64,000 nucleotides of DNA, from assembly GCA_046582635.1 (NCBI GenBank), contig JAYGEA010000056.1, positions 957 to 64,956 on the forward strand, written 5' to 3'. Position 1 is the first letter of the stretch. Each line of letters starts with the position of its first letter. The DNA comes from Alphaproteobacteria bacterium (GTDB lineage: Bacteria > Pseudomonadota > Alphaproteobacteria > GCA-2731375). Shown here piece by piece: positions 1 to 64,000 of this stretch. The notes under the pieces were generated by a model, which was not told the origin of the DNA, made no database searches, and saw only the letters and a program-made list of their open reading frames with translations. The position numbers were made by a program, and so were the translations under genes.

Positions 1-567
1 GTGCCCGTGGCCAATACGGTGGGGGAGATCCACAAGGGCTGGACCATCGGCAAGTATTTGCTGGCCCATGAACGCATGTCGGGGGGCTCTCTCGGCCAGC
101 ACAAGACGGTATTGCGGCAGTTAAAGGAGATCGCCGCCCGGGACGAGAAAAGCGGCGGCCGGCCTCTGGCCGCGCAACCGGATTTCGCCCGCCGTATCGC
201 GGCAATTGAGATGGAGCTGCGCAGCCTGGAAGCCTTCAACATGCGGGCAATCGACAAGTTCTCCCAACATGGCGAACTGGGCGGCAAGGCCCTGGGCGCG
301 GAGGCGAATATCTTCAAAATCCGCAATTCGGAGATCCTGCAACGGCTGCACGAGTTGAAGGTCGAGGCCATTGGCTACTACGCCATGCCGTATCAACTGG
401 CCGCCCTGAAACATGGCTGGAACGAAGCTAATTTAGGCGGGGCGATCGGTGCGGAATACGCCAACGCCTGCACGCCAAGCTATCTGCATTTCCGCAAGGT
501 GACGATCTATTCCGGTTCCAACGAAATCCAACACAACATACTGGCCAAGGCGCAATTGGGCATGTAG
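1..567 (+). CDS. Acyl-CoA dehydrogenase, C-terminal fragment (5' end outside window)
   Basis: ORF runs from the window edge. The translation matches the C-terminal helical domain of acyl-CoA dehydrogenases. Confidence 0.55.
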   Translation: MPVANTVGEIHKGWTIGKYLLAHERMSGGSLGQHKTVLRQLKEIAARDEKSGGRPLAAQPDFARRIAAIEMELRSLEAFNMRAIDKFSQHGELGGKALGAEANIFKIRNSEILQRLHELKVEAIGYYAMPYQLAALKHGWNEANLGGAIGAEYANACTPSYLHFRKVTIYSGSNEIQHNILAKAQLGM

Positions 568-577
568 ACACGGCCCC

Positions 578-1567
578 ATGAAAGCCATGATCATACGCCA
601 AGCCGGCGCGCCCGAGGTATTCGAGCCCGCCGAGCTGCCCATGCCTGAAATCGGCCCGAAACAGGTGCTGGTCAAGGTTGCCGCCACCTCCGTCAACCCG
701 GCGGATTGGAAGATCCGCAAGCTGGGCCTGCCCTTTGGCCCCGACTATCCCGGCGTCCTGCACGGCGATGTGGCCGGCGTGGTCGAAGCCGTTGGCGCGG
801 AGATCACCACTTTCGCCGTCGGCGATGACGTTTACGGCTGTGCCGGCGGGCTTAAAGATACCGATGGGGCGCTGGCGGAATTCATGGCCTGCGATGGGGA
901 ATTCCTCGCGCCGAAGCCCGGCAATCTAACAATGGCCGAGGCCGCCGCCCTGCCCCTGGTCTGCCTGACGGCCTGGGAAGGCCTGGTGGACGGCGCCAAT
1001 GTGGGCTGGGGCCAGACGGTTTTGGTGCATGCGGGCGCGGGCGGCGTGGGCCATGTGGCGATCCAGATCGCCGTTGCCCGGGGCGCCAAGGTTTTTGCCA
1101 CTGTTTCGGGTCCGGAAAAAGCCAGGATCGTCAACGATTATGGCGCCGTCCCCATCAATTACCGGGAAATGGACGTGGATGATTATGTGGCGGCGCACAC
1201 GGACGGGGTCGGCTTTGACATCGTCTATGACACCGTGGGCGGCGACAATATCCCGAAGTCCTGGCAGGCCGCGAAACCGCGCGGCACGGTGATCAGCTGT
1301 CAGAGCAATTCGACCCAGGATATGACACCCGTGCACCTCAAGGGTCTGCACCACATTGGCGTGCTGATGCTGCTGCCCCTTATGCTGGGCACGGGCGGGG
1401 CGCGGCATGGCCAGATCATGGCAGAGATCACCGCCCTGGTGGAAGCCGGGCAGCTTCGCCCCCTCATGGATGGCGATCCATTCCCCTTGGCGGAGGTGGC
1501 GGCCGCCCATGCCAGATTGGAATCAGGCCAGGCCCTGGGAAAAGTGGTGGTTCAGGTCAGCGCCTAG
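578..1567 (+). CDS. Zinc-binding alcohol dehydrogenase family / NADPH:quinone oxidoreductase (MDR superfamily)
   Basis: 329 aa. MDR-type N-terminus (MKAMIIRQAGAPEVFEPAELPMPEIGPKQVLVKV) and Rossmann motif VHAGAGGVGHVAIQIA. Confidence 0.75.
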   Translation: MKAMIIRQAGAPEVFEPAELPMPEIGPKQVLVKVAATSVNPADWKIRKLGLPFGPDYPGVLHGDVAGVVEAVGAEITTFAVGDDVYGCAGGLKDTDGALAEFMACDGEFLAPKPGNLTMAEAAALPLVCLTAWEGLVDGANVGWGQTVLVHAGAGGVGHVAIQIAVARGAKVFATVSGPEKARIVNDYGAVPINYREMDVDDYVAAHTDGVGFDIVYDTVGGDNIPKSWQAAKPRGTVISCQSNSTQDMTPVHLKGLHHIGVLMLLPLMLGTGGARHGQIMAEITALVEAGQLRPLMDGDPFPLAEVAAAHARLESGQALGKVVVQVSA

Positions 1568-2042
1568 CGGCTTTATTCACCGCATCGGGAAATTCACCGC
1601 GCCACAGACCCCGGCCGCGTTTCTTGGCCCCAGCCTCAACCGCGCGGTAGTGCGCCGGAGCGCCCTTGATGGGGCGGGCCCAACCGGTGTGGATCATCCC
1701 CTCGGACAGGTCATAACCATTGGCCTTGCAAGTCGCCAGATGGATGCCCTTGGCATTGGGATCGCCATGGAATTCGCAAATCACCTTGGCCCCCGCCGTC
1801 AGGTCCATCAGGGCGGTGGTGGCGATGCGGCCGCACTTGATGGTGACGCTGCGCAGGGGGCAGCGGTCGGAGGCCTTGGGCGCGGCAATTCCGTACAGGC
1901 GCACCAACTGCTGACCAACACGCATGTTGGTGGCATCGATCACCTTGACCCGGCCGGACAGGGTTTCCGCCTGGGCCGGGCCGACAATCAGATAGCCTAT
2001 GAGCAACGGCAGGATTAGTCTCATGCAACCATTATGGCCCAA
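1557..2042 (-). CDS. Secreted thermonuclease (staphylococcal-nuclease-like, SNase) family protein
   Basis: 161 aa with an N-terminal signal peptide (LILPLLIGYLIVGPAQA). SNase-like C-terminal motif RGLWRG. Overlaps the convergent upstream gene by 11 nt. Confidence 0.55.
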   Translation of the reverse strand: MGHNGCMRLILPLLIGYLIVGPAQAETLSGRVKVIDATNMRVGQQLVRLYGIAAPKASDRCPLRSVTIKCGRIATTALMDLTAGAKVICEFHGDPNAKGIHLATCKANGYDLSEGMIHTGWARPIKGAPAHYRAVEAGAKKRGRGLWRGEFPDAVNKAARR

Positions 2043-2094
2043 TCCCGGTTAACGGGAAGTCAAACCAGCGTGAGGAATTTTTCGGGAGCGAGCA

Positions 2095-3864
2095 ATGTCG
2101 TTGAACTACTTGGAGCCCAAGGTCGACGTGGAGCGCCGCGCCGACGGCAGCATTATTCTCTCCTCGCCCTACCCCATGGCCGGCCCCGTGGTCCAGTTGG
2201 GCCACTACATGCGTCATTGGGCCGGAAAGACCCCGGACCTACCCTTTCTGGCGCAACGGCTGGGCGATGGCTGGCAACACCTGACCTTCGCCGCCGCCCG
2301 CCGGCAAGCCGATGGCATATCCCAGGCGCTGCTGGATCGCGGCCTTGGTCCGGATCGGCCGTTGATGATCCTGTCGCCAAATTCCCTGCGCCATGGCGCC
2401 CTGACCTATGGCGCCATGCAGGTGGGCATTCCGGTGGCGCCGGTCTCGCCCGCGTATTGCCTGATGAGCCAGGATTTCGCCAAATTGCGCCATATTTTCG
2501 ATCTGGTGGCGCCGGCAATGATCTTCATCGAGGACCGGGCGCCCTTCGGTCCGGCGCTGGACAGTCTGGATCTGAATGGGGTCGAAGTGCTCGATGCCGC
2601 CGGCTTTGATGCACTGGCCGCGACAACGCCGGGCGGGGCGGTTGCGGCGGCCTATGACGAGGTCGGTCCGGGCAGCGTGGCGAAGTATCTCTTCACCTCC
2701 GGCTCCACCGGCTTGCCCAAGGGGGTCATCAACACCCAGGGCATGCTGTGCGCTAACATGGCGCAGTTACAACAGATCTGGCCGTTTCTGACCGAAAGCC
2801 CCCCGGTTCTGCTGGACTGGCTACCCTGGAACCATACCTTTGGCGGCAACATCGTGATCAACAACGCCCTCGCCAATGGCGGCACCCTGCACATAGACGG
2901 CGGCAAACCGGCGCCGGGCCTGATTGAAACCACCGTGGATAACATCCGGCATGCCTCGCCCAGCCTGTACTACAACGTCCCCGCCGGCTTCGCCGCCCTG
3001 CTGCCGTTCCTGGAAGACGACGCGGATCTGGCCGAGAGCTTTTTTTGCCGGCTGAATTTGATTTTCTATGCCGGCGCCGCCCTGCCCCAGGATCTGTGGC
3101 AGCGTCTGGAAGCCGTCTCCCTGGCCACCACCGGGCAAAAGGTCGCCATGGTCTCGGCCTGGGGTTCGACGGAAACCGCGCCCATGGCGACGGCGGTGCA
3201 TTGGCAAATCGACCGGGCCGGGGTGATCGGTCTGCCGGTGCCGGGCACGGAGGTCAAGATGGTGCCCAACGGCGGCAAGATGGAATTGCGGGTGCGCGGC
3301 CCCCATATCACGCCGGGCTATTTGAAACGCCCCGACCTCACCGCCGAGGCCTTTGATGGGGAGGGCTTCTACCGTATCGGCGATGCCGGCCGCTTCGCCG
3401 ACGAGGGGGCGCCGGTCAAGGGCCTGATGTTTGACGGCCGGGTGGCCGAGGATTTCAAGCTGACCACGGGGACCTGGGTCAATTGCGGCGGCCTGCGCCT
3501 CGCCGCGCTGACGGCGACCGCGCCGGTCTTGCAGGATGTGGTGGTGGCCGGCCATGACCGGGACTTCGTCAGCTTGCTGGCCTGGCCGAACCTGGCGGGC
3601 TGCCGCGCTTTTCTGGGCGATGATATGGAGGGGGGCGGCCTGCGTAGGCATATCAAGGACAGCCTGACAGCTCATAACCGGGCCAACCCCGGCTCCTCCA
3701 CCCGCATCGGCAGGCTGTTACTGTTATCGGCGCCGCCCTCGGTCGATGCCAACGAGATCACCGACAAGGGTTATATCAACCAACGCGCGGTACTGGAAAA
3801 CCGGGCCGGGGAGGTCGAGCGCCTGTATGCCGAGACCCCGGATGATGAGATTATTCAGCTTTAA
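2095..3864 (+). CDS. AMP-dependent synthetase/ligase (feruloyl-CoA / acyl-CoA synthetase-like)
   Basis: 589 aa. AMP-binding motif TSGSTGLPKGV and overall adenylate-forming enzyme architecture. Confidence 0.7.
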   Translation: MSLNYLEPKVDVERRADGSIILSSPYPMAGPVVQLGHYMRHWAGKTPDLPFLAQRLGDGWQHLTFAAARRQADGISQALLDRGLGPDRPLMILSPNSLRHGALTYGAMQVGIPVAPVSPAYCLMSQDFAKLRHIFDLVAPAMIFIEDRAPFGPALDSLDLNGVEVLDAAGFDALAATTPGGAVAAAYDEVGPGSVAKYLFTSGSTGLPKGVINTQGMLCANMAQLQQIWPFLTESPPVLLDWLPWNHTFGGNIVINNALANGGTLHIDGGKPAPGLIETTVDNIRHASPSLYYNVPAGFAALLPFLEDDADLAESFFCRLNLIFYAGAALPQDLWQRLEAVSLATTGQKVAMVSAWGSTETAPMATAVHWQIDRAGVIGLPVPGTEVKMVPNGGKMELRVRGPHITPGYLKRPDLTAEAFDGEGFYRIGDAGRFADEGAPVKGLMFDGRVAEDFKLTTGTWVNCGGLRLAALTATAPVLQDVVVAGHDRDFVSLLAWPNLAGCRAFLGDDMEGGGLRRHIKDSLTAHNRANPGSSTRIGRLLLLSAPPSVDANEITDKGYINQRAVLENRAGEVERLYAETPDDEIIQL

Positions 3865-3885
3865 AGCTTTTCAAGCTTGATCCAA

Positions 3886-3950
3886 GCCACCCGGCCACCC
3901 AATGCGTATCATCCCGTGGGTGGCCGGGTGGGGGAGCGGGTGGCTCGGTG
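3886..3950. repeat. REP-like palindromic element, copy 1 (putative bidirectional terminator)
   Basis: Sits between convergent gene ends. The stem GCCACCCGGCCACCC / GGGTGGCCGGGTGG encloses a 17-nt loop, followed by GGGAGCGGGTGGCTCGGTG. The 3' arm and tail closely match a second copy at 9112-9180. Confidence 0.6.
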
Positions 3951-3957
3951 ATTTCAA

Positions 3958-5250
3958 TCAAGCTTGAAATGCTTTAGGCACGGAGAAGCGGAAGACCGAG
4001 CCCTGGCCAAGGGTACTTTCAACCTGGATTTCGCTGCCGTGGGCGGCGGCGAATTCACTGCAGATCTGCAGCCCCAGGCCGGTGCCGGGTTCGCCATGGG
4101 TGCCGGATTTTGATTTCTCGGCGGTGAATTCGAACAAGCGCCGCACATGCGCGTCATCCATGCCAACACCATTATCGGCGACGGATCTTTCGACCCGGCC
4201 GTTATCAAGTTGCCGGCTTTGCACATCCACGACGCCGTCCTGATTGGTGAACTTGATCGCGTTCGATATGAGATTGCGCAGCACGGCTTCGACCATGTCC
4301 TGGTCAACGGTAACCATGTCGTCGGACAGGTCGGTATTGATGGTAATACCCTTTTCCGCAGCGACTTCACGTTGAAGTTCGGCCACGCGCCCGATCAACG
4401 GGCCCAACATGACGTCCGCGTCGGAAAACGTTCGGTCGCCCATCTGGCCGCGCGACCAGCGCAGCAGATTGTCCACCAATTGCAGCAAACGCCCGCCGCT
4501 GCGGTTGATTTCCCGGGCATATTCCCCCAGTTCCCGCCGGGTGGCGTGCTCGGCGTGATCGGCGATCAATTGCGCGAAGCCCAGCATGGTGTTGAATGGG
4601 CTGCGCAAATCATGGGCAATAATCGAGAACATTTTGTCCTTTGTCAGATTTGATTGCGCCAGTGCATCGCGCTGCGCCTCGATCTCGGCGGCGGCCCGGC
4701 GCTGTTCCGTGACATCATTGACCGTGACCACGCGGCCGCCGTCGGGCAGATCCCGAGCGCGAATTTCATAGAATTGATCACCCTTCAGGCGCAATTCGCT
4801 TCGCAGTTCCTGACCCTTCTGGATTTCTGACATCCGGGCTTTTATCAACTGCTCCGGATCAATCGGACCATAGTCGCCACGACGGGCGACATAAGCGAGC
4901 AATTCCTGCCAGTTCACGCCGACCTGCATCAGATTATCGGGCAGGTCCAGGATCGCCTGGAACGGATAATTCCAGGCAAATAGGCGATGGTCCGTATCAA
5001 ACGCGGCAACGCCTTGGGGCAGATTTTCCAAAATTTCACGCAGCAGATGCTCGGCGCTGCCATGATGCACCCCTTCTATCTTGGGCCGGGTTTGCGGCGA
5101 TCCATTGCGGGAGGTGGCGCGGGAGGTGGCGTTCGGCTCCGATGAACCGGAATCAATAGAGATGGAATCGACAAAGGCGCCCCTACCGTCGCCCGGGGAA
5201 ACCGGCAACGGGGTCAGCGTTCGCGATGTATTTTGGCCCCCTCTAGGCAT
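3958..5250 (-). CDS. PAS-domain sensor histidine kinase (soluble, orphan)
   Basis: H-box HDLRSPFNTMLGFAQLI and a C-terminal HATPase_c (DNGVGMD, GTGLGLQI). PAS-like region LENLPQGVAAFD. No transmembrane segments and no adjacent response regulator. The N-terminus is S/P-rich, so the true start is uncertain. Confidence 0.75.
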   Translation of the reverse strand: MPRGGQNTSRTLTPLPVSPGDGRGAFVDSISIDSGSSEPNATSRATSRNGSPQTRPKIEGVHHGSAEHLLREILENLPQGVAAFDTDHRLFAWNYPFQAILDLPDNLMQVGVNWQELLAYVARRGDYGPIDPEQLIKARMSEIQKGQELRSELRLKGDQFYEIRARDLPDGGRVVTVNDVTEQRRAAAEIEAQRDALAQSNLTKDKMFSIIAHDLRSPFNTMLGFAQLIADHAEHATRRELGEYAREINRSGGRLLQLVDNLLRWSRGQMGDRTFSDADVMLGPLIGRVAELQREVAAEKGITINTDLSDDMVTVDQDMVEAVLRNLISNAIKFTNQDGVVDVQSRQLDNGRVERSVADNGVGMDDAHVRRLFEFTAEKSKSGTHGEPGTGLGLQICSEFAAAHGSEIQVESTLGQGSVFRFSVPKAFQA

Positions 5251-5417
5251 AGCGGTGTTTATTACCCCTATACATATCGTCGGGACGGTGGTGTCGGGCC
5301 GTTCTCGTGAACCATTTTTGCTATCCCAAATTTCAGGGCAATATTCACCTTACGACTTAGAACAACCATTGTAGGGCGTTGAATCCTAAGAGAAAGTGAA
5401 GATCGGCTCGAATGGGC

Positions 5418-6185
5418 TTACCTTTGCCGTCCCCGGGCGACGAAATGGGGGTTTTCGAAGCCATCCTTGCCATAAAGAAGAGGGCTGCCGTCAAGGCGGC
5501 TGACGCTGCCCCCCGCGCAGGCCAGGACCGCATGACCGGCGGCTGTATCCCATTCCATGGTACGCCCCAAACGCGGATACAGATCCGCCACGCCTTCCGC
5601 CAAACGACAGAATTTCAGGCTGCTGCCCGCATCGACCCGCTGCTTGATGGGCAAATTCGCCAAGAAATCATCGGTTTCGGGCGAAGCGTGGGAACGGCTG
5701 ACCATGGCGACCATGCCGTCCTGTTCGGGCTGCCGGGCAGCAATCACCTCTGCCCCGCCAGCACCCCGCCGCCGCGTCACCCGGCCGGGCCCGGCGGCGG
5801 TATAGGTTTCCTCTTTTGCCGGGACATAGACACAGCCCAAGGCGGGTTCACCATTACGAACCAGGGCGATATTGACGGTGAAATCGCCATTGCGGGAGAT
5901 GAATTCCCGGGTGCCGTCCAGGGGGTCGACCAACCAGAACGGCCCCCCGCCCACTTCTGTCCGTTTGCCGGCGGCGACCTCTTCCTCCGCCACCACGGGA
6001 ATATCCGGGGTCAAGGCGCGCAGGGCGGCGACGATAATTGCTTCGGCCGCCTGGTCGGCTTCGGTGACGGGGCTGTCATCGGATTTCGTTTTGACTTCGA
6101 AATCACGGGCGTAGATCTCCATAATGGCGGCGCCGGCCTGGAGGGCAATGGCTTCTATGGCGCTGGCCAATTCCTGATCCGTCAT
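5418..6185 (-). CDS. cysQ: 3'(2'),5'-bisphosphate nucleotidase CysQ / inositol monophosphatase family
   Basis: 255 aa with IMPase-family motifs (PVTEADQAAE, WLVDPLDGTREF). Confidence 0.7.
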   Translation of the reverse strand: MTDQELASAIEAIALQAGAAIMEIYARDFEVKTKSDDSPVTEADQAAEAIIVAALRALTPDIPVVAEEEVAAGKRTEVGGGPFWLVDPLDGTREFISRNGDFTVNIALVRNGEPALGCVYVPAKEETYTAAGPGRVTRRRGAGGAEVIAARQPEQDGMVAMVSRSHASPETDDFLANLPIKQRVDAGSSLKFCRLAEGVADLYPRLGRTMEWDTAAGHAVLACAGGSVSRLDGSPLLYGKDGFENPHFVARGRQR

Positions 6186-6187
6186 GC

Positions 6188-6934
6188 TTATCGTCCACCC
6201 GTTGCTTCAATGGTCGTGCCGGTGATGTAGGAGGCGCCGTCGCTGATCAACCACAGGGCCGCCTGGGCGATTTCCTCCGCCCTGCCGGCCCGTTGCAGGG
6301 GTATGCTGGGGGCCAAATCGGCGGCCCGGTCCGGCATCCCCATGCGGGCGTGAATTTCAGTATCGATGACGCCGGGCTGGACGCCAGCGACGCGGATACC
6401 ATTCCCCGCCACTTCCAGGGCCAAACCCTTCGTGAAGGTCTCCAACCCGCCCTTGGAGGCGGCATAGTGCAGATATTGGTTGGCGCCGCCAAGGCGGGCG
6501 GCGGCGGAGGAGATATTGACGATCACCCCGCCCGCGCCCTGGCGTTTGTTCGACATGCGTTTGACCGCTTCGCGGGCGCATATGAACGGCCCAATCAGGT
6601 TGAGGCGGAAGACATCCGCCATGTCGGCGACGCTCATATCCTCCAGCCGCCCCACGTCACCGGTCATGCCCGCATTGTTGATCAGGGCGGTGACGGGGCC
6701 AAGGGCGCCGTCAACCGCCTCGAACAGCCCCACGATATCGGCTTCCTGCGCCATGTCACCGCCCAGGGCAATGGCTTCGCCGCCCCCCGCCTCAATCTCC
6801 GCGACGACAGCCTTGGCGCGATCTGGACTGCTGTGATAGTTGACACAAACCTTGAAACCCCGGGCCGCGCCCAAAACGGCGCAGGCCGCGCCAATGCCCC
6901 GGCTTGCCCCGGTGACAATAAGTACGCCTGACAT
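6188..6934 (-). CDS. SDR family NAD(P)-dependent oxidoreductase
   Basis: The ORF extends to 6997 but the likely start is the ATG at 6934 (MSGVLIVTGASRGIGAAC, a TGxxxGxG Rossmann motif). Its stop lies 2 nt before the cysQ start, so the two are co-operonic. Confidence 0.75.
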   Translation of the reverse strand: MSGVLIVTGASRGIGAACAVLGAARGFKVCVNYHSSPDRAKAVVAEIEAGGGEAIALGGDMAQEADIVGLFEAVDGALGPVTALINNAGMTGDVGRLEDMSVADMADVFRLNLIGPFICAREAVKRMSNKRQGAGGVIVNISSAAARLGGANQYLHYAASKGGLETFTKGLALEVAGNGIRVAGVQPGVIDTEIHARMGMPDRAADLAPSIPLQRAGRAEEIAQAALWLISDGASYITGTTIEATGGR

Positions 6935-7000
6935 GGCAATGAACTCCCAAGCTGAAAAATGCGGCGGGACAACACCACTTAACCCCGACAGGGTCAAGTC

Positions 7001-7462
7001 TTAGCTATCGGGCGCGGCCTCGATGCGCAGGGTGGCGCCGTTGACCTCCGTAACGCGGACCGATGCACCGGCCGGCAGATCGGGACCTTCCACGCGCCAG
7101 GTCGTATCGTCCACCTTCATGCGGCCCCGTCCGCCCACCAGCGCTTCGTCGAGGACGAAATTCCGGCCCACATATCGGGCACCACGGCGGTTCAGGTCGG
7201 GGTGGTCGGTTTCCAAGGGTTTGCGTTTGAGATAGCGGCGGGAGAGCACGATGGAGACCACGGACAGAATGGCAAACAGCGCGAATTGCATCTTCCATTC
7301 CAGTGCGGGGGCAAAAAAGACGATGCCGCCGACAACCCCGGCGGCGATACCCAGCCACATGAACACCGCGCCGGGCGCCAGAATTTCCAGGATCACCAAG
7401 GCCAGGCCGGTAATAAACCAATCCCAGTAGGCCAGGGTTTCCAAATATACCAGGACCGCCAA
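7001..7462 (-). CDS. NfeD family membrane protein
   Basis: 153 aa with N-terminal TM helices and a C-terminal OB-fold-like region. Sits immediately downstream of the SPFH gene, which is the canonical pairing. Confidence 0.7.
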   Translation of the reverse strand: MAVLVYLETLAYWDWFITGLALVILEILAPGAVFMWLGIAAGVVGGIVFFAPALEWKMQFALFAILSVVSIVLSRRYLKRKPLETDHPDLNRRGARYVGRNFVLDEALVGGRGRMKVDDTTWRVEGPDLPAGASVRVTEVNGATLRIEAAPDS

Positions 7463-7465
7463 AAC

Positions 7466-8434
7466 CTACCCTCCGCTGCGCGGCATCGGCGAGCCGCCGC
7501 TACCGCCGCCGTCCTTGAAGGCCTCGCGGGCGATTTCCGAAATACCGCTGATGGCGCCGATCACCGAACTGGCCTCAAGCGGCAGCATGAGGATTTTCTG
7601 ATTGCGGGAGGTGGCGATCTGGCCCAAGGCCTCAATATACTTCTGCGCCACGAAATAATTGATCGCCTGGACATTACCCTTTGAGATGGCTTCGGAAACC
7701 ATCGCGGTGGCTTCGGCCTCCGCCTTGGCCTCGCGCTCGCGGGCCTCGGCGTCGCGGAAGGCGGCCTCGCGCCGGCCCTCCGCCTCCAGAATGGCGGCCT
7801 GTTTTTCACCTTCGGCGCGCAGGATTTCGGCCGCCCGGGTGCCCTCGGCCTCCAGAATATTGGCCCTCTTCTCGCGCTCCGCCTTCATCTGCCGGGCCAT
7901 GGCGTCCACCAGATCCCTGGGCGGGGCGATATCCTTGATCTCGATCCGGGTCACCTTGATGCCCCAGGGCGAGGTGGCGCCATCGACCACGGTCAGCAGG
8001 CGGGCATTGATCTCGTCACGCTTGGACAGCAATTCATCCAAATCCATGCTGCCCATCACGGTGCGGATATTGGTCATGGTCAGGTTCAAGATGGCCCGCT
8101 GCAACTGGCTGACTTCATAGGCGGCGGAGGCGGCATCAAGGATCTGGAAAAATACCACGCCGTCCACGGCGACCATGGCATTATCCTTGGTGATCACCTC
8201 CTGGGTCGGCACATCGAGGACCTGCTCCATCATATTCATCTTGGCGCCGATCCGGTCGACCACGGGGATGATCAGATGCAGGCCGGGCGTCAGGGTCCGG
8301 GTATAGCGGCCGAACCGCTCGACAGTGTATTCCGAGCCCTGGGACACCGCCTTGACCCCGGCGATGACCAGGATCACCGCCAGCAGCACCAGGGCAAAAA
8401 CAAAGATGGTCGAACCGTCGATGGGGAAATTCAT
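7466..8434 (-). CDS. SPFH domain / band 7 (stomatin-like) protein
   Basis: 322 aa. An N-terminal TM segment, then an SPFH core ([27 protein letters not shown]) and a charged coiled-coil C-terminus. Confidence 0.8.
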
Positions 8435-8526
8435 GCTATGATCCTATCCATTCAGAAACCGGCGAGATGTCGGCCCAAGGGTCTTAGTCTATAGATTTAG
8501 GCAATCGGCTTCCATGACAACCGGAA

Positions 8527-9030
8527 ATGGCGGGGCGAAATCCGGATACGAGCAATACCAGTCGCATTCACTCTTTTCACCCGGAACGCTACGGCGATGT
8601 GAAATCCGCCGTGCGGGCCCTGTTACATGCGGTCGGGGGCGAGGCCAAGGCGGCGGCGTGCCGGGTTTCCAAATCCACCCTCTCGGAATACGGCAACCCC
8701 CGCTATGACGAGCGGCACATGCCCCTGGATGTGGTGCTGGCGTTGGAGCGGGCGGCGGGTGCCATGCCCGTGACCGAACATCTGGCGGCCGAGCATGACG
8801 CCTTGTTGCTGCACTTGGCGGCGGAGGAATCGGCGGGCGGCTGGCTGGATCATCTGACTAAGATCGGCAAGGAAGCCGGCGATGTATTTCACCGGGCCGG
8901 CGAATACCTGGCCGATGACGGCGAAATCGATGCCCAGGGGGCGCCGGTGCTGTTGAAGGAAGTGGACGAACTGTTGGCGGCGGTGGCTGCCATGAGGGCG
9001 GCGGTGCGCAAGCGCATTCCGGACGAATAG
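8527..9030 (+). CDS. Hypothetical protein (possible HTH-containing regulator)
   Basis: 167-aa ORF with coding-like composition. The segment AACRVSKSTLSEYGN looks HTH-like. No family recognised and the start is uncertain. Confidence 0.35.
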   Translation: MAGRNPDTSNTSRIHSFHPERYGDVKSAVRALLHAVGGEAKAAACRVSKSTLSEYGNPRYDERHMPLDVVLALERAAGAMPVTEHLAAEHDALLLHLAAEESAGGWLDHLTKIGKEAGDVFHRAGEYLADDGEIDAQGAPVLLKEVDELLAAVAAMRAAVRKRIPDE

Positions 9031-9111
9031 CAAAAAACGCAAAAAAACGCCCCGGCGATGGTCTCGCCGAGGCGCTCTCGCATTTCCAGTTTAGCTGGTT
9101 TCGCCAAGCCA

Positions 9112-9180
9112 GCCGCTCCCCCTCCCGACCACCCATAGATCATGATTCCGTGGGTGGCCGGGAGGGGGAGCGGGTGGTTC
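9112..9180. repeat. REP-like palindromic element, copy 2 (putative bidirectional terminator)
   Basis: GCCGCTCCCCCTCCCGACCACCC, a 17-nt loop, then GGGTGGCCGGGAGGGGGAGCGG: a near-perfect 22-bp stem between convergent gene ends. Arm and loop are homologous to copy 1. Confidence 0.6.
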
Positions 9181-9200
9181 AGTGGGCATTGATAAATGCT

Positions 9201-9686
9201 CTACAGGATATCCAGGATCGCCAGGGCGCCGGATTTTTCGACGCCGCCGGGGTTGTCCTCCACCTGCACGGCACTGACCGTGCCGTCATCGACGACAATG
9301 GCGAAACGGGTGCAACGCACGCCCATGCCCCGCTCCGTCAGATCCAGTTCCAGGCCCAGGGCCTTGGTATACACGGCACTGCCGTCGGCCAGCATGGTCA
9401 CCTTGTTGCCAACCTGCTGATCCTTGCCCCAGGCGCCCATGACAAAGGGATCGTTCACCGACATGCAGCCAACCGCGTCCACGCCCTTGGCCGCGAGCGC
9501 CGTGTGGTTTTCCACATAGCTGGGCACATGCTGGGCCGAGCACGTTGGCGTGAAAGCGCCCGGCAGGCCGAACAGCACGACCTTTTTACCGCTGAAAATT
9601 TCGTCCGTCGCCACGGGTTCGGGGCCCCCTTCGCCCATGGTCATTAATGTGCCCGAAGGCATCTTGTCGCCAACTGATATGGTCAT
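9201..9686 (-). CDS. Peroxiredoxin (Prx5-like, AhpC/TSA family)
   Basis: 161 aa. Peroxidatic Cys motif FTPTCS, Prx5 architecture, and a GGGAGA ribosome-binding site upstream. Confidence 0.85.
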   Translation of the reverse strand: MTISVGDKMPSGTLMTMGEGGPEPVATDEIFSGKKVVLFGLPGAFTPTCSAQHVPSYVENHTALAAKGVDAVGCMSVNDPFVMGAWGKDQQVGNKVTMLADGSAVYTKALGLELDLTERGMGVRCTRFAIVVDDGTVSAVQVEDNPGGVEKSGALAILDIL

Positions 9687-9699
9687 CGTTAGGTCTCCC

Positions 9700-9860
9700 C
9701 ATTACTGAATGATTGTTTGAGGTCACCGCCGCGCCCCGATTGCGTCGTCAGGATATTGCCAACAGCATATAGCGACGTCGGGGAACTATGCAAAGGGCGA
9801 ATGATTGGGGGGGCCAATAAGTGGAGAGCCAATAAGTGGGAGCGAATGATTGGGGGGCCA
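9700..9860. promoter_or_regulatory. Direct-repeat array upstream of the peroxiredoxin (candidate regulator-binding sites)
   Basis: Three copies of GAATGATTG (9707-9715, 9799-9807, 9844-9852). Two copies of GCCAATAAGTGG (9813-9824, 9828-9839). A G7 tract (9807-9813) and a G6 tract. Confidence 0.35.
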
Positions 9861-9879
9861 AAAATACCAACCGACGAAA

Positions 9880-10785
9880 TTAGCGGCCCAGGGTCAGTTC
9901 ATGCTCCACCGCGCGCCGGCCGTCCACCAGGGTCAGGGTCAAGGCCTGGTTCGATAACACCGCCCCGCCGATGCCGGCAAAGACCGCCAACCGCAGGGTG
10001 ACATCATGACCGCCGCCGCCAAGGGTGACGTCCGGACGGCCAAAGCCAAAGGGTTCCGGCGCCTCGACCATCAAATCGGGCGCCTGGAACGGTTGGTCGG
10101 CATGCGCCTCGACCACCAGGGTCTGGTTGCCGTCCGGGCCGCCCACCCAGGCCCGCCGGATCGTCATCGTGGAAGGTCCCGCCGCCTTGGGCACCAACGC
10201 CAGGTAGCGGCGGATCAATGCGGCCGCCTCGCGCGACGTCGGCGTGGGGGGGCTGGACGATGGCTGATTTCTGCCCGGCTTCAGCTCCAGGGCCCATTTA
10301 ACGTGCATGGGAACGCACACATTCTTGCAGACCATGTAATCCATGGTCAGACGGGCGGTCAGAGGTTTGCCCGGCGCGGCGGCCTGCAACAGAACGGGCA
10401 AGACAACCTCGTCGTGGTAGCCGAAACTGTCAAAGCCAAAGGCGCTAAAACGTATGGGCGCGGGCCATTGGACGTCCGTCGCGGCCAGATTTTGGGAGCC
10501 TTGCCAATTGAGCAGCGGCGGCGCCCCAGATTCGCCGGGATTCCGCCAATACGTCTTCCAACCAGGTTTGAGCCGGATGTGCACGCCCAGCCAGACGCGG
10601 CCCTCTGCATCCAAGGCGTTCCGGTCCGAAATAAGCCGTGCCGCGGCCTCCTCCGTTCCCTGCCAGGCCGCGTGTGGGCTGTCCGCCGGAGCCGCATTTA
10701 GGGGCAACACCATTGCCGACGGTGCGATCAACAGCATTGCGCCAATCAGCCAACACAAAAATTTATTTCCGGATTCTGGTGACAT
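9880..10785 (-). CDS. Periplasmic protein with DsbD N-terminal-like domain (thiol:disulfide interchange family)
   Basis: 301 aa with a signal peptide (LIGAMLLIAPSA) and paired Cys (CKNVC). The family call is tentative. Confidence 0.5.
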   Translation of the reverse strand: MSPESGNKFLCWLIGAMLLIAPSAMVLPLNAAPADSPHAAWQGTEEAAARLISDRNALDAEGRVWLGVHIRLKPGWKTYWRNPGESGAPPLLNWQGSQNLAATDVQWPAPIRFSAFGFDSFGYHDEVVLPVLLQAAAPGKPLTARLTMDYMVCKNVCVPMHVKWALELKPGRNQPSSSPPTPTSREAAALIRRYLALVPKAAGPSTMTIRRAWVGGPDGNQTLVVEAHADQPFQAPDLMVEAPEPFGFGRPDVTLGGGGHDVTLRLAVFAGIGGAVLSNQALTLTLVDGRRAVEHELTLGR

Positions 10786-10911
10786 TCTTTGTTTCTTCGC
10801 TTCGGACCTCGCCTATACTCTTGGCGTGCAATGTTACCAATATAGGAGTTAATTAACCTATCTCCGGTGACAATGACATGAGAATTTGATTTCCGCGGCC
10901 ACCGAGACCAA

Positions 10912-11550
10912 GTGATCATTATGGGTACTGAAGATAACAGCGGCGAAAGTCCCACCAACGTGCCGGCAGACGGCGCCAAGGGAGATGTTGTGGATGACGG
11001 CTATCTGACCGGCCAATTGCTGATCGCCATGCCCACCATGGGCGATCCGCGGTTCGAACGGACGGTGATTTACATGTGCGCGCATTCGGCCGACGGTGCC
11101 ATGGGCCTCGTGGTCAACAAGGAAGCCAACGAGATCGATTTTCCGGAACTGTTAAGCCAGTTGGAGATCGAGACCGACGGTATCAAAAAACCCATTCCGG
11201 TATTGACCGGCGGCCCGGTGGAGACCGGGCGCGGCTTCGTGCTGCATTCCATGGATTACAGCCAGGATTCGACCCTGAAAGTCACCGACGAGGTGGGCTT
11301 GACGGCCACCGTCGATATCCTGCGCGCCATCGCCGAGGGCGAAGGCCCGGACCGCAGCTTGCTGACCCTGGGCTATGCGGGCTGGTCATCGGGACAATTG
11401 GATGACGAGATCCAGGCCAATGGCTGGCTGAACGTCCCGGCGGACACCACCATCCTGTTTGACGACGATCTTTCCAGCAAATGGGACCGTGCGGTGCGCA
11501 AGGTCGGGATCGATCCGTCCTTCCTGTCCGCTGAAGCGGGACATGCGTAG
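10912..11550 (+). CDS. yqgE: YqgE/AlgH family protein (UPF0301)
   Basis: Conserved N-terminal block [39 protein letters not shown]. Confidence 0.8.
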
Positions 11551-11555
11551 AAAAA

Positions 11556-11583
11556 CGATATTTCGATAATTCTAGAAATATAG
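11556..11583. promoter_or_regulatory. Putative ArsR/SmtB-type operator (imperfect 12-2-12 inverted repeat)
   Basis: CGATATTTCGATAATTCTAGAAATATA lies in an AT-rich spacer about 40 bp upstream of arsR. Confidence 0.35.
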
Positions 11584-11619
11584 TTGCAATTGTCTTTCGG
11601 GTGTCCTAAATAGACCTCC

Positions 11620-12042
11620 ATGAATGATATTATCGATATACAACCCACATCCAATCTGCAGCTTGTGGCCGACGCCATGGAAGCATTGGGCAACGAAACC
11701 CGGCTGGCCGTTTTCACTTTGCTGGTGCCGGCGGGGCAGAGCGGATTGTTGGTGGGGGAAATCCAATCCCGTCTCGGTGTGCCGGCCTCGACCCTGTCGC
11801 ATCATCTCTCCCGCTTGATCCAGGTGGATCTTGTGCAGCAGGAACGCCAGGGCCGGAAACTCATATGCCGGGCCAATTATTCCCGCATGGAAGGTGTGTT
11901 GTCATTTCTGACCCGGAATTGTTGCGCCGCCGACGGCGCCGCCCCTGGCCACCAGCATGGAACCACGGAACTTCAAGACGGCACCGTTACGGGATCTGCT
12001 GAGGGATTTGCTAAGGGATCTGCTAAAGGATTTGTGGCATGA
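11620..12042 (+). CDS. arsR: ArsR/SmtB family transcriptional regulator
   Basis: wHTH region TRLAVFTLL...STLSHHLSRL. A C-terminal Cys pair (NCCAAD) resembles an AfArsR-type metalloid site. Its stop overlaps the next gene's start (ATGA). Confidence 0.8.
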   Translation: MNDIIDIQPTSNLQLVADAMEALGNETRLAVFTLLVPAGQSGLLVGEIQSRLGVPASTLSHHLSRLIQVDLVQQERQGRKLICRANYSRMEGVLSFLTRNCCAADGAAPGHQHGTTELQDGTVTGSAEGFAKGSAKGFVA

Positions 12043-13082
12043 GTGATATTTCCACCGCCGGCGCGGCGCGAGGCATATTTGGGCGTGTCACGGGAATAGA
12101 CAAGGTCTGGCTGACCATCGCCGCCGGCCTGGTGCTGGGAGCCCTGGTGGTGCCGCAACAGACCCTGTCCAGCGTCGGTTTTGCCGGCAACGCCCTATTG
12201 GGTATTGCGCCGTTTCTTGCCGTATCCATCGGTTTGGCGGCCTATGCCAAGGCCTCCGGCGCGGATAATCTGATCGCCAAGGTGTTTCAAGGCCGGCCGG
12301 TGCAGATGGTTTTTGCCGCCGCGCTGTTTGGCGCCCTTTCGCCGTTTTGTTCCTGCGGCGTGATCCCGCTGATCGCCGCCTTGCTGGCCATGGGCGTGCC
12401 CCTGGCACCGGTGATGGCGTTCTGGCTGGCCTCGCCCCTGATGGATCCGCAGATGTTCCTATTGACCATGGGCGCCTTGGGCCTGCCGTTTGCCTTGGGC
12501 AAGACGGCGGCCGCCTTGGGTATTGGCTTGTTGGGCGGCTATGCCACGATGGCCTGGCAACGGGCGGGCGGCTTTGCCATGCCCCTGCGCGAGGGCGTGG
12601 GAGATGGCGGTTGTGGTGCCGGCTCCGTGCGCAGCGAGGGCGCCGTGGTTTGGACGTTCTGGCGGGACGGCGCGCGGCGGACCAAATTCGCCGATGAGGC
12701 CTGGCGCACCACGCTGTTCCTGGGCAAATGGATGATCGTCGCCTTCCTGTTGGAAAGCGTCATGCTGGCCTATGTGCCGGCGGCAACCATTGCCGGGTTG
12801 TTGGGCGGCGAAAATTTCTGGGCCATTCCCCTGGCTGCCATTATCGGCGTGCCGGCCTACATGAACGGCTTTGCAGCCATTCCCATGATATCGGGCCTGA
12901 TGGAACTGGGCATGGCGCCGGGCGCGGCCATGGCGTTCATGGTGGCGGGCGGTGTCTCGTGCATCCCGGCGGCCATCGCGGTCTTTGCCCTGGTCCGCCC
13001 GCAGGTGTTCATGTGGTACCTGGGCCTGGCTTTGGTTGGCTCGCTGGCGGCGGGCATCGGGTTCCAGTTCTTTATGGCTTGA
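12039..13082 (+). CDS. COG0701 permease, ArsP-like (putative organoarsenical efflux permease)
   Basis: 347-aa multi-TM protein with an SPFCSCG motif (ArsP signature is TPFCSCS). Translationally coupled to arsR. Confidence 0.6.
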   Translation: MSDISTAGAARGIFGRVTGIDKVWLTIAAGLVLGALVVPQQTLSSVGFAGNALLGIAPFLAVSIGLAAYAKASGADNLIAKVFQGRPVQMVFAAALFGALSPFCSCGVIPLIAALLAMGVPLAPVMAFWLASPLMDPQMFLLTMGALGLPFALGKTAAALGIGLLGGYATMAWQRAGGFAMPLREGVGDGGCGAGSVRSEGAVVWTFWRDGARRTKFADEAWRTTLFLGKWMIVAFLLESVMLAYVPAATIAGLLGGENFWAIPLAAIIGVPAYMNGFAAIPMISGLMELGMAPGAAMAFMVAGGVSCIPAAIAVFALVRPQVFMWYLGLALVGSLAAGIGFQFFMA

Positions 13083-13131
13083 GGAATTATTCCCCTCGGC
13101 CTTGGCGATACCAAACTGCGATAATAGAGAC

Positions 13132-13981
13132 CATGAAGGAATTTGCACTGCGGGAATTTGAATTGGCCCCCACGCCCGAAGATGGGCGTCTGACCGAACA
13201 GGTTGGCGGCATCGATCAGAACGGCGCCCCCGTGGACACCCGCGTCGTGGTCGAGCAGCCCCTGACCCTGTATCTGAACGGCCAGGAAATCGTCACCATG
13301 ATGACCGTCGGCGATCACCCCGATTGCCTGGCCGTGGGCTATCTGCTGAACCAGAGCATGCTGGCGCCCGACGACCGGCTAACCGGCATCGATTATGACG
13401 AGGAACTGTCGGTGGTGGTGGTGCGCACGGAACGGACCACGGATTTTGAAGAAAAACTGCAGAAAAAAACCCTGACCTCCGGCTGCGCCCAGGGCACGGC
13501 CTTTGGCGATTTGATGGAGCATTTCGACGAGATCGAACTGGACCGGGACGCGATATTAAAAACCTCGTGGATCTATACCCTCAGCCGCAAGATCAACCAA
13601 CAGCCCAGCCTGTATTTGACCGCCGGCGCCATTCACGGCTGCGTCCTGTGCGCCGAGGACCGGCCGCTGATTTATATGGAGGATGTGGGCCGCCACAACG
13701 CCATCGACAAGATCGCCGGCTGGATGTTCCTCAACACAGAGGGCCCCGAGGGCAAGATCTTTTACACCACCGGGCGCCTGACCTCGGAAATGGTGATCAA
13801 GACCGTGCGCATGGAGATCCCCATTCTGATCTCCCGCTCCGGCTTCACTGCCTGGGGCGTTGATCTGGCGCGGCAGGCCAATCTGACCCTGATCGGCCGG
13901 GCCAAGGGCACGCGGTTCATGTGCCTGGCCGGGGAAGACCGCCTGATCTTCGACAACTTGGACGTTAAGGGTGATGGCTGA
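13132..13981 (+). CDS. fdhD: Formate dehydrogenase accessory sulfurtransferase FdhD
   Basis: Conserved FdhD blocks (GRHNAIDK, active-site Cys in LTSGCAQGT). The ORF's upstream extension to 12728 overlaps arsP and is rejected. Confidence 0.8.
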
Positions 13982-14573
13982 TATCGCCGGCTTGCTGTTG
14001 GCGGGCGGTGGCGCCCGGCGCATGGGCGGCGGCGATAAATGTCTGCGGCCACTGGGTGGCCGCCCTTTATTGGCCCATGTCATGGAACGCCTGGGGGGTC
14101 AGGTGAGCGAGATGATCCTGAATGCCAATGGCGAAGGGGCACGCTTCGCCACCTTTGGTTTACCGGTGGTCGCCGACACCATCCCCGGCATGGCCGGGCC
14201 CCTGGCCGGCATTTTGACCGGCATGGAATGGCTGCGGGAAAACCGTCCCGGCGTAACCATGATGGCGTCCGTGCCCACGGACGGCCCGTTCCTGCCCCTG
14301 GATCTGGTCCGGCGCCTGGCCGATGCGAAAGGTGACGCCCGGATCGCCTGTGCCCGTTCCGGCGGCCGGGCCCATCCGCCCATCAGCCTGTGGGATGTGG
14401 ACCTGGCCCCTGATCTGCGCCGGGCCATGGTCGAAGAGGAGATGCGCAAGATCGATCTGTGGACCGCGCGTTACCCAATCGTTCACGTGGATTGGCCCAT
14501 TGAGCCCCATGATCCGTTCTTCAACGCCAACCGGCCGGAGGATCTGGACCGGGCCGAGGCCCTGTTGGGGTGA
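13971..14573 (+). CDS. mobA: Molybdenum cofactor guanylyltransferase MobA
   Basis: GLLLAGGGARRMGGGDKCL nucleotidyl-transferase motif. Overlaps fdhD by 11 nt. Confidence 0.8.
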   Translation: MMADIAGLLLAGGGARRMGGGDKCLRPLGGRPLLAHVMERLGGQVSEMILNANGEGARFATFGLPVVADTIPGMAGPLAGILTGMEWLRENRPGVTMMASVPTDGPFLPLDLVRRLADAKGDARIACARSGGRAHPPISLWDVDLAPDLRRAMVEEEMRKIDLWTARYPIVHVDWPIEPHDPFFNANRPEDLDRAEALLG

Positions 14574-15229
14574 TCGTCCAACGTCCCTCGCCCAACCACG
14601 ACGGCCGCCCGGCGGGCGGCGCCATCGATATGCTGGTGTTGCATTATACCGGGATGCGGACGGCGGAAGAGGCCCTGGCCCGGCTGTGCGATCCGGCGGC
14701 AAAGGTCTCGGCCCATTATGTCATCGACGAGGACGGCACGGTATCCGCCCTGGTGGCGGAGGGCCGGCGCGCCTGGCACGCGGGCGTGGCCTATTGGGCC
14801 CGGCAGAGGGATATCAACGCCTGTTCCATCGGCATCGAATTGGTCAATCCGGGCCATGAATTCGGCTACCGGGCCTTTCCCGGCGCGCAGCTGGCGGCCC
14901 TAGAAACCCTGTGCCTGGAGATCCTGGCCCGCCACCCGATTCCGCCCCACAGGGTGCTGGGGCATTCGGACGTGGCGCCCGCCCGCAAGGCGGACCCCGG
15001 CGAGCTGTTCGACTGGGCCCGGCTGGCACGGGCCGGTATCGGTTTGTGGCCCGAGCCCGGGCGGGGCGAAGGCGATCTGGCGCGGTTCGGCTATGATACT
15101 TCCGAGGGCGCCCATGCCGCCCATGCCGCCACGGCCTTTCAACGGCACTGGCGCCCCGGCAGGATCGACGGGGTCATGGATGATGAATGCCGCGCCTTGC
15201 TGGCCGGATTGCTTGACCTGTTGCCCTGA
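14570..15229 (+). CDS. ampD: N-acetylmuramoyl-L-alanine amidase, AmpD-like (amidase_2 family)
   Basis: AmpD-like blocks HYTGM, SAHYVIDEDG, AWHAGV, GHSDVAPARKADPG. Overlaps mobA by 4 nt. Confidence 0.75.
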   Translation: MIVQRPSPNHDGRPAGGAIDMLVLHYTGMRTAEEALARLCDPAAKVSAHYVIDEDGTVSALVAEGRRAWHAGVAYWARQRDINACSIGIELVNPGHEFGYRAFPGAQLAALETLCLEILARHPIPPHRVLGHSDVAPARKADPGELFDWARLARAGIGLWPEPGRGEGDLARFGYDTSEGAHAAHAATAFQRHWRPGRIDGVMDDECRALLAGLLDLLP

Positions 15230-15246
15230 GAGGGCCATTTTGCACC

Positions 15247-15688
<442 letters not shown>

Positions 15689-15883
15689 CCCTACTTTTCA
15701 AGCCAAAATTCCCAAATGTTCGAAAAAGAACAAAACTCGAACAACATTTCGCCTTATTGCGCCACTAGTCTGGTGGGCGAATTGGGCGTGCGCGTTCCTA
15801 ATCGGCCCGAACAGGACTTGGGGAAGCACTTGTCGTGGTCATGTTTTGACTTTGAAGGTGCTGTTTAATTATTTGTTAAGTCA

Positions 15884-15980
15884 TTGACGGGCATAAAAAG
15901 GCATGATATCCCATAAAAACCCATATTGGGTATCGTGGGGTGGGCCATGGATTTTATTTGTGGCTTTTATTGGTGGCTTG
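15884..15980 (+). promoter_or_regulatory. Putative Pmra promoter (TTGACG...TGATAT) plus GTGGG/TGGGC direct repeats (candidate MraZ operator)
   Basis: Only AT-rich stretch upstream of the dcw cluster. MraZ-box-like TGGG repeats at 15935-15977. Confidence 0.3.
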
Positions 15981-16035
15981 TCGCCAATCGTCCCCACCCC
16001 GATGGCGAGACGTGGTTGAGGTCTGGAGAATTGTC

Positions 16036-16521
16036 GTGGCTTTGTTTTTGTCGCGGTTTGATAACAAGGTGGACCGGAAGGGACGGGTTTCCGTGCCGGC
16101 GTCGTTCCGCGCCGACCTGACCTCGGATGCCTTCGCCGGTGTCGTCGCCTTCCCCTCGCCCGGCAATCCCGGCAACCCCGGTGCCATCGACGGCTGCGAC
16201 ATCGGGCGCATGAAACAGCTGGCCGATGGCATCGACAGCTTTAATCCATTTTCGGCCGAGTACGGCGACCTGGCCACGGCCATCCTGACCAAATCCCACC
16301 GCCTGCCCTTTGACGGCGAGGGCCGGATCATCCTGCCGCAACAGCTGTTGCAGCATGCGGGTATCACCACCATGGCGACCTTCGCGGGCCGGGGCGCCAC
16401 CTTCCAGATCTGGGCACCCGAGGCCTATGAAGCCTACGAGGTCGAGGCGACGGAGCGGGCCAGGGAACAGGCCGCCAGGTTCGAGTTGCAGCGCCGGGAC
16501 ATGCTGGAGGCCGGCAAATGA
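16036..16521 (+). CDS. mraZ: Transcriptional regulator MraZ
   Basis: Conserved N-terminus FLSRFDNKVDRKGRVSVPASFR. Start assigned to the GTG at 16036; the upstream part of the ORF is non-protein-like. Confidence 0.8.
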   Translation: MALFLSRFDNKVDRKGRVSVPASFRADLTSDAFAGVVAFPSPGNPGNPGAIDGCDIGRMKQLADGIDSFNPFSAEYGDLATAILTKSHRLPFDGEGRIILPQQLLQHAGITTMATFAGRGATFQIWAPEAYEAYEVEATERAREQAARFELQRRDMLEAGK

Positions 16522-17498
16522 CCGCCCGTCCGCATAAGGCGCGCCATATCCCGGTCATGGCGGCCGAGGTGATTGCCGGCCTGGCGCCGGTTGACGGCGG
16601 CATCTACGTGGACGGCACGTTCGGCGCCGGTGGCTACAGCGAGGCGATCTTGCAGGCCGCCGACTGCCGTCTGATCGCCTTTGACCGGGACCCGGACGCG
16701 GTGGCGGCCGGGGCCGACGCGGTCGCCCGCCATTCCGGCCGCCTGACCCTGATCCAGGGGCGTTTCAGCCAGATGGCCGAACTGGCGGCGGAGCTGGGCG
16801 CCGAACAGGTGCAGGGCGTGACCCTGGATCTGGGCGTCTCATCCATGCAGCTGGACCAACCCGAACGGGGGTTTTCCTTCGCCGCCGACGGTCCCCTGGA
16901 CATGCGCATGTCGCAAAGCGGGGAAAGTGCGGCGGATGTGGTGAACAGCCGGGAACAAGATGAGCTGGCGGACATCATTTATCAATTCGGCGAGGAGCGC
17001 CGCTCCCGCGCCGTGGCCCGCGCCATTGTACGGGCCCGCCAAACGGCGCCGATCGAGCGCACGGCGGCCTTGGCGCAAATCGTGGCAAAAGCGATCGGTG
17101 GCGGGGGCCGCATTCATCCCGCCACGCGCACCTTTCAGGCCTTGCGCATCTATGTGAACGGCGAATTGGACGAGCTGCGCCTTGGTCTGGCGGCTGCCGA
17201 GCGTCTGTTGGCGGCGGACGGCTGGCTGGCCGTGGTCTCGTTCCATTCCCTGGAAGACCGCGAAGTGAAACAGTTCCTGTCGCTGCGGGCCGGCCTGCGG
17301 CCCCAAGGCTCCCGCCACCGCCCACCCAGCAATGACAACCGCGCCATCACCTTTCGCCTGCCCCGGCGCGGCGCGGTGAAGCCCGGACAGTTGGAAATAT
17401 CAGCCAACCCCAGGGCCCGCTCGGCCCGGCTGCGGGTGGCCCAGCGCACGGATGCGTACCTGCCGAGGGATCCACGGACCGGCGGGGTGGCGGCATGA
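16518..17498 (+). CDS. rsmH: 16S rRNA (cytosine1402-N4)-methyltransferase RsmH (MraW)
   Basis: HIPVMAAEV and DGTFGAGGYS motifs. ATGA overlap with mraZ. Confidence 0.9.
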   Translation: MTARPHKARHIPVMAAEVIAGLAPVDGGIYVDGTFGAGGYSEAILQAADCRLIAFDRDPDAVAAGADAVARHSGRLTLIQGRFSQMAELAAELGAEQVQGVTLDLGVSSMQLDQPERGFSFAADGPLDMRMSQSGESAADVVNSREQDELADIIYQFGEERRSRAVARAIVRARQTAPIERTAALAQIVAKAIGGGGRIHPATRTFQALRIYVNGELDELRLGLAAAERLLAADGWLAVVSFHSLEDREVKQFLSLRAGLRPQGSRHRPPSNDNRAITFRLPRRGAVKPGQLEISANPRARSARLRVAQRTDAYLPRDPRTGGVAA

Positions 17499-17977
17499 GG
17501 CGTAGTCTGACCATCGTGGTTTTGTTGCTGGTGCTGGCGGTTTCCCTGGGCCTGTACCGCCTGGAATCCGAAGTTAAAATTCTCGAGCGCCACTTGGCCA
17601 ATGCCGCCACCCAGTTGGAGGAAAACCGCCGCAACAACCGCATTCTGGCGGCTGAATGGAGTTTTCTGAACCAACCCAGCCGCCTGCAGGCCCTGGCCCG
17701 GCGGCACCTCGATCTCGGCCACCTGGCCCCCGCGCAGGTGAGCCGTCTGGCCGAACTGCCACTGAAACCTGCGCCTCGCGATAGTGTCGGCAACCGGGAC
17801 GGCGACCGGAACAGTGGCCAAAATAGCGGCGGAGCGGCGGCCATTCCCAACATTGAACCATCCGGCCAGCCGCCCATCCCCGGGCGGAAGCCGGTCAAGC
17901 CAGAAAATAATCGAGACAGGAAACGAAACAAGGGCGGCCGCATCGTTTTGGCGGACGGCGGGAGGGCGGGGCAATGA
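17495..17977 (+). CDS. ftsL: Cell division protein FtsL (alphaproteobacterial type) with low-complexity C-terminal tail
   Basis: 160 aa. Single TM helix plus coiled-coil, in the canonical position between rsmH and ftsI. Confidence 0.7.
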   Translation: MRRSLTIVVLLLVLAVSLGLYRLESEVKILERHLANAATQLEENRRNNRILAAEWSFLNQPSRLQALARRHLDLGHLAPAQVSRLAELPLKPAPRDSVGNRDGDRNSGQNSGGAAAIPNIEPSGQPPIPGRKPVKPENNRDRKRNKGGRIVLADGGRAGQ

Positions 17978-19719
17978 CCACCCCCAAGACGCCCGGCGGC
18001 GCGCCCCATCTGATCGGCAGCAAGGCCCAGGCCATACAGACCGGCCGCACGCGGTTATTGACCGTGGCCCTGGTCTTTGCCGTGTGCTTCTTTGTTCTGG
18101 CCGGGCGCTTGGTTGAGTTAACGGTCATTCGGGAGCCGGGCAAGACCCTGACCTTTGTTCCCGCCGCGCCGACTATATCCACGGCCGGGCGGGCCGATAT
18201 TCTGGACCGCAACGGTATTCTACTGGCGACAAACCTGATGACCGCCTCCCTCTACGCCGATGCCAGGGCCGTGCCCGACGGTGCCAAGGCGGCCCAACGG
18301 CTGGTCAAGGTGCTGCCGGGATTAAGCCCCGCCACCGTGCGTGAGCGGCTGGCCACGGGCCGCGCCTTCGTCTGGCTGAAACGTAACCTAACGCCGTCGC
18401 AACAGCGGGCGGTCAATGATCTGGGCATTCCGGGCCTGCATTTCCGCGATGAACAGCGCCGCCTGTATCCCCATGGCGCCTTGGAATCCCACGTGCTCGG
18501 GTTCACGGACGTGGATGGCAACGGCATTTCCGGCATTGAAAAATTCTTCGATCAGGCCATGCGCGACCGTGGCCCTCAAGGCCGGGCCCTGCAATTGTCC
18601 CTCGATGCCCGCGTACAGTACGTCCTGCGCGATGAATTGATGGTGGCCATGACGCGCTTCCGGGCGGCGGGTGCCGCCGGACTGGTGATGGATGCCAATA
18701 ACGGCGAAATTCTGGCCCTGATCTCCCTGCCGGATTTCGATCCCAATCATCCCACGGCGGCGCCCGCGTTGTCCCGCTTCAACCGCGCCACCAAGGGGGT
18801 CTATGAACTTGGTTCCGTCTTCAAGGTTCTGACCGTGGCCATGGCCCTGGACAGCGGCACAACCAAGCTGCGCGGCGGCTATGACGCCACCAAGCCGATC
18901 CGGGTGGCGGGCTTTTCCATTCGCGACAGTCACGCCAAGCGGCGTTGGCTGTCAGTGCCGGAAATTCTGATCTATTCCTCTAACATCGGCGCCGCCAAAA
19001 TGGCCATGGACCTGGGCCGCGACGGCCAGCGCAAATACCTTGATCGTTTTGGTCTGTTGAGCCGGCTGTCTTTGGAACTGCCCGAGGTCGGCGCCCCCAT
19101 CAGCCCGGCCCGTTGGGGCGATCTTTCCACCATGACCGCCGCTTATGGTCATGGCCTGGCGGTCTCGCCCGTACAGTTCGCCTCCGCCTTTGGGGCCATG
19201 GTCAATGGCGGCGTCCTGATGCCCGCCACCCTGATCAAGCGGCAACCGGGCGAGCGCGCCTTGGGCGTGCAGGTGATCAGCGCGCGGACCTCGAACCAAA
19301 TGCGCCGGCTGCTTCGCGCCGTGGTGGTAAAAGGCACCGGGCGCAAGGCCCAGGTGCCGGGCTATCTGGTCGGCGGAAAAACCGGCACGGCGGAAAAGGC
19401 GGGCGTCGGCGGCTACCGGCGCAAGGCCCTGATCTCGTCATTCGTCGCGGCCTTTCCCATGACCAAACCAAGATACGTGGTCTATCTGCTGCTGGATGAA
19501 CCCCGGGGCGATGCCAAGACCCTCGGTAACGCCGGGGGCGGTTACACGGCCGCGCCACTGGTGGGCCGCGTGATAAGGCAAATTGGTCCGATCCTCGGTG
19601 TTCGGCCCGTCGATGAAACGGCGGCGGCCGTGCGCCAGGACATGGCGATGCCCCTATTTAGTCGGAAGCAGTTTAGTCGGAAGTCATTCACGCGGAAGCG
19701 GACCAGTGCGGTTAATTGA
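17974..19719 (+). CDS. ftsI: Peptidoglycan D,D-transpeptidase FtsI (PBP3)
   Basis: 581 aa with PBP dimerisation and transpeptidase domains (SVFK, SSN, KTGT motifs). ATGA overlap with ftsL. Confidence 0.9.
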   Translation: MTTPKTPGGAPHLIGSKAQAIQTGRTRLLTVALVFAVCFFVLAGRLVELTVIREPGKTLTFVPAAPTISTAGRADILDRNGILLATNLMTASLYADARAVPDGAKAAQRLVKVLPGLSPATVRERLATGRAFVWLKRNLTPSQQRAVNDLGIPGLHFRDEQRRLYPHGALESHVLGFTDVDGNGISGIEKFFDQAMRDRGPQGRALQLSLDARVQYVLRDELMVAMTRFRAAGAAGLVMDANNGEILALISLPDFDPNHPTAAPALSRFNRATKGVYELGSVFKVLTVAMALDSGTTKLRGGYDATKPIRVAGFSIRDSHAKRRWLSVPEILIYSSNIGAAKMAMDLGRDGQRKYLDRFGLLSRLSLELPEVGAPISPARWGDLSTMTAAYGHGLAVSPVQFASAFGAMVNGGVLMPATLIKRQPGERALGVQVISARTSNQMRRLLRAVVVKGTGRKAQVPGYLVGGKTGTAEKAGVGGYRRKALISSFVAAFPMTKPRYVVYLLLDEPRGDAKTLGNAGGGYTAAPLVGRVIRQIGPILGVRPVDETAAAVRQDMAMPLFSRKQFSRKSFTRKRTSAVN

Positions 19720-19723
19720 GCTG

Positions 19724-21166
19724 ATGGAGCAAAACATGAGCCAGGTGGCGGATAGGGAGATTGTTGGGCTGACGGCGGATAGCCGCCAGGTGCGGCCCGG
19801 CTATCTGTTCGCCGCCCTGCCCAGCAGCGTCGCCGGCGGCGCCCTGGACGGCGCCGATTTTGTGGCGGATGCGGTACGCCGGGGCGCGGCGGCCGTCCTG
19901 GGGCCGCCCGGTTTGCAGGCCGCGCTAAAATCCTCCATCGACGTACCGGTGATCGAGGACCGGGAGCCACGCCGCCGCCTGGCCCTTCTGGCGGCGCGCT
20001 TTTTTGCCGCTCAGCCTGAAACAATCGCGGCGGTGACCGGCACCTCGGGAAAAAGCTCGGTCGTTGATTTCACCCGGCAGATCTGGATGGCCCTGGGCCG
20101 CAATGGCGCCTCTCTGGGCACCCTGGGGGTGATTTCGGCCGCCGGGGAACAGAAACTGGCCCATACCACGCCGGATCCGGTCGTGTTGCACCGGGCCTTG
20201 GCGGAGCTTGCGGAACTGGGCATTGATCATCTGGCCCTGGAGGCCTCCAGCCATGGCCTGGAGCAGCGGCGCCTTGATGGCGTCACGGTCAGGGCGGCGG
20301 CTTTTACCAATTTGTCCCGCGACCACCTGGATTATCACGCCGACGAAGAACACTACCTCGCCGCCAAGCTGCGCCTGTTCGATAGCGTCATGGCGCGGGG
20401 CGGACGGGCGGTGCTGCCGGCCGGCGGCGCGTTAGCTGGCCGTCTGGCCGCCGCCTGCCAGGAACGCGGCCACCATATTCTGACCTTTGGCGACGCTGGT
20501 GATGTGCATGTGCGGCAACGCAAAGTGCGCCCCGACGGTCAACAACTGACCATTTCCGCACGGGGCCGCGAGGGGAGCCACGAGGCCCTGATTGATCTGC
20601 CCATGATCGGCGCCTTCCAGGCGGAGAATGTATTATGCGCCATTGCCCTGGTCATGGCCTGCGGCGAAACACCGGATGCGGTATTGGGCGCGGCCGCCAA
20701 TTTAACCGGTGTGCCCGGCCGCCTGCAGGCGGTCGGCGGCGGCATCTATGTGGATTATGCCCACAAACCCGAGGCCTTGCGCGCCGCCATCACCGCCCTG
20801 CGGCCCCATGCAGGCGGCCGGTTGATCGTGGTGTTCGGCTGCGGCGGCGACCGGGACCGGGGCAAGCGCCCGCAGATGGGCCGCATTGCCGCCGAATTGG
20901 CGGACAGGGTCGTGGTCACCGATGATAATCCGCGCGGTGAAGAGCCTGGTTCGATCCGTGGGGAAGTTCTGGTGGGTTGCCCGGACGCGGTCGAGATCGG
21001 CGACCGGGCCGAAGCCATCGCCACCGCTATTCATTGGTTGGGTGCCGGTGACATCCTGTTGATCGCCGGCAAGGGGCACGAAACCGGGCAGGACATCGCC
21101 GGCATCGTGCATCCCTTTGATGACGTCGCCGTGGCGACCGAGGTTTGGCGGGGGATGTCAGCATGA
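19724..21166 (+). CDS. murE: UDP-N-acetylmuramoyl-L-alanyl-D-glutamate--2,6-diaminopimelate ligase MurE
   Basis: Mur ligase P-loop GTSGKSS and conserved MurE N-terminus. The ORF's upstream extension overlaps ftsI and is rejected. Confidence 0.9.
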   Translation: MEQNMSQVADREIVGLTADSRQVRPGYLFAALPSSVAGGALDGADFVADAVRRGAAAVLGPPGLQAALKSSIDVPVIEDREPRRRLALLAARFFAAQPETIAAVTGTSGKSSVVDFTRQIWMALGRNGASLGTLGVISAAGEQKLAHTTPDPVVLHRALAELAELGIDHLALEASSHGLEQRRLDGVTVRAAAFTNLSRDHLDYHADEEHYLAAKLRLFDSVMARGGRAVLPAGGALAGRLAAACQERGHHILTFGDAGDVHVRQRKVRPDGQQLTISARGREGSHEALIDLPMIGAFQAENVLCAIALVMACGETPDAVLGAAANLTGVPGRLQAVGGGIYVDYAHKPEALRAAITALRPHAGGRLIVVFGCGGDRDRGKRPQMGRIAAELADRVVVTDDNPRGEEPGSIRGEVLVGCPDAVEIGDRAEAIATAIHWLGAGDILLIAGKGHETGQDIAGIVHPFDDVAVATEVWRGMSA

Positions 21167-22650
21167 CCGCATCCGCGCTTTGGCAATCCACCCAGGCAAT
21201 GGCGGCAACGGGTGGCGTTGCAAATTGCGCTTGGCGGGCCACCGGCGTTTCCATCGACAGCCGCACGGTGCAGCCAGGCGATTTGTTCGTGGCCATCGAA
21301 GGTCCGAATTTCGACGGCCATCAGTTTGTCGCCGATGCCCTGGCCCGTGGCGCCGTTGCGGCAATGGTCAGCCGGCGGCCCGCTGATCTGGCTGCTGATC
21401 TGGCCGCTGATGCGCCGTTGTTGGTGGTGAACGACACCCTGGCCGGGCTGGAGGCCTTGGGCCTGGCCGCCAGAGCACGCGGCAAGGCCAGAATAGTCGC
21501 GGTGACGGGCAGTGTCGGCAAGACCGGCACCAAGGAGGCACTTTACCTGGCCCTGTCACGCGGCGCGCCGACCCATGCCTCCAAAGGCAATTTGAACAAC
21601 CATTGGGGCGCCCCGCTCTCTCTGTCCCGCATGCCGGCTGCCTCTCAATACGGCATCTTCGAGCTGGGCATGAACCACCCGGGCGAAATCGCGCCGTTGA
21701 GCAAGATGGTGCAGCCCCATGTGGCCATCATCACCAATGTGGAGCCGGTGCATCTGGAATTCTTTTCCTCCCTGAGCCAGATCGCCGATGCCAAGGCCGA
21801 GATCTTCGCCGGTCTGCGGCCCGGTGGCGTCGCCATCCTGAACCGGGACAACGCCCATTTTGACCACTTAGCCGCCGCCGCGAAAGCCGCCGGCGTCGGC
21901 CGGGTGATCTCGTTCGGCGCCCATGACGCCGCCGACGCACGTTTGATCGGCCTGGCCCAGCATCCCACCTGCAACTGTATCTCGGCCGATATAGACGGCC
22001 AGGCCGTGACCTACAAGGTCGGCGCGCCGGGCCGTCATTGGGCCATCAACAGCCTGGCCGTCCTGGCCGCCGTCCGCGCCCTGGACGCGGACCTAGGGCT
22101 AGCCGCCCTGGCCATGGCCGAGGTTGCCCCGCCCAAGGGCCGGGGTGAACGCCATTGGATCGAAGTTGGCGATGGCAGCCTGTTGGTCATCGATGAAAGT
22201 TACAACGCCTCTCCCGTGGCCATGGCCGCCGCCATCGAAACCCTGGGCGCGGTGGAGATCAATGCCAATGGTGAATTCGGGGAAGATTTCGGGGGCCGGC
22301 GCATCGCCGTGCTGGGCGACATGCTGGAGATGGGCCCGACCGCGCCGCAATTGCACGCCGCCCTGGCCCCGGCCCTGGAAGCCGCCGCCGTCGACCAGGT
22401 TCTAGCCTGCGGCCCGCAAATGGCGCACCTGTTCAAAGCGCTGCCAAAACACATGCGCGGGGCCCATACGACGACATCGGCGGAATTGCTGCCGGCAGTC
22501 ATGGCCTTGGTAAAGGCCGGCGATACGGTTTTGGTCAAGGGCTCCCTGGGGCTGAACATGGCGCCCATCGTAACGGCCCTGCGCGGCCTGGGCCCGGAAT
22601 TCAACGTCAATGGCGCCAATGGCGCAAATAGTTCCGCGGCGAGGGGATAG
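21163..22650 (+). CDS. murF: UDP-N-acetylmuramoyl-tripeptide--D-alanyl-D-alanine ligase MurF
   Basis: Mur ligase P-loop GSVGKTGTKE. Overlaps murE by 4 nt; an alternative TTG start lies at 21145. Confidence 0.9.
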   Translation: MTASALWQSTQAMAATGGVANCAWRATGVSIDSRTVQPGDLFVAIEGPNFDGHQFVADALARGAVAAMVSRRPADLAADLAADAPLLVVNDTLAGLEALGLAARARGKARIVAVTGSVGKTGTKEALYLALSRGAPTHASKGNLNNHWGAPLSLSRMPAASQYGIFELGMNHPGEIAPLSKMVQPHVAIITNVEPVHLEFFSSLSQIADAKAEIFAGLRPGGVAILNRDNAHFDHLAAAAKAAGVGRVISFGAHDAADARLIGLAQHPTCNCISADIDGQAVTYKVGAPGRHWAINSLAVLAAVRALDADLGLAALAMAEVAPPKGRGERHWIEVGDGSLLVIDESYNASPVAMAAAIETLGAVEINANGEFGEDFGGRRIAVLGDMLEMGPTAPQLHAALAPALEAAAVDQVLACGPQMAHLFKALPKHMRGAHTTTSAELLPAVMALVKAGDTVLVKGSLGLNMAPIVTALRGLGPEFNVNGANGANSSAARG

Positions 22651-22653
22651 GCC

Positions 22654-23742
22654 ATGCTGTTCAATTTACTCTATCCCCTGGCGGAAGATTTCCGGATTTT
22701 TAATCTGTTCCGCTACCTCACATTCCGCACCGGGGCGGCCGTCATGACGGCGCTGATCATCAGCTTCATCGTCGGCCCGCCGCTGATCCGCTGGCTGCGC
22801 AGCAAGCAGGGCCGGGGCCAGCCGATCCGCGATGACGGCCCCGAACGCCACATCCTGCAGAAGCAGGGCACGCCGACCATGGGCGGTTTCATGATCCTGC
22901 TGGCCCTGTCCGTCTCGACCCTGCTGTGGGCCGATCTTTCCAACCACTTCGTCTGGGCCGTGCTGTTGGTCACCGCCGGATTTGGTCTGATCGGCTTTGC
23001 CGATGACTATCTGAAAGTGACCCAGGCCAACGTGCGCGGCCTGCCCGGCAGGTTGAAACTGCTGTTGGAAGTCATCGTCGCGGTCCTTGCGGCTTTTTGG
23101 ATCATGTCCTATCAGCCCGACAACATGTCCACCCATTTGGCGGTGCCGTTCCTCAAGGATGTGCTGTTCAATCTCGGTATCTTCTTCGTTCCCTTCGCGG
23201 CCCTGGTCATTGTCGGTTCATCGAACTCGGTGAACCTGACGGACGGCCTGGACGGCCTGGCCATCGGGCCGCTGATCATTGCCGCCTCCGCCTTCATGCT
23301 GATCGCCTATCTGACCGGTAACGTGGTGTTCTCGAGCTACCTGCAACTGCACACCGTGCCCGGCGCCGGCGAACTGGCGGTTTATTGCGGCGCCCTGGTG
23401 GGCGCGGGCCTGGGTTTCCTGTGGTTCAACGCGCCGCCGGCTATGGTCTTCATGGGCGACACGGGCAGTCTGTCCCTGGGCGGCGGCCTGGGCGCGGTGG
23501 CGGTGGTGACCAAGCATGAGCTGGTGCTGGCCATCATCGGCGGCCTGTTCGTGCTGGAAACAGTTTCGGTCATTGTGCAGGTGGCCTCGTTTAAAATGAC
23601 CGGACGCCGGGTTTTTCGCATGGCCCCGCTGCATCATCACTATGAACAGAAAGGCTGGGCCGAACCCACCATCGTCATCCGTTTCTGGATCATCGCCGTG
23701 ATCCTGGCCCTGGTCGGCCTGGCCACCTTGAAGCTGCGCTGA
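22654..23742 (+). CDS. mraY: Phospho-N-acetylmuramoyl-pentapeptide-transferase MraY
   Basis: 362-aa polytopic membrane protein with MraY signatures. Confidence 0.95.
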
Positions 23743-23744
23743 TC

Positions 23745-25178
23745 ATGATTACCATTGAAACATATAGGGACAAGTTGGTGGCCGTGTTCGGTCTGGGCCG
23801 CAGCGGCCTGTCGGCGGTCCGGGCCCTGGTCGCGGGCGGGGCCGAGGTGCTGGTCTGGGATGATGATCCCAACCGCCGCTCGGACGCGGTCGGCCTCGGT
23901 GGGCGGACGGCCGAACCCTCGATCGAAAACTGGCGGGGCATTGCCGCCCTGGTGTTAAGCCCCGGCGTACCCTTGACCCATCCCCATCCCCATCCGGTGG
24001 TAGGCCTGGCGAACAAACTGGGGGCCGAGATCATCGGCGACGTGGAGCTGTTCGCCCGCGGCCGGCCCTTGGCCAATATCGCCGCCATTACCGGCACCAA
24101 CGGCAAATCCACCACCACATCACTGTTGAAACACCTATTGGCGGCCGCCGGGCGGCGGGTGGAAGCCGGCGCCAATCTGGGCCGGCCCGTGCTGGATTTC
24201 GAAATTCTCGGGCCCGGTGACGATTATCTGTTGGAGCTGTCATCGTATCAGATCGATCTGACCACGGGCCTGCGCCCGACGGTGGTGGCCTGGCTGAATA
24301 TCAGTCCCGACCATCTGGACCGCCACGGCGGCATGGACGGCTATGTGGCCGCCAAGCGCCGCCTGCTGGACATGGCCGGCGCCGATGCCGTTCTGGTCAT
24401 TGGCGGCGATGACCCGCATTCGGCGCGGATTTGCCGCGACATGGCCGCCACGGGCCGCCGGGTGGTGGAGATCGCCGTCGGCCGCGAGATTGCGGACGGC
24501 CTGTATGCCTTGGATGGCCGGCTGTTCCGCGCCGGCGTGGCGGATGCGATCGCCGATCTGTCCGGCATCGAAACCCTGCGCGGGGCCCATAACTGGCAAA
24601 ACGTCGCTGCCGCCTTTGCCATAGCCGAGGCCCTGGGACTGACGCCTGAACAAATTGTTCCCGCCCTGTCCAGCTATCCCGGCCTGCCCCACCGCATGGA
24701 ACTGGTGGCCCACCATGACAACGTCATGTTCGTCAACGATAGCAAGGCGACCAATGGCTCTGCCGCCGCCCATGCCCTGGCCGCCTATGACAATATCTAC
24801 TGGATCGCCGGCGGCATCGCCAAGCAAGGCGGCATCAGCGGCCTTGGCGAATATTTCGCCTCGATCAAGCGCGCCTATTTGATCGGCGAGGCGGCATCGT
24901 CCTTTGCCCGGGCGCTGGACGGCAAGTTGCCCTATGAACAATCCGGCGACCTGGTCACCGCCGTCCACGCCGCCCATGACGCGGCTGCGGTGCGTGGCGG
25001 CGTGGTGCTGTTGTCGCCGGCCTGCGCCAGCTTTGACCAGTTTGCCTCCTTCGAAGATCGCGGCAAGCGGTTCCGCGACATTGCCCAGGACATCGCCGGC
25101 AGAAGCATCGGGGGCAACGAGGGCAACGGAATCGGGGGTAATGGCCATCCGCGCCGCGCGGCGGGAGGTGCGTTTTGA
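23745..25178 (+). CDS. murD: UDP-N-acetylmuramoylalanine--D-glutamate ligase MurD (with about 20-aa G/N-rich C-terminal extension)
   Basis: GTNGKSTT P-loop and MurD architecture. Confidence 0.9.
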   Translation: MITIETYRDKLVAVFGLGRSGLSAVRALVAGGAEVLVWDDDPNRRSDAVGLGGRTAEPSIENWRGIAALVLSPGVPLTHPHPHPVVGLANKLGAEIIGDVELFARGRPLANIAAITGTNGKSTTTSLLKHLLAAAGRRVEAGANLGRPVLDFEILGPGDDYLLELSSYQIDLTTGLRPTVVAWLNISPDHLDRHGGMDGYVAAKRRLLDMAGADAVLVIGGDDPHSARICRDMAATGRRVVEIAVGREIADGLYALDGRLFRAGVADAIADLSGIETLRGAHNWQNVAAAFAIAEALGLTPEQIVPALSSYPGLPHRMELVAHHDNVMFVNDSKATNGSAAAHALAAYDNIYWIAGGIAKQGGISGLGEYFASIKRAYLIGEAASSFARALDGKLPYEQSGDLVTAVHAAHDAAAVRGGVVLLSPACASFDQFASFEDRGKRFRDIAQDIAGRSIGGNEGNGIGGNGHPRRAAGGAF

Positions 25179-26299
25179 TTTCCTTCGCGCGCACGGATAC
25201 CTCTCTCGTTGGCCGCTGGTGGTGGACCGTCGATCGCTGGACCCTGCTGGCCGTGGCGCTGTTGATCGCCATCGGCACCTTGCTGACCCTGGCGGCCAGC
25301 CCGGCGGTGGCGGAAAAACTGCGCCTGGACAGCCAGCATTTTGTTTTGCGTCAGGCGATTTTCCTGCCTCTCGCCATGGCCGTCATGTTCGTGGTCTCGT
25401 TGATGAGCCCGCGTGGCGTGCGCCGTATTTCCGTGGTCGGCTTGGCCGTCAGCCTGGTCCTTGTCGTCGCCACCCTGTTCCTGGGCGCCGAGATCAAGGG
25501 CGCCACCCGCTGGCTGCAGTTCGCCGGTCTGTCCATTCAACCATCGGAATTCGTCAAACCGTGTTTTGCCGTCGTTGCCGCCTGGATGCTGGCCGAGCAA
25601 GGCCGCCGGGAAGGGGTTCCGGGCGGCTTGATCTGCTGTGCATTGTTTGCCCTGGTCGCCTGGCTGCTGGTATCGCAGCCGGATCTGGGCATGACCGCCG
25701 TGGTGGCCGTGGTTTGGTTCGGACAATGTTTTATTGCCGGGCTGCCCATGCTGTGGGTCGGCGTGCTGGCGGGGCTGGGCCTGATCGGGGCGGTCGCGGC
25801 CTATGCCACCATTCCCCATGTGGCCAGCCGCATCGACCGCTTCCTGGATCCCGCCTCGGGCGACAGCTATCAGATCGACCGGGCCATGGATGCTTTTGGC
25901 CAAGGCGGCCTGTTCGGGCGGGGGCCGGGCGAGGGCATGGTCAAACGGGTGCTGCCCGATGCCCACACGGATTTCATCTTTTCCGTGGCGGGCGAGGAAT
26001 TCGGCCTTATCGCCTGCCTGATCATCGTCGCCCTGTTCGGCTTCATCACCCTGCGCGGCTTTGCCCGTCTGCTGCGGGAAGAGGATCTGTTCGTGCTGCT
26101 GGCCGCCGCCGGGCTGCTGACCCAGTTCGGCCTGCAGGCGGTGATCAACATCGGCGTCAACGTCAATCTGCTGCCCACCAAGGGCATGACCCTGCCGTTC
26201 ATTTCCTATGGCGGCTCTTCCATGCTGGCCCTGGCCCTGGCCATGGGCATGGTGCTGGCCCTGACCCGCCGGCGCCCCAATCTTGGGGGATTGCCATGA
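25175..26299 (+). CDS. ftsW: Peptidoglycan glycosyltransferase FtsW (SEDS family)
   Basis: Polytopic SEDS protein. TTG start overlapping the murD stop. Confidence 0.9.
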   Translation: MISFARTDTSLVGRWWWTVDRWTLLAVALLIAIGTLLTLAASPAVAEKLRLDSQHFVLRQAIFLPLAMAVMFVVSLMSPRGVRRISVVGLAVSLVLVVATLFLGAEIKGATRWLQFAGLSIQPSEFVKPCFAVVAAWMLAEQGRREGVPGGLICCALFALVAWLLVSQPDLGMTAVVAVVWFGQCFIAGLPMLWVGVLAGLGLIGAVAAYATIPHVASRIDRFLDPASGDSYQIDRAMDAFGQGGLFGRGPGEGMVKRVLPDAHTDFIFSVAGEEFGLIACLIIVALFGFITLRGFARLLREEDLFVLLAAAGLLTQFGLQAVINIGVNVNLLPTKGMTLPFISYGGSSMLALALAMGMVLALTRRRPNLGGLP

Positions 26300-27414
26300 G
26301 CAGAACAATCATGTTGGCGGCGGGCGGCACCGGCGGCCATGTCTTTCCGGCCCAGGCCCTGGCGGCGGAACTGGACCGGCGGGGCCGCTTGGTGGATATC
26401 GTTACCGACCGGCGCGGCGACGATTACGCCGACCGCTTTCCCGGTCAGACCATCCATCGCATCGCCGCCGCCACGCCATCGGGGCGAAGCATCATGGGCA
26501 AAATCATGGCGGCGGCCCGCATCGCACGGGGCACCCTCCAGGCCCACCGCCTGATCCGGCGCATTGAGCCGGTCGCCGTGGTCGGTTTCGGCGGCTATCC
26601 GGCCCTGCCGACCATGTTGGCGGCCATCGCATCGTCCACACCCCGCATGGTGCACGAACAAAACGCCATACTGGGCCGGGTCAACCGCATGGTCTCCACG
26701 CGGGTCGATGCCATTGCGACATCCTTCCCGGTGACCAGGAATTTGCCGCAAAACGATGCGCAGCCAAAACTTGTGACCGGCAACCCGGTTCGTGACGATA
26801 TTCAGGTCCTGGCAACGGCTTCCTATGTGGCGCCACGCCCTGAAGAGCCGTTCCAGTTGCTGGTGTTTGGCGGCAGTCAAGGCACCCGCAGTTTTTCCCA
26901 GGTCATTCCCCAGGCTTTATTGGCGCTGCCTGTTCATCAACGCGACTGCTTGCGCGTGGCCCAGCAATGCAGGGCGGAAGACTTGGATGCTGTTGGGGAA
27001 ACCTACGCCCAAGCCGGCATCGAAGCCCAAACGGCGACATTTTTTGACGACATGCCTGCGCGATTGAAGGCTGCCCATCTGGTCATCGCCCGAAGCGGCG
27101 CGGGCACGGTCAGTGAACTGGCCGTTGCCGGCCGGCCCAGCGTGCTGGTGCCCTACCCCCACGCCACCGACGATCATCAGACCTGTAACGCCGAAGTGCT
27201 AAGTTCCGTTGGCGGTGCCTGGGTATTGCCTGAAGCCGACTTGACGCCGGCAATCTTGAGCAAACATCTAAGCAAGCTGATAGCCGATCCCGCGCTGCTT
27301 GGCGATGCGGCCCGGGCGGCCCATGGCCGGGGGCAACCGAATGCCGCCCAGTTACTGGCGGACGTGGTGGAAGCCTTGGCGGCTAACGAACTGGGCGGGA
27401 GGGTTGCGGCATGA
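26296..27414 (+). CDS. murG: UDP-N-acetylglucosamine--N-acetylmuramyl-(pentapeptide) pyrophosphoryl-undecaprenol N-acetylglucosamine transferase MurG
   Basis: [18 protein letters not shown] motif. ATGA overlap with ftsW. The merged ORF-track call 24904-27414 is an artefact. Confidence 0.9.
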
Positions 27415-28859
27415 GATCCCTGCCCCTGGATATCGGCGTCATTCACTTTGTCGGCATCGGCGGTATCGGCATGAGCGGCATCGCCGAGGTCATGCATAAC
27501 CTGGGCTATGAGGTACAGGGCAGCGACCAAGCGGAGGGCGCCAATGTGATCCGCCTGCGCCAATTGGGTATCACGGCGATGATCGGCCATGTGGCGGAGA
27601 ACCTGGGCGCGGCCCGGGTGGTGGTGATCTCCTCCGCCGTGGGGCCGGACAATCCGGAGGTCGTCGCGGCGCGGGAGGCCATGATCCCCGTGGTGCGCCG
27701 GGCCGAGATGCTGGCCGAACTGATGCGGTTGAAATGGGCCATCGCCGTGGCCGGCACCCATGGCAAGACCACCACCACATCCATGGTCGCCGCCATACTG
27801 GACCAAGCCGATTATGACCCGACGGTGATCAACGGCGGCATCATCAACGCCTATGGCACCAATGCCCGTCTGGGCGCCGGCGATTGGATGGTGGTGGAGG
27901 CGGACGAGAGCGACGGCAGCTTCACCAAACTGCCCGCCACCATCGCCATCGTCACCAACATGAATCCCGAGCATCTGGATTTCTATGGCGATTTCGAGAC
28001 CGAGCGCGCCGCTTTTCAAAGTTTTATCGAAAACCTGCCTTTCTATGGCTTCGCCGTGATGTGCCTGGATCATCCGGAGGTCCAGGCCCTGGTGGGACGT
28101 ATTTCGGACCGGCGCATTCTGACCTATGGCTTCTCGCCCCAGGCCGCGGTGCGCGCCGTCAATGTTACCGCCACGGCCACGGGCATGGCGTTCGATGTGG
28201 AACTGGTGGACCGGGCGCCAAATGTTAGTGGCGACGAGACGCGGGTCATCTCCGGTTTCCATCTGCCCATGCACGGTGAACATAATGTCCTCAACGCCCT
28301 CTCGGCCATTGCCGTCGGCTGGGAAATGAAGATCACCGATGCCAACCTGGTCGCCGCACTGGCCGGATTTGCCGGCGTCAAACGCCGCTTCACCAAGACT
28401 GGAGAGGTCGGCGGGATCACGGTGATTGACGACTACGGCCACCATCCCGTCGAGATCACCGCCGTGCTGCGCGCCGCCCGCGCCGCCACCAAGGGACGTA
28501 TCATCGCCGTCGTTCAACCCCACCGCTTCACCCGGCTGCGTGATCTGTTCGAAGAGTTCTGCACCTGTTTCAACGATGCCGACACGGTGGTGGTGGCCAA
28601 CGTGCATGCCGCCGGGGAAACTGAAATCGAAGGCATTGACCGCGACGCCATGGTGGCGGGATTGCTGGCCCGCGGCCACCGCCGGGTTCTGCCCCTGCAC
28701 GGGGCGGAGGATCTGCCGGGCCTGATCGCCGGTGAAGCCGCATCCGGCGACATGGTCGTCTGCCTGGGCGCGGGAACCATTACCGCCTGGGCCAATGCCT
28801 TGCCGGAGCAATTAGCGCCCTTGCTAGCCGGCCCGAAACTGGCGGGTGGCGCGGCATGA
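27411..28859 (+). CDS. murC: UDP-N-acetylmuramate--L-alanine ligase MurC
   Basis: [17 protein letters not shown] and [10 protein letters not shown] motifs. Confidence 0.9.
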
Positions 28860-29833
28860 TGGCGGCCTTGCAACATGACCGGGACCTGCTGGCGCGCCTG
28901 CCGAAGGTGCGGGGCCGTTATGTGGCGCACGTGGAATTGGCGGGCAGCACCTGGTTCCGGGTCGGCGGCGGGGCGGATGTTGTCTTTCGCCCCGAGGACA
29001 GCAGGGATCTGGCAACGTTTCTGGCCGCCGGCCCCAAGGATATTCCCCGCACGGTGCTGGGCCTGGGTTCGAACCTGTTGGTCCGTGACGGCGGCGTGCG
29101 CGGCGTGGTGATCCGTATGGACCGCGCCTTTAACAAGATCGAGGTGGACGGTGAATACGTGACCGCCGGCGCGGGTGTGTTGGACGTCAATCTAGCCCGG
29201 GTCTGCCGCGATGCCGGTCTGGGCGGGTTCGAGTTCATGCGCGGCATTCCCGGCACCATCGGCGGCGGCCTGGCGATGAACGGCGGCGCCTATGGCCGGT
29301 CATTCCACGACGGACTGATCTGGGCCGAAGCGGTGGATGGCGGCGGCAAGACGCATCGTGCCAGCCTGGACGAATTGGACTTAAGCTACCGCCATTGCGG
29401 CGCCCCGGGCGATTGGATTTTCACCGCCGCGCACTTCCGGGGCACCAAAGGCGGCCAGGATGATATTTCCGCCCGCATGCGCGCGGTCAGCCAGGCCCGC
29501 AAGGACAGCCAGCCCGTCAACACCCGCACGGGGGGCAGTACCTTCAAAAATCCCGGCGGGGAAAACCCCAACGGCTCCAAAGCCTGGGAATTGATTGACC
29601 AAGCCGGCTGCCGCGGTTTGGTACGTGGCGGGGCGCAGGTCTCGGAACTGCACTGTAATTTCCTGATCAACACCGGAGAGGCCACCGCCGCCGACCTGGA
29701 AGCCCTGGGCGAGGAAGTTCGCCGCCGGGTGCAGGTTCACAGCGGCATCATGCTGCAATGGGAAATCCGCATCATCGGCGAACACGGCCCCGATTATGTG
29801 CCGGAGCTGATCCCCGGGGAGGTGGCGTCATGA
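28856..29833 (+). CDS. murB: UDP-N-acetylenolpyruvoylglucosamine reductase MurB
   Basis: FAD-binding and MurB C-terminal domain motifs. Confidence 0.9.
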
Positions 29834-30741
29834 GCGCCCATGTCGCGGTCCTGATGGGCGGCCGCTCGGCCGAGCGCCAGGTCTCGTTAACCTCCGGCCG
29901 GGATTGCGCCGCGGCCTTGCGGGTGGCCGGCTACCAGGTCAGTGAAATTGATGCCGGTGATGATTTGGTCGACCGGTTGGTGGAGCTGAAACCCGACGTG
30001 GTGTTCAACGCCCTGCATGGCCGCTGGGGCGAGGACGGCTGTGTCCAGGGCCTGTTGGAATGGCTGCGGCTGCCCTATACCCATTCCGGCGTGCGCGCCT
30101 CGGCCATGGCCATGGACAAGCCCTCCTCCCTGGAAGTCTTCCGCTCCCATGGCATTCCCTGCCCCGAAGGCAGCCTGACCACCGTGGCGGCGGTCAACGC
30201 GCAGGACCCCCTGGAACGCCCCTATGTGGTGAAACCGCCCAATGAAGGGTCCACTTTCGGCGTGCGGATCGTGCGGCCGGGCGACAACAACCCACCCATT
30301 GGCCCCAATTGGCAGTTTGGCGAGCAGGTTCTGGCCGAACGTTATATCCCCGGCCGGGAGCTGACCGTCGCGGTCTTGGACGGCAAGGCCCTGGGCGTCA
30401 CGGACATTCGCACCGACGACGGTTTCTATGATTACGACGCCAAATATACGGCGGGCGGCTCCCGCCATATCGTGCCGGCACCGGTGCACGAGGAGATTTA
30501 TGCCCAGGCCCTGGAGCTGTCCGAACGGGCGCACAAGGCATTGGGTTGCCGCGGCGTCAGTCGCACCGATTTCCGCTATGACGACACCAAGGGCGAGCCG
30601 GGCCGGCTGTACATGCTGGAGATCAATACCCAGCCGGGCATGACGCCAACCTCTTTGGTGCCGGAACTGGCCGCCCATTGCGGCATCGATTTTCCCTCTC
30701 TGGTGCAATGGATGGTGGAGGACGCCGGATGCGCGCGCTGA
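29830..30741 (+). CDS. ddl: D-alanine--D-alanine ligase Ddl
   Basis: VLMGGRSAE N-terminus, ATP-grasp motifs EINTQPGMT. ATGA overlap with murB. Confidence 0.9.
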   Translation: MSAHVAVLMGGRSAERQVSLTSGRDCAAALRVAGYQVSEIDAGDDLVDRLVELKPDVVFNALHGRWGEDGCVQGLLEWLRLPYTHSGVRASAMAMDKPSSLEVFRSHGIPCPEGSLTTVAAVNAQDPLERPYVVKPPNEGSTFGVRIVRPGDNNPPIGPNWQFGEQVLAERYIPGRELTVAVLDGKALGVTDIRTDDGFYDYDAKYTAGGSRHIVPAPVHEEIYAQALELSERAHKALGCRGVSRTDFRYDDTKGEPGRLYMLEINTQPGMTPTSLVPELAAHCGIDFPSLVQWMVEDAGCAR

Positions 30742-31604
30742 TGGACCGCTTGACGCTGAACCAGGTAAGGACCGGCAGGAACCGCCGCCGCCCCGGGCGG
30801 ACATCAACGCGCCGCCGGCTGCTCGTCGCCTGGGCAATGATTGGCGCCGTCGCCATTTCGTCCGCCGTCGGCGCCTGGCAACTGCGCCAAAGCGGCCTGA
30901 TCGAACGGACCTACGTTACCCTGGCCGATGGGCTGTCGGACTGGAGCCGGAACCGCATCGTGGCGGCCGGCTTGGTGGTCCGGCATGTCTTTGTCACAGG
31001 GCGGGGCGAGACCACCAAGGGCCAGGTACTGGCCGCCATGAAGGTGGAGAGTGGCCAGTCGATCCTGAATTTCGATCCCGACGAGGCGCGCCTGCGCCTG
31101 CTGGAGCTTGGCTGGGTCAAGACCGCCCGCGTGGAACGCCGCCTGCCCGACACCATCGTCGTTCGCCTGGAAGAACGCAAAGCCCTGGCCCTGTGGCAGC
31201 ACAAGGGCCGCCATGCCCTGATCGACCGGAGCGGCAGGACCATTACCCGCCATAATCTGGGCCGCTTCGCCCATTTGCCCGTGGTTGTCGGCCAACAGGC
31301 CCCGCTTGCCGCCGCCGCCCTAATCGACATGCTGTCGCGCAAGCCGGCCCTGTTCGCGCAAGTGCGGGCGGCGGTGCGGATCGGTGGGCGGCGCTGGGAT
31401 GTGCGCCTGAAAAACGGCATCAAGGTGTATCTGCCCGAATTGAACGCCTTCGCGGCCTGGGTCCGGTTGGCGGAGCTGGCGGCCGAAAACCGCATTTTTG
31501 AACGGGATGTCGCGGCCATTGATCTGCGCCTGCCGGACCGGTTTGTGTTGCGCCTGACGCCCGCGGCAGCGGCGAAGAAAAACAAGAACGGGAAGGATAC
31601 GTGA
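30729..31604 (+). CDS. ftsQ: Cell division protein FtsQ
   Basis: Single TM segment plus POTRA/FtsQ domain in the canonical position. Start uncertain (ATG at 30729 or 30741). Confidence 0.75.
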   Translation: MRALMDRLTLNQVRTGRNRRRPGRTSTRRRLLVAWAMIGAVAISSAVGAWQLRQSGLIERTYVTLADGLSDWSRNRIVAAGLVVRHVFVTGRGETTKGQVLAAMKVESGQSILNFDPDEARLRLLELGWVKTARVERRLPDTIVVRLEERKALALWQHKGRHALIDRSGRTITRHNLGRFAHLPVVVGQQAPLAAAALIDMLSRKPALFAQVRAAVRIGGRRWDVRLKNGIKVYLPELNAFAAWVRLAELAAENRIFERDVAAIDLRLPDRFVLRLTPAAAAKKNKNGKDT

Positions 31605-31606
31605 GC

Positions 31607-32890
31607 ATGGCCGGGGGCAGGAATGGTCTGATCGCCGCCTTGGATATTGGCAGTACCAAGGTTTGTTGTTTTATCGCCCGCCCCGACGCCGGCAACGGAC
31701 ATGCGGGCGGGCGCGTCAGCGGCATGCGGGTGATCGGCATCGGTCACCAGATCGCCAAGGGCATGCGCGCCGGCACCGTTGTGGATATGGACGCGGCGGA
31801 GGAAGCCGTGCGCGGCGCCGTGGATCAGGCCGAACGCATGGCCAAGGAACGGGTCGAAACGGTACTGTTGAGTTTCTCGGGCGGGCGGCCGGTCTCGCGC
31901 CTGATTGACGTGGAATCGGATATCGCCGGACACGAGATCGGCGAACGTGACCTGAAGCGCGCCCTGGCCCAGGCCCATCTGCTGGCCCGGCGCAGCACCG
32001 AGGGGCGGGAGATCCTCAACGCCATTCCCGCCGGCTATACCATCGATGGCACGCCGGGATTTCGCGAACCGCGCGGCATGTTCGGGGCCCGGTTGGGCCT
32101 GCGCCTGCATGTGGTGTCGGCCGAGGTGGGTCCGTTGCGCAATGTGAAGCTGCTGGCGGAACGCTGCCATCTGGAAATATCCGCCCTGGTGGTCGCCCCC
32201 TACGCCTCCGGCCTGTCGACCCTGGTGGAGGACGAGATCGACCTGGGCGTCACCTTGATTGATATGGGCGGCGGCAGCACGGATGTGGCGGTGTTCTATG
32301 ACGGCCATATGATCCATACCGATCAGGTGCCCGTGGGCGGCAATCACGTGACCAACGATATTGCCCGCGGCCTGTCGACCTCCGCCGCCCATGCCGAACG
32401 CCTGAAAACCCTGCACGGCAGCGCCGTCGCCGGTCCCGACGACGAACACGCCATGGTCAGCGTGCCCCGGGTGGGCGAAAGCGGCGCGGACGCCGTGCAG
32501 CAGATCCCCCGCTCCATGCTGATCGGCATCATCCAGCCGCGGATCGAAGAAACCCTGGAATTGGTCCGTGACCGCCTGCAAGCCTCGGGCCTGGCGCGGA
32601 CCGCCGGCCGCCGCGCCGTGCTGACGGGGGGCGGTTCCCTGTTGACCGGCGTACGGGAACATGCCGCGCGCGTCCTGGACAAACAGGTCAGGGTGGGCCG
32701 CCCCCTGGGCCTGCACGGCCTGGCCGAGGCCACGGAAGGGCCGGCCTTTGCCGCCGCCGCCGGGCTGTTGGCTTATGCCGACCGGGCGCCCGGAGAGGAA
32801 CATTTGGCGGCCATGGCCGACGGCGGCCATGGCAACTGGGGCGACGGCCGCATTCACCGCCTGGGCCGCTGGTTCAAGGAGAACTTCTAG
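31607..32890 (+). CDS. ftsA: Cell division protein FtsA
   Basis: Actin-like ATPase motifs LDIGSTKV, DMGGGSTD. Confidence 0.9.
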   Translation: MAGGRNGLIAALDIGSTKVCCFIARPDAGNGHAGGRVSGMRVIGIGHQIAKGMRAGTVVDMDAAEEAVRGAVDQAERMAKERVETVLLSFSGGRPVSRLIDVESDIAGHEIGERDLKRALAQAHLLARRSTEGREILNAIPAGYTIDGTPGFREPRGMFGARLGLRLHVVSAEVGPLRNVKLLAERCHLEISALVVAPYASGLSTLVEDEIDLGVTLIDMGGGSTDVAVFYDGHMIHTDQVPVGGNHVTNDIARGLSTSAAHAERLKTLHGSAVAGPDDEHAMVSVPRVGESGADAVQQIPRSMLIGIIQPRIEETLELVRDRLQASGLARTAGRRAVLTGGGSLLTGVREHAARVLDKQVRVGRPLGLHGLAEATEGPAFAAAAGLLAYADRAPGEEHLAAMADGGHGNWGDGRIHRLGRWFKENF

Positions 32891-32943
32891 TCATGCCGAC
32901 AACAACATTTCGATCCACCCTAAAACGTCACATCACACTATTA

Positions 32944-33044
32944 CCGTCATTGCCGGGCTCGACCCGGCAATCCAGAGCGACGAACGCAAATGTTCGCGGC
33001 TCTGGATTCCCGGATCTTCGCTTCGCTACGTCCGGGAATGACGG
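32944..33044. repeat. Nested palindromic (cloverleaf-like) element in the ftsA–ftsZ spacer
   Basis: Outer arms CCGTCATT / AATGACGG enclose three internal hairpins. These are (GCCGGG, 5-nt loop, CCCGGC); (CCAGAGC...CGAAC, GCAAAT loop, GTTCG...GCTCTGG); and (CCCGGA, 16-nt loop, TCCGGG). Terminal 14-bp inverted repeats are CCGTCATTGCCGGG and CCGTCATTCCCGGA. Confidence 0.5.
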
Positions 33045-33143
33045 CGTTGGGTGCAGCCCGACCATTAATTCCAGTCCAACCATGCAGTGTTCATTGGCCA
33101 CCGGCGCCGGCCACCGGCATCAATAGGTAGAGGAGACCTAATC

Positions 33144-34850
33144 ATGACCATCAATCTCAATGCCCCGCAAATGACAGAGCTGAAACCCCGTATCGTGGTC
33201 ATCGGCGTCGGAGGGGCGGGCGGCAACGCCGTCAACAATATGATCTCCTCCGGCCTCGACGGGGTGGAGTTCATCGTCGCCAACACCGATGCCCAGGCCT
33301 TGGCGCAAAGCACGGCGGACCGGCGCATCCAACTGGGCGCCGGCATCACCCAGGGCCTGGGCTGCGGCGCCCGGCCCGATGTCGGCCGCGCGGCGGCGGA
33401 AGAGGCCATCGATCAGATCCTCGATCACATGGCCGGCACCCACATGGCCTTTATCACCGCCGGCATGGGCGGCGGCACGGGCACCGGCGGCGCGCCGGTC
33501 ATTGCCGAGGCCCTGCGCAACCAGGGCATCCTGACCGTCGGCGTGGTGACCAAACCGTTCCAGTTCGAGGGCGGTCAGCGATTGCTGTCGGCGGAGCGCG
33601 GCATCGAAGAGCTGCAATCCTTCGTCGATACCCTGATCGTCATCCCGAACCAGAATTTGTTCCGGATTGCGAATGAAAAAACCACCTTCGCCGATGCCTT
33701 TGCTATGGCCGACGACGTATTGCATTCCGGCGTCCGGGGCATCACCGATCTGATGGTGCTGCCGGGCCTGATCAATCTGGATTTCGCCGACGTGAAAACG
33801 GTGATGGCGGAAATGGGCAAGGCCATGATGGGCACCGGCGAGGCGGAGGGCGAGAAACGCGCGATCGAGGCGGCGGAAGCCGCGATTTCCAACCCGTTGC
33901 TGGACGATGTCTCCATGCAGGGCGCCCGGGGCGTTCTGATCAACATCACCGGCGGCATGGACCTGACCCTCTACGAAGTGGACGAAGCAGCCAACCGGGT
34001 GCGCCAGGAAGTCGATCCGAATGCCAATATCATTGTCGGCTCGGCCCTTGAGGATTCCCTGAACGGGCGCATGCGGGTATCCGTGGTGGCCACGGGGATC
34101 GAGTTGGAGGAAGGCGCCCAGCGGCCCCTGATTACAACGCCGCGCCTGGCCGCCGTGGCCGTCCGGCCCGCCGATCAGCCCATTGCCAACGAACCGGCAC
34201 CCATGACCGAAGAGCCGCCGATGGCGCCTATTCCCGACATTGTTGCCGAAGGCGCGATGGCGCCCGCGGTGGCACCCGCCGCCATGGCGGAAACGCCGGC
34301 GGCGCCGGAGGTTGAAGAGCCGCCCGCATTGCCCCTGTCGTTCGAGCAGCGTGTTCCGGCTCCGAAACCACCCCAGGCGGAACCCGACCCCCTGAGCCAT
34401 CAACCCAAACGGACGGCCGATATCAGCCTGGACGACGGGCCTTTCATGGCCCCACCGCCCAACCTGCCGGAGCGGGACCGCGCCCCCTTGCAGCAGCCCG
34501 ATGCCTTGGCGGAGGCCGAAGCCGGCAATCCCACGGATCGGCCGGTCAAGCGCAAACGGAGCGGTTTTTCGCTGTTCCGGAGGAAACAGGCGGCGCCGAC
34601 GGAGGCCGCGCCGGTTCAGCCAAGGCTCGAATCGCCCAGCCCCGAGCGGATGCGTCAGGCGATGCCGCCCCCCGCACGACCCGCCGCCCAGCCAGATGTC
34701 GTGCCGGCTGCACCGGAGGTGCCCGCCATCGCCCCCGAAATGGCGGCCCCCGAACTGCCCGCGCAAGACCCCGCACGTCCCCTCGCGCCGCCGCAAACGG
34801 AAGAGGATTTGCTTGAAATTCCGTCATTCCTGCGGCGTCAGGCCAACTAA
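33144..34850 (+). CDS. ftsZ: Cell division GTPase FtsZ (long P/A/E-rich C-terminal linker)
   Basis: AGGAGA ribosome-binding site. Tubulin signature GGGTGTG. Total 568 aa, with an extended linker after the conserved core (about residue 330). The ORF's upstream extension is rejected. Confidence 0.95.
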
Positions 34851-34888
34851 GGGACGAATACACGAAAGGTCGCGGTTTGTTGCGGTGT

Positions 34889-34921
34889 CAGTCCGGGCGT
34901 GAAAAAACCTTCATCGGACTG
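34889..34921 (+). terminator. Weak hairpin after ftsZ (CAGTCCG...CGGACTG), candidate attenuator/terminator
   Basis: 7-bp stem with a 19-nt A-rich loop, 40 nt after the ftsZ stop. No U-tract follows. Confidence 0.2.
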
Positions 34922-35133
34922 GCGCCGTAATGAAATGTAATAACCTTTGATTTGAGCATCTTGGGATCGGTTGCTAATAAAATAATACAAGGTGCTAATT
35001 TCGAAGGGCGATTCCGTTTTGCATTCTGTGTTTTGAAATCTGATTGCATGCAGCATTTGCCCGCCATGAAATAGGCGCCAGAGAGAAACCGGCAAGACAT
35101 TAAAGTTTGAGGCGGATTGAAGACGTGAACGCG

Positions 35134-36114
35134 ATGCAGCAACATACGCTGAAGAATGCCATTAATTGTTCCGGTGTCGGCCTGCATAGTGGCGCCAAAG
35201 TGACCATGTGTCTGCGACCGGCCGCCATTGGCAGTGGCATTGTCTTCCACCGCACGGATATCAACGCCGCCATTTCCACCGCCAATACGGATGATGCGGC
35301 AGTGGTTGATGGGGATATTCCCGCCCGCTGGGACGCTGTCAGCGACACGGTCATGTCGACGACGATACAAAATGACGCCGGGATAAAGGTCGCCACGGTG
35401 GAACATTTGATGGCCGCACTGGCCGGCTGCGGCGTCGACAACGTCCGGGTCGAACTGGACGGGCCGGAAGTTCCGGTGATGGATGGCTCTTCCGCGCCGT
35501 TTGTATTTCTGATCGAATGCGCCGGCCTGGCCCCGCAGCAGGCCCGACGCCGGGCCATCCGGGTGCTGCGCCGGGTGGAGATTGATGACGGTCACCGCCG
35601 GGCGGCCTTGCTGCCGTCGGATGGCTTTACCGTGTCCCTGGAGATCGAATTCGACAGTCCGGCGATAGCGCGGCAATCGGGCTTTTTTGATCTGCATAAC
35701 GGCGGCTTCAAGCGGGACATCTGCCGCGCCCGCACCTTTGGCTTTGAACATGATGTCAGCCGTCTGAAGGACCTTGGCCTGGGCCAGGGCGGATCCCTGG
35801 ATAATGTCGTGGTGGTTGGCCGCGATGACGAGATCATGAACGACGGCGGTTTGCGCTATGGCGACGAATTTGTTCGCCACAAGGTGCTGGACTGCGTCGG
35901 CGATTTCTATCTGGCCGGCGCTCCCTTGCTGGCCCATTTTGCCGGCCAGCGCACCGGCCACGCCAGCAACAACGCGCTGTTGCGCAAATTGTTCGCCGAC
36001 CCGGCAAATTGGGAATATTGCTATGATCAGGCAAAACCCTCCGATGGCCTGATCGACGTCTGGGACGAGTCTTTGACGGCCGTGCCAAATTCCATCGTTG
36101 CCCAGACAGCCTAA
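35134..36114 (+). CDS. lpxC: UDP-3-O-acyl-N-acetylglucosamine deacetylase LpxC
   Basis: N-terminus [30 protein letters not shown] aligns with E. coli LpxC. Confidence 0.9.
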
Positions 36115-36126
36115 CTGCCTGCAATC

Positions 36127-36678
36127 ATGCCCCTTAGCGATCCGGCGCCCCGCGCCCTCCAACATATTCGTCGTCTCGAACTCAAAGCCTATGAGCGTCA
36201 GGACGGCCTGTGGGATATTGAGGGCCATATCATTGACTATAAAACCGAAGACTACGACATGCTGGACAGCAAGCGCACCGCCGCCCAACCCATGCATGAT
36301 ATGTGGCTGCGCCTGACCATCGATACGGAGCTGGTGGTGCGGGCGGCGGAGGCGGTGATGGACGCGGGCGCCCATACGCCGTGCGAACTGGTGACGCCGA
36401 ACTATGACCGACTGGTTGGCCTGAAGATGGGACCGGGATGGAACCGCGCCGTGCGCGAGCGCCTCGGCGGTGTCATGGGCTGCACCCATTTGAACGAAAT
36501 GCTGGCGCAAATGGCCACCACGGCCATGCAATCCCTGTTCGAGGCCATGGGCAGTGTGGCCGACCGACCCGGCGGCGGACGGTATCTGAGCCCCGGTCTG
36601 CATAATTCCTGCCACGCCTATGCCTTGAACAGCCCCTACATCCGCGATTACTTTCCGGACTATTACAAGGCTGATTAA
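36127..36678 (+). CDS. Conserved hypothetical protein (possibly DUF2889 family)
   Basis: 183-aa ORF starting 12 nt after the lpxC stop, so likely co-transcribed. The family call is tentative. Confidence 0.4.
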   Translation: MPLSDPAPRALQHIRRLELKAYERQDGLWDIEGHIIDYKTEDYDMLDSKRTAAQPMHDMWLRLTIDTELVVRAAEAVMDAGAHTPCELVTPNYDRLVGLKMGPGWNRAVRERLGGVMGCTHLNEMLAQMATTAMQSLFEAMGSVADRPGGGRYLSPGLHNSCHAYALNSPYIRDYFPDYYKAD

Positions 36679-36729
36679 CAGTCTTCCCAGCCAAGGCATG
36701 GGGCTGATCGACAATTTCAGTGTTATTCT

Positions 36730-37500
36730 TTAGCTGCGCAATTCACTCGATTTAACGGCATACGCCAGGTAATTGACGCCGGAATCGCGGCTGAGGCGCC
36801 ATTCGCCTTGGCGGGGCAGATATTTCATGCCCGTGATATCGCGCAGATCAGCCCCGGCGTGGCGCAGGTGGCGGCCCAGTTCGGCGGGTTTTTGAAAGCG
36901 CTGCCAATCGTGGGTGCCCACCGGCACCCAGCGCAGCACATGTTCGGCCGCCAGAATGGCCTGCAGATAGGCTTTCGGCGTGCGGTTCATGGTCGCCAAC
37001 AGCAGCGCGCCCCCTGGCCGGGTCAGGCCGACCAGGGCGGCGATGAAACCCGGCACATCGGCCACATGTTCGATGACCTCCATGCTGACCACCACGTCGA
37101 ATTGCGCGCCGGTGGCGGCCAGGTCCTCCGCCGCGACTGCCCGGTAATCCACCTCCAGCCCCTGGCCCATGGCATGGGCCTTGGCGGCGGTGATGGTTTC
37201 CGCGCCCGCGTCAATGGCGGTGACGGCGGCGCCCAGGCGGGCAAATGGTTCCGAAAGCAGCCCGGCCCCGCAACCCACGTCCAACAGGGTCAGGCCGTCC
37301 AGGGGCCGAAATCCGGTATCATCGAGATCAAAATGAGCGCAGAGCCGCTGCCGGCTGTAGCGCAGACGGGTCGGGTTCAGGCGGTGCAGGGGGGCCATGG
37401 GGCCGTCCGCGTCCCACCAATCATCCGCCATGCGGGCAAATCGGTCAATTTCGTCGAGGTCTATGGAGGCCGCCCGCGCCATGTCATTTCTTTCCGCCAT
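36730..37500 (-). CDS. ubiG: Bifunctional 3-demethylubiquinol 3-O-methyltransferase / 2-polyprenyl-6-hydroxyphenol methylase UbiG
   Basis: SAM-binding motif LDVGCGAGLL. The UbiG-like start MAERND...WWD is at 37500; the ORF's extension to 37629 is rejected. Confidence 0.85.
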   Translation of the reverse strand: MAERNDMARAASIDLDEIDRFARMADDWWDADGPMAPLHRLNPTRLRYSRQRLCAHFDLDDTGFRPLDGLTLLDVGCGAGLLSEPFARLGAAVTAIDAGAETITAAKAHAMGQGLEVDYRAVAAEDLAATGAQFDVVVSMEVIEHVADVPGFIAALVGLTRPGGALLLATMNRTPKAYLQAILAAEHVLRWVPVGTHDWQRFQKPAELGRHLRHAGADLRDITGMKYLPRQGEWRLSRDSGVNYLAYAVKSSELRS

Positions 37501-37556
37501 GAGATTGAGATCATAGCATATATTCCCCATATGGTAGGTTGGCATAATGCGAGGAC

Positions 37557-37847
37557 ATGAACATGGCGCCTGAGAATGAAGCCTTGATCCTAGATCTGGT
37601 GGAGTGGATCGCCCGAAAACCGAGGCCATATCATGATGTTATGGAGGCCTGGCGCACGTCATGCCCCCGGCTGCCCATATGGGAGGAGGCGGTGGCGCAA
37701 AAGCTCGTGGTACGGGAAAGCGGCGGCGCGGCCGGCGCCATGGTGCGGGTGACCCCAACCGGACGCGCCATGCTGTCGGATGCCGGGCGCGTGGCTGCCC
37801 CCCAGACGCAAGATCAGACGCAAGATCAGATGCGGGATCACTTGTAA
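37557..37847 (+). CDS. Small hypothetical protein (96 aa)
   Basis: Between divergent ubiG and lysC. Ends in a QTQDQTQDQ tail encoded by a CAGACGCAAGAT tandem duplication. No family recognised. Confidence 0.3.
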   Translation: MNMAPENEALILDLVEWIARKPRPYHDVMEAWRTSCPRLPIWEEAVAQKLVVRESGGAAGAMVRVTPTGRAMLSDAGRVAAPQTQDQTQDQMRDHL

Positions 37848-37940
37848 GCCTTCCATCCTTTGAGTATGTATAGCCGCCCTATCGGCGGCTTTGGCCCCGG
37901 GAGCGGGTTGAAAAGGCGGTTTTGGACGCCGGGTGAGGAA

Positions 37941-39161
37941 ATGGCACGAATAGTCATGAAATTCGGCGGCACGTCCGTGGCCGATGTGGAGCGTTTGCGC
38001 TATGTCGCCGACCGTGTTGCCGCTACGGTTAATGGGGGCAATGAAGTCGCGGTGGTGTTGTCCGCCATGGCCGGCACAACCAATATGCTGATCGACCTGA
38101 CCCGCGAGATGTGCGCCCTGCATGATGCCCGGGAATACGATTCCGTGGTCTCCACCGGCGAGCAGATCACCATCGGGCTGTTGGCCATGGCCTTGCAGGA
38201 ACGCGGTATCCAGGCCCGCTCCTGGATGGGCTGGCAACTTCCCATCCGCACCGATGGGGTGCATGGCAGCGCCCGCATTGAAAATATCGACGGGGCCGAG
38301 ATTGCCCGGCGCATGGGCGAAGGCGAGGTCGCGGTGGTGGCGGGTTTTCAAGGGCTCTCGCCCAACAGCCGGGTGACCACGCTGGGGCGGGGCGGCTCGG
38401 ACATCACGGCGGTGGCCCTGGCGGCGGCGTTGGGCGCGGACCGCTGCGACATTCACACGGACGTGGATGGTGTATTTACCGCCGATCCGCGCATCGTGAC
38501 GGCGGCGCGGAAGCTTGATAGAATTACCTACGAGGAAATGTTGGAAATGGCGTCCCAGGGCGCCAAGGTGCTGCAAACCCGGTCAGTCGAATTGGCCATG
38601 AACCATCGGGTACGGGTGCAGGTGCTTTCCAGCTTTCATGATGCCCCCGGTACTTTAGTTGTTGATGAGGACGAGATCGTGGAACAAGCGGTGGTCAGCG
38701 GTATTACCTATGCATCCGACGAGGCCAAGGTGACCCTTTTAAATGTCTCCGACCGGCCCGGCGTGGCGGCAGCCATCTTTGGGCCCCTGGCGGATGCCAA
38801 TGTGAACGTAGATATGATCGTCCAGAGCGCCTCGCCCGACGGCACCTCCACGGACATGACATTCACTGTCGGGCGGGCCGAGCTGCCCCGTGTCGAAGCC
38901 ATTTTGGCGGAGCACCGTGATGCCATTGGCTTCAAGAAAATCATTACCGACGGTGAAATCGTCAAGGTTTCGGTGATCGGCGTCGGCATGCGGTCCCATG
39001 CCGGCGTGGCCCAACGCATGTTCGCCGCCCTGTCCGAGAAGCAAATCAACATTCACGCCATATCCACGTCCGAGATCAAGATTTCCGTGCTGATCGGCGC
39101 CGAATATACCGAACTGGCCGTGCGCAGCCTGCATTCCGCCTATGGATTGGATGCCGCTTGA
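37941..39161 (+). CDS. lysC: Aspartate kinase
   Basis: N-terminus MARIVMKFGGTSV and the C-terminal ACT domain pair. GGTGAGGAA ribosome-binding site. Confidence 0.9.
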   Translation: MARIVMKFGGTSVADVERLRYVADRVAATVNGGNEVAVVLSAMAGTTNMLIDLTREMCALHDAREYDSVVSTGEQITIGLLAMALQERGIQARSWMGWQLPIRTDGVHGSARIENIDGAEIARRMGEGEVAVVAGFQGLSPNSRVTTLGRGGSDITAVALAAALGADRCDIHTDVDGVFTADPRIVTAARKLDRITYEEMLEMASQGAKVLQTRSVELAMNHRVRVQVLSSFHDAPGTLVVDEDEIVEQAVVSGITYASDEAKVTLLNVSDRPGVAAAIFGPLADANVNVDMIVQSASPDGTSTDMTFTVGRAELPRVEAILAEHRDAIGFKKIITDGEIVKVSVIGVGMRSHAGVAQRMFAALSEKQINIHAISTSEIKISVLIGAEYTELAVRSLHSAYGLDAA

Positions 39162-39224
39162 AGAACCCGGTGTACATATTTCACGCCGATGGCACGGGTA
39201 GGTCGCTCTCATGAGCGCGCCATC

Positions 39225-41489
39225 ATGAGCGCGGCTGCGGCACCATCGGGTCCCCGTATCCTGCTGCGCCGCCTGCGCGAGGTCATGGCGGGCGAAGGTT
39301 CGGCCCAGGCCCGCATGGACCAACTGGTCATGACAATCGCCGCCAATATGGTGGCCGAGGTTTGTTCCATCTATCTGCTGCGCGATGGGCTGTTGGAGCT
39401 GTTCGCGACCGAGGGCCTGAAACCTTCCGCCGTGCATAAGACCACCCTGCGCGTTGGCGAGGGCCTGGTCGGGCAGATCGCGCAACTGGCCAGACCCATG
39501 GCGTTGTCCGAGGCACGCTCCCACCCAAGCTTTGCCGCCCGCCCGGAAACCGGCGAGGAGGATTACCATTCCCTGATGGGGGTGCCCGTGCTGCGCGGCG
39601 GACGGGTGGTGGGCGTCCTTGTACTGCAGAACCGTATCAACCGAGATTATTCCGCCGATGAAATCGAGGCCATGCAGACCATCGCCATGGTTTTGGCGGA
39701 AATGGTCGGCGGTGCCTTGCAGGAAGAAATGCCGGGCGTCGGCACCTTTGGCACCGACGGATTGCCGCGGCGCATGGCCGGGCTGTCCCTGAACGAGGGC
39801 CTGGCCCGCGGCGTCGCCGTGCTGCACGCGCCGCGGATCGTGGTGGAACGCCATGTCGCTGATGATGTGGACGTTGAAGCGAGACGCCTGACCACCGCCT
39901 TGAACGATCTGCGGGTCCAAGTTGATAGCATGTTGCAAGCCGCCATAGCGGAGCCGGGCGGTGAATCCCGCGATATTCTCGAAGCCTACCGCATGTTCGC
40001 CCATGACAAGGGCTGGATGGCCCGCCTGCATGATGCCGTTCAAGGCGGCTTCACGGCCGAGGCGGCGGTGGAGCGGGTGCAGGTGGAGAACAGGGCCCGC
40101 ATGTCGGAAATCTCCGATGCCTATCTGCGCGAACGGCTGCATGATCTGGAGGATCTATCCAACCGCCTGATGCGTCATCTGACCCATGGCGGACAAATGC
40201 CCGAACACGACGTGCCGGAGCAGGCGGTGGTGGTCGCCTGGAATATGGGTCCGGCCGAGTTGCTGGACTATGACGTGGACCGCGTCAAGGCGCTGGTGCT
40301 GGAAGAAGGCTCCCCCACTTCGCATGTGGCCATCGTCGCCCGCGCCTTGCAGATACCGGTGGTCGGACGCCTTGATGGTCTTTTGGACAATGTGGAAAGC
40401 GGCGATGATTTGGTGGTCGATGGGGACAACGCCCAGCTGTTCGTGCGCCCGGCGGCGGACGCCCTGGCAGCCTTTTCCGCCAATCTGGAGATGCACCAGG
40501 CCAAGGCCGCGCAATATGCCGCCCTGCGCGACCAGCCCGCGGTCAGCAAGGATGGCACCCGCATTCAGCTTAACCTCAATGCCGGCTTGCTGGCCGACCT
40601 GCCCCATTTGGAAGGCACCGGCGCCGACGGCATCGGGCTGTACCGCACCGAGCTGCATTTCATGGTCCGGGCGACCTTGCCCACGGTGTCCATGCAGACG
40701 GATTTTTATGGCCGGGTGCTGGACCAGGCCGGCGACCGGCCAGTGGTTTTCCGCACTCTGGATGTGGGTGGCGACAAGATGCTGCCCTATCTGGCCCGCC
40801 ATGACGACGAGCGCAACCCGGCCATGGGTTGGCGGGCGATCCGGCTTTCCCTGGACCGGCCCGTTCTGTTGCGCATGCAAATCCGCGCGCTGTTGAAGGC
40901 GGCGGCCAGCCGGCCGCTTTCGGTCATGTTTCCCATGATCGCCGAAGTGTCTGAATTCAAGGCGGCGCGAAAATTGCTGGATCGCGAAGTAGAACGTCAG
41001 ACGCGCATGGGCGAAAAAACCCCTTCCACCTTGCGTGTGGGCACCATGCTGGAAGTGCCCAGCCTGGCCTGGCAACTGCCCGCCCTGTTGCCCCTGGTTG
41101 ATTTCGTATCCATCGGCAGCAATGATTTGATGCAATTTCTGTTTGCGGCCGATCGCGGCAATCCCCGTTTGGCGAACCGCTATGATGAACTAAGCCCCTC
41201 TGCCCTGTCCTTGGTGCGCGATATTGTGCGGCGTTGTGATGCGGCCAATGTACCCGTCAGCCTGTGCGGCGAGGCGGCGGGACGGCCCGTCGATGCCATG
41301 GCCCTGCTTGGCCTTGGCCTACGCAGTATTTCCATGGGCGCGGCCTCTATCGGGGCGGTGAAGATGATGGTGCGCAGCCTGGACCTGCCATCTTTACAGA
41401 CGTTTATGGAGGACTTTTATGATTCTCCTGAACATAGTTTGCGCAACGCCTTGAAGCAATATGCCGAAGATCACAACGTTGCCATATAA
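39225..41489 (+). CDS. ptsP: Phosphoenolpyruvate--protein phosphotransferase PtsP (EI-Ntr, N-terminal GAF domain)
   Basis: GAF domain followed by PEP-utilising enzyme domains. An alternative ATG lies at 39189. Confidence 0.85.
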   Translation: MSAAAAPSGPRILLRRLREVMAGEGSAQARMDQLVMTIAANMVAEVCSIYLLRDGLLELFATEGLKPSAVHKTTLRVGEGLVGQIAQLARPMALSEARSHPSFAARPETGEEDYHSLMGVPVLRGGRVVGVLVLQNRINRDYSADEIEAMQTIAMVLAEMVGGALQEEMPGVGTFGTDGLPRRMAGLSLNEGLARGVAVLHAPRIVVERHVADDVDVEARRLTTALNDLRVQVDSMLQAAIAEPGGESRDILEAYRMFAHDKGWMARLHDAVQGGFTAEAAVERVQVENRARMSEISDAYLRERLHDLEDLSNRLMRHLTHGGQMPEHDVPEQAVVVAWNMGPAELLDYDVDRVKALVLEEGSPTSHVAIVARALQIPVVGRLDGLLDNVESGDDLVVDGDNAQLFVRPAADALAAFSANLEMHQAKAAQYAALRDQPAVSKDGTRIQLNLNAGLLADLPHLEGTGADGIGLYRTELHFMVRATLPTVSMQTDFYGRVLDQAGDRPVVFRTLDVGGDKMLPYLARHDDERNPAMGWRAIRLSLDRPVLLRMQIRALLKAAASRPLSVMFPMIAEVSEFKAARKLLDREVERQTRMGEKTPSTLRVGTMLEVPSLAWQLPALLPLVDFVSIGSNDLMQFLFAADRGNPRLANRYDELSPSALSLVRDIVRRCDAANVPVSLCGEAAGRPVDAMALLGLGLRSISMGAASIGAVKMMVRSLDLPSLQTFMEDFYDSPEHSLRNALKQYAEDHNVAI

Positions 41490-41661
41490 ACTATTGCATT
41501 TGCTGAATTATTCTTGATCTGCTACAAGCATTTCCTAAGTTATCCACAATTGACTGCCGTACCGGTGATTGGTAGCGGGACGATTTGTATTATCGCGTGA
41601 TAATTTTAGCGTTCAGGGCATTGATCGCCGGCCGGCGAGGGCTAGTCTGGAATAAGTTGCC

Positions 41662-43305
41662 GTGACCGATCAGAAAACGGTGGACGAATGGCCTGAAGAG
41701 GAAGCGGCAGGGGACGCCCCCCGAAAAAATCTACGGGGGCTGCGGCCACGGGCGGCGAGAGGTCTGCACTTGCAACAGATCGATGAACCGGATGACGGGG
41801 ATATTTACGCGGGTATCGGCACCGAACTGCGGGCCGAACGCCAGCGCCGGCAATTGTCCATTGCCGATGTTTCCACCACATTGCGCATACAGAAGTCGCA
41901 TTTATCGGCCTTGGAAGAAGGCCGGACCGATGACCTGCCGGGGCCGACTTATGCCATTGGCTTTCTGCGCACCTATGCTGAGTTCCTTGGCCTGGATGGC
42001 GAGGAAATCATTCGCCAATACAAACGCGAGGAAACCCTTGTACCGGGCTCCCGCCGCCTGAACTTCCCCGAACCGGTGGAGGAAGCCCGCCGGCCCGGTC
42101 TGACCCTGGCCTTGATTTCACTGATTATCGCCGGTGCCGTCTATGGCGGTTGGATTTTCCTGGAGCGGCGGGGTCTGCTGCCCATTGAAATCGTTTCCGA
42201 GCCGCCGCAACGTCTGGCGCCCTATCAGACCGCCGCAAAATCGCCAACGCCCCCGGCTTTCAAGCCGGCGGCGACCGAGGTTGCCCCAACCGTCGGTCCA
42301 ACCGTCAATGCAACTGCCCCCCAGGTCAAAACGGTGGAAACGCCTGAAACCGGGTCGGGGGAGGCCGTGAAAGAGGCCGCCGTGGTTACCAAGACCGCGA
42401 CAGCTGCACCGCCGCTGACGGAGACGGCGCGGCAAGGTGCCACTGAAAAGGCTGGGCCGGGCGCGGGCGAACGCGCCGCCGCCGCCGACGTCAGCGGCCT
42501 GGCCAACACCAATGAGCCAACGATCACCGTAACCCCGAAATATTCTCGGGAAATTTCACGGAAAACGCCCCCGGAAACAAGAGTTGTCGAGGCCTTGACC
42601 GCCAATCCCGCCCATCAAGACCCGAGCCTTTCAAACGAAGTCCCAGTGACGACAGCGGTGACGATAGCGGCGGCGGAAAAGATGCCCGGGCCGGCCGCGG
42701 TCGAGGTCAAGGTCGCCGCCGCGCCCCCGACAGTTGTTCAACCCGCGTCGACCCGGCCATCGGCCCTGCCCGATACCTCCCCCATGCCGCCGCCCATACA
42801 GCACGGGCGCGAGGGCAGCGATGTGGACACCGCCCCGACCATGCCGGCAATTCAGGCCGCCATTGCCCCGCCACCGCCGCCCGCGGCACCCGCCGCGCCG
42901 ACCCGGCCCGTGGCGGAGGGTGGTGGGGATACCGCCGCCAGCGGCGATGAAGGCCGCGCCTCCCTGGCCACGGCGGCCGAAAGCCTGGGCTATCGCCCGC
43001 AAGCCTATGGCGCCGCCAATCGTGATGTACGGGTTGTGCTGCGCGCCCGGGCGGAATCCTGGGTTCAGGTCCAGGGCGCCAACAACGAGCTGTTGCTGAC
43101 CCGCATGCTGCGCCCCGGCGACAGCTATCACGCCCCAAACCGGACCGATCTGGTGCTGATGACCGGCAACGCCGGCGCGATCGAAATTATAGTCGATGGC
43201 GAGGCCCTGGGCACCCTGGGGCCAATGGGCCAGGTGCGCCGCAATATCAAATTGAACGCGGACCATCTGCGCGGAGAATTGCACGCGCCGGGCAATAACC
43301 AATAG
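41662..43305 (+). CDS. rodZ: RodZ-like cytoskeleton protein (HTH_XRE + TM + long P/A/T-rich linker + C-terminal DUF4115)
   Basis: 547 aa. HTH-like segment QLSIADVSTTLRIQKSHLSALEEG, a single TM helix, and a C-terminal DUF4115-like block. Immediately upstream of ispG, as in E. coli. Confidence 0.65.
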   Translation: MTDQKTVDEWPEEEAAGDAPRKNLRGLRPRAARGLHLQQIDEPDDGDIYAGIGTELRAERQRRQLSIADVSTTLRIQKSHLSALEEGRTDDLPGPTYAIGFLRTYAEFLGLDGEEIIRQYKREETLVPGSRRLNFPEPVEEARRPGLTLALISLIIAGAVYGGWIFLERRGLLPIEIVSEPPQRLAPYQTAAKSPTPPAFKPAATEVAPTVGPTVNATAPQVKTVETPETGSGEAVKEAAVVTKTATAAPPLTETARQGATEKAGPGAGERAAAADVSGLANTNEPTITVTPKYSREISRKTPPETRVVEALTANPAHQDPSLSNEVPVTTAVTIAAAEKMPGPAAVEVKVAAAPPTVVQPASTRPSALPDTSPMPPPIQHGREGSDVDTAPTMPAIQAAIAPPPPPAAPAAPTRPVAEGGGDTAASGDEGRASLATAAESLGYRPQAYGAANRDVRVVLRARAESWVQVQGANNELLLTRMLRPGDSYHAPNRTDLVLMTGNAGAIEIIVDGEALGTLGPMGQVRRNIKLNADHLRGELHAPGNNQ

Positions 43306-43457
43306 CCGCGATCAATTGACTTGAGCCATAGACGTTTGTGAATCTTTTCTTGATCCGGCCTGTTATCGGCGGCAAATTATTGCTATTGCATCCTGCGCCA
43401 ACGCCCGGTCCTTCGGGCGATGTGTCAATTGTCCGAGATAATTTCCGAGATGTTGTC

Positions 43458-44555
43458 ATGAGCCTACGTCCCTATCGAGATATTTACCGCCGTTCCTGCC
43501 GCCAGGTCATGGTGGGCGGCGTTGCCGTGGGCGGTGAGGCCCCCATCACCGTGCAGTCCATGACCACCACGCCCACCCATGACGCGGCCGCCACCGTGGC
43601 CCAGGTGAAGGCGCTGGAAGAGGCCGGGGCTGATATCGTCCGGGTCTCCTGCCCGGACCAGGCGTCCACCGCCGCTCTGCGCGATATCGTTGATCAGACC
43701 AGCGTGCCAATCGTGGCCGACATTCATTTTCACTATAAGCGCGCCCTGGAAGCGGCCGAAAACGGTGCCGCCTGCCTGCGCATCAACCCAGGCAACATCG
43801 GCGCCGAAAGCCGCGTGCGCGAAGTGGTGGCCGCGGCCCGCGCCAACGGCTGTTCCATGCGCATCGGCGTCAATGCCGGCAGCCTGGAAAAGGAATTATT
43901 GGAACGCTACGGCGAACCCTGCCCCGAGGCCATGGTGGAAAGCGCCTTGAACCATGCCCGCTTGTTGGAAGACAACAACTTCGGTGATTTCAAGATCTCC
44001 GTGAAGGCATCGGACGTCTTTTTGTGCGTTGCCGCCTATCACGCCCTGGCCGAGGCCTGCGATTATCCCCTGCATCTTGGCATTACCGAGGCCGGCGCCC
44101 TACGCGGGGGCACGGTAAAATCCTCCATCGGGCTGGGCAGTCTGCTGTGGGCCGGGATCGGCGATACCATTCGGGTATCGCTCTCCGCCGATCCGGTGGA
44201 AGAAGTGCATGCCGGATTTGAAATTTTAAAGTCCCTTGGTCTGCGCCATCGCGGCGTGTCCATTATTTCGTGCCCGTCCTGCGCCCGGCAGGCCTTTCCG
44301 GTGATCAAGACGGTGGAGGCCCTCGAGAAACGCTTGGCGCATATCACCACGCCCTTGACCCTGTCGATCATGGGCTGCGTGGTCAATGGCCCCGGCGAGG
44401 CGCGGGAGACCGATATCGGGGTAACGGGCGGCGGCAAGGGCACCCATCTGGTATATTTGAGCGGCGTTGCCGATCATAAAATCGGCGACGACGGCTTCGT
44501 CGATCATGTGGTTAAACTGGTCGAGGCCAAGGTTGCCGAAATGCAGGCGGAGTGA
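43458..44555 (+). CDS. ispG: 4-hydroxy-3-methylbut-2-en-1-yl diphosphate synthase (flavodoxin) IspG/GcpE
   Basis: [16 protein letters not shown]-terminus and a C-terminal Cys cluster for the 4Fe-4S centre (CPSCAR...GCVVNGPGE). Confidence 0.9.
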
Positions 44556-44561
44556 AGACCG

Positions 44562-45809
44562 ATGGCCAAGGTTCAACCGGTACGCGGCACCCATGACATT
44601 GTCGGCGAGACGGCGGCCCGCCACGGCCATGTGGTGGCGACGGCGCGGGATTGCGCCCGCCGCTTTGGCTTTGGCGATATTGATGTGCCCATTTTCGAAT
44701 TCACGCCGATCTTTGCCCGCACCATGGGGGAAGGCTCGGACGTGGTGCGCAAGGAGATGTACTCCTTCACCGATCGCGGTGGCGAGGACATCACCCTGCG
44801 GCCGGAATTTACCGCCGGCATCTGCCGCGCCTTTATCTCCAACGGCATGCAGCAGGATCTGCCCCTGAAGTTTTTCGCCCACGGCCCGGCCTTTCGCTAT
44901 GAAAGGCCGCAAAAGGGCCGCCAGCGCCAGTTCCATCAGATCGATGCCGAGATCCTGGGCGTCGAAGGCCCCGGCGCGGATATTGAGATCATCACCCTGG
45001 GCGCCGAAATTCTGCATGATCTGGGCGTTCTGGACAGCTGCGTGCTGGAACTGAACACCTTGGGCGATCCGGACAGCCGGAAAGGTTACCGCGACGCCTT
45101 GGTGACGTATTTCTCCGATCATAGGGCGCAATTGTCCGAGGACTCCATCGACCGGCTGGGCCGTAACCCCTTGCGCATTCTCGATTCCAAGGACGAAGGG
45201 GACCAGAAAATTGTCGTCGATGCGCCCTTGATGGCGGAATTCCTGAACCCGGAGAGCCAGGACTTTTTCGCCGCCGTCCGCGCCGGGTTGGATGTGCTGG
45301 AAATCGCATACAATTTGAACCCGCGTTTGGTCCGCGGCCTGGATTACTATACCCACACCGCATTTGAATTCGTCACCGATGCCCTTGGTGCCCAGGGCGC
45401 GGTGATCGCCGGCGGCCGCTATGACGGCCTGATCAAGATGCTGGGCGGCCCGCCCACGCCGGGCATCGGCTGGGCGGGAGGCGTTGAACGCCTTGCCATG
45501 CTGGCCGCCCATGCCCCCGAACCCGACCGCCCCATTGCCTTTGTACCCATGGGCGAGGCGGCGGAGAAAATTGCCCTGAAAATGTGCCACGGCCTGCGCC
45601 GGGATGGCTTTGTCGTGGACATGGCCTTTCGCGGCAATTTGAGCCGGCGGTTGAAACGGGCCAACAAGGTGAATGCCCGCGCGGCCCTGATCCTGGGCGA
45701 TGATGAAATTGCCAAGGGCATCATCACCCTGCGCGATCTGGATGCCGGGGGACAACAAGACGTGGCCCTGGACGATGTCGCCGCCCATCTGCGATTGTTG
45801 CCGTCATGA
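44562..45809 (+). CDS. hisS: Histidine--tRNA ligase
   Basis: Class II aaRS motifs and the anticodon-binding domain. Confidence 0.9.
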
Positions 45810-46885
45810 TTGGCGAAGAACAAATAGACGGCATCCTCAAACGCCTGGCAGAGCTTGAAGCCACCATGGCGGCGGGCGGCGACAGCGAAGTTTTCGTCCG
45901 CCTGTCCAAGGACTATGCCGAATTGGCGCCCGTGGCCAAGACGGCCCGGGCGGTGCGGGAACTACGCATGGAAATCGCCGATCTGGGCGGCATGGTGGCC
46001 GACCCGGACAGCGATGACGAGATGCGGGCCTTGGCGACCGAGGAAATGGCGGCGGCGCGGGAACGCCTGCCGGCATTGGAAGGGGACCTGCAGCTGGCCA
46101 TGCTGCCCCGCGATGCGGCCGACACAAAGAATGCCATATTGGAAATTCGGGCCGGTACGGGCGGTGATGAAGCGGCCCTGTTCGCGGCCGATTTGTTGCG
46201 CATGTATCAACGCTATGCCGAGATCAGCGGCTGGAAGTTCGAGCTGATGGATTTGAGCGGTTCCGATCTGGGCGGTATTCGTGACGCGGTGGCATCCATC
46301 AGCGGGCGGGGCGTGTTCGCGAAACTGAAGTTCGAATCCGGGGTGCATCGGGTCCAACGGGTGCCGGAAACGGAATCCCAGGGCCGCATTCATACCTCCG
46401 CCGCCACCGTCGCCGTGCTGCCCGAGGCGGAGGAGATCGACGTGGAGATCAATCCATCCGACCTGCGCGTAGATACCTACCGGGCCCAGGGGGCCGGCGG
46501 TCAGCACGTCAACAAGACCGACTCGGCCATTCGCATCACCCATCTGCCCACGGGCATCGTGGTGCAATGCCAGGACAACAAATCCCAGCACAAGAACCGC
46601 GCCAAGGCCATGAAGGTGTTGCGCGCGCGCATGTACGATGTGGAGCGGCAAAAGATCGATGGGGAGCGCGCCGCCGACCGCAAGGAACAGGTCGGCAGCG
46701 GCGACCGTTCGGAACGCATCCGCACCTATAACTTCCCCCAAGGCCGGGTCACCGACCACCGCATCAACCTGACTTTGTACAAGCTGGACAAAATGATGAG
46801 CGGCGAGGCGGTGGACGAGGTGGTGGACGCCCTGATCGCCGATCACCAGGCCAGTTTACTGGCCGATTTGGAATCCCATGGCTAA
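45806..46885 (+). CDS. prfA: Peptide chain release factor 1
   Basis: GGQ motif ([13 protein letters not shown]) and RF-1 PxT region. ATGA overlap with hisS. Confidence 0.95.
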
Positions 46886-47771
46886 TGGCAATAGTGCTCA
46901 GGGCTGTGTCGCCGCGCCAAGTTTGACCCTGCGCCAGGCCTTGGCGGCCGCCGGCCGGGATCTGGCCGCCGCCAACATTGAAGACCCCCTATTGGATGCC
47001 GCCTTGTTGCTGGCCCATGCGGTCGGCGGCGACCGGCTGACCCTGATCCGGGATGGGGAAAGGACGCTCGACCTTTCGGAGGCGCAGGCGTTTGCCGGGC
47101 TGATCACCGCCCGGGCGGCGGGCAAGCCGGTCTCGCGCCTGCGGGGCCGGCGAGAATTCTGGAGCCTTGATCTGGCGATCGATGAGGACGTCCTGGACCC
47201 GCGCCCCGATAGTGAAACTGCCGTTGCGGCCGGCCTCGAGCTGCTTGCCGACGTGGATGGCGCTTACCGCATCGCCGATTTTGGTACCGGTTCGGGCTGC
47301 CTGCTTCTCGCCTTATTGGTGGAACGGCCAGGGGCTTGGGGTATCGGCGTGGATATCTCGCCCCCCGCCGCCCGGATCGCCAGACGCAATGCCGAGGACC
47401 TGGCCTTGTCCGGGCGGGCCCATTTCATCACCGGGGACTGGGGCGAGTCATTGGCGCCGGGGTTTGATCTGATCGTCGCCAACCCGCCCTATATCCCATC
47501 GGCCGATATCGCCCATTTGGCGCCGGAGGTTCGCTGCCACGACCCGGCCCTGGCGCTGGACGGCGGCGGCGACGGCATGACGGCCTACCGGGCCCTGGCC
47601 CCCGGCCTGAAGCGATTGTTGAAAGCATCCGGCCAGGCGGTGCTGGAATGCGGCCATGATCAGGCCGCCGGGCTGGCGGAGGTCCTGGTCGCGGCGGGAT
47701 TGCGTTTCGAAGGGGTTCACGCGGATTTGGCGGGCCTGGACCGCTGTGTGCGGGTATCAAGGGGGCAGTAA
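46878..47771 (+). CDS. prmC: Release factor glutamine methyltransferase PrmC (HemK)
   Basis: NPPY catalytic motif. Overlaps prfA. Confidence 0.85.
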
Positions 47772-48155
47772 AAAAAGTGTTGGTTTTTTAACTCATAAGG
47801 GCTAGTTTCCTTTGCGAACGGCAAGGAACGACCGCCGCGCCAGCAAGACCGGATCATAAAGATCAACTGGCGTGACCGGACGGGCGGTTCCCAAAAAAAG
47901 ACATACCCACATTGCAGACCGGAAATCTGAGGCCCACCCTTTAAGTTCAAGGGTTACATTTAAGGCCTAAACAACAGACAACCTATCGGCAGACGGCATG
48001 TCTTGGTTCGATTGAAGGCATCGGCGAGATTTTCGGCCGCTGGAATTCCGGCGGTTGGAGTGCGGTAAATTTGCTGCATGTGGAATTTGGCCGGCGCGTC
48101 GATCATGGGGACCCTGAATTGGCGTTCAATTGTGGAAATAACTAATGACGGTGCT

Positions 48156-48953
48156 ATGAGACAGAGCGGACCTCAAAGACGGGGACGTGGCCGTCCCAGC
48201 GGTCGCAGGGGATTTAACAACCCCCCCAATAGAAGCTATGACAGCAACGGACCGGAAGTGAAAATCCGGGGCACCGCGTCGACGGTCTATGAAAAATACC
48301 AGGCCTTGGCGCGGGACGCGACAACATCGGGCGACCGGGTGGCGGCGGAAAATTATTTTCAGCACGCCGAACATTACTATCGCGTCCTGCAAGCGACGAA
48401 GCCGCCGCAGCCGGCCGGTGAAGGTGATCAGCGTGGTGATCAGCGAAATGATCAACGTGGCGATCAGCGCGATAACCGGGGCCACAGTCAGCAAAATGAT
48501 CAACAGAATAGGGACGTCCGCGACAATGATGCCCGCGACGATGACGCCTCGACGGGCGCCGATGACGAAGTCGTCGAGGTAACCGGCGAAGCATCTGGTT
48601 CGGCAACGCAAGCCGAGGCAACGCACCTAGACGAGCCGGTCGTGGATGCCGCAGATACCGGGGCCATTGGCGTCGATAAGGACCAGGAACGCGCGATGCC
48701 GATGAACCCGGCGGAACTGGCGGCCATGTCGGAAAGCGGCCGTGGCGCCCGTCCAACGGCAGAGCCTCAAGCGACCGAGCACAGCACCGCCTTGCAAGAC
48801 TCCAATGGCTCGGATAATGACGGCGAAACGGCCGCGCCCGCCCCCCGCCGGCAACCACGCCGCCGCCGCCGCCCCGCGGCTGAAGCCGTTGCGGCCAAGG
48901 CCGACGAAGCATCCGCACCCGAGCCCGTGGTGGAAGACGTGGAACCTAGCTGA
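48156..48953 (+). CDS. DUF4167 domain-containing protein (alphaproteobacterial), basic N-terminus, acidic repeat-rich C-terminus
   Basis: Conserved N-terminal block RGRGRP...SNGPEVKIRGTASTVYEKYQALARDA...GDRVAAENYFQHAEHYYR. Contains a G-D-Q-R repeat array. Confidence 0.6.
   Translation: MRQSGPQRRGRGRPSGRRGFNNPPNRSYDSNGPEVKIRGTASTVYEKYQALARDATTSGDRVAAENYFQHAEHYYRVLQATKPPQPAGEGDQRGDQRNDQRGDQRDNRGHSQQNDQQNRDVRDNDARDDDASTGADDEVVEVTGEASGSATQAEATHLDEPVVDAADTGAIGVDKDQERAMPMNPAELAAMSESGRGARPTAEPQATEHSTALQDSNGSDNDGETAAPAPRRQPRRRRRPAAEAVAAKADEASAPEPVVEDVEPS
48423..48482 (+). repeat. 12-bp tandem repeat array (GGTGATCAGCGT x4-5) inside the DUF4167 gene
   Basis: Encodes GDQRGDQRNDQRGDQRDNRG. Confidence 0.6.
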
Positions 48954-49139
48954 CAGCCCTCGGCGTCACGGTTCTTGGGATTTGGCAGCCTTCGGGGTGC
49001 CCACTGTCGGGGTGACGCCCATCAGCGTGCCACCCGTCAGATCAAACAGCCCAAAATTGGCATCAATTTTCGGCTGATAATTTGATCTAATTCAATGCGT
49101 TAACGCAACTTATCTGCGTTCAAAAGAACGCAGGTTGCG

Positions 49140-49895
49140 CTAGGGCGCGGTAACGGTATCGCCCGGCCTTATGGTGCCGCCCTTAACAACGTCGATGTAG
49201 ATGCCCATGTCCCCGTGGCCGAAAGCCCGTTGCAATTGCAGGGGGATATTGGCATCCCGGGCGGCGGTTTCCAGATTTACGTTGGTCGCGGCACAACGTT
49301 CAATCCGCGACAGGCCCTTGACCGTTACGTCGCCAATCTGAAATTCCTTGCCGCACCAATCGAACTCCTGCCATGGCATGCCGGTGTCGAAATACAGATT
49401 GGCGCGAAACCGCAAGGGGTCCAGGGGTACCTTCATGACCCGCTCCAGCTCCCGCAATGAGGAAATGTTGACCAGCGAGAGACAATGGCGCGGCACATCG
49501 GAAAAGGTATGCTCCCGGGCGCGGAGCAGTTTCGGGCTGCCCCGCACCTCGTCCGCCATAAAGGCGGCGAAGAATTGCTCGATCATCTGCCGGCCCACGG
49601 GCAGATCGAGGCGGCCGCGGGCCACCTGTTTGCCATCGCGCTCAATCACCAGTTCCTTGGTGTCGTCCAGATAGCGGCTGCGAAGGGCGGCCAAACGCTC
49701 GTTGCGGGCCAGCATCAGAAATTTCGTCTTGGGCAAAAACTTTGGCTTCGCCGTATCGAATTGGGTCGAACCATGGGCCAGGGCAAAAGCCCGGTCCAAG
49801 GGAATGCAGCGGCCCGGCGTCAATTGGGCCGCTGTCATGGCTTCCGGGCTTAATCCTTTCACCGGGTAACGGAATATCTGCGCGATACGGCTCAT
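49140..49895 (-). CDS. MOSC domain-containing protein (YcbX-like)
   Basis: 251 aa with a MOSC beta-barrel N-terminus (RYPVKGL) and the conserved Cys. Confidence 0.7.
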   Translation of the reverse strand: MSRIAQIFRYPVKGLSPEAMTAAQLTPGRCIPLDRAFALAHGSTQFDTAKPKFLPKTKFLMLARNERLAALRSRYLDDTKELVIERDGKQVARGRLDLPVGRQMIEQFFAAFMADEVRGSPKLLRAREHTFSDVPRHCLSLVNISSLRELERVMKVPLDPLRFRANLYFDTGMPWQEFDWCGKEFQIGDVTVKGLSRIERCAATNVNLETAARDANIPLQLQRAFGHGDMGIYIDVVKGGTIRPGDTVTAP

Positions 49896-50083
49896 GGTGG
49901 TCCCGTTTAATGCGGTTCTTGGGTCTTGTGTTGCGCATGGGCAACACCATATTCAGAAAGTGTTACAAGCTCCTGTGGTTGCTTCATAGAAGGACCGGGG
50001 ATTAACTGCAAGGCGTTGATTACAGGCCCTCTTTTAGGGTTGTATGAGGCGTGCTTGTACCTTGGTACTAGAAGGATGACAGC

Positions 50084-52684
50084 ATGGATTTTGAAAAGTA
50101 CACGGAACGCAGCCGTGGTTTCGTGCAGACGGCCCAAACCCTGGCGCAACGGGCCGGGCATCAGCAATTCACCCCGCAACATCTGCTCAAGGTCCTGCTC
50201 GACGATGACGAGGGCATGGCCACCGCGCTGATCGCGGCGGCGGGGGGCGATGGCGCCCTGGCCCGTCAGCTCAACGAGGATGCACTGGCGAAACTGCCAA
50301 AAGTGGAAGGCAGCGGTGCGGGACAGCTTTATATGGCGCCCGAAACCGGGCGGCTTTTTGAACAGGCCGAGGATATTGCCGATAAAGCCGGCGACAGCTA
50401 TGTCACGGCGGAACGTCTGATCCTCGCCCTGGCTCTGGCCACCTCCACCCCGGCGGCCGCCGCGCTGGGAAAAGCCGGCCTGACGCCGCAGAAACTGAAC
50501 AGCGCCATCAACGATTTGCGCAAGGGCCGCACGGCCGACAGCGCCACGGCGGAAAACGCCTATGACGCCCTGAAGAAATACGCCCGCGACCTGACCGAGG
50601 CGGCGCGGGAGGGCAAGCTGGATCCGGTGATTGGCCGGGACGAGGAAATCCGCCGTACGGTGCAGGTGCTCTCGCGCCGGACCAAGAACAATCCCGTACT
50701 GATCGGCGAACCCGGCGTGGGTAAAACGGCCATTGTCGAGGGTCTGGCCATTCGCATTATCAACGGCGATGTGCCCGAAAGTCTGCAGAACAAAAGCCTG
50801 CTGGTCCTCGACCTGGGCGCCCTGATCGCGGGGGCCAAATTTCGCGGCGAGTTCGAGGAGCGGTTGAAGGCCGTACTTTCGGAGGTTGAGGCGGCGGCGG
50901 GCGAAATCGTCCTGTTCATTGACGAATTGCACACCCTTGTGGGCACCGGCGCGGCGGAGGGCAGCATGGATGCCTCCAACCTGTTGAAGCCGGCCCTGGC
51001 GCGGGGCGAGCTGCATTGCGTCGGGGCCACGACCCTGGATGAATACCGCAAGCATATTGAAAAGGATGCCGCCCTGGCGCGCCGCTTCCAACCGGTCATG
51101 GTGCTGGAGCCGAGCGTGGAAGACACCATTTCCATCCTGCGCGGCCTGAACGAGAAGTATGAATTGCACCACGGCGTGCGCATCTCCGACGGCGCCCTGG
51201 TGGCCGCCGCGACACTGTCCAACCGCTACATCGCGGATCGTTTCCTGCCCGACAAGGCAATTGATCTGATGGACGAGGCGGCCAGCCGTATCCGCATGGA
51301 AGTGGATTCCAAGCCGGAGGAAATTGACGAGCTGGACCGGCGCATCATCCAGTTGAAGATCGAGCGCGAGGCCCTGAAGAAAGAAGATGACGATGCCTCG
51401 GCCGAGCGTCTGGGAAAACTGCAGAGCGAACTGGCCGATCTGGAAAGCCGCTCGACCGCGCTGACCGCCGCCTGGCAGGGGGAAAAAGATAAACTCAACG
51501 AGGCCCAGGATCTCAAGGAACAGCTTGAGCATGCCCGCATGGAGGCCGAGGCGGCCCAACGCCAGGGCGATCTGGGCCGAGCTTCGGAGCTGACCTATGG
51601 CTTCATTCCGGACCTGAACAAGCGTATAGCCGAGGCCGAGTCCATCGGCGCAAATGGCGCGGGACACATGCTGCGCGAAGTGGTGGGCGAGGAAGACATC
51701 GCCGCCGTGGTGGCGCGGTGGACCGGCATTCCGGTGGAGAAAATGCTGGCCGGCGAGCGTGACAAGCTCCTCGCCATGGAACAGCGCCTGGGCGAGCGCG
51801 TGATCGGCCAGGGGGAGGCCTTGGCCGCCGTCTCCAACGCCGTGCGCCGGGCCCGGGCCGGCTTGCAGGACCCTTCCCGGCCCATTGGATCGTTTCTGTT
51901 TCTGGGGCCCACCGGCGTCGGCAAGACCGAATTATGCAAGGCCCTGGCGGAATTTCTGTTTGATGACGAGGGGGCCATGACCCGCATCGATATGTCGGAA
52001 TATATGGAGAAGCACGCCGTGGCCCGCCTGATCGGCGCGCTGCCCGGATACGTGGGCTATGACGAGGGCGGCGCCCTGACGGAAGCCGTGCGCCGCCGGC
52101 CCTTTCAGGTCATATTGTTCGACGAGGTGGAAAAGGCCCACGGCGATGTCTTCAACGTATTATTGCAGGTGCTGGACGACGGCCGCATGACCGACGGCCA
52201 GGGCCGCACGGTGGATTTCACCAATTCCATCATCGTGCTGACCTCCAACCTGGGCGCCGAACATCTTGCCGCCCTGGGCGAGGATGAAGACTCGGACGCC
52301 GCCCGCGACAGCGTCATGGCCATGGTACAGGCGCATTTCAGGCCTGAATTCCTCAACCGCCTGGACGAGACCCTGTTGTTCCACCGCCTGGCCCGGGAAC
52401 ACATGGGCAGTATCGTCGATATCCAGCTGCGCCACCTCACGGCGCTTTTGGCCGACCGGCAATTGACCCTGTCCCTGGACGCCCCGGCCCGCGACTGGCT
52501 GGCCAAGGCCGGTTATGACCGGGTCTACGGCGCCCGCCCCCTGAAGCGGGTGATCCAACGGCAATTGCAGAACCCCCTGGCGAGCCTGATTTTGGAGGGC
52601 GCCATCACGGATGGCGAGACTATCAATGTTTCGGCCACCGATGGCGGCTTGACCATTAACGACAGGCTGGTGGCGGCGGCATAG
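50084..52684 (+). CDS. clpB: ATP-dependent chaperone ClpB
   Basis: 866 aa. Two AAA+ modules (GEPGVGKT; GPTGVGKT), a coiled-coil middle domain and the ClpB N-domain. Confidence 0.95.
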
Positions 52685-52735
52685 GTAAAGCGGGACCCCG
52701 GGCCGGCGATAATCCGCCGAAATTTGAATCTAATT

Positions 52736-54026
52736 TTAGGCTGTTTGATCTTGGGATCGCTGCGCCAACAGCCGCGCGGCGACGATTGCCGCCAAGGCCA
52801 AAAGCGCGAACAGGGCGCTGAGAATAAAACCATGGCCGGCAGCTCTAAATCCAGCAGCCAGCCGAACAGGACGGAGGCGATCAAAACCCCTATCGAATAG
52901 CCGACGAAGACAAAGCCAAATACCTTGCCGGGTTCCCCCGGCGGAATGACGGCGCGGATCATCAAATCCCGTGGCGGCAGAATGGCGCCGAGGCCGAGGC
53001 CGCTGACAACCATGATGGCAATTAACAGAGGCGGCGAAGTCGGCGCGAACGCGGCTAACATCGTTGCCACCGCCGCCAGACCCAGGGCGCCCGCCGCCGT
53101 GATCAAATGTCGCCCGAAACGATCGGCAATAACACCGGCCAGCAGGATGCCGCCGACCACGCCGAACAAATGGCCGGTCAGGGCGGCGCTGGCCAGATCC
53201 AAATTTAGGCCATGCAGGTTTTTCAACCCCGTGATGGTGAATGCCAACAGTCCGTCGCTGGCCATGCCGTAGAGAATATTGAAACCCAGGAACAACAAGA
53301 TCGGCGCGGTCAACAGCAGACGCAACCCGGATGGCGCGGCGCCACCCCCCCCGGCGCCAAGGCCGGCGGCCGGGCATCCCGGTCACCCAGAACGCTGTAT
53401 CGCGATGCCACCAGCAACAACGCCAATAGGCCCGCTGTTCCCGACACGATCAGGGCGGTGCGCCAATCGAACAATTCCGCCAGCGCCAATATGGCCAGGG
53501 GCGCACAAGCCCCGCCCAGGAAGCCGGAAAAGGTGTGGTTGGAATAGGCCTGGCCCAAGCGGCTTTCATGAATGATGTTGGACAGAATGGCATAGTCGGC
53601 CGGGTGAAAGACGCTGTTGCCAAGGCCAGCAATGACCGCGAACAGCAACAACATCCAATACTGATCGGCAAATCCCATCAGCAAGATAGCCACGGCATTC
53701 AATCCCAGGCCGCACAGCAGAACCCGGCGCGGGCCCAGGCTGTCAACCAGAAAGCCCACCGGTGCCTGGACGATGCCGCCCAGCAAACCATAGGCCATCA
53801 TGGCCATGCCTAGTTCCATATAGCTGACACCGAATTCAGCCTTCAGCAGCGGAAACAGCGGCGGCAGGACCAGGGCATAGAAATGGCTCAGGTAATGCCC
53901 GATGCCGATAAGGCCCAATACCCACCGCTCGCACGCCCGCGGCGCCTCGTCGGGCGCTTGGCGTCCAATACGGTCAACCAGAGTGGTCACGCTAACTTCC
54001 TTTACAACAGGCGGGGTAGATATCAA
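52736..54026 (-). pseudogene. MFS transporter, disrupted by two frameshifts (one at a G8 homopolymer, 53345-53352)
   Basis: An MFS-like N-terminal half (53310-54026) and C-terminal half sit in different frames. The final TM helix is in a third frame. Either a pseudogene or homopolymer sequencing errors. Confidence 0.55.
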
Positions 54027-54092
54027 TAAACCGGCGTCGTCGTCGCGTTCAACAGGCCCTCAACAGAGGTTTTACGGGCGTTTCATATCGTA

Positions 54093-54206
54093 ATGTGCAA
54101 TCTCCAGCTGGAGAAGCATAGTATTCGGATTAATGAGCAATGGCGCATCTGTTTTGTTTGGTTTGACGGTGATGTTTGGGATGTCGAAATTGTCGACTAC
54201 CATTGA
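54093..54206 (+). pseudogene. higB: Truncated higB (RelE/ParE-superfamily toxin) remnant, C-terminal ~37 codons only
   Basis: Translation ...LQLEKHSIRINEQWRICFVWFDGDVWDVEIVDYH* matches the HigB C-terminus. The N-terminal half is missing. Ends 11 nt before higA. Confidence 0.55.
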
Positions 54207-54217
54207 GGAGCAATCAA

Positions 54218-54570
54218 ATGACAATCAAACGTGAAGACCTCCAGAACGGTACGGTTGATGTATCCGACGTTGCCACGGGCCGCCGTTTGCCGACTGTTCA
54301 TCCCGGCGAAATTCTGCGCGACGAGTTCCTCAAGCCCTTGGATATCAGCGTTTACAAGCTCGCCAATGCCATCAATGTGCCGCGTTCGCGGGCCAACGAC
54401 ATTGTCCTAGGCCGCAGATCCGTAACCACGGATACGGCATTGCGTCTGGGCCGCTATTTTGGCACTACCGCTGAGTTTTGGATCAATTTGCAAACAAGCC
54501 ATGATCTTGATGTGGCGGAGCGGACCTCACGCAAGAAGATAGAACGGGAAATCACGCCCCTCTCCGTCGC

Positions 54571-54574
<4 letters not shown>
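54218..54574 (+). CDS. higA: HigA family addiction-module antitoxin (HTH_XRE)
   Basis: HigA-like blocks [70 protein letters not shown] ribosome-binding site. Lower GC than its neighbours. Confidence 0.8.
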
Positions 54575-56550
<1,976 letters not shown>

Positions 56551-56701
56551 GGCGAGTTCCCTGAAATCAGTTTTCCCCAGTGTAGCGGGCCATTACACAG
56601 TCGCAACCCAGCCATGCAACCTTTGTTCTGGTTTCCTTGACCGACCCCGCCTAGTTTGCCGCCATGCACATCAGCAACGACGAATTAGGCGGAACCGCAA
56701 G

Positions 56702-57652
56702 GTGACCGCGGCGGAACTTCACGGCCACATAGACGTCCGCATTCGGAGCCTGCCCGGCAATGCCCGGGGCGCGTTGTGGATCATCCTGGGCTGCATCATG
56801 TTCTCGGCCATGACCATGGTGGTGAAGTTTCTGGGCGGCTCCTTCGATAGTTTCCAATTGGCCTTTTTCCGCGCTCTGTTCGGCTTGTTGGCCGTGCTGC
56901 CGTTCTTCCTTCGATTTGGCCTGGGCCTGGTGCGGACCCAGCGGCTGGGCATGCATTTGGTCCGCAGCCTTTGCGGTGCCTGCGCCATGCTGTGCGGCTT
57001 CTATGCCATTACCCACCTGCCCATGGCCGACGCTGTCTCCATCAGCTATGCCCGCGCCCTGTTTCTGATCCCCCTGGCCGTGCTGTTCCTGGGCGAGGTG
57101 GTGCGTCTGCGCCGCTGGACGGCGACGGCTGTCGGCTTCGTGGGCGTCATCGTCATGATGCGGCCGGGGGGCGATATCGAGCTGGCGACCTGGGTCGCGG
57201 TAATCGGCGCCTTTCTGGTCGCGGTGGTCACAATCATGATCAAGAAGCTGTCGACCACGGAGCGGCCCGAGACCTTGTTGCTGTATTACGGCGTCGTTTC
57301 ATCCCTGGTCGCCCTCGGCCCCGCCCTGCTGGTCTGGCGGACGCCGACCTTGGTGGAGTTGGCCTTCCTGATGGCCATCGGCACCTTGGGCGCGGCGGGG
57401 CAATATTGCATCATCCGGGGCTATCGCATTGGCGAGGCCACGCCGCTGCTGCCGTTCGACTATACCCGGTTGATCTTCGCCGGCGTGATCGGCTTCCTGT
57501 GGTTTGCCGAGATCCCCGATGCCTGGACCCTGACCGGTGCCGCCATCGTTGTCGGCGCAACCCTCTACATCGGCATCAGGGAGGCCAGGCTGGGTAAGAA
57601 GTCAGAACTAAGCCAGCCCGCCATCGATCCGCCGGCGGTGCCGCGAAGCTAG
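56702..57652 (+). CDS. DMT superfamily transporter (EamA family)
   Basis: About 10 TM helices consistent with two EamA repeats. GTG start at 56702 is inferred. Confidence 0.7.
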   Translation: MTAAELHGHIDVRIRSLPGNARGALWIILGCIMFSAMTMVVKFLGGSFDSFQLAFFRALFGLLAVLPFFLRFGLGLVRTQRLGMHLVRSLCGACAMLCGFYAITHLPMADAVSISYARALFLIPLAVLFLGEVVRLRRWTATAVGFVGVIVMMRPGGDIELATWVAVIGAFLVAVVTIMIKKLSTTERPETLLLYYGVVSSLVALGPALLVWRTPTLVELAFLMAIGTLGAAGQYCIIRGYRIGEATPLLPFDYTRLIFAGVIGFLWFAEIPDAWTLTGAAIVVGATLYIGIREARLGKKSELSQPAIDPPAVPRS

Positions 57653-58026
57653 AGTTTTTCGAGATATGCCCGCGCCCGTTCCCGGTGTTCGGGCCGGATA
57701 CTCTGTCGCACCTGACGCAGGGCCATGAACAGCACCACCGCATCATCGGTGAAGCCGAGCAAGGCAATGAAATCCGGTATCATGTCCACCGGCATGATGA
57801 AATAAGCTAGGGCGCCCATCAATATGGCCTTCGCTTTTAGTGGCGTCTTGGGGTCCAGGGCACAGTAATAGGCGGCCAATAGGTCGCCCGCAAAGGGAAT
57901 GCGGCCCATAACGCGGCGCAACTTCGGCCAGAAGCTCTTGGCCACTCTGGCTTCGTGCTTGGTCAGTTTACCTTTCGCCATAACCGCCATATGGGCGGTT
58001 GCCATCCATTTGCAACGATTGCCCAC
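57649..58026 (-). CDS. DUF1232 (YkvA-like) family membrane protein
   Basis: ARRVMGRIPFAGDLLAAYY...IPDFIALLGFTDD resembles DUF1232. Alternative ATG starts at 58005, 57990 and 57981. Confidence 0.55.
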   Translation of the reverse strand: MGNRCKWMATAHMAVMAKGKLTKHEARVAKSFWPKLRRVMGRIPFAGDLLAAYYCALDPKTPLKAKAILMGALAYFIMPVDMIPDFIALLGFTDDAVVLFMALRQVRQSIRPEHRERARAYLEKL

Positions 58027-58084
58027 GGGGGCGGCGATCTGCTATGACCCGGCAACAGAATTTGAAAGAAGGGAATGGCGAATC

Positions 58085-58846
58085 ATGAAGGTTGATGGAA
58101 AGACGGCAATTATTACCGGTGGTGCCTCGGGCCTGGGCGAAGGCACGGCCAGGGAGCTGGCGGCGGCCGGGGCCAAGGTGGCGATCTGGGATATCCAGGA
58201 AGATAAAGGCATGGCCGTCGCCAAGGAAATTGGCGGCGTTTTCTGCAAGTGTGATGTCACCTCGGAGGACAGCGTCCTTTCCGCCCTGGGCGAGACCAGG
58301 GAGGCTCTGGGCGTGGGCCGCATCCTGGTCAACTGCGCCGGCACCGCCGTTGCTATCAAAACCTCGTCCCGGGGCGAGGCCCATCCCCTGGATCAGTTTC
58401 AACGCATCATCACCATCAACCTAATCGGCACCTTCAATTGCATCCGTCTGGCCACGACGGCGATGATCGAGCTGGAGCCCATGGAACACGGCGAGCGCGG
58501 CGTGGTCATCAACACGGCCTCGGTCGCGGCCTTCGATGGACAGATTGGCCAGGTGGCCTATTCCGCCTCGAAAGGCGGCATCGTCGGCATGACCCTGCCC
58601 ATAGCCCGTGATCTGGCCGACAAGGGCATCCGTGTCTGCACCATTGCGCCGGGCATCTTCGAGACGCCATTGCTGGGCGGCCTGCCCGACGATGTGCGCC
58701 AGTCCCTGGCCAACAGCGTGCCCTTCCCGCAAAAACTGGGCCAGCCCAGCGAATATGCCCAATTGGCCCGCCAGATCGTCGAAAACGTAATGCTGAACGG
58801 CGAAACAATCCGCCTGGACGGCGCCATCCGCATGGCGCCGCGTTAA
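58085..58846 (+). CDS. SDR family 3-hydroxyacyl-CoA dehydrogenase (type-2 / HSD17B10-like)
   Basis: TGGASGLG Rossmann motif and the catalytic YSASK motif. Confidence 0.75.
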
Positions 58847-58885
58847 TCCATGAGGCTAGAGCATGTCGCGGGGAGATTTTAAGTG

Positions 58886-59194
58886 TCACCGACCGGTAAC
58901 GCCATTCGGTGAGGCGGCTTCGATAAATTCGGCCAGGGCGATATCCCGTTCGCTGAGGCCGTTGACGTCGTGGCTGCTCAAAACGATGTCCACCCGGTTA
59001 TAGACATTAAACCATTCGGGGTGATGGTTCATGGCCTCGGCCCGCAAGGCAATGCGGGTCATGAAGGCGAAGGCGGCATTGAAATCCCCGAAGGTGAAGG
59101 ACTTTTCGATGGCCCCGCGCCCCGCCTGCAGGCGCCATCCCGGCAACCCCGCCAGGGCCTCGTCACGCCGTTTTTCTGTCAATAGCTCGGCCAT
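58886..59194 (-). CDS. phhB: 4a-hydroxytetrahydrobiopterin dehydratase (pterin-4a-carbinolamine dehydratase), stand-alone
   Basis: 102 aa with a PCD signature ([EDKH]-x3-H-[HN]-P-x5-[WYH]). Confidence 0.8.
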
Positions 59195-59221
59195 GGTGCT
59201 GCTCCCGTTCTGTTCCTGGTG

Positions 59222-60844
59222 CTATTTCGGCCGAAAGGCCACGGCCAGGGCCTGGGCCTTGGCCAACTGGGCCGGCGTCATGGCGGCGGCGAAGAGCCGT
59301 TGGGCCCGCCGCGACTGCCGTGCCACCTCCTCGCCTTCGTTGCGGTCCACGCCTTGGCGCACTTCCGCCAGCAGCAGCCATTTATAGGCCTGTACTGGGT
59401 CGCGGGGCACGCCGTCGCCACTCATGAATCGGCCGGCCAGATTGAACTGCGCCCTGGCATGGCCCCTCTCCGCGGCCCGGCGGTACCAGTTTGCCGCCGC
59501 TACCGCCTGCTGCCCGACGCCAAAACCCCTCGCGTGCATGAAGCCCAGGTTGAACTGTGCCGGGGGATAGCCCTGCTCGGCGGCTTGGCGTACCCAACCG
59601 GCGCCGCGGTCCGGGTTGGCCGGGACGCCCAGGCCCCGCATCAGCAGGCGCCCATAGGCATTTTGCGCCCGTGGCAGACCGCCTTCGGCCGCCCGTCGGT
59701 ACCATTGATAGGCGCGGCCTGGATTTTTTGGCCGGCCCAAGCCATATTCGTTAACCCGGCCCATGACATATTGCGCCACCACCTGGTCGAACCTGGCCAC
59801 CTGGCCACAGTTCCTGTCAATTTCCGGCCAGGCCGATGCGGCATGGGCCAGCAGGCAATATATCGTCGCATCGCCATCGATTTTATCCCGCGGCTTGTTC
59901 GCGGCTAGGCGTTCGGGCAAATCAAGGGACAGTTTGGCGAGCAGTTCGTGGGAGGCGTTGAAATTCTGCCGCCAGGATTTAACGATCCACTCGAACGCCT
60001 CGTACAGCAACAAGGGGTGGGCGAGGTCCGTCAGCTCAAGCTTGCCCAGTTGGAACTGCGATTGGGCGATGCCCGTGGCCGCCGCCCGCTGCAGCCAGAA
60101 CCGGGCTTCGTGAAAATCAACCTTTCCCGCCAGGCCCTGGATATGAAACATCGCCAGATCGTGCTGCGCCTTGGCATAACCGCCGCGGGCCGCCTGGCCA
60201 TAATATTTTCGGGCCGCGTTCAGATTTTTTTCCACCCCGCGGCCAAAATGATAGCGCCGGCCCAGATCGTACCGCGCCTCCTCATCGCCGCCCCTTGCGG
60301 CCCGCTGGAGCCATTCAAGGGCGCCGTCGGGGTCCGGCTTCGTTGCAATGCCGGCGGCGATATATTGGCCCAGACGCCGCTGTGCCTGGGGGATGCCCCG
60401 TGCCGCCGCGAAGCGGAAATGTTTCAACGCCGCGTGATAATCCAAGGCCACGCCCAGGCCCCGGTCATGGTGCCGGCCCAGATAATAACGTGCCAGCGCA
60501 CTGCCCGCCTTGGCCGCCGCCCGGGCCCACCGCAACGCCTCCGCGTAATCCCGTGGCAGGGCACGGCCGGTGAACAGCATCTGCGCCAGATCCAACTGTG
60601 CCAGGCGCAAGCCCCCGTTCGCTGCCTGGCGCAGCCAGGCCAGGCCGGTATCCGGTTCCGCATGCACGCCGGTGCCATGCACCAACATCAGGCCCAGGCG
60701 GTAGTGCGCCATGGCCTCCGTGCCGCCCTTCGCGGCTTCCCATTGGGACCGCGCGCCGGCAAAATCCCCGGTCCCATAAGCTTTCAGGCCACGGGAGAAA
60801 TCCGCCCCCGCCCCATTGGCGAACATCATCGCGACGGCGCCCAT
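59222..60844 (-). CDS. Sel1-repeat (TPR-like) protein, probably exported
   Basis: More than 10 Sel1-like repeats (e.g. AQ..LG.MY..G.GV..D...A..WYRKAAEQG). Likely start M at 60844 (MGAVAMMFANGAGA, signal-like); the ORF runs to 60916 and overlaps thpR. Confidence 0.7.
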   Translation of the reverse strand: MGAVAMMFANGAGADFSRGLKAYGTGDFAGARSQWEAAKGGTEAMAHYRLGLMLVHGTGVHAEPDTGLAWLRQAANGGLRLAQLDLAQMLFTGRALPRDYAEALRWARAAAKAGSALARYYLGRHHDRGLGVALDYHAALKHFRFAAARGIPQAQRRLGQYIAAGIATKPDPDGALEWLQRAARGGDEEARYDLGRRYHFGRGVEKNLNAARKYYGQAARGGYAKAQHDLAMFHIQGLAGKVDFHEARFWLQRAAATGIAQSQFQLGKLELTDLAHPLLLYEAFEWIVKSWRQNFNASHELLAKLSLDLPERLAANKPRDKIDGDATIYCLLAHAASAWPEIDRNCGQVARFDQVVAQYVMGRVNEYGLGRPKNPGRAYQWYRRAAEGGLPRAQNAYGRLLMRGLGVPANPDRGAGWVRQAAEQGYPPAQFNLGFMHARGFGVGQQAVAAANWYRRAAERGHARAQFNLAGRFMSGDGVPRDPVQAYKWLLLAEVRQGVDRNEGEEVARQSRRAQRLFAAAMTPAQLAKAQALAVAFRPK

Positions 60845-60872
60845 CAAGGCGGGAATGGCCCGCCGATGGCCG

Positions 60873-61445
60873 TTAATCACGGCCAGCTCCAGCCCCAAAC
60901 CCGGCCTCAGATCCAACTAAGGGATAGTCCGCTTCCACGGTGTAGATCGCCCCTTCACGCGACAGATGCGAGGAAAACAGAGAATACCGGTTCACCAAAT
61001 AGGGCGGTGATTGGTATTCGCCGTGGCGGGCCGCGTAACCCTCCGCCTCCATCGGGTCAATGCCGCCCAGGCGGGCCAGGGTGACGTGGGGGTGATAGCG
61101 GCGATGCTCCGGTTCCAAGCCAACGGCGGCCAAACCATGCTGGATCTTCGCATGCAGCTTTCGCAAGGGCGCATCATCCTCGACCCCGGCCCAGAGCACC
61201 CGCGCCAGCTTGCGCTCGTTGAAAAACCCGGTTCTCCGCAGGCGCAATTCAAAGGCCGGCAAAGTGATCCGCGCCAGCACATCGTCAATGTCCCGGGCCA
61301 TGGCGCCGTCAATCTCGCCCAGAAAGCGCAAGGTCAGATGCAGTTGCGCGCGCTCCCGCCAACGGGCGCCGTCGACCCCGCCGCAGAGCGCGGTCAGGGT
61401 GTCTTTTATCCGGTCCGGAATTTCGATTGCCACAAACAGGCGCAC
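60873..61445 (-). CDS. thpR: RNA 2',3'-cyclic phosphodiesterase ThpR (LigT, 2H family)
   Basis: Two HxT/S motifs (HLTLRF; HVTLAR), 190 aa. Confidence 0.8.
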   Translation of the reverse strand: MRLFVAIEIPDRIKDTLTALCGGVDGARWRERAQLHLTLRFLGEIDGAMARDIDDVLARITLPAFELRLRRTGFFNERKLARVLWAGVEDDAPLRKLHAKIQHGLAAVGLEPEHRRYHPHVTLARLGGIDPMEAEGYAARHGEYQSPPYLVNRYSLFSSHLSREGAIYTVEADYPLVGSEAGFGAGAGRD

Positions 61446-61471
61446 CTGGTTCGCCCCTCAATCATCTCAGA

Positions 61472-62116
61472 TCACTTCATTCGGCGGTCCAGCAGGTCTA
61501 ACACATATGGCGTCATGGCGGCGACAATGACCTTCACCCCCGCCTTGTTGGGGTGCAGGCCGTCGTGTTGGTTCAGCCCAGGTTTGGCCGCCACGCCGTC
61601 GAGGAAGAACGGATACAGCCTGACCCCATGGCGGCGCGCCAGTTCGGGATAGATGGCGTTGAAGGCCTTGCCGTATTCCGGACCCAGATTGGGCGGCGCC
61701 AGCATGCCGGCCAGCAGCACGGGGATCCGGGCCCGGTTCAAGGTGGCCAGAATGGCATCCAGATTGGCCCTGGTAACGCCCGGATCGACGCCGCGCAGAC
61801 CGTCGTTGGCACCCAGTTCCAAAATGACCAGGTCCACCTGGCCCGACAGGGTCCAGGCCAGCCGGGCCCGCCCGCCGGAGGTGGTATCACCCGATACGCT
61901 GCCGTTCCTGACCACCACCTCCCGGCCTCGTTGGCGCAGCGCGGCCTGCAATTGGGCCACGAACCCGTCGGCGGCCGGCAGGCCGTAACCGGCCGTCAGA
62001 CTGTCGCCAAAGGTCATGACCACCTGTTCACCGGCCCAGACCGCCGGGGCCAGGAAAAACAGCAATAATGCCAACGCGCCAATCTTGACATGGCGCGGGC
62101 CGTCGCCATGTGGCAT
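61472..62116 (-). CDS. tesA: Arylesterase / SGNH hydrolase (TesA-like), secreted
   Basis: Signal peptide, GDSLTAGYG block I, and the catalytic triad DGLHPN. Start at 62116; the ORF's upstream extension is rejected. Confidence 0.8.
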   Translation of the reverse strand: MPHGDGPRHVKIGALALLLFFLAPAVWAGEQVVMTFGDSLTAGYGLPAADGFVAQLQAALRQRGREVVVRNGSVSGDTTSGGRARLAWTLSGQVDLVILELGANDGLRGVDPGVTRANLDAILATLNRARIPVLLAGMLAPPNLGPEYGKAFNAIYPELARRHGVRLYPFFLDGVAAKPGLNQHDGLHPNKAGVKVIVAAMTPYVLDLLDRRMK

Positions 62117-62165
62117 GCATGACCTTTGCAGCCAGGGAGCACGCGGTTTGAATTCTGACGGTATC

Positions 62166-62858
62166 ATGATCGACCTAAACGATGTGCACCTGACCCTGCC
62201 CAGCGAAGCCGGGCCGGTGGATATCTTACGCGGGGTTGGCTTGTCTGTCGCCATGGGCGAGGCGGTGGGCATGGTGGGGCCGTCGGGGTCGGGCAAATCC
62301 ACCCTGATGGCCATCATGGCCGGCCTGGAGCGCCCCAGCCGGGGCCGGGTCCGGGTCGCCGGCCACAGCCTCGAAGGCATGGGCGAGGATAATCTGGCCC
62401 GCTTCCGCCGGGACCATGTGGGTATCGTCTTTCAATCCTTTCATCTAATCCCGACCATGACGGCGTTGGAAAACGTTGCCATGCCCCTGGAATTCGCCGG
62501 CCGGAGCGACGCTTTCGACCGGGCGGAGGCGGCCCTGGCCGAGGTCGCGCTGGAACATCGGCTGACCCATTACCCCTCGCAGCTTTCGGGCGGCGAACAG
62601 CAACGCGTCGCCCTGGCCCGCGCCGTTGTGGGGCAGCCGGGCTTGCTGTTGGCGGATGAACCCACGGGCAATCTGGATGGGGCCACGGGCGCCGCGATCA
62701 TCGAATTGATGTTCGGCCTGCACCAGGCCACCAACGCCACCCTAATCCTGATCACCCATGACCCGGCCCTGGCCCAACGCTGCGACCGCATCGTGCATAT
62801 GCGCGACGGCCGCCTGGATGATGCCGCGCCCATGAAAAAACTAGGGGCGGCTGACTGA
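62166..62858 (+). CDS. ABC transporter ATP-binding protein (YbbA/LolD-like)
   Basis: Walker A GPSGSGKST, signature LSGGEQQRVALARA, Walker B LLLADEPT. Divergent from tesA, as in E. coli. Confidence 0.85.
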   Translation: MIDLNDVHLTLPSEAGPVDILRGVGLSVAMGEAVGMVGPSGSGKSTLMAIMAGLERPSRGRVRVAGHSLEGMGEDNLARFRRDHVGIVFQSFHLIPTMTALENVAMPLEFAGRSDAFDRAEAALAEVALEHRLTHYPSQLSGGEQQRVALARAVVGQPGLLLADEPTGNLDGATGAAIIELMFGLHQATNATLILITHDPALAQRCDRIVHMRDGRLDDAAPMKKLGAAD

Positions 62859-62859
62859 C

Positions 62860-64000
62860 ATGAGCTTCCGCCTCGCCCTGACCATTGCCCGGCGGGAATT
62901 GCGCGGCGGCTTGGGCGGCTTTCGCATCTTTCTATTGTGCGTCACCCTGGGTGTCAGCGCCATTGCCGGGGTCGGCTCCCTGTCCGATGCCCTGGTGGAC
63001 GGCATGCGCCGGGACGGCCGCAAACTGATCGGCGGGGATGTGGAATTGCGCCTCTCGCACAAGGCGGCGAACCAGGCGCAAATGGCCCATTTGCAGGCCT
63101 CGGGCCGGGTCAGTCAAATTGTCGAAATGCGTTCAATGGCCATGCGCCCGGACGGTGCCCAGCGCGGCCTGGTGGAATTGAAGGGCGTCGATGGGGTCTA
63201 TCCCCTGTTCGGCCGCATGACTCTGGATCAAGGCCAGGATCTGGCGGCGGCCTTGGCCCCCGTGGCCGGCCTGCCCGGTGCCGTGGCCGAGCCAGTCCTG
63301 CTGCAGCGGCTGAAATTAAAAGTAGGCGATCCGGTGAAAGTCGGCGCGGCGACCTACCGCATCGCGGCATCAATTGTGCGCGAGCCCGACCGGGGCGCGG
63401 ATTCCTTTGTTCTGGGTCCGCGCCTGATGGTGGCCCGGGACAGCCTGGCCGCGACGAAGCTGATCCGCGAAGGATCGCAGATCAACTACCGCTACCGCAT
63501 TGCCCTGCCGCCGGGCAGCGATGTACTGGCCTGGATCGAGGACTTGAAAACCCGTTTCCCCGACGCCGGCTGGCGCATTCGCGATACCCGCAACGGCGCG
63601 CCGGGTCTGCGCCGCTTCATCGACCGCATGCGGCTGTTCCTGACCCTGGTGGGGTTGACCGCCCTGTTGGTGGGAGGCTTGGGCATCGGCAACGCGGTGC
63701 GCAGTTTTCTGGAAGATAAAAGCGGCACCATCGCCACGCTGAAATGCCTCGGCGCGCCGGCCCGGCTGATCTTCCAGATATATATGCTGCTGGTCATGGT
63801 GATCACCGCCCTGGGCGTCCTGGCGGGACTGGTGATTGGTACCGGCACGCCCATGCTGGTGTCAGGCTTGATGGCGGATTTACTGCCCTTTCAGGTACAG
63901 TTCAATCTCCATCCCCTGCCTTTGTTGCAGGCGGCGGCCTATGGATTCCTGACCGCCCTGGCCTTTGCCATCTGGCCCCTGGCCCGTGCCCAGGCGGTGC
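62860..64000 (+). CDS. ABC transporter permease, FtsX-like (YbbP-like), 3' end outside window
   Basis: Hand-translated from the ATG at 62860, the frame is open to the window end. An N-terminal TM helix, a large periplasmic domain and further TM helices follow. The ORF track does not list it because there is no stop within the window. Confidence 0.75.
   Translation, partial: MSFRLALTIARRELRGGLGGFRIFLLCVTLGVSAIAGVGSLSDALVDGMRRDGRKLIGGDVELRLSHKAANQAQMAHLQASGRVSQIVEMRSMAMRPDGAQRGLVELKGVDGVYPLFGRMTLDQGQDLAAALAPVAGLPGAVAEPVLLQRLKLKVGDPVKVGAATYRIAASIVREPDRGADSFVLGPRLMVARDSLAATKLIREGSQINYRYRIALPPGSDVLAWIEDLKTRFPDAGWRIRDTRNGAPGLRRFIDRMRLFLTLVGLTALLVGGLGIGNAVRSFLEDKSGTIATLKCLGAPARLIFQIYMLLVMVITALGVLAGLVIGTGTPMLVSGLMADLLPFQVQFNLHPLPLLQAAAYGFLTALAFAIWPLARAQAV

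Follow-up and report, generated by a model that had tools for sequence, protein, structure and literature searches.

The ftsA-ftsZ locus

The window analyzed here is a stretch of 64,000 nt (64 kb) from an uncultured alphaproteobacterium, in which the division genes ftsA and ftsZ are separated by a spacer of 253 nt. Within this spacer we observe a 101-bp element (32944-33044), reading CCGTCATTGCCGGGCTCGACCCGGCAATCCAGAGCGACGAACGCAAATGTTCGCGGCTCTGGATTCCCGGATCTTCGCTTCGCTACGTCCGGGAATGACGG in full, which lies 53 nt past the ftsA stop (32890) and 99 nt ahead of the ftsZ ATG (33144). The features of the locus, with positions counted in the window, are as follows:

31601-32890, + strand: ftsA, with the start given by the open reading frame (ORF) list and the assignment by synteny (Pfam FtsA/SHS2_FTSA domains before ftsZ in relatives)
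32944-33044, either strand: whole element, a putative inverted (HH, tags-outside) heterodimer of CGTC-tagged REPs/Ssn-related motifs, judged from the sequence, the folds and 91 similar dimers elsewhere
32945-32975, + strand: unit 1, canonical, in NTS orientation (covariance model [CM] R1, 50.7 bits, E 5e-12)
32976-33001, no strand: spacer of 26 nt between the units, AGCGACGAACGCAAATGTTCGCGGCT, delimited from the RNA fold
33002-33043, - strand: unit 2 (CM R1, 25.6 bits, E 7e-5, match at 33002-33042)
33045-33143, + strand: ftsZ-proximal leader, outside the element, with ribosome-binding site (RBS) GAGGAG, from alignment with relatives
33144-34850, + strand: ftsZ, 568 aa, from homologs with PF00091 and PF12327

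The 99 nt adjoining ftsZ on the 3' side of the element, RBS included, are conserved and intact: the leader is near-identical in a relative with 91% FtsZ identity, and partial conservation persists at ~80% identity. Consensus scans of 32600-33400 yielded neither a sigma-70-like promoter nor an intrinsic terminator, and the element itself is not an intrinsic terminator, since no U-tract follows it. Rfam gave no match to the element at the gathering threshold (best E at a permissive threshold, 1.5), and ARAGORN reported no tRNA-like gene within it.

Several minor features accompany the locus. The best sub-threshold Rfam match, at 32946-33007, is the Xanthomonas small RNA (sRNA) sX14/Xoo3 with 15.6 bits (cut-off, 80); REP-like repeats that are transcribed may account for some annotated sRNAs. 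Just 3' of the element, at 33064-33080, the leader carries TTAATTCCAGTCCAA (TTAA-N7-CCAA), which agrees in one half with the CtrA box of Alphaproteobacteria (TTAA-N7-TTAA), and the relative with 91% FtsZ identity has a similar CtrA-like motif, TTAACCCCATTCCAT. Upstream of the dcw cluster, a bacterial RNase P RNA of class A is found at 15249-15690 on the + strand (310 bits).

Two inverted hairpin units form a three-way junction

The predicted fold of the element is a three-way junction on the + as well as the - strand, with an outer pairing (CCGTCATT/AATGACGG) around three hairpins. This agrees with the original prediction, which described a 101-bp cloverleaf-like structure with the same outer pairing at this position. 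As RNA, the + strand reaches a minimum free energy of -58.8 kcal/mol, compared to -33.7 +/- 3.4 kcal/mol for dinucleotide shuffles (z -7.33), with none of 200 shuffles folding equally well. The - strand folds with -60.8 kcal/mol (z -7.23), and the DNA fold has a z-score of -6.79. Given these scores on both strands and for DNA, the structure is genuine and lies far outside the range expected by chance. The 14-bp terminal inverted repeats proposed earlier are present as inverted repeats, with 12 of the 14 positions identical. When the whole spacer between ftsA and ftsZ is folded, the element keeps the same self-contained junction and shows no pairing with the ftsZ RBS.

The cloverleaf is better seen as one hairpin unit (CGTCA-stem-loop-stem-TCCAG) that occurs twice in inverted orientation, with a short structured spacer between the copies. 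Its outer stem consists of both tags and the first stem bases pairing mutually, and its central arm consists of the two CCAG tails and the spacer. Unit 1 comprises a CGTC tag, a 9-bp stem (ATTGCCGGG/CCCGGCAAT), a 5-nt loop (CTCGA), and a CCAG tail, and its 31-mer is also found unchanged in other genomes (for example, at loci L084, L088, and L102). Unit 2, read on the - strand, has the same CGTC tag and CCAG tail, a different stem (ATTCCCGGA/TCCGGGAAT), and an enlarged loop of 16 nt (CGTAGCGAAGCGAAGA). This enlarged-loop variant (..GGGTCTTCGCTTCGCTGCGCCC..; ..TCTTCGCTTCGCT..) recurs at L088, L109, and L102 and on a Pannonibacter plasmid (L001). The ends of the spacer, AGC and GCT, lengthen the CCAG/CTGG pairing, and its center forms a small hairpin (CGAAC..GTTCG). 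Spacers of comparable length with an AGCG...GCGG..C outline occur at L074, L084, L021, and L114, where the sequence likeness is only loose.

The units resemble CGTC-tagged REPs and Ssn-related motifs

CGTC-tagged REPs were described by Di Nocera, De Gregorio & Rocco (2013, BMC Genomics 14:522; PMC3733652) as an unpaired CGTC (or TGTC/CCTC) tag, an 8- to 9-bp stem starting with A-T pairs, a loop of 4 to 5 nt, and a CCA tail. They are found mainly in Alphaproteobacteria, mostly as HH dimers that are often heterodimers with 20- to 100-bp spacers, often structured; families CGTC-1 to -4 take in dRS3 of Neisseria and RPE-4 and RPE-6 of Rickettsia (PMC3733652). The same motif is also known as NTS or Ssn-related motif (SRM). 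The NTS, whose Neisseria version CGTCATTCCCGCGMAVGCGGGAATCYRG encompasses dRS3, is bound by SsnA (Chenal et al. 2025, Nat Commun 16:2388; PMC11893778), a GIY-YIG protein of 94 aa with a single domain.

The correspondence with the element is close. The tags are outermost, with CGTC at 32945-32948 (+) and 33043-33040 (-); in both units, the stem starts with A-T followed by T-A, and a CCA(G) tail follows the palindrome. As in the published HH dimers, the arrangement is tags-outside around a structured spacer, here of 26 nt, and the two stems differ, making it a heterodimer. The alphaproteobacterial host is shared as well, as is the position past the 3' end of a co-directional upstream gene. Relative to the NTS, the unit shares CGTCAT, the palindrome, and a C-rich tail (CGTCATTCCCGCGMAVGCGGGAATCYRG versus CGTCATTGCCGGGCTCGACCCGGCAATCCAG). 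One difference emerges. The loop of unit 1 agrees with the definition at 5 nt, whereas that of unit 2 deviates at 16 nt, and atypical loops have been noted for only a few CGTC families (PMC3733652). CGTC-tagged REPs recur many times within a host genome, of which the 64-kb window, with its one dimer, covers a part.

Family membership rests on sequence, architecture, and the covariance model. The published SRM search pattern, HGTCWYN(0-2)YYVSBRHN(0-5)WNVSBRGN(0-2)RNCYNB, gives no strict match in the 64-kb window: unit 1 is two substitutions off, and unit 2 fits only when the loop gap is raised to ≤20. As this pattern is a hand-made search string, its failure lowers strict membership only and leaves the resemblance intact. 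Judged from its sequence, then, the element appears to be an HH dimer of CGTC-tagged REPs, and the appropriate annotation label would be a CGTC-REP/Ssn-related-motif dimer instead of an ftsZ riboswitch, small RNA, or promoter element.

Distribution of the repeat family and covariation of its stems

A pattern scan (CGTCATTSCCGG-N3-20-CCGGSAATCCAG) over one genome per species revealed at least 119 loci. Among the matches listed, most belong to Alphaproteobacteria (Hyphomicrobiales, Parvibaculum, Rhodospirillaceae, and a Magnetospirillum MAG), and the remaining loci to a few Chloroflexota, Beta-, Gamma-, and Deltaproteobacteria, and Neisseria dentiae. Most units are arranged in tags-outside dimers; the listed matches include 91 of these, whose median length is 87 nt and whose ends read CGTCA...TGACG, and the two units of one dimer usually differ in their stems. 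The family spacers fall into loose subfamilies, some of them 150- to 160-nt versions with additional hairpins.

Hairpin stems show strong compensatory variation across genomes. In 123 distinct units, chosen by tag, loop, and tail with pairing not demanded, the nine stem positions are paired in 97.1% of cases, compared to 75.1% in shuffles. Double-sided changes are seen at eight of the nine stem pairs, and the covariation score is 0.525 versus 0.116. G-T pairs are not commoner than other mismatches (~6 of the ~38 non-Watson-Crick cells in this set), which is more in line with selection on a palindrome or hairpin at the DNA level than with selection on RNA.

We observe no sign of target-site duplication: boundary direct repeats of 90 family dimers do not exceed those of shuffled controls, and the window copy has none either. 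Searched by blastn with the 101 bp, 72,556 plasmids gave a sole match, a partial one to unit 2 in Pannonibacter. A full-text literature search for literal element sequences returned unrelated primer matches only. Neither a search with the termini, nor a repeat finder, nor a filter-free CM search gave a convincing second copy in the 64-kb window; the copies are found in other genomes. The CM matches in the window are these two units, plus a weaker one of 15.9 bits at 18847-18886. The latter was rejected as a further unit, as it lies inside a 581-aa ORF and its stem pairs are mismatched.

Association with genes for small GIY-YIG nucleases

The family is tightly associated physically with genes for single-domain GIY-YIG proteins of ~95 aa. 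At L004, a 98-aa GIY-YIG gene (PF01541, E 1.5e-18) is nested between a + unit and a - unit. A search of metagenomes with the L004 protein recovered 80 loci at 57 to 69% identity, of which 61 have a unit within 150 to 200 nt of the gene and 40 are flanked by a + unit on the upstream side and a - unit on the downstream side; more than ~400 nt from the Ssn-like gene, units are nearly absent. The nearest solved structures to these GIY-YIG proteins are those of UPF0213 (1ZG2 and 1YWL), and NCBIfam returned no specific family for them.

Ssn nucleases are known to bind the hairpin as single-stranded DNA only, and on the tag-bearing strand only, and to cut a few nucleotides 5' of the tag (PMC11893778). 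Among thousands of Ssn homologs, 71% have at least one Ssn-related motif flanking the gene and 42% have them on both sides (PMC11893778), compared to 76% and 50% in our set. The nuclease link emerged here independently of the study of Chenal et al., and the two sets of figures agree. In N. meningitidis, the SsnA/NTS system restricts transformation, and NTS-ssnA-NTS has been likened to an insertion sequence (IS), with Ssn-driven mobilization raised by the authors as a hypothesis only (PMC11893778).

At L025, in a betaproteobacterial MAG (~7665-7790), a dimer encloses only the first ~20 codons of a GIY-YIG gene, ending in ..VYMLASKRNGTLYV and a stop. This remnant points to internal deletion within a unit-ssn-unit cassette as a possible origin of gene-less dimers. 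With half of the 80 ssn-like genes nested between units, one truncated ssn remnant, and no target-site duplications, our data lend modest support to the IS/REPIN-like Ssn system already raised in the literature. By tblastn, no Ssn homolog was found in the 64-kb window (best E 0.26) or in the dcw loci of relatives.

Other arrangements are also observed. At L004, positions 5010-5700 hold three family elements in tandem, from an flgH-like gene to dksA, the third of which carries the complete 98-aa GIY-YIG gene, and an extra degenerate unit follows that gene. In five metagenome loci (L132, L134, L142, L145, and L149), the ssn-like gene is preceded by two complete dimers and followed by one or two, so that repeats pile up around the nuclease gene and the gene is not nested in one dimer.

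The element is absent from the orthologous spacers of relatives

An identical element within an identical 253-nt ftsA-ftsZ spacer is present in the closest relative, L121 (99% FtsZ identity). In L122 (91%), the contig starts ~12 nt past the end of the element (~33057 in the window) and is uninformative on the element itself; this start may be an assembly break at a repeat, in which case L122 may carry the element as well. The spacers of five further relatives with available DNA measure 166 nt (L123, 81% FtsZ identity), 180 nt (L125, 79%), 100 nt (L208, 76%), 128 nt (L209, 75%), and 79 nt (L207, 61%), and a sixth, P0010 (75%), has a spacer of 181 nt according to gene calls only. In these five, no unit was found anywhere in ~21 kb of dcw cluster. 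Subtracting the 101 bp from the window spacer leaves 152 nt, which is inside the range of the relatives; at ~80% FtsZ identity, the spacers are too diverged for insertion breakpoints to be placed at base level. The absence of the element from these orthologous spacers argues, by sequence comparison, for a lineage-specific insertion. It makes a clean case of a repeat inside the essential dcw operon that leaves the conserved ftsZ leader undisrupted.

A probable passenger repeat in the ftsZ leader

We consider it probable that the element represents a single insertion of a known, widespread repeat, consisting of two inverted CGTC-tagged REP hairpins with the tags outermost and a short structured spacer. 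This uncultured alphaproteobacterium would have acquired the dimer between ftsA and ftsZ in its recent ancestry, and nothing points to a dedicated function in ftsZ control. A passenger repeat is the best-supported reading, and its location in the ftsZ leader is in all likelihood coincidental. Following the published strand specificity, each strand of the dimer would bear one cleavable unit at its 5' end, and an Ssn protein, if the genome encodes one, would be expected to nick just outside the boundaries, at ~32935-32944 (+) and 33045-33053 (-). Such a geometry would suit excision and copying of the dimer, and could also fragment incoming or exposed single-stranded DNA at the locus. Dimers of this kind would resemble gene-less derivatives of the unit-ssn-unit cassette. 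In a transcript reading through from ftsA, the element would form a stable RNA junction without a U-tract, whose influence might not go beyond a buffering of mRNA decay. Conservation lends no support to such a secondary effect on the ftsA and ftsZ messages, which is possible but unlikely.

An RNA role of this type has been proposed for REPs generally, namely, uncoupling the stability of neighboring messages. Applied to this locus, the three-way junction in the ftsA-ftsZ read-through transcript would serve as a barrier to 3'-5' exonucleases or as an endoribonuclease processing site and uncouple the stability of ftsA and ftsZ mRNA. We regard such an exapted RNA element as unlikely, while noting that it is compatible with a passenger repeat as a secondary use. 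The very stable + strand fold, an independent module in the full spacer, speaks for it, and so does the placement between co-directional genes, 53 nt past the upstream stop, which is typical of "uni-REPs," argued to be mostly transcribed (Di Nocera et al.; PMC3733652). However, none of the five DNA-available relatives carries the element, so that ftsZ regulation in the clade does not require it, and the antisense strand folds equally stably. Furthermore, G-T pairs are not in excess over other mismatches (~6 of ~38), which fits a DNA palindrome better than RNA, no U-tract is present, and the RBS is not sequestered.

Still less likely is a co-option in this lineage, either of the RNA junction to set the relative stability or processing of the ftsA and ftsZ messages, or of the single-stranded DNA hairpin pair as an Ssn cleavage or recombination boundary in the division-gene cluster. 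To the same doubtful category belongs a weaker and broader reading, by which tags-outside dimers would be internal-deletion derivatives of an IS-like unit-ssn-unit cassette and the "transposase-less" CGTC REPs would be mobilized by a GIY-YIG-based mechanism free of target-site duplications.

The original prediction also considered a mosaic element resembling a MITE or RIME. The interspersed nature of the repeat (at least 119 loci) and its absence in relatives bear this out in part, and the element shares with MITEs and RIMEs its small size, noncoding nature, terminal inverted repeats, structure, and dispersal. It is not a classical MITE, however: the terminal inverted repeats (12/14) are there, but the family lacks target-site duplication and a parent element with a DDE transposase.

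Mobilization as a REPIN by a RAYT (an IS200/IS605-like Y1 transposase), as for GTAG-type REP doublets, is very improbable. A REPIN, as reportedly defined by Bertels and Rainey (2011), combines a pair of inverted REPs with a cognate RAYT gene that these REPs flank. Like REPINs and BIMEs, the element consists of two short palindromes in inverted orientation, separated by a short spacer and folding into a larger structure; it is intergenic, lacks target-site duplication, and, at the level of the family, goes with one small nuclease gene that lies between the repeats. However, the tag is CGTC with a GIY-YIG nuclease, as opposed to GTAG with an HUH Y1 transposase, and RAYT genes flanked by CGTC units were found neither by Di Nocera et al. 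(PMC3733652) nor at the loci studied here. The gene that units do flank encodes a GIY-YIG nuclease (on both sides in 40 of 80 loci here; see also PMC11893778). REPINs are also usually lineage-specific, whereas near-identical CGTC units occur across many genera.

A dedicated cis-regulatory 5' untranslated region, acting as a riboswitch-like ftsZ leader that senses a signal or controls translation, can be dismissed with similar assurance: its position upstream of ftsZ and its very stable fold would suit such a role, but the element is a generic repeat found in unrelated intergenic contexts (at least 119 loci), is absent from the orthologous leaders of relatives, has no Rfam match, and does not interact with the RBS. 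The earlier suggestion of a structured 5' untranslated region modulating ftsZ is therefore not sustained, as relatives lack the element, the leader at 33045-33143 is intact, and no RBS pairing is seen.

Other repeats in the window

Two further kinds of repeats are present in the window, both distinct from the ftsA-ftsZ element. An unrelated palindromic intergenic repeat occurs in two copies (3862-3976 and 9109-9184; CCACCCGGCCACCC...TGGGTGGCCGGGTGGGGGAGCGGGTGG) with 81% identity over 64 nt. Both copies fold into long hairpins, and a larger 39-nt inverted repeat encloses the first one; this is probably another REP-like family of the genome. In addition, two AT-rich 43-nt inverted repeats (49039-49081 and 52709-52751) are 84% complementary and lie 3.6 kb apart with several ORFs between them, one of 866 aa. 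The pair may mark where a mobile element begins and ends, or reflect the duplication of a regulatory region.

Follow-up and report, generated by a model that had tools for sequence, protein, structure and literature searches.

The window, that is, the whole 64-kb stretch of DNA that was analysed, contains the remains of a toxin–antitoxin module. The toxin gene, higB, is reduced to a 3' remnant on the plus strand (54114..54206), which consists of codons 64–93 and the TGA stop, residues 1–63 being absent. It is followed on the same strand by higA (54218..54574), which codes for an intact antitoxin of 118 amino acids with an XRE-type HTH. On the other side of the remnant lies an MFS transporter gene (52736..53992, minus strand), which is divergent from higB and frameshifted; both of its halves match the Pfam domain MFS_1. 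Two further genes are useful as synteny anchors. On the left, clpB (50084..52684, plus strand), delimited from the list of open reading frames and from DNA alignments, encodes a ClpB-type chaperone, whose orthologue in L171 (an assembly of the sister species described below) has the Pfam domains Clp_N, two AAA and ClpB_D2-small. On the right, an acetoacetyl-CoA-synthetase-like AMP-binding gene (acs-like, 54571..56550, minus strand, Pfam ACAS_N and AMP-binding) is convergent with higA, and the stop codons of the two genes overlap by 4 nt.

The toxin remnant, the antitoxin and their expression signals

The plus-strand frame that ends at 54206 reads ...KHSIRINEQWRICFVWFDGDVWDVEIVDYH or, more fully, TGVVVAFNRPSTEVLRAFHIVMCNLQLEKHSIRINEQWRICFVWFDGDVWDVEIVDYH. 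Its last 31 residues match the Pfam family HigB-like_toxin (PF05015, RelE/ParE superfamily), and the match is confined to positions 62–91 of the 91 of the profile (E 2e-4); since two thirds of the domain are gone and the match is incomplete, the score of 22.2 bits falls short of the gathering score (27). The remnant is therefore not a HigB in the sense of PF05015, a full-length domain of about 91–93 residues that scores above the gathering threshold. A custom profile, made from 44 full-length HigB that adjoin related HigA genes, aligns with the remnant over positions 63–93 of 93 (E 4e-16). Using tblastn, the full-length HigB of three syntenic relatives (L011, L012 and L014) match the window with residues 64–93 at 54114–54203 (E 1e-11 to 5e-16), and there is no second match with E < 0.04 in the 64 kb; residues 1–63 were not found in any frame on either strand of the whole window.

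The initial annotation had described the frame ending at 54206 as an unmistakable HigB C-terminus, and Pfam, the custom profile and tblastn all bear this out, the searches with full-length HigB matching the C-terminal third alone. The N-terminal loss that it reported is real, but tblastn and the profiles give its size as 63 of 93 residues, not about 55. The truncation also survives the search for a complete or N-terminal higB in another frame of the window, since tblastn detects none.

The list of open reading frames, which was produced mechanically, contains a 37-aa ORF (54093..54206, plus strand) that begins with an ATG and holds the higB remnant. Inspection of the sequence upstream of the ATG at 54093 reveals nothing that resembles a Shine-Dalgarno sequence, and the ORF is probably untranslated. 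An Asp-Tyr-His motif is conserved at the C-terminus of the HigB whose structures are solved, and has a catalytic role in P. vulgaris HigB. The motif is present in the remnant (...EIVDYH*), as it is in GraT (6f8s_B) and in P. vulgaris HigB (4mct_B); by itself it is not sufficient to make an enzyme. The promoter, the operator and codons 1–63 of higB are deleted, and therefore the toxin is dead: it has neither promoter nor start codon, and the N-terminal two-thirds of its RelE-type fold are missing.

The antitoxin, on the contrary, is complete. It scores 106.7 bits with the HigA equivalog TIGR02607 (NCBIfam, cut-off 47.7, profile positions 4–80 of 81), which makes it a member of the HigA family, and 26.7 bits with HTH_3 (PF01381, cut-off 23). 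Direct reading of the sequence gives a ribosome-binding site, GAGGAG (54205..54210, plus strand), which is located 7 nt before the ATG and overlaps the higB stop; the sequence TTGAGGAGCAATCAAATG at this site is common to the window and L011. The earlier description of an intact downstream HigA with a ribosome-binding site is thus confirmed. The protein is 91% identical to the HigA of L011, whose partner HigB is intact, and by this likeness to an antitoxin that is paired with a toxin it may be able to neutralise HigB and to bind DNA.

The comparison of higA between the window and L011 gives dN 0.044 and dS 0.173, a ratio of about 0.25. When L012 and L014 serve as outgroups to assign the codon changes, 1 non-synonymous and 5 synonymous changes fall on the window branch, and 4 and 5 on the L011 branch. 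Such a pattern fits continued purifying selection, but the numbers are low and the window branch is partly older than the deletion.

As for the expression of higA, a scan with the sigma-70 consensus finds no promoter-like sequence in 53900–54700. With relaxed settings, the matches near higA reach 8 of 12 positions at best and all lie within the higB remnant. At some higBA loci the higA promoter may be inside higB, a point for which the higBA literature we searched gave no confirmation. Over 24 diverse full-length higB, the conservation of synonymous sites is 0.70 in codons 64–93 versus 0.71 in codons 1–63 (p = 0.44). This lack of excess conservation means that there is no family-wide sign of an internal promoter, an idea that we discarded on this basis, and suggests that higA may be silent. 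No known RNA family was detected within 53800–54700.

The 121-bp spacer between the start of the MFS gene and the higB remnant (53993..54113, no strand assigned) is presumably the 5' region of the MFS gene. When it is aligned locally with the promoters and the 5' parts of higB in L011, L012 and L014, it scores no better than shuffled sequences do, which agrees with the initial statement that nothing HigB-like precedes the remnant; the homology between the DNA of the window and that of L011, L012 and L014 starts only at about 54115–54117. One stretch of the spacer, CGTTTCATATCGTAATGT, was considered as a match to the L012 operator and rejected, its score being below the mean of the shuffles.

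Upstream of higB, all three relatives have TTGACA and a palindrome, which is ACAGTACGTACTGT in L011 and L014 and a close variant of it in L012. This palindrome looks like the HigA operator of this subfamily, a candidate suggested by its sequence and position. A second half-site (GTACG/GTACT) is seen after the TTGACA-overlapping ACAGTACGTACTGT in L011 (3660–3695), L012 (3672–3707) and L014 (3672–3708). The palindrome is absent at the window locus. The only match to it in the 64 kb, at 18615, differs at 2 positions and is no more than chance would give (19 of 100 shuffled sequences yield one or more), and we do not retain it as an operator copy. The locus thus lacks two features of a functional type II higBA module: an intact toxin gene directly upstream of the antitoxin and, in front of higB, a promoter whose palindromic HigA operator serves for autoregulation; of the toxin gene, 30 codons are left.

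The locus in related genomes and in the population

A scan for HigA, with one genome per species, returned 80 relatives. In three of them (L011, L012 and L014), higA has the convergent acs-like gene downstream, as in the window. The identities of HigA and Acs to those of the window are 91 and 94% in L011, 81 and 86% in L012, and 76 and 86% in L014. All three have a complete HigB of 93–94 amino acids at the syntenic site, which shows by comparison that the toxin of the window was inactivated by a deletion, as the initial annotation had supposed. L011 is a sister species (about 91% DNA identity to the window) that is represented by four assemblies: the other three, L171, L172 and L173, are 97–99% identical to L011 and have the same arrangement, with an intact higB. 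The closest HigA clusters that are not identical to that of the window (P0002–P0004) all belong to this species. In its four assemblies, a tandem duplication of about 12 bp (GTTGACTACCATCGTTGACCACCAT; L011 3960–3990) is observed at the 3' end of higB, where it shifts the stop codon and widens the spacer between higB and higA.

At least four species-level lineages, with DNA identities of 76–91%, have the module beside this acs-like gene. The proposal that higBA was acquired horizontally does not hold for any recent event. The G+C content on which the initial annotation commented is indeed lower in the module (0.52 over 54030–54574, with 0.43 in the 37-aa ORF and 0.55 in higA) than in the window as a whole (0.63). 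In the relatives, higB and higA have 0.52–0.62 versus 0.60–0.61 for their loci; the low G+C is a lasting feature of the module.

The left side of the module differs between the relatives. In L012, higBA comes straight after clpB, without an MFS gene. The L011 clade has, between clpB and the higBA promoter, an 88-bp segment from the interior of the MFS gene (L011 3536–3623, also present in L171, L172 and L173), which corresponds to 53704–53791 of the window and is 89–91% identical to it. The junction of this scrap on the clpB side has a 9-bp microhomology (CCCGGGCCG / CCCAGGCCG), as expected for a deletion between short repeats. A scan of metagenomes with the HigB of L011 retrieved no intermediate genome in which the MFS gene and higB are both intact, the nearest HigB having 77% identity.

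The exact HigA protein of the window is recorded on 19 contigs, ten of which were compared. These are independent assemblies (JGI, ENA and Logan) of different samples. They are 99.3–99.9% identical to the window, and the junction between the spacer and the higB remnant is the same in all ten; over 53900–54600, there are at most 3 substitutions and no gaps. The truncated arrangement therefore appears to be fixed in the sampled population, with the reservation that the contigs were chosen by their exact HigA; for the same reason, the identity of their HigA is not independent evidence of constraint.

The neighbouring MFS gene had been described as frameshifted, and so it is, with two frameshifts rather than one. 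Comparison of indels with contigs L005–L010 places them in a run of C (53345–53352) and in a run of A (52826–52829). The C run has eight residues in the window, L005, L008 and L010, and nine in L007, while L006 and L009 have a different allele that is in frame. The A run has four residues in the window and three of the contigs, and five in L006. Among these six contigs, L006 is the only one that encodes the intact MFS product of 418 amino acids. The MFS gene may be either a polymorphic, decaying pseudogene or a gene whose slippage-prone tracts turn it on and off.

Order of events and alternative explanations

We propose that the locus is what remains of an old chromosomal type II higBA module, in which a deletion left a dead toxin next to an intact higA; as a whole, this explanation is very probable. 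The ancestral locus would have begun with clpB and the oppositely oriented MFS gene; after an intergenic region came the promoter and operator of higBA, then higB and higA, and finally the acs-like gene, again in the opposite orientation. In the lineage of the window, one or more deletions would have removed part of the divergent intergenic region, the promoter, the palindromic operator and codons 1–63 of higB. In the lineage of L011, it is nearly all of the MFS gene that would have been deleted, while higBA was kept. The L011 clade retains a scrap of the MFS gene beside an intact higB, and it is therefore most likely that the MFS gene and an intact higBA were both present in the common ancestor of the two species; since no intermediate with both genes intact was found, this ancestral state rests on parsimony. 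The two sister lineages have thus most likely decayed in opposite ways, a case of reciprocal gene decay.

In the window, higA has survived as an intact gene, together with a ribosome-binding site that falls within the very end of higB. Low-level expression of higA may persist, driven by a weak promoter in the remnant or just upstream of it. HigA would then be either a harmless leftover under residual purifying selection, or a protein that acts in trans, by repressing other promoters that carry the HigA palindrome or by neutralising HigB toxins brought in by mobile elements.

Another hypothesis is that the 3' piece of higB is itself under selection, because it provides higA with an internal promoter or with other signals needed for expression, or because the 37-aa peptide is functional. 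We consider this unlikely. The state of higB was scored at the 75 related HigA loci that have sufficient upstream sequence: 51 are intact, 5 are frameshifted, 7 are truncated at the 5' end, 2 are altered at the 3' end, and 10 have no detectable HigB. In all seven truncations, which are independent, the 3' end is preserved and the breakpoint falls within profile positions 48–76, as would be expected if this end were useful. The overlap of the higA ribosome-binding site with the higB stop, the location of the promoter-like matches near higA exclusively inside the remnant, and the fact that the remnant is free of stops and frameshifts, with 0 non-synonymous versus 2 synonymous changes on the window branch, point in the same direction. 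However, the loci were found via HigA, so that deletions reaching into the ribosome-binding site could not be sampled, and at ten of the related HigA loci no HigB remnant is detected. Codons 64–93 have no excess of synonymous-site conservation across the relatives, and the TTGACG hexamer formed by the Phe-Asp-Gly codons is specific to the window and L011, being absent in L012 and L014. As regards the peptide, most of the fold is absent from the 37-aa ORF, and no ribosome-binding site precedes it.

A somewhat more doubtful idea is that the lone HigA has been co-opted, either as a trans repressor of genes that bear the palindrome or as an anti-addiction factor against higBA modules of plasmids or phages. 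If this were true, the repeated preservation of the higB 3' end in independent truncations would reflect selection for the expression signals of higA. The initial annotation had put forward, in a similar way, that HigA was kept as an XRE-type regulator, which is a hypothesis; the cognate operator has been deleted. A precedent exists in Pseudomonas aeruginosa, where, according to the account of Guo et al. (2019) given in PMC6987408, HigA represses mvfR and pel in trans through copies of the palindrome. This trans regulator is a close structural relative of the HigA of the window. Unlike in P. aeruginosa, there is no target palindrome near the window locus, and a trans role is to be taken as hypothetical.

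The remnant could also have been produced by an insertion rather than by a deletion, if the MFS gene and its upstream region had inserted into higB and severed the promoter and the first 63 codons from the rest. The absence of the MFS gene in L012, where clpB is followed by higBA, indicates that this gene was gained at some point in this lineage, and in the window it is the 5' region of the MFS gene that abuts the breakpoint in higB. We nevertheless regard such an insertion as highly improbable, since in L011 and L171–L173 the 88-bp MFS fragment occupies the same position while higB is intact and has its promoter: before the truncation, the MFS gene thus stood beside a higBA that was still intact. 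Moreover, no transposase and no inverted or direct repeats were found flanking the MFS gene; the search for signatures of mobile elements around this gene and higBA gave short chance repeats only, which were rejected.

Last, that the truncation is an artefact of assembly or sequencing, or that an entire higB is present in a different frame or at some other place, has a negligible probability: sequencing error can make homopolymer lengths vary between assemblies, as those of the adjoining MFS gene do, but what is missing here is about 190 bp of coding sequence and the promoter, not one base, the junction recurs without gaps in the ten independently assembled contigs, and tblastn finds residues 1–63 nowhere in the window.

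Known systems and the loss of HigB at other loci

The locus can be summed up as a chromosomal higBA module that has decayed: the toxin is dead, the antitoxin is an intact orphan, and the adjoining MFS gene is decaying as well. Its closest counterparts among characterised systems are the chromosomal GraTA of Pseudomonas putida and HigBA of P. aeruginosa (PA4674 family), in which the toxin gene is likewise first and the antitoxin gene second. The intact HigB of the L011 species matches GraT over its full length (6f8s_B, E 4.5e-26). The closest solved structures to the HigA of the window are those of P. aeruginosa HigA (7csv and 6jpi, E about 4e-25), GraA (6f8s_A) giving E 5e-17; unlike these structures, the HigA of the window has an N-terminal extension of about 24 residues beyond their coverage. 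The relatives of the window have, like GraTA and HigBA, a palindromic operator that overlaps the promoter. The window departs from these systems in that only the last 30 codons of the toxin remain and both promoter and operator are deleted.

Orphan antitoxins that derive from degraded type II loci are abundant in a survey of Klebsiella pneumoniae (Horesh et al. 2020, PMC7192599), where the roles proposed for them are those of a remnant, of an anti-addiction module or of a partner in cross-interactions with other toxins. Like these orphans, the antitoxin of the window stays in its original non-toxin context, the toxin being missing or degraded. In this case, unlike theirs, syntenic sister genomes allow the deletion to be retraced, and the autoregulatory operator has also been removed.

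This is a common form of gene decay, and since orphan antitoxins are already well described, it will not surprise those who work on toxin–antitoxin systems. Beyond annotation, its significance is small: the 37-aa ORF should be annotated as a higB pseudogene remnant, higA as an orphan antitoxin and the MFS gene as a polymorphic pseudogene. As an example of reciprocal decay in two sister lineages, the locus is neat and datable, and it illustrates the loss of HigB with retention of HigA, an intact adjoining HigB being missing at about one third of the 75 related loci.

Two of the 51 higB that were scored as intact (L043 and L077, which end at about 3980–3990) are of full length except for a stop two codons early (..VD*H). 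This removes the conserved C-terminal Tyr-His and may be another route to the inactivation of the toxin. At two loci, L045 (3512–4348) and L060 (1997–2689), higB and higA form one continuous open frame, an apparent toxin–antitoxin fusion through the loss of the higB stop codon.
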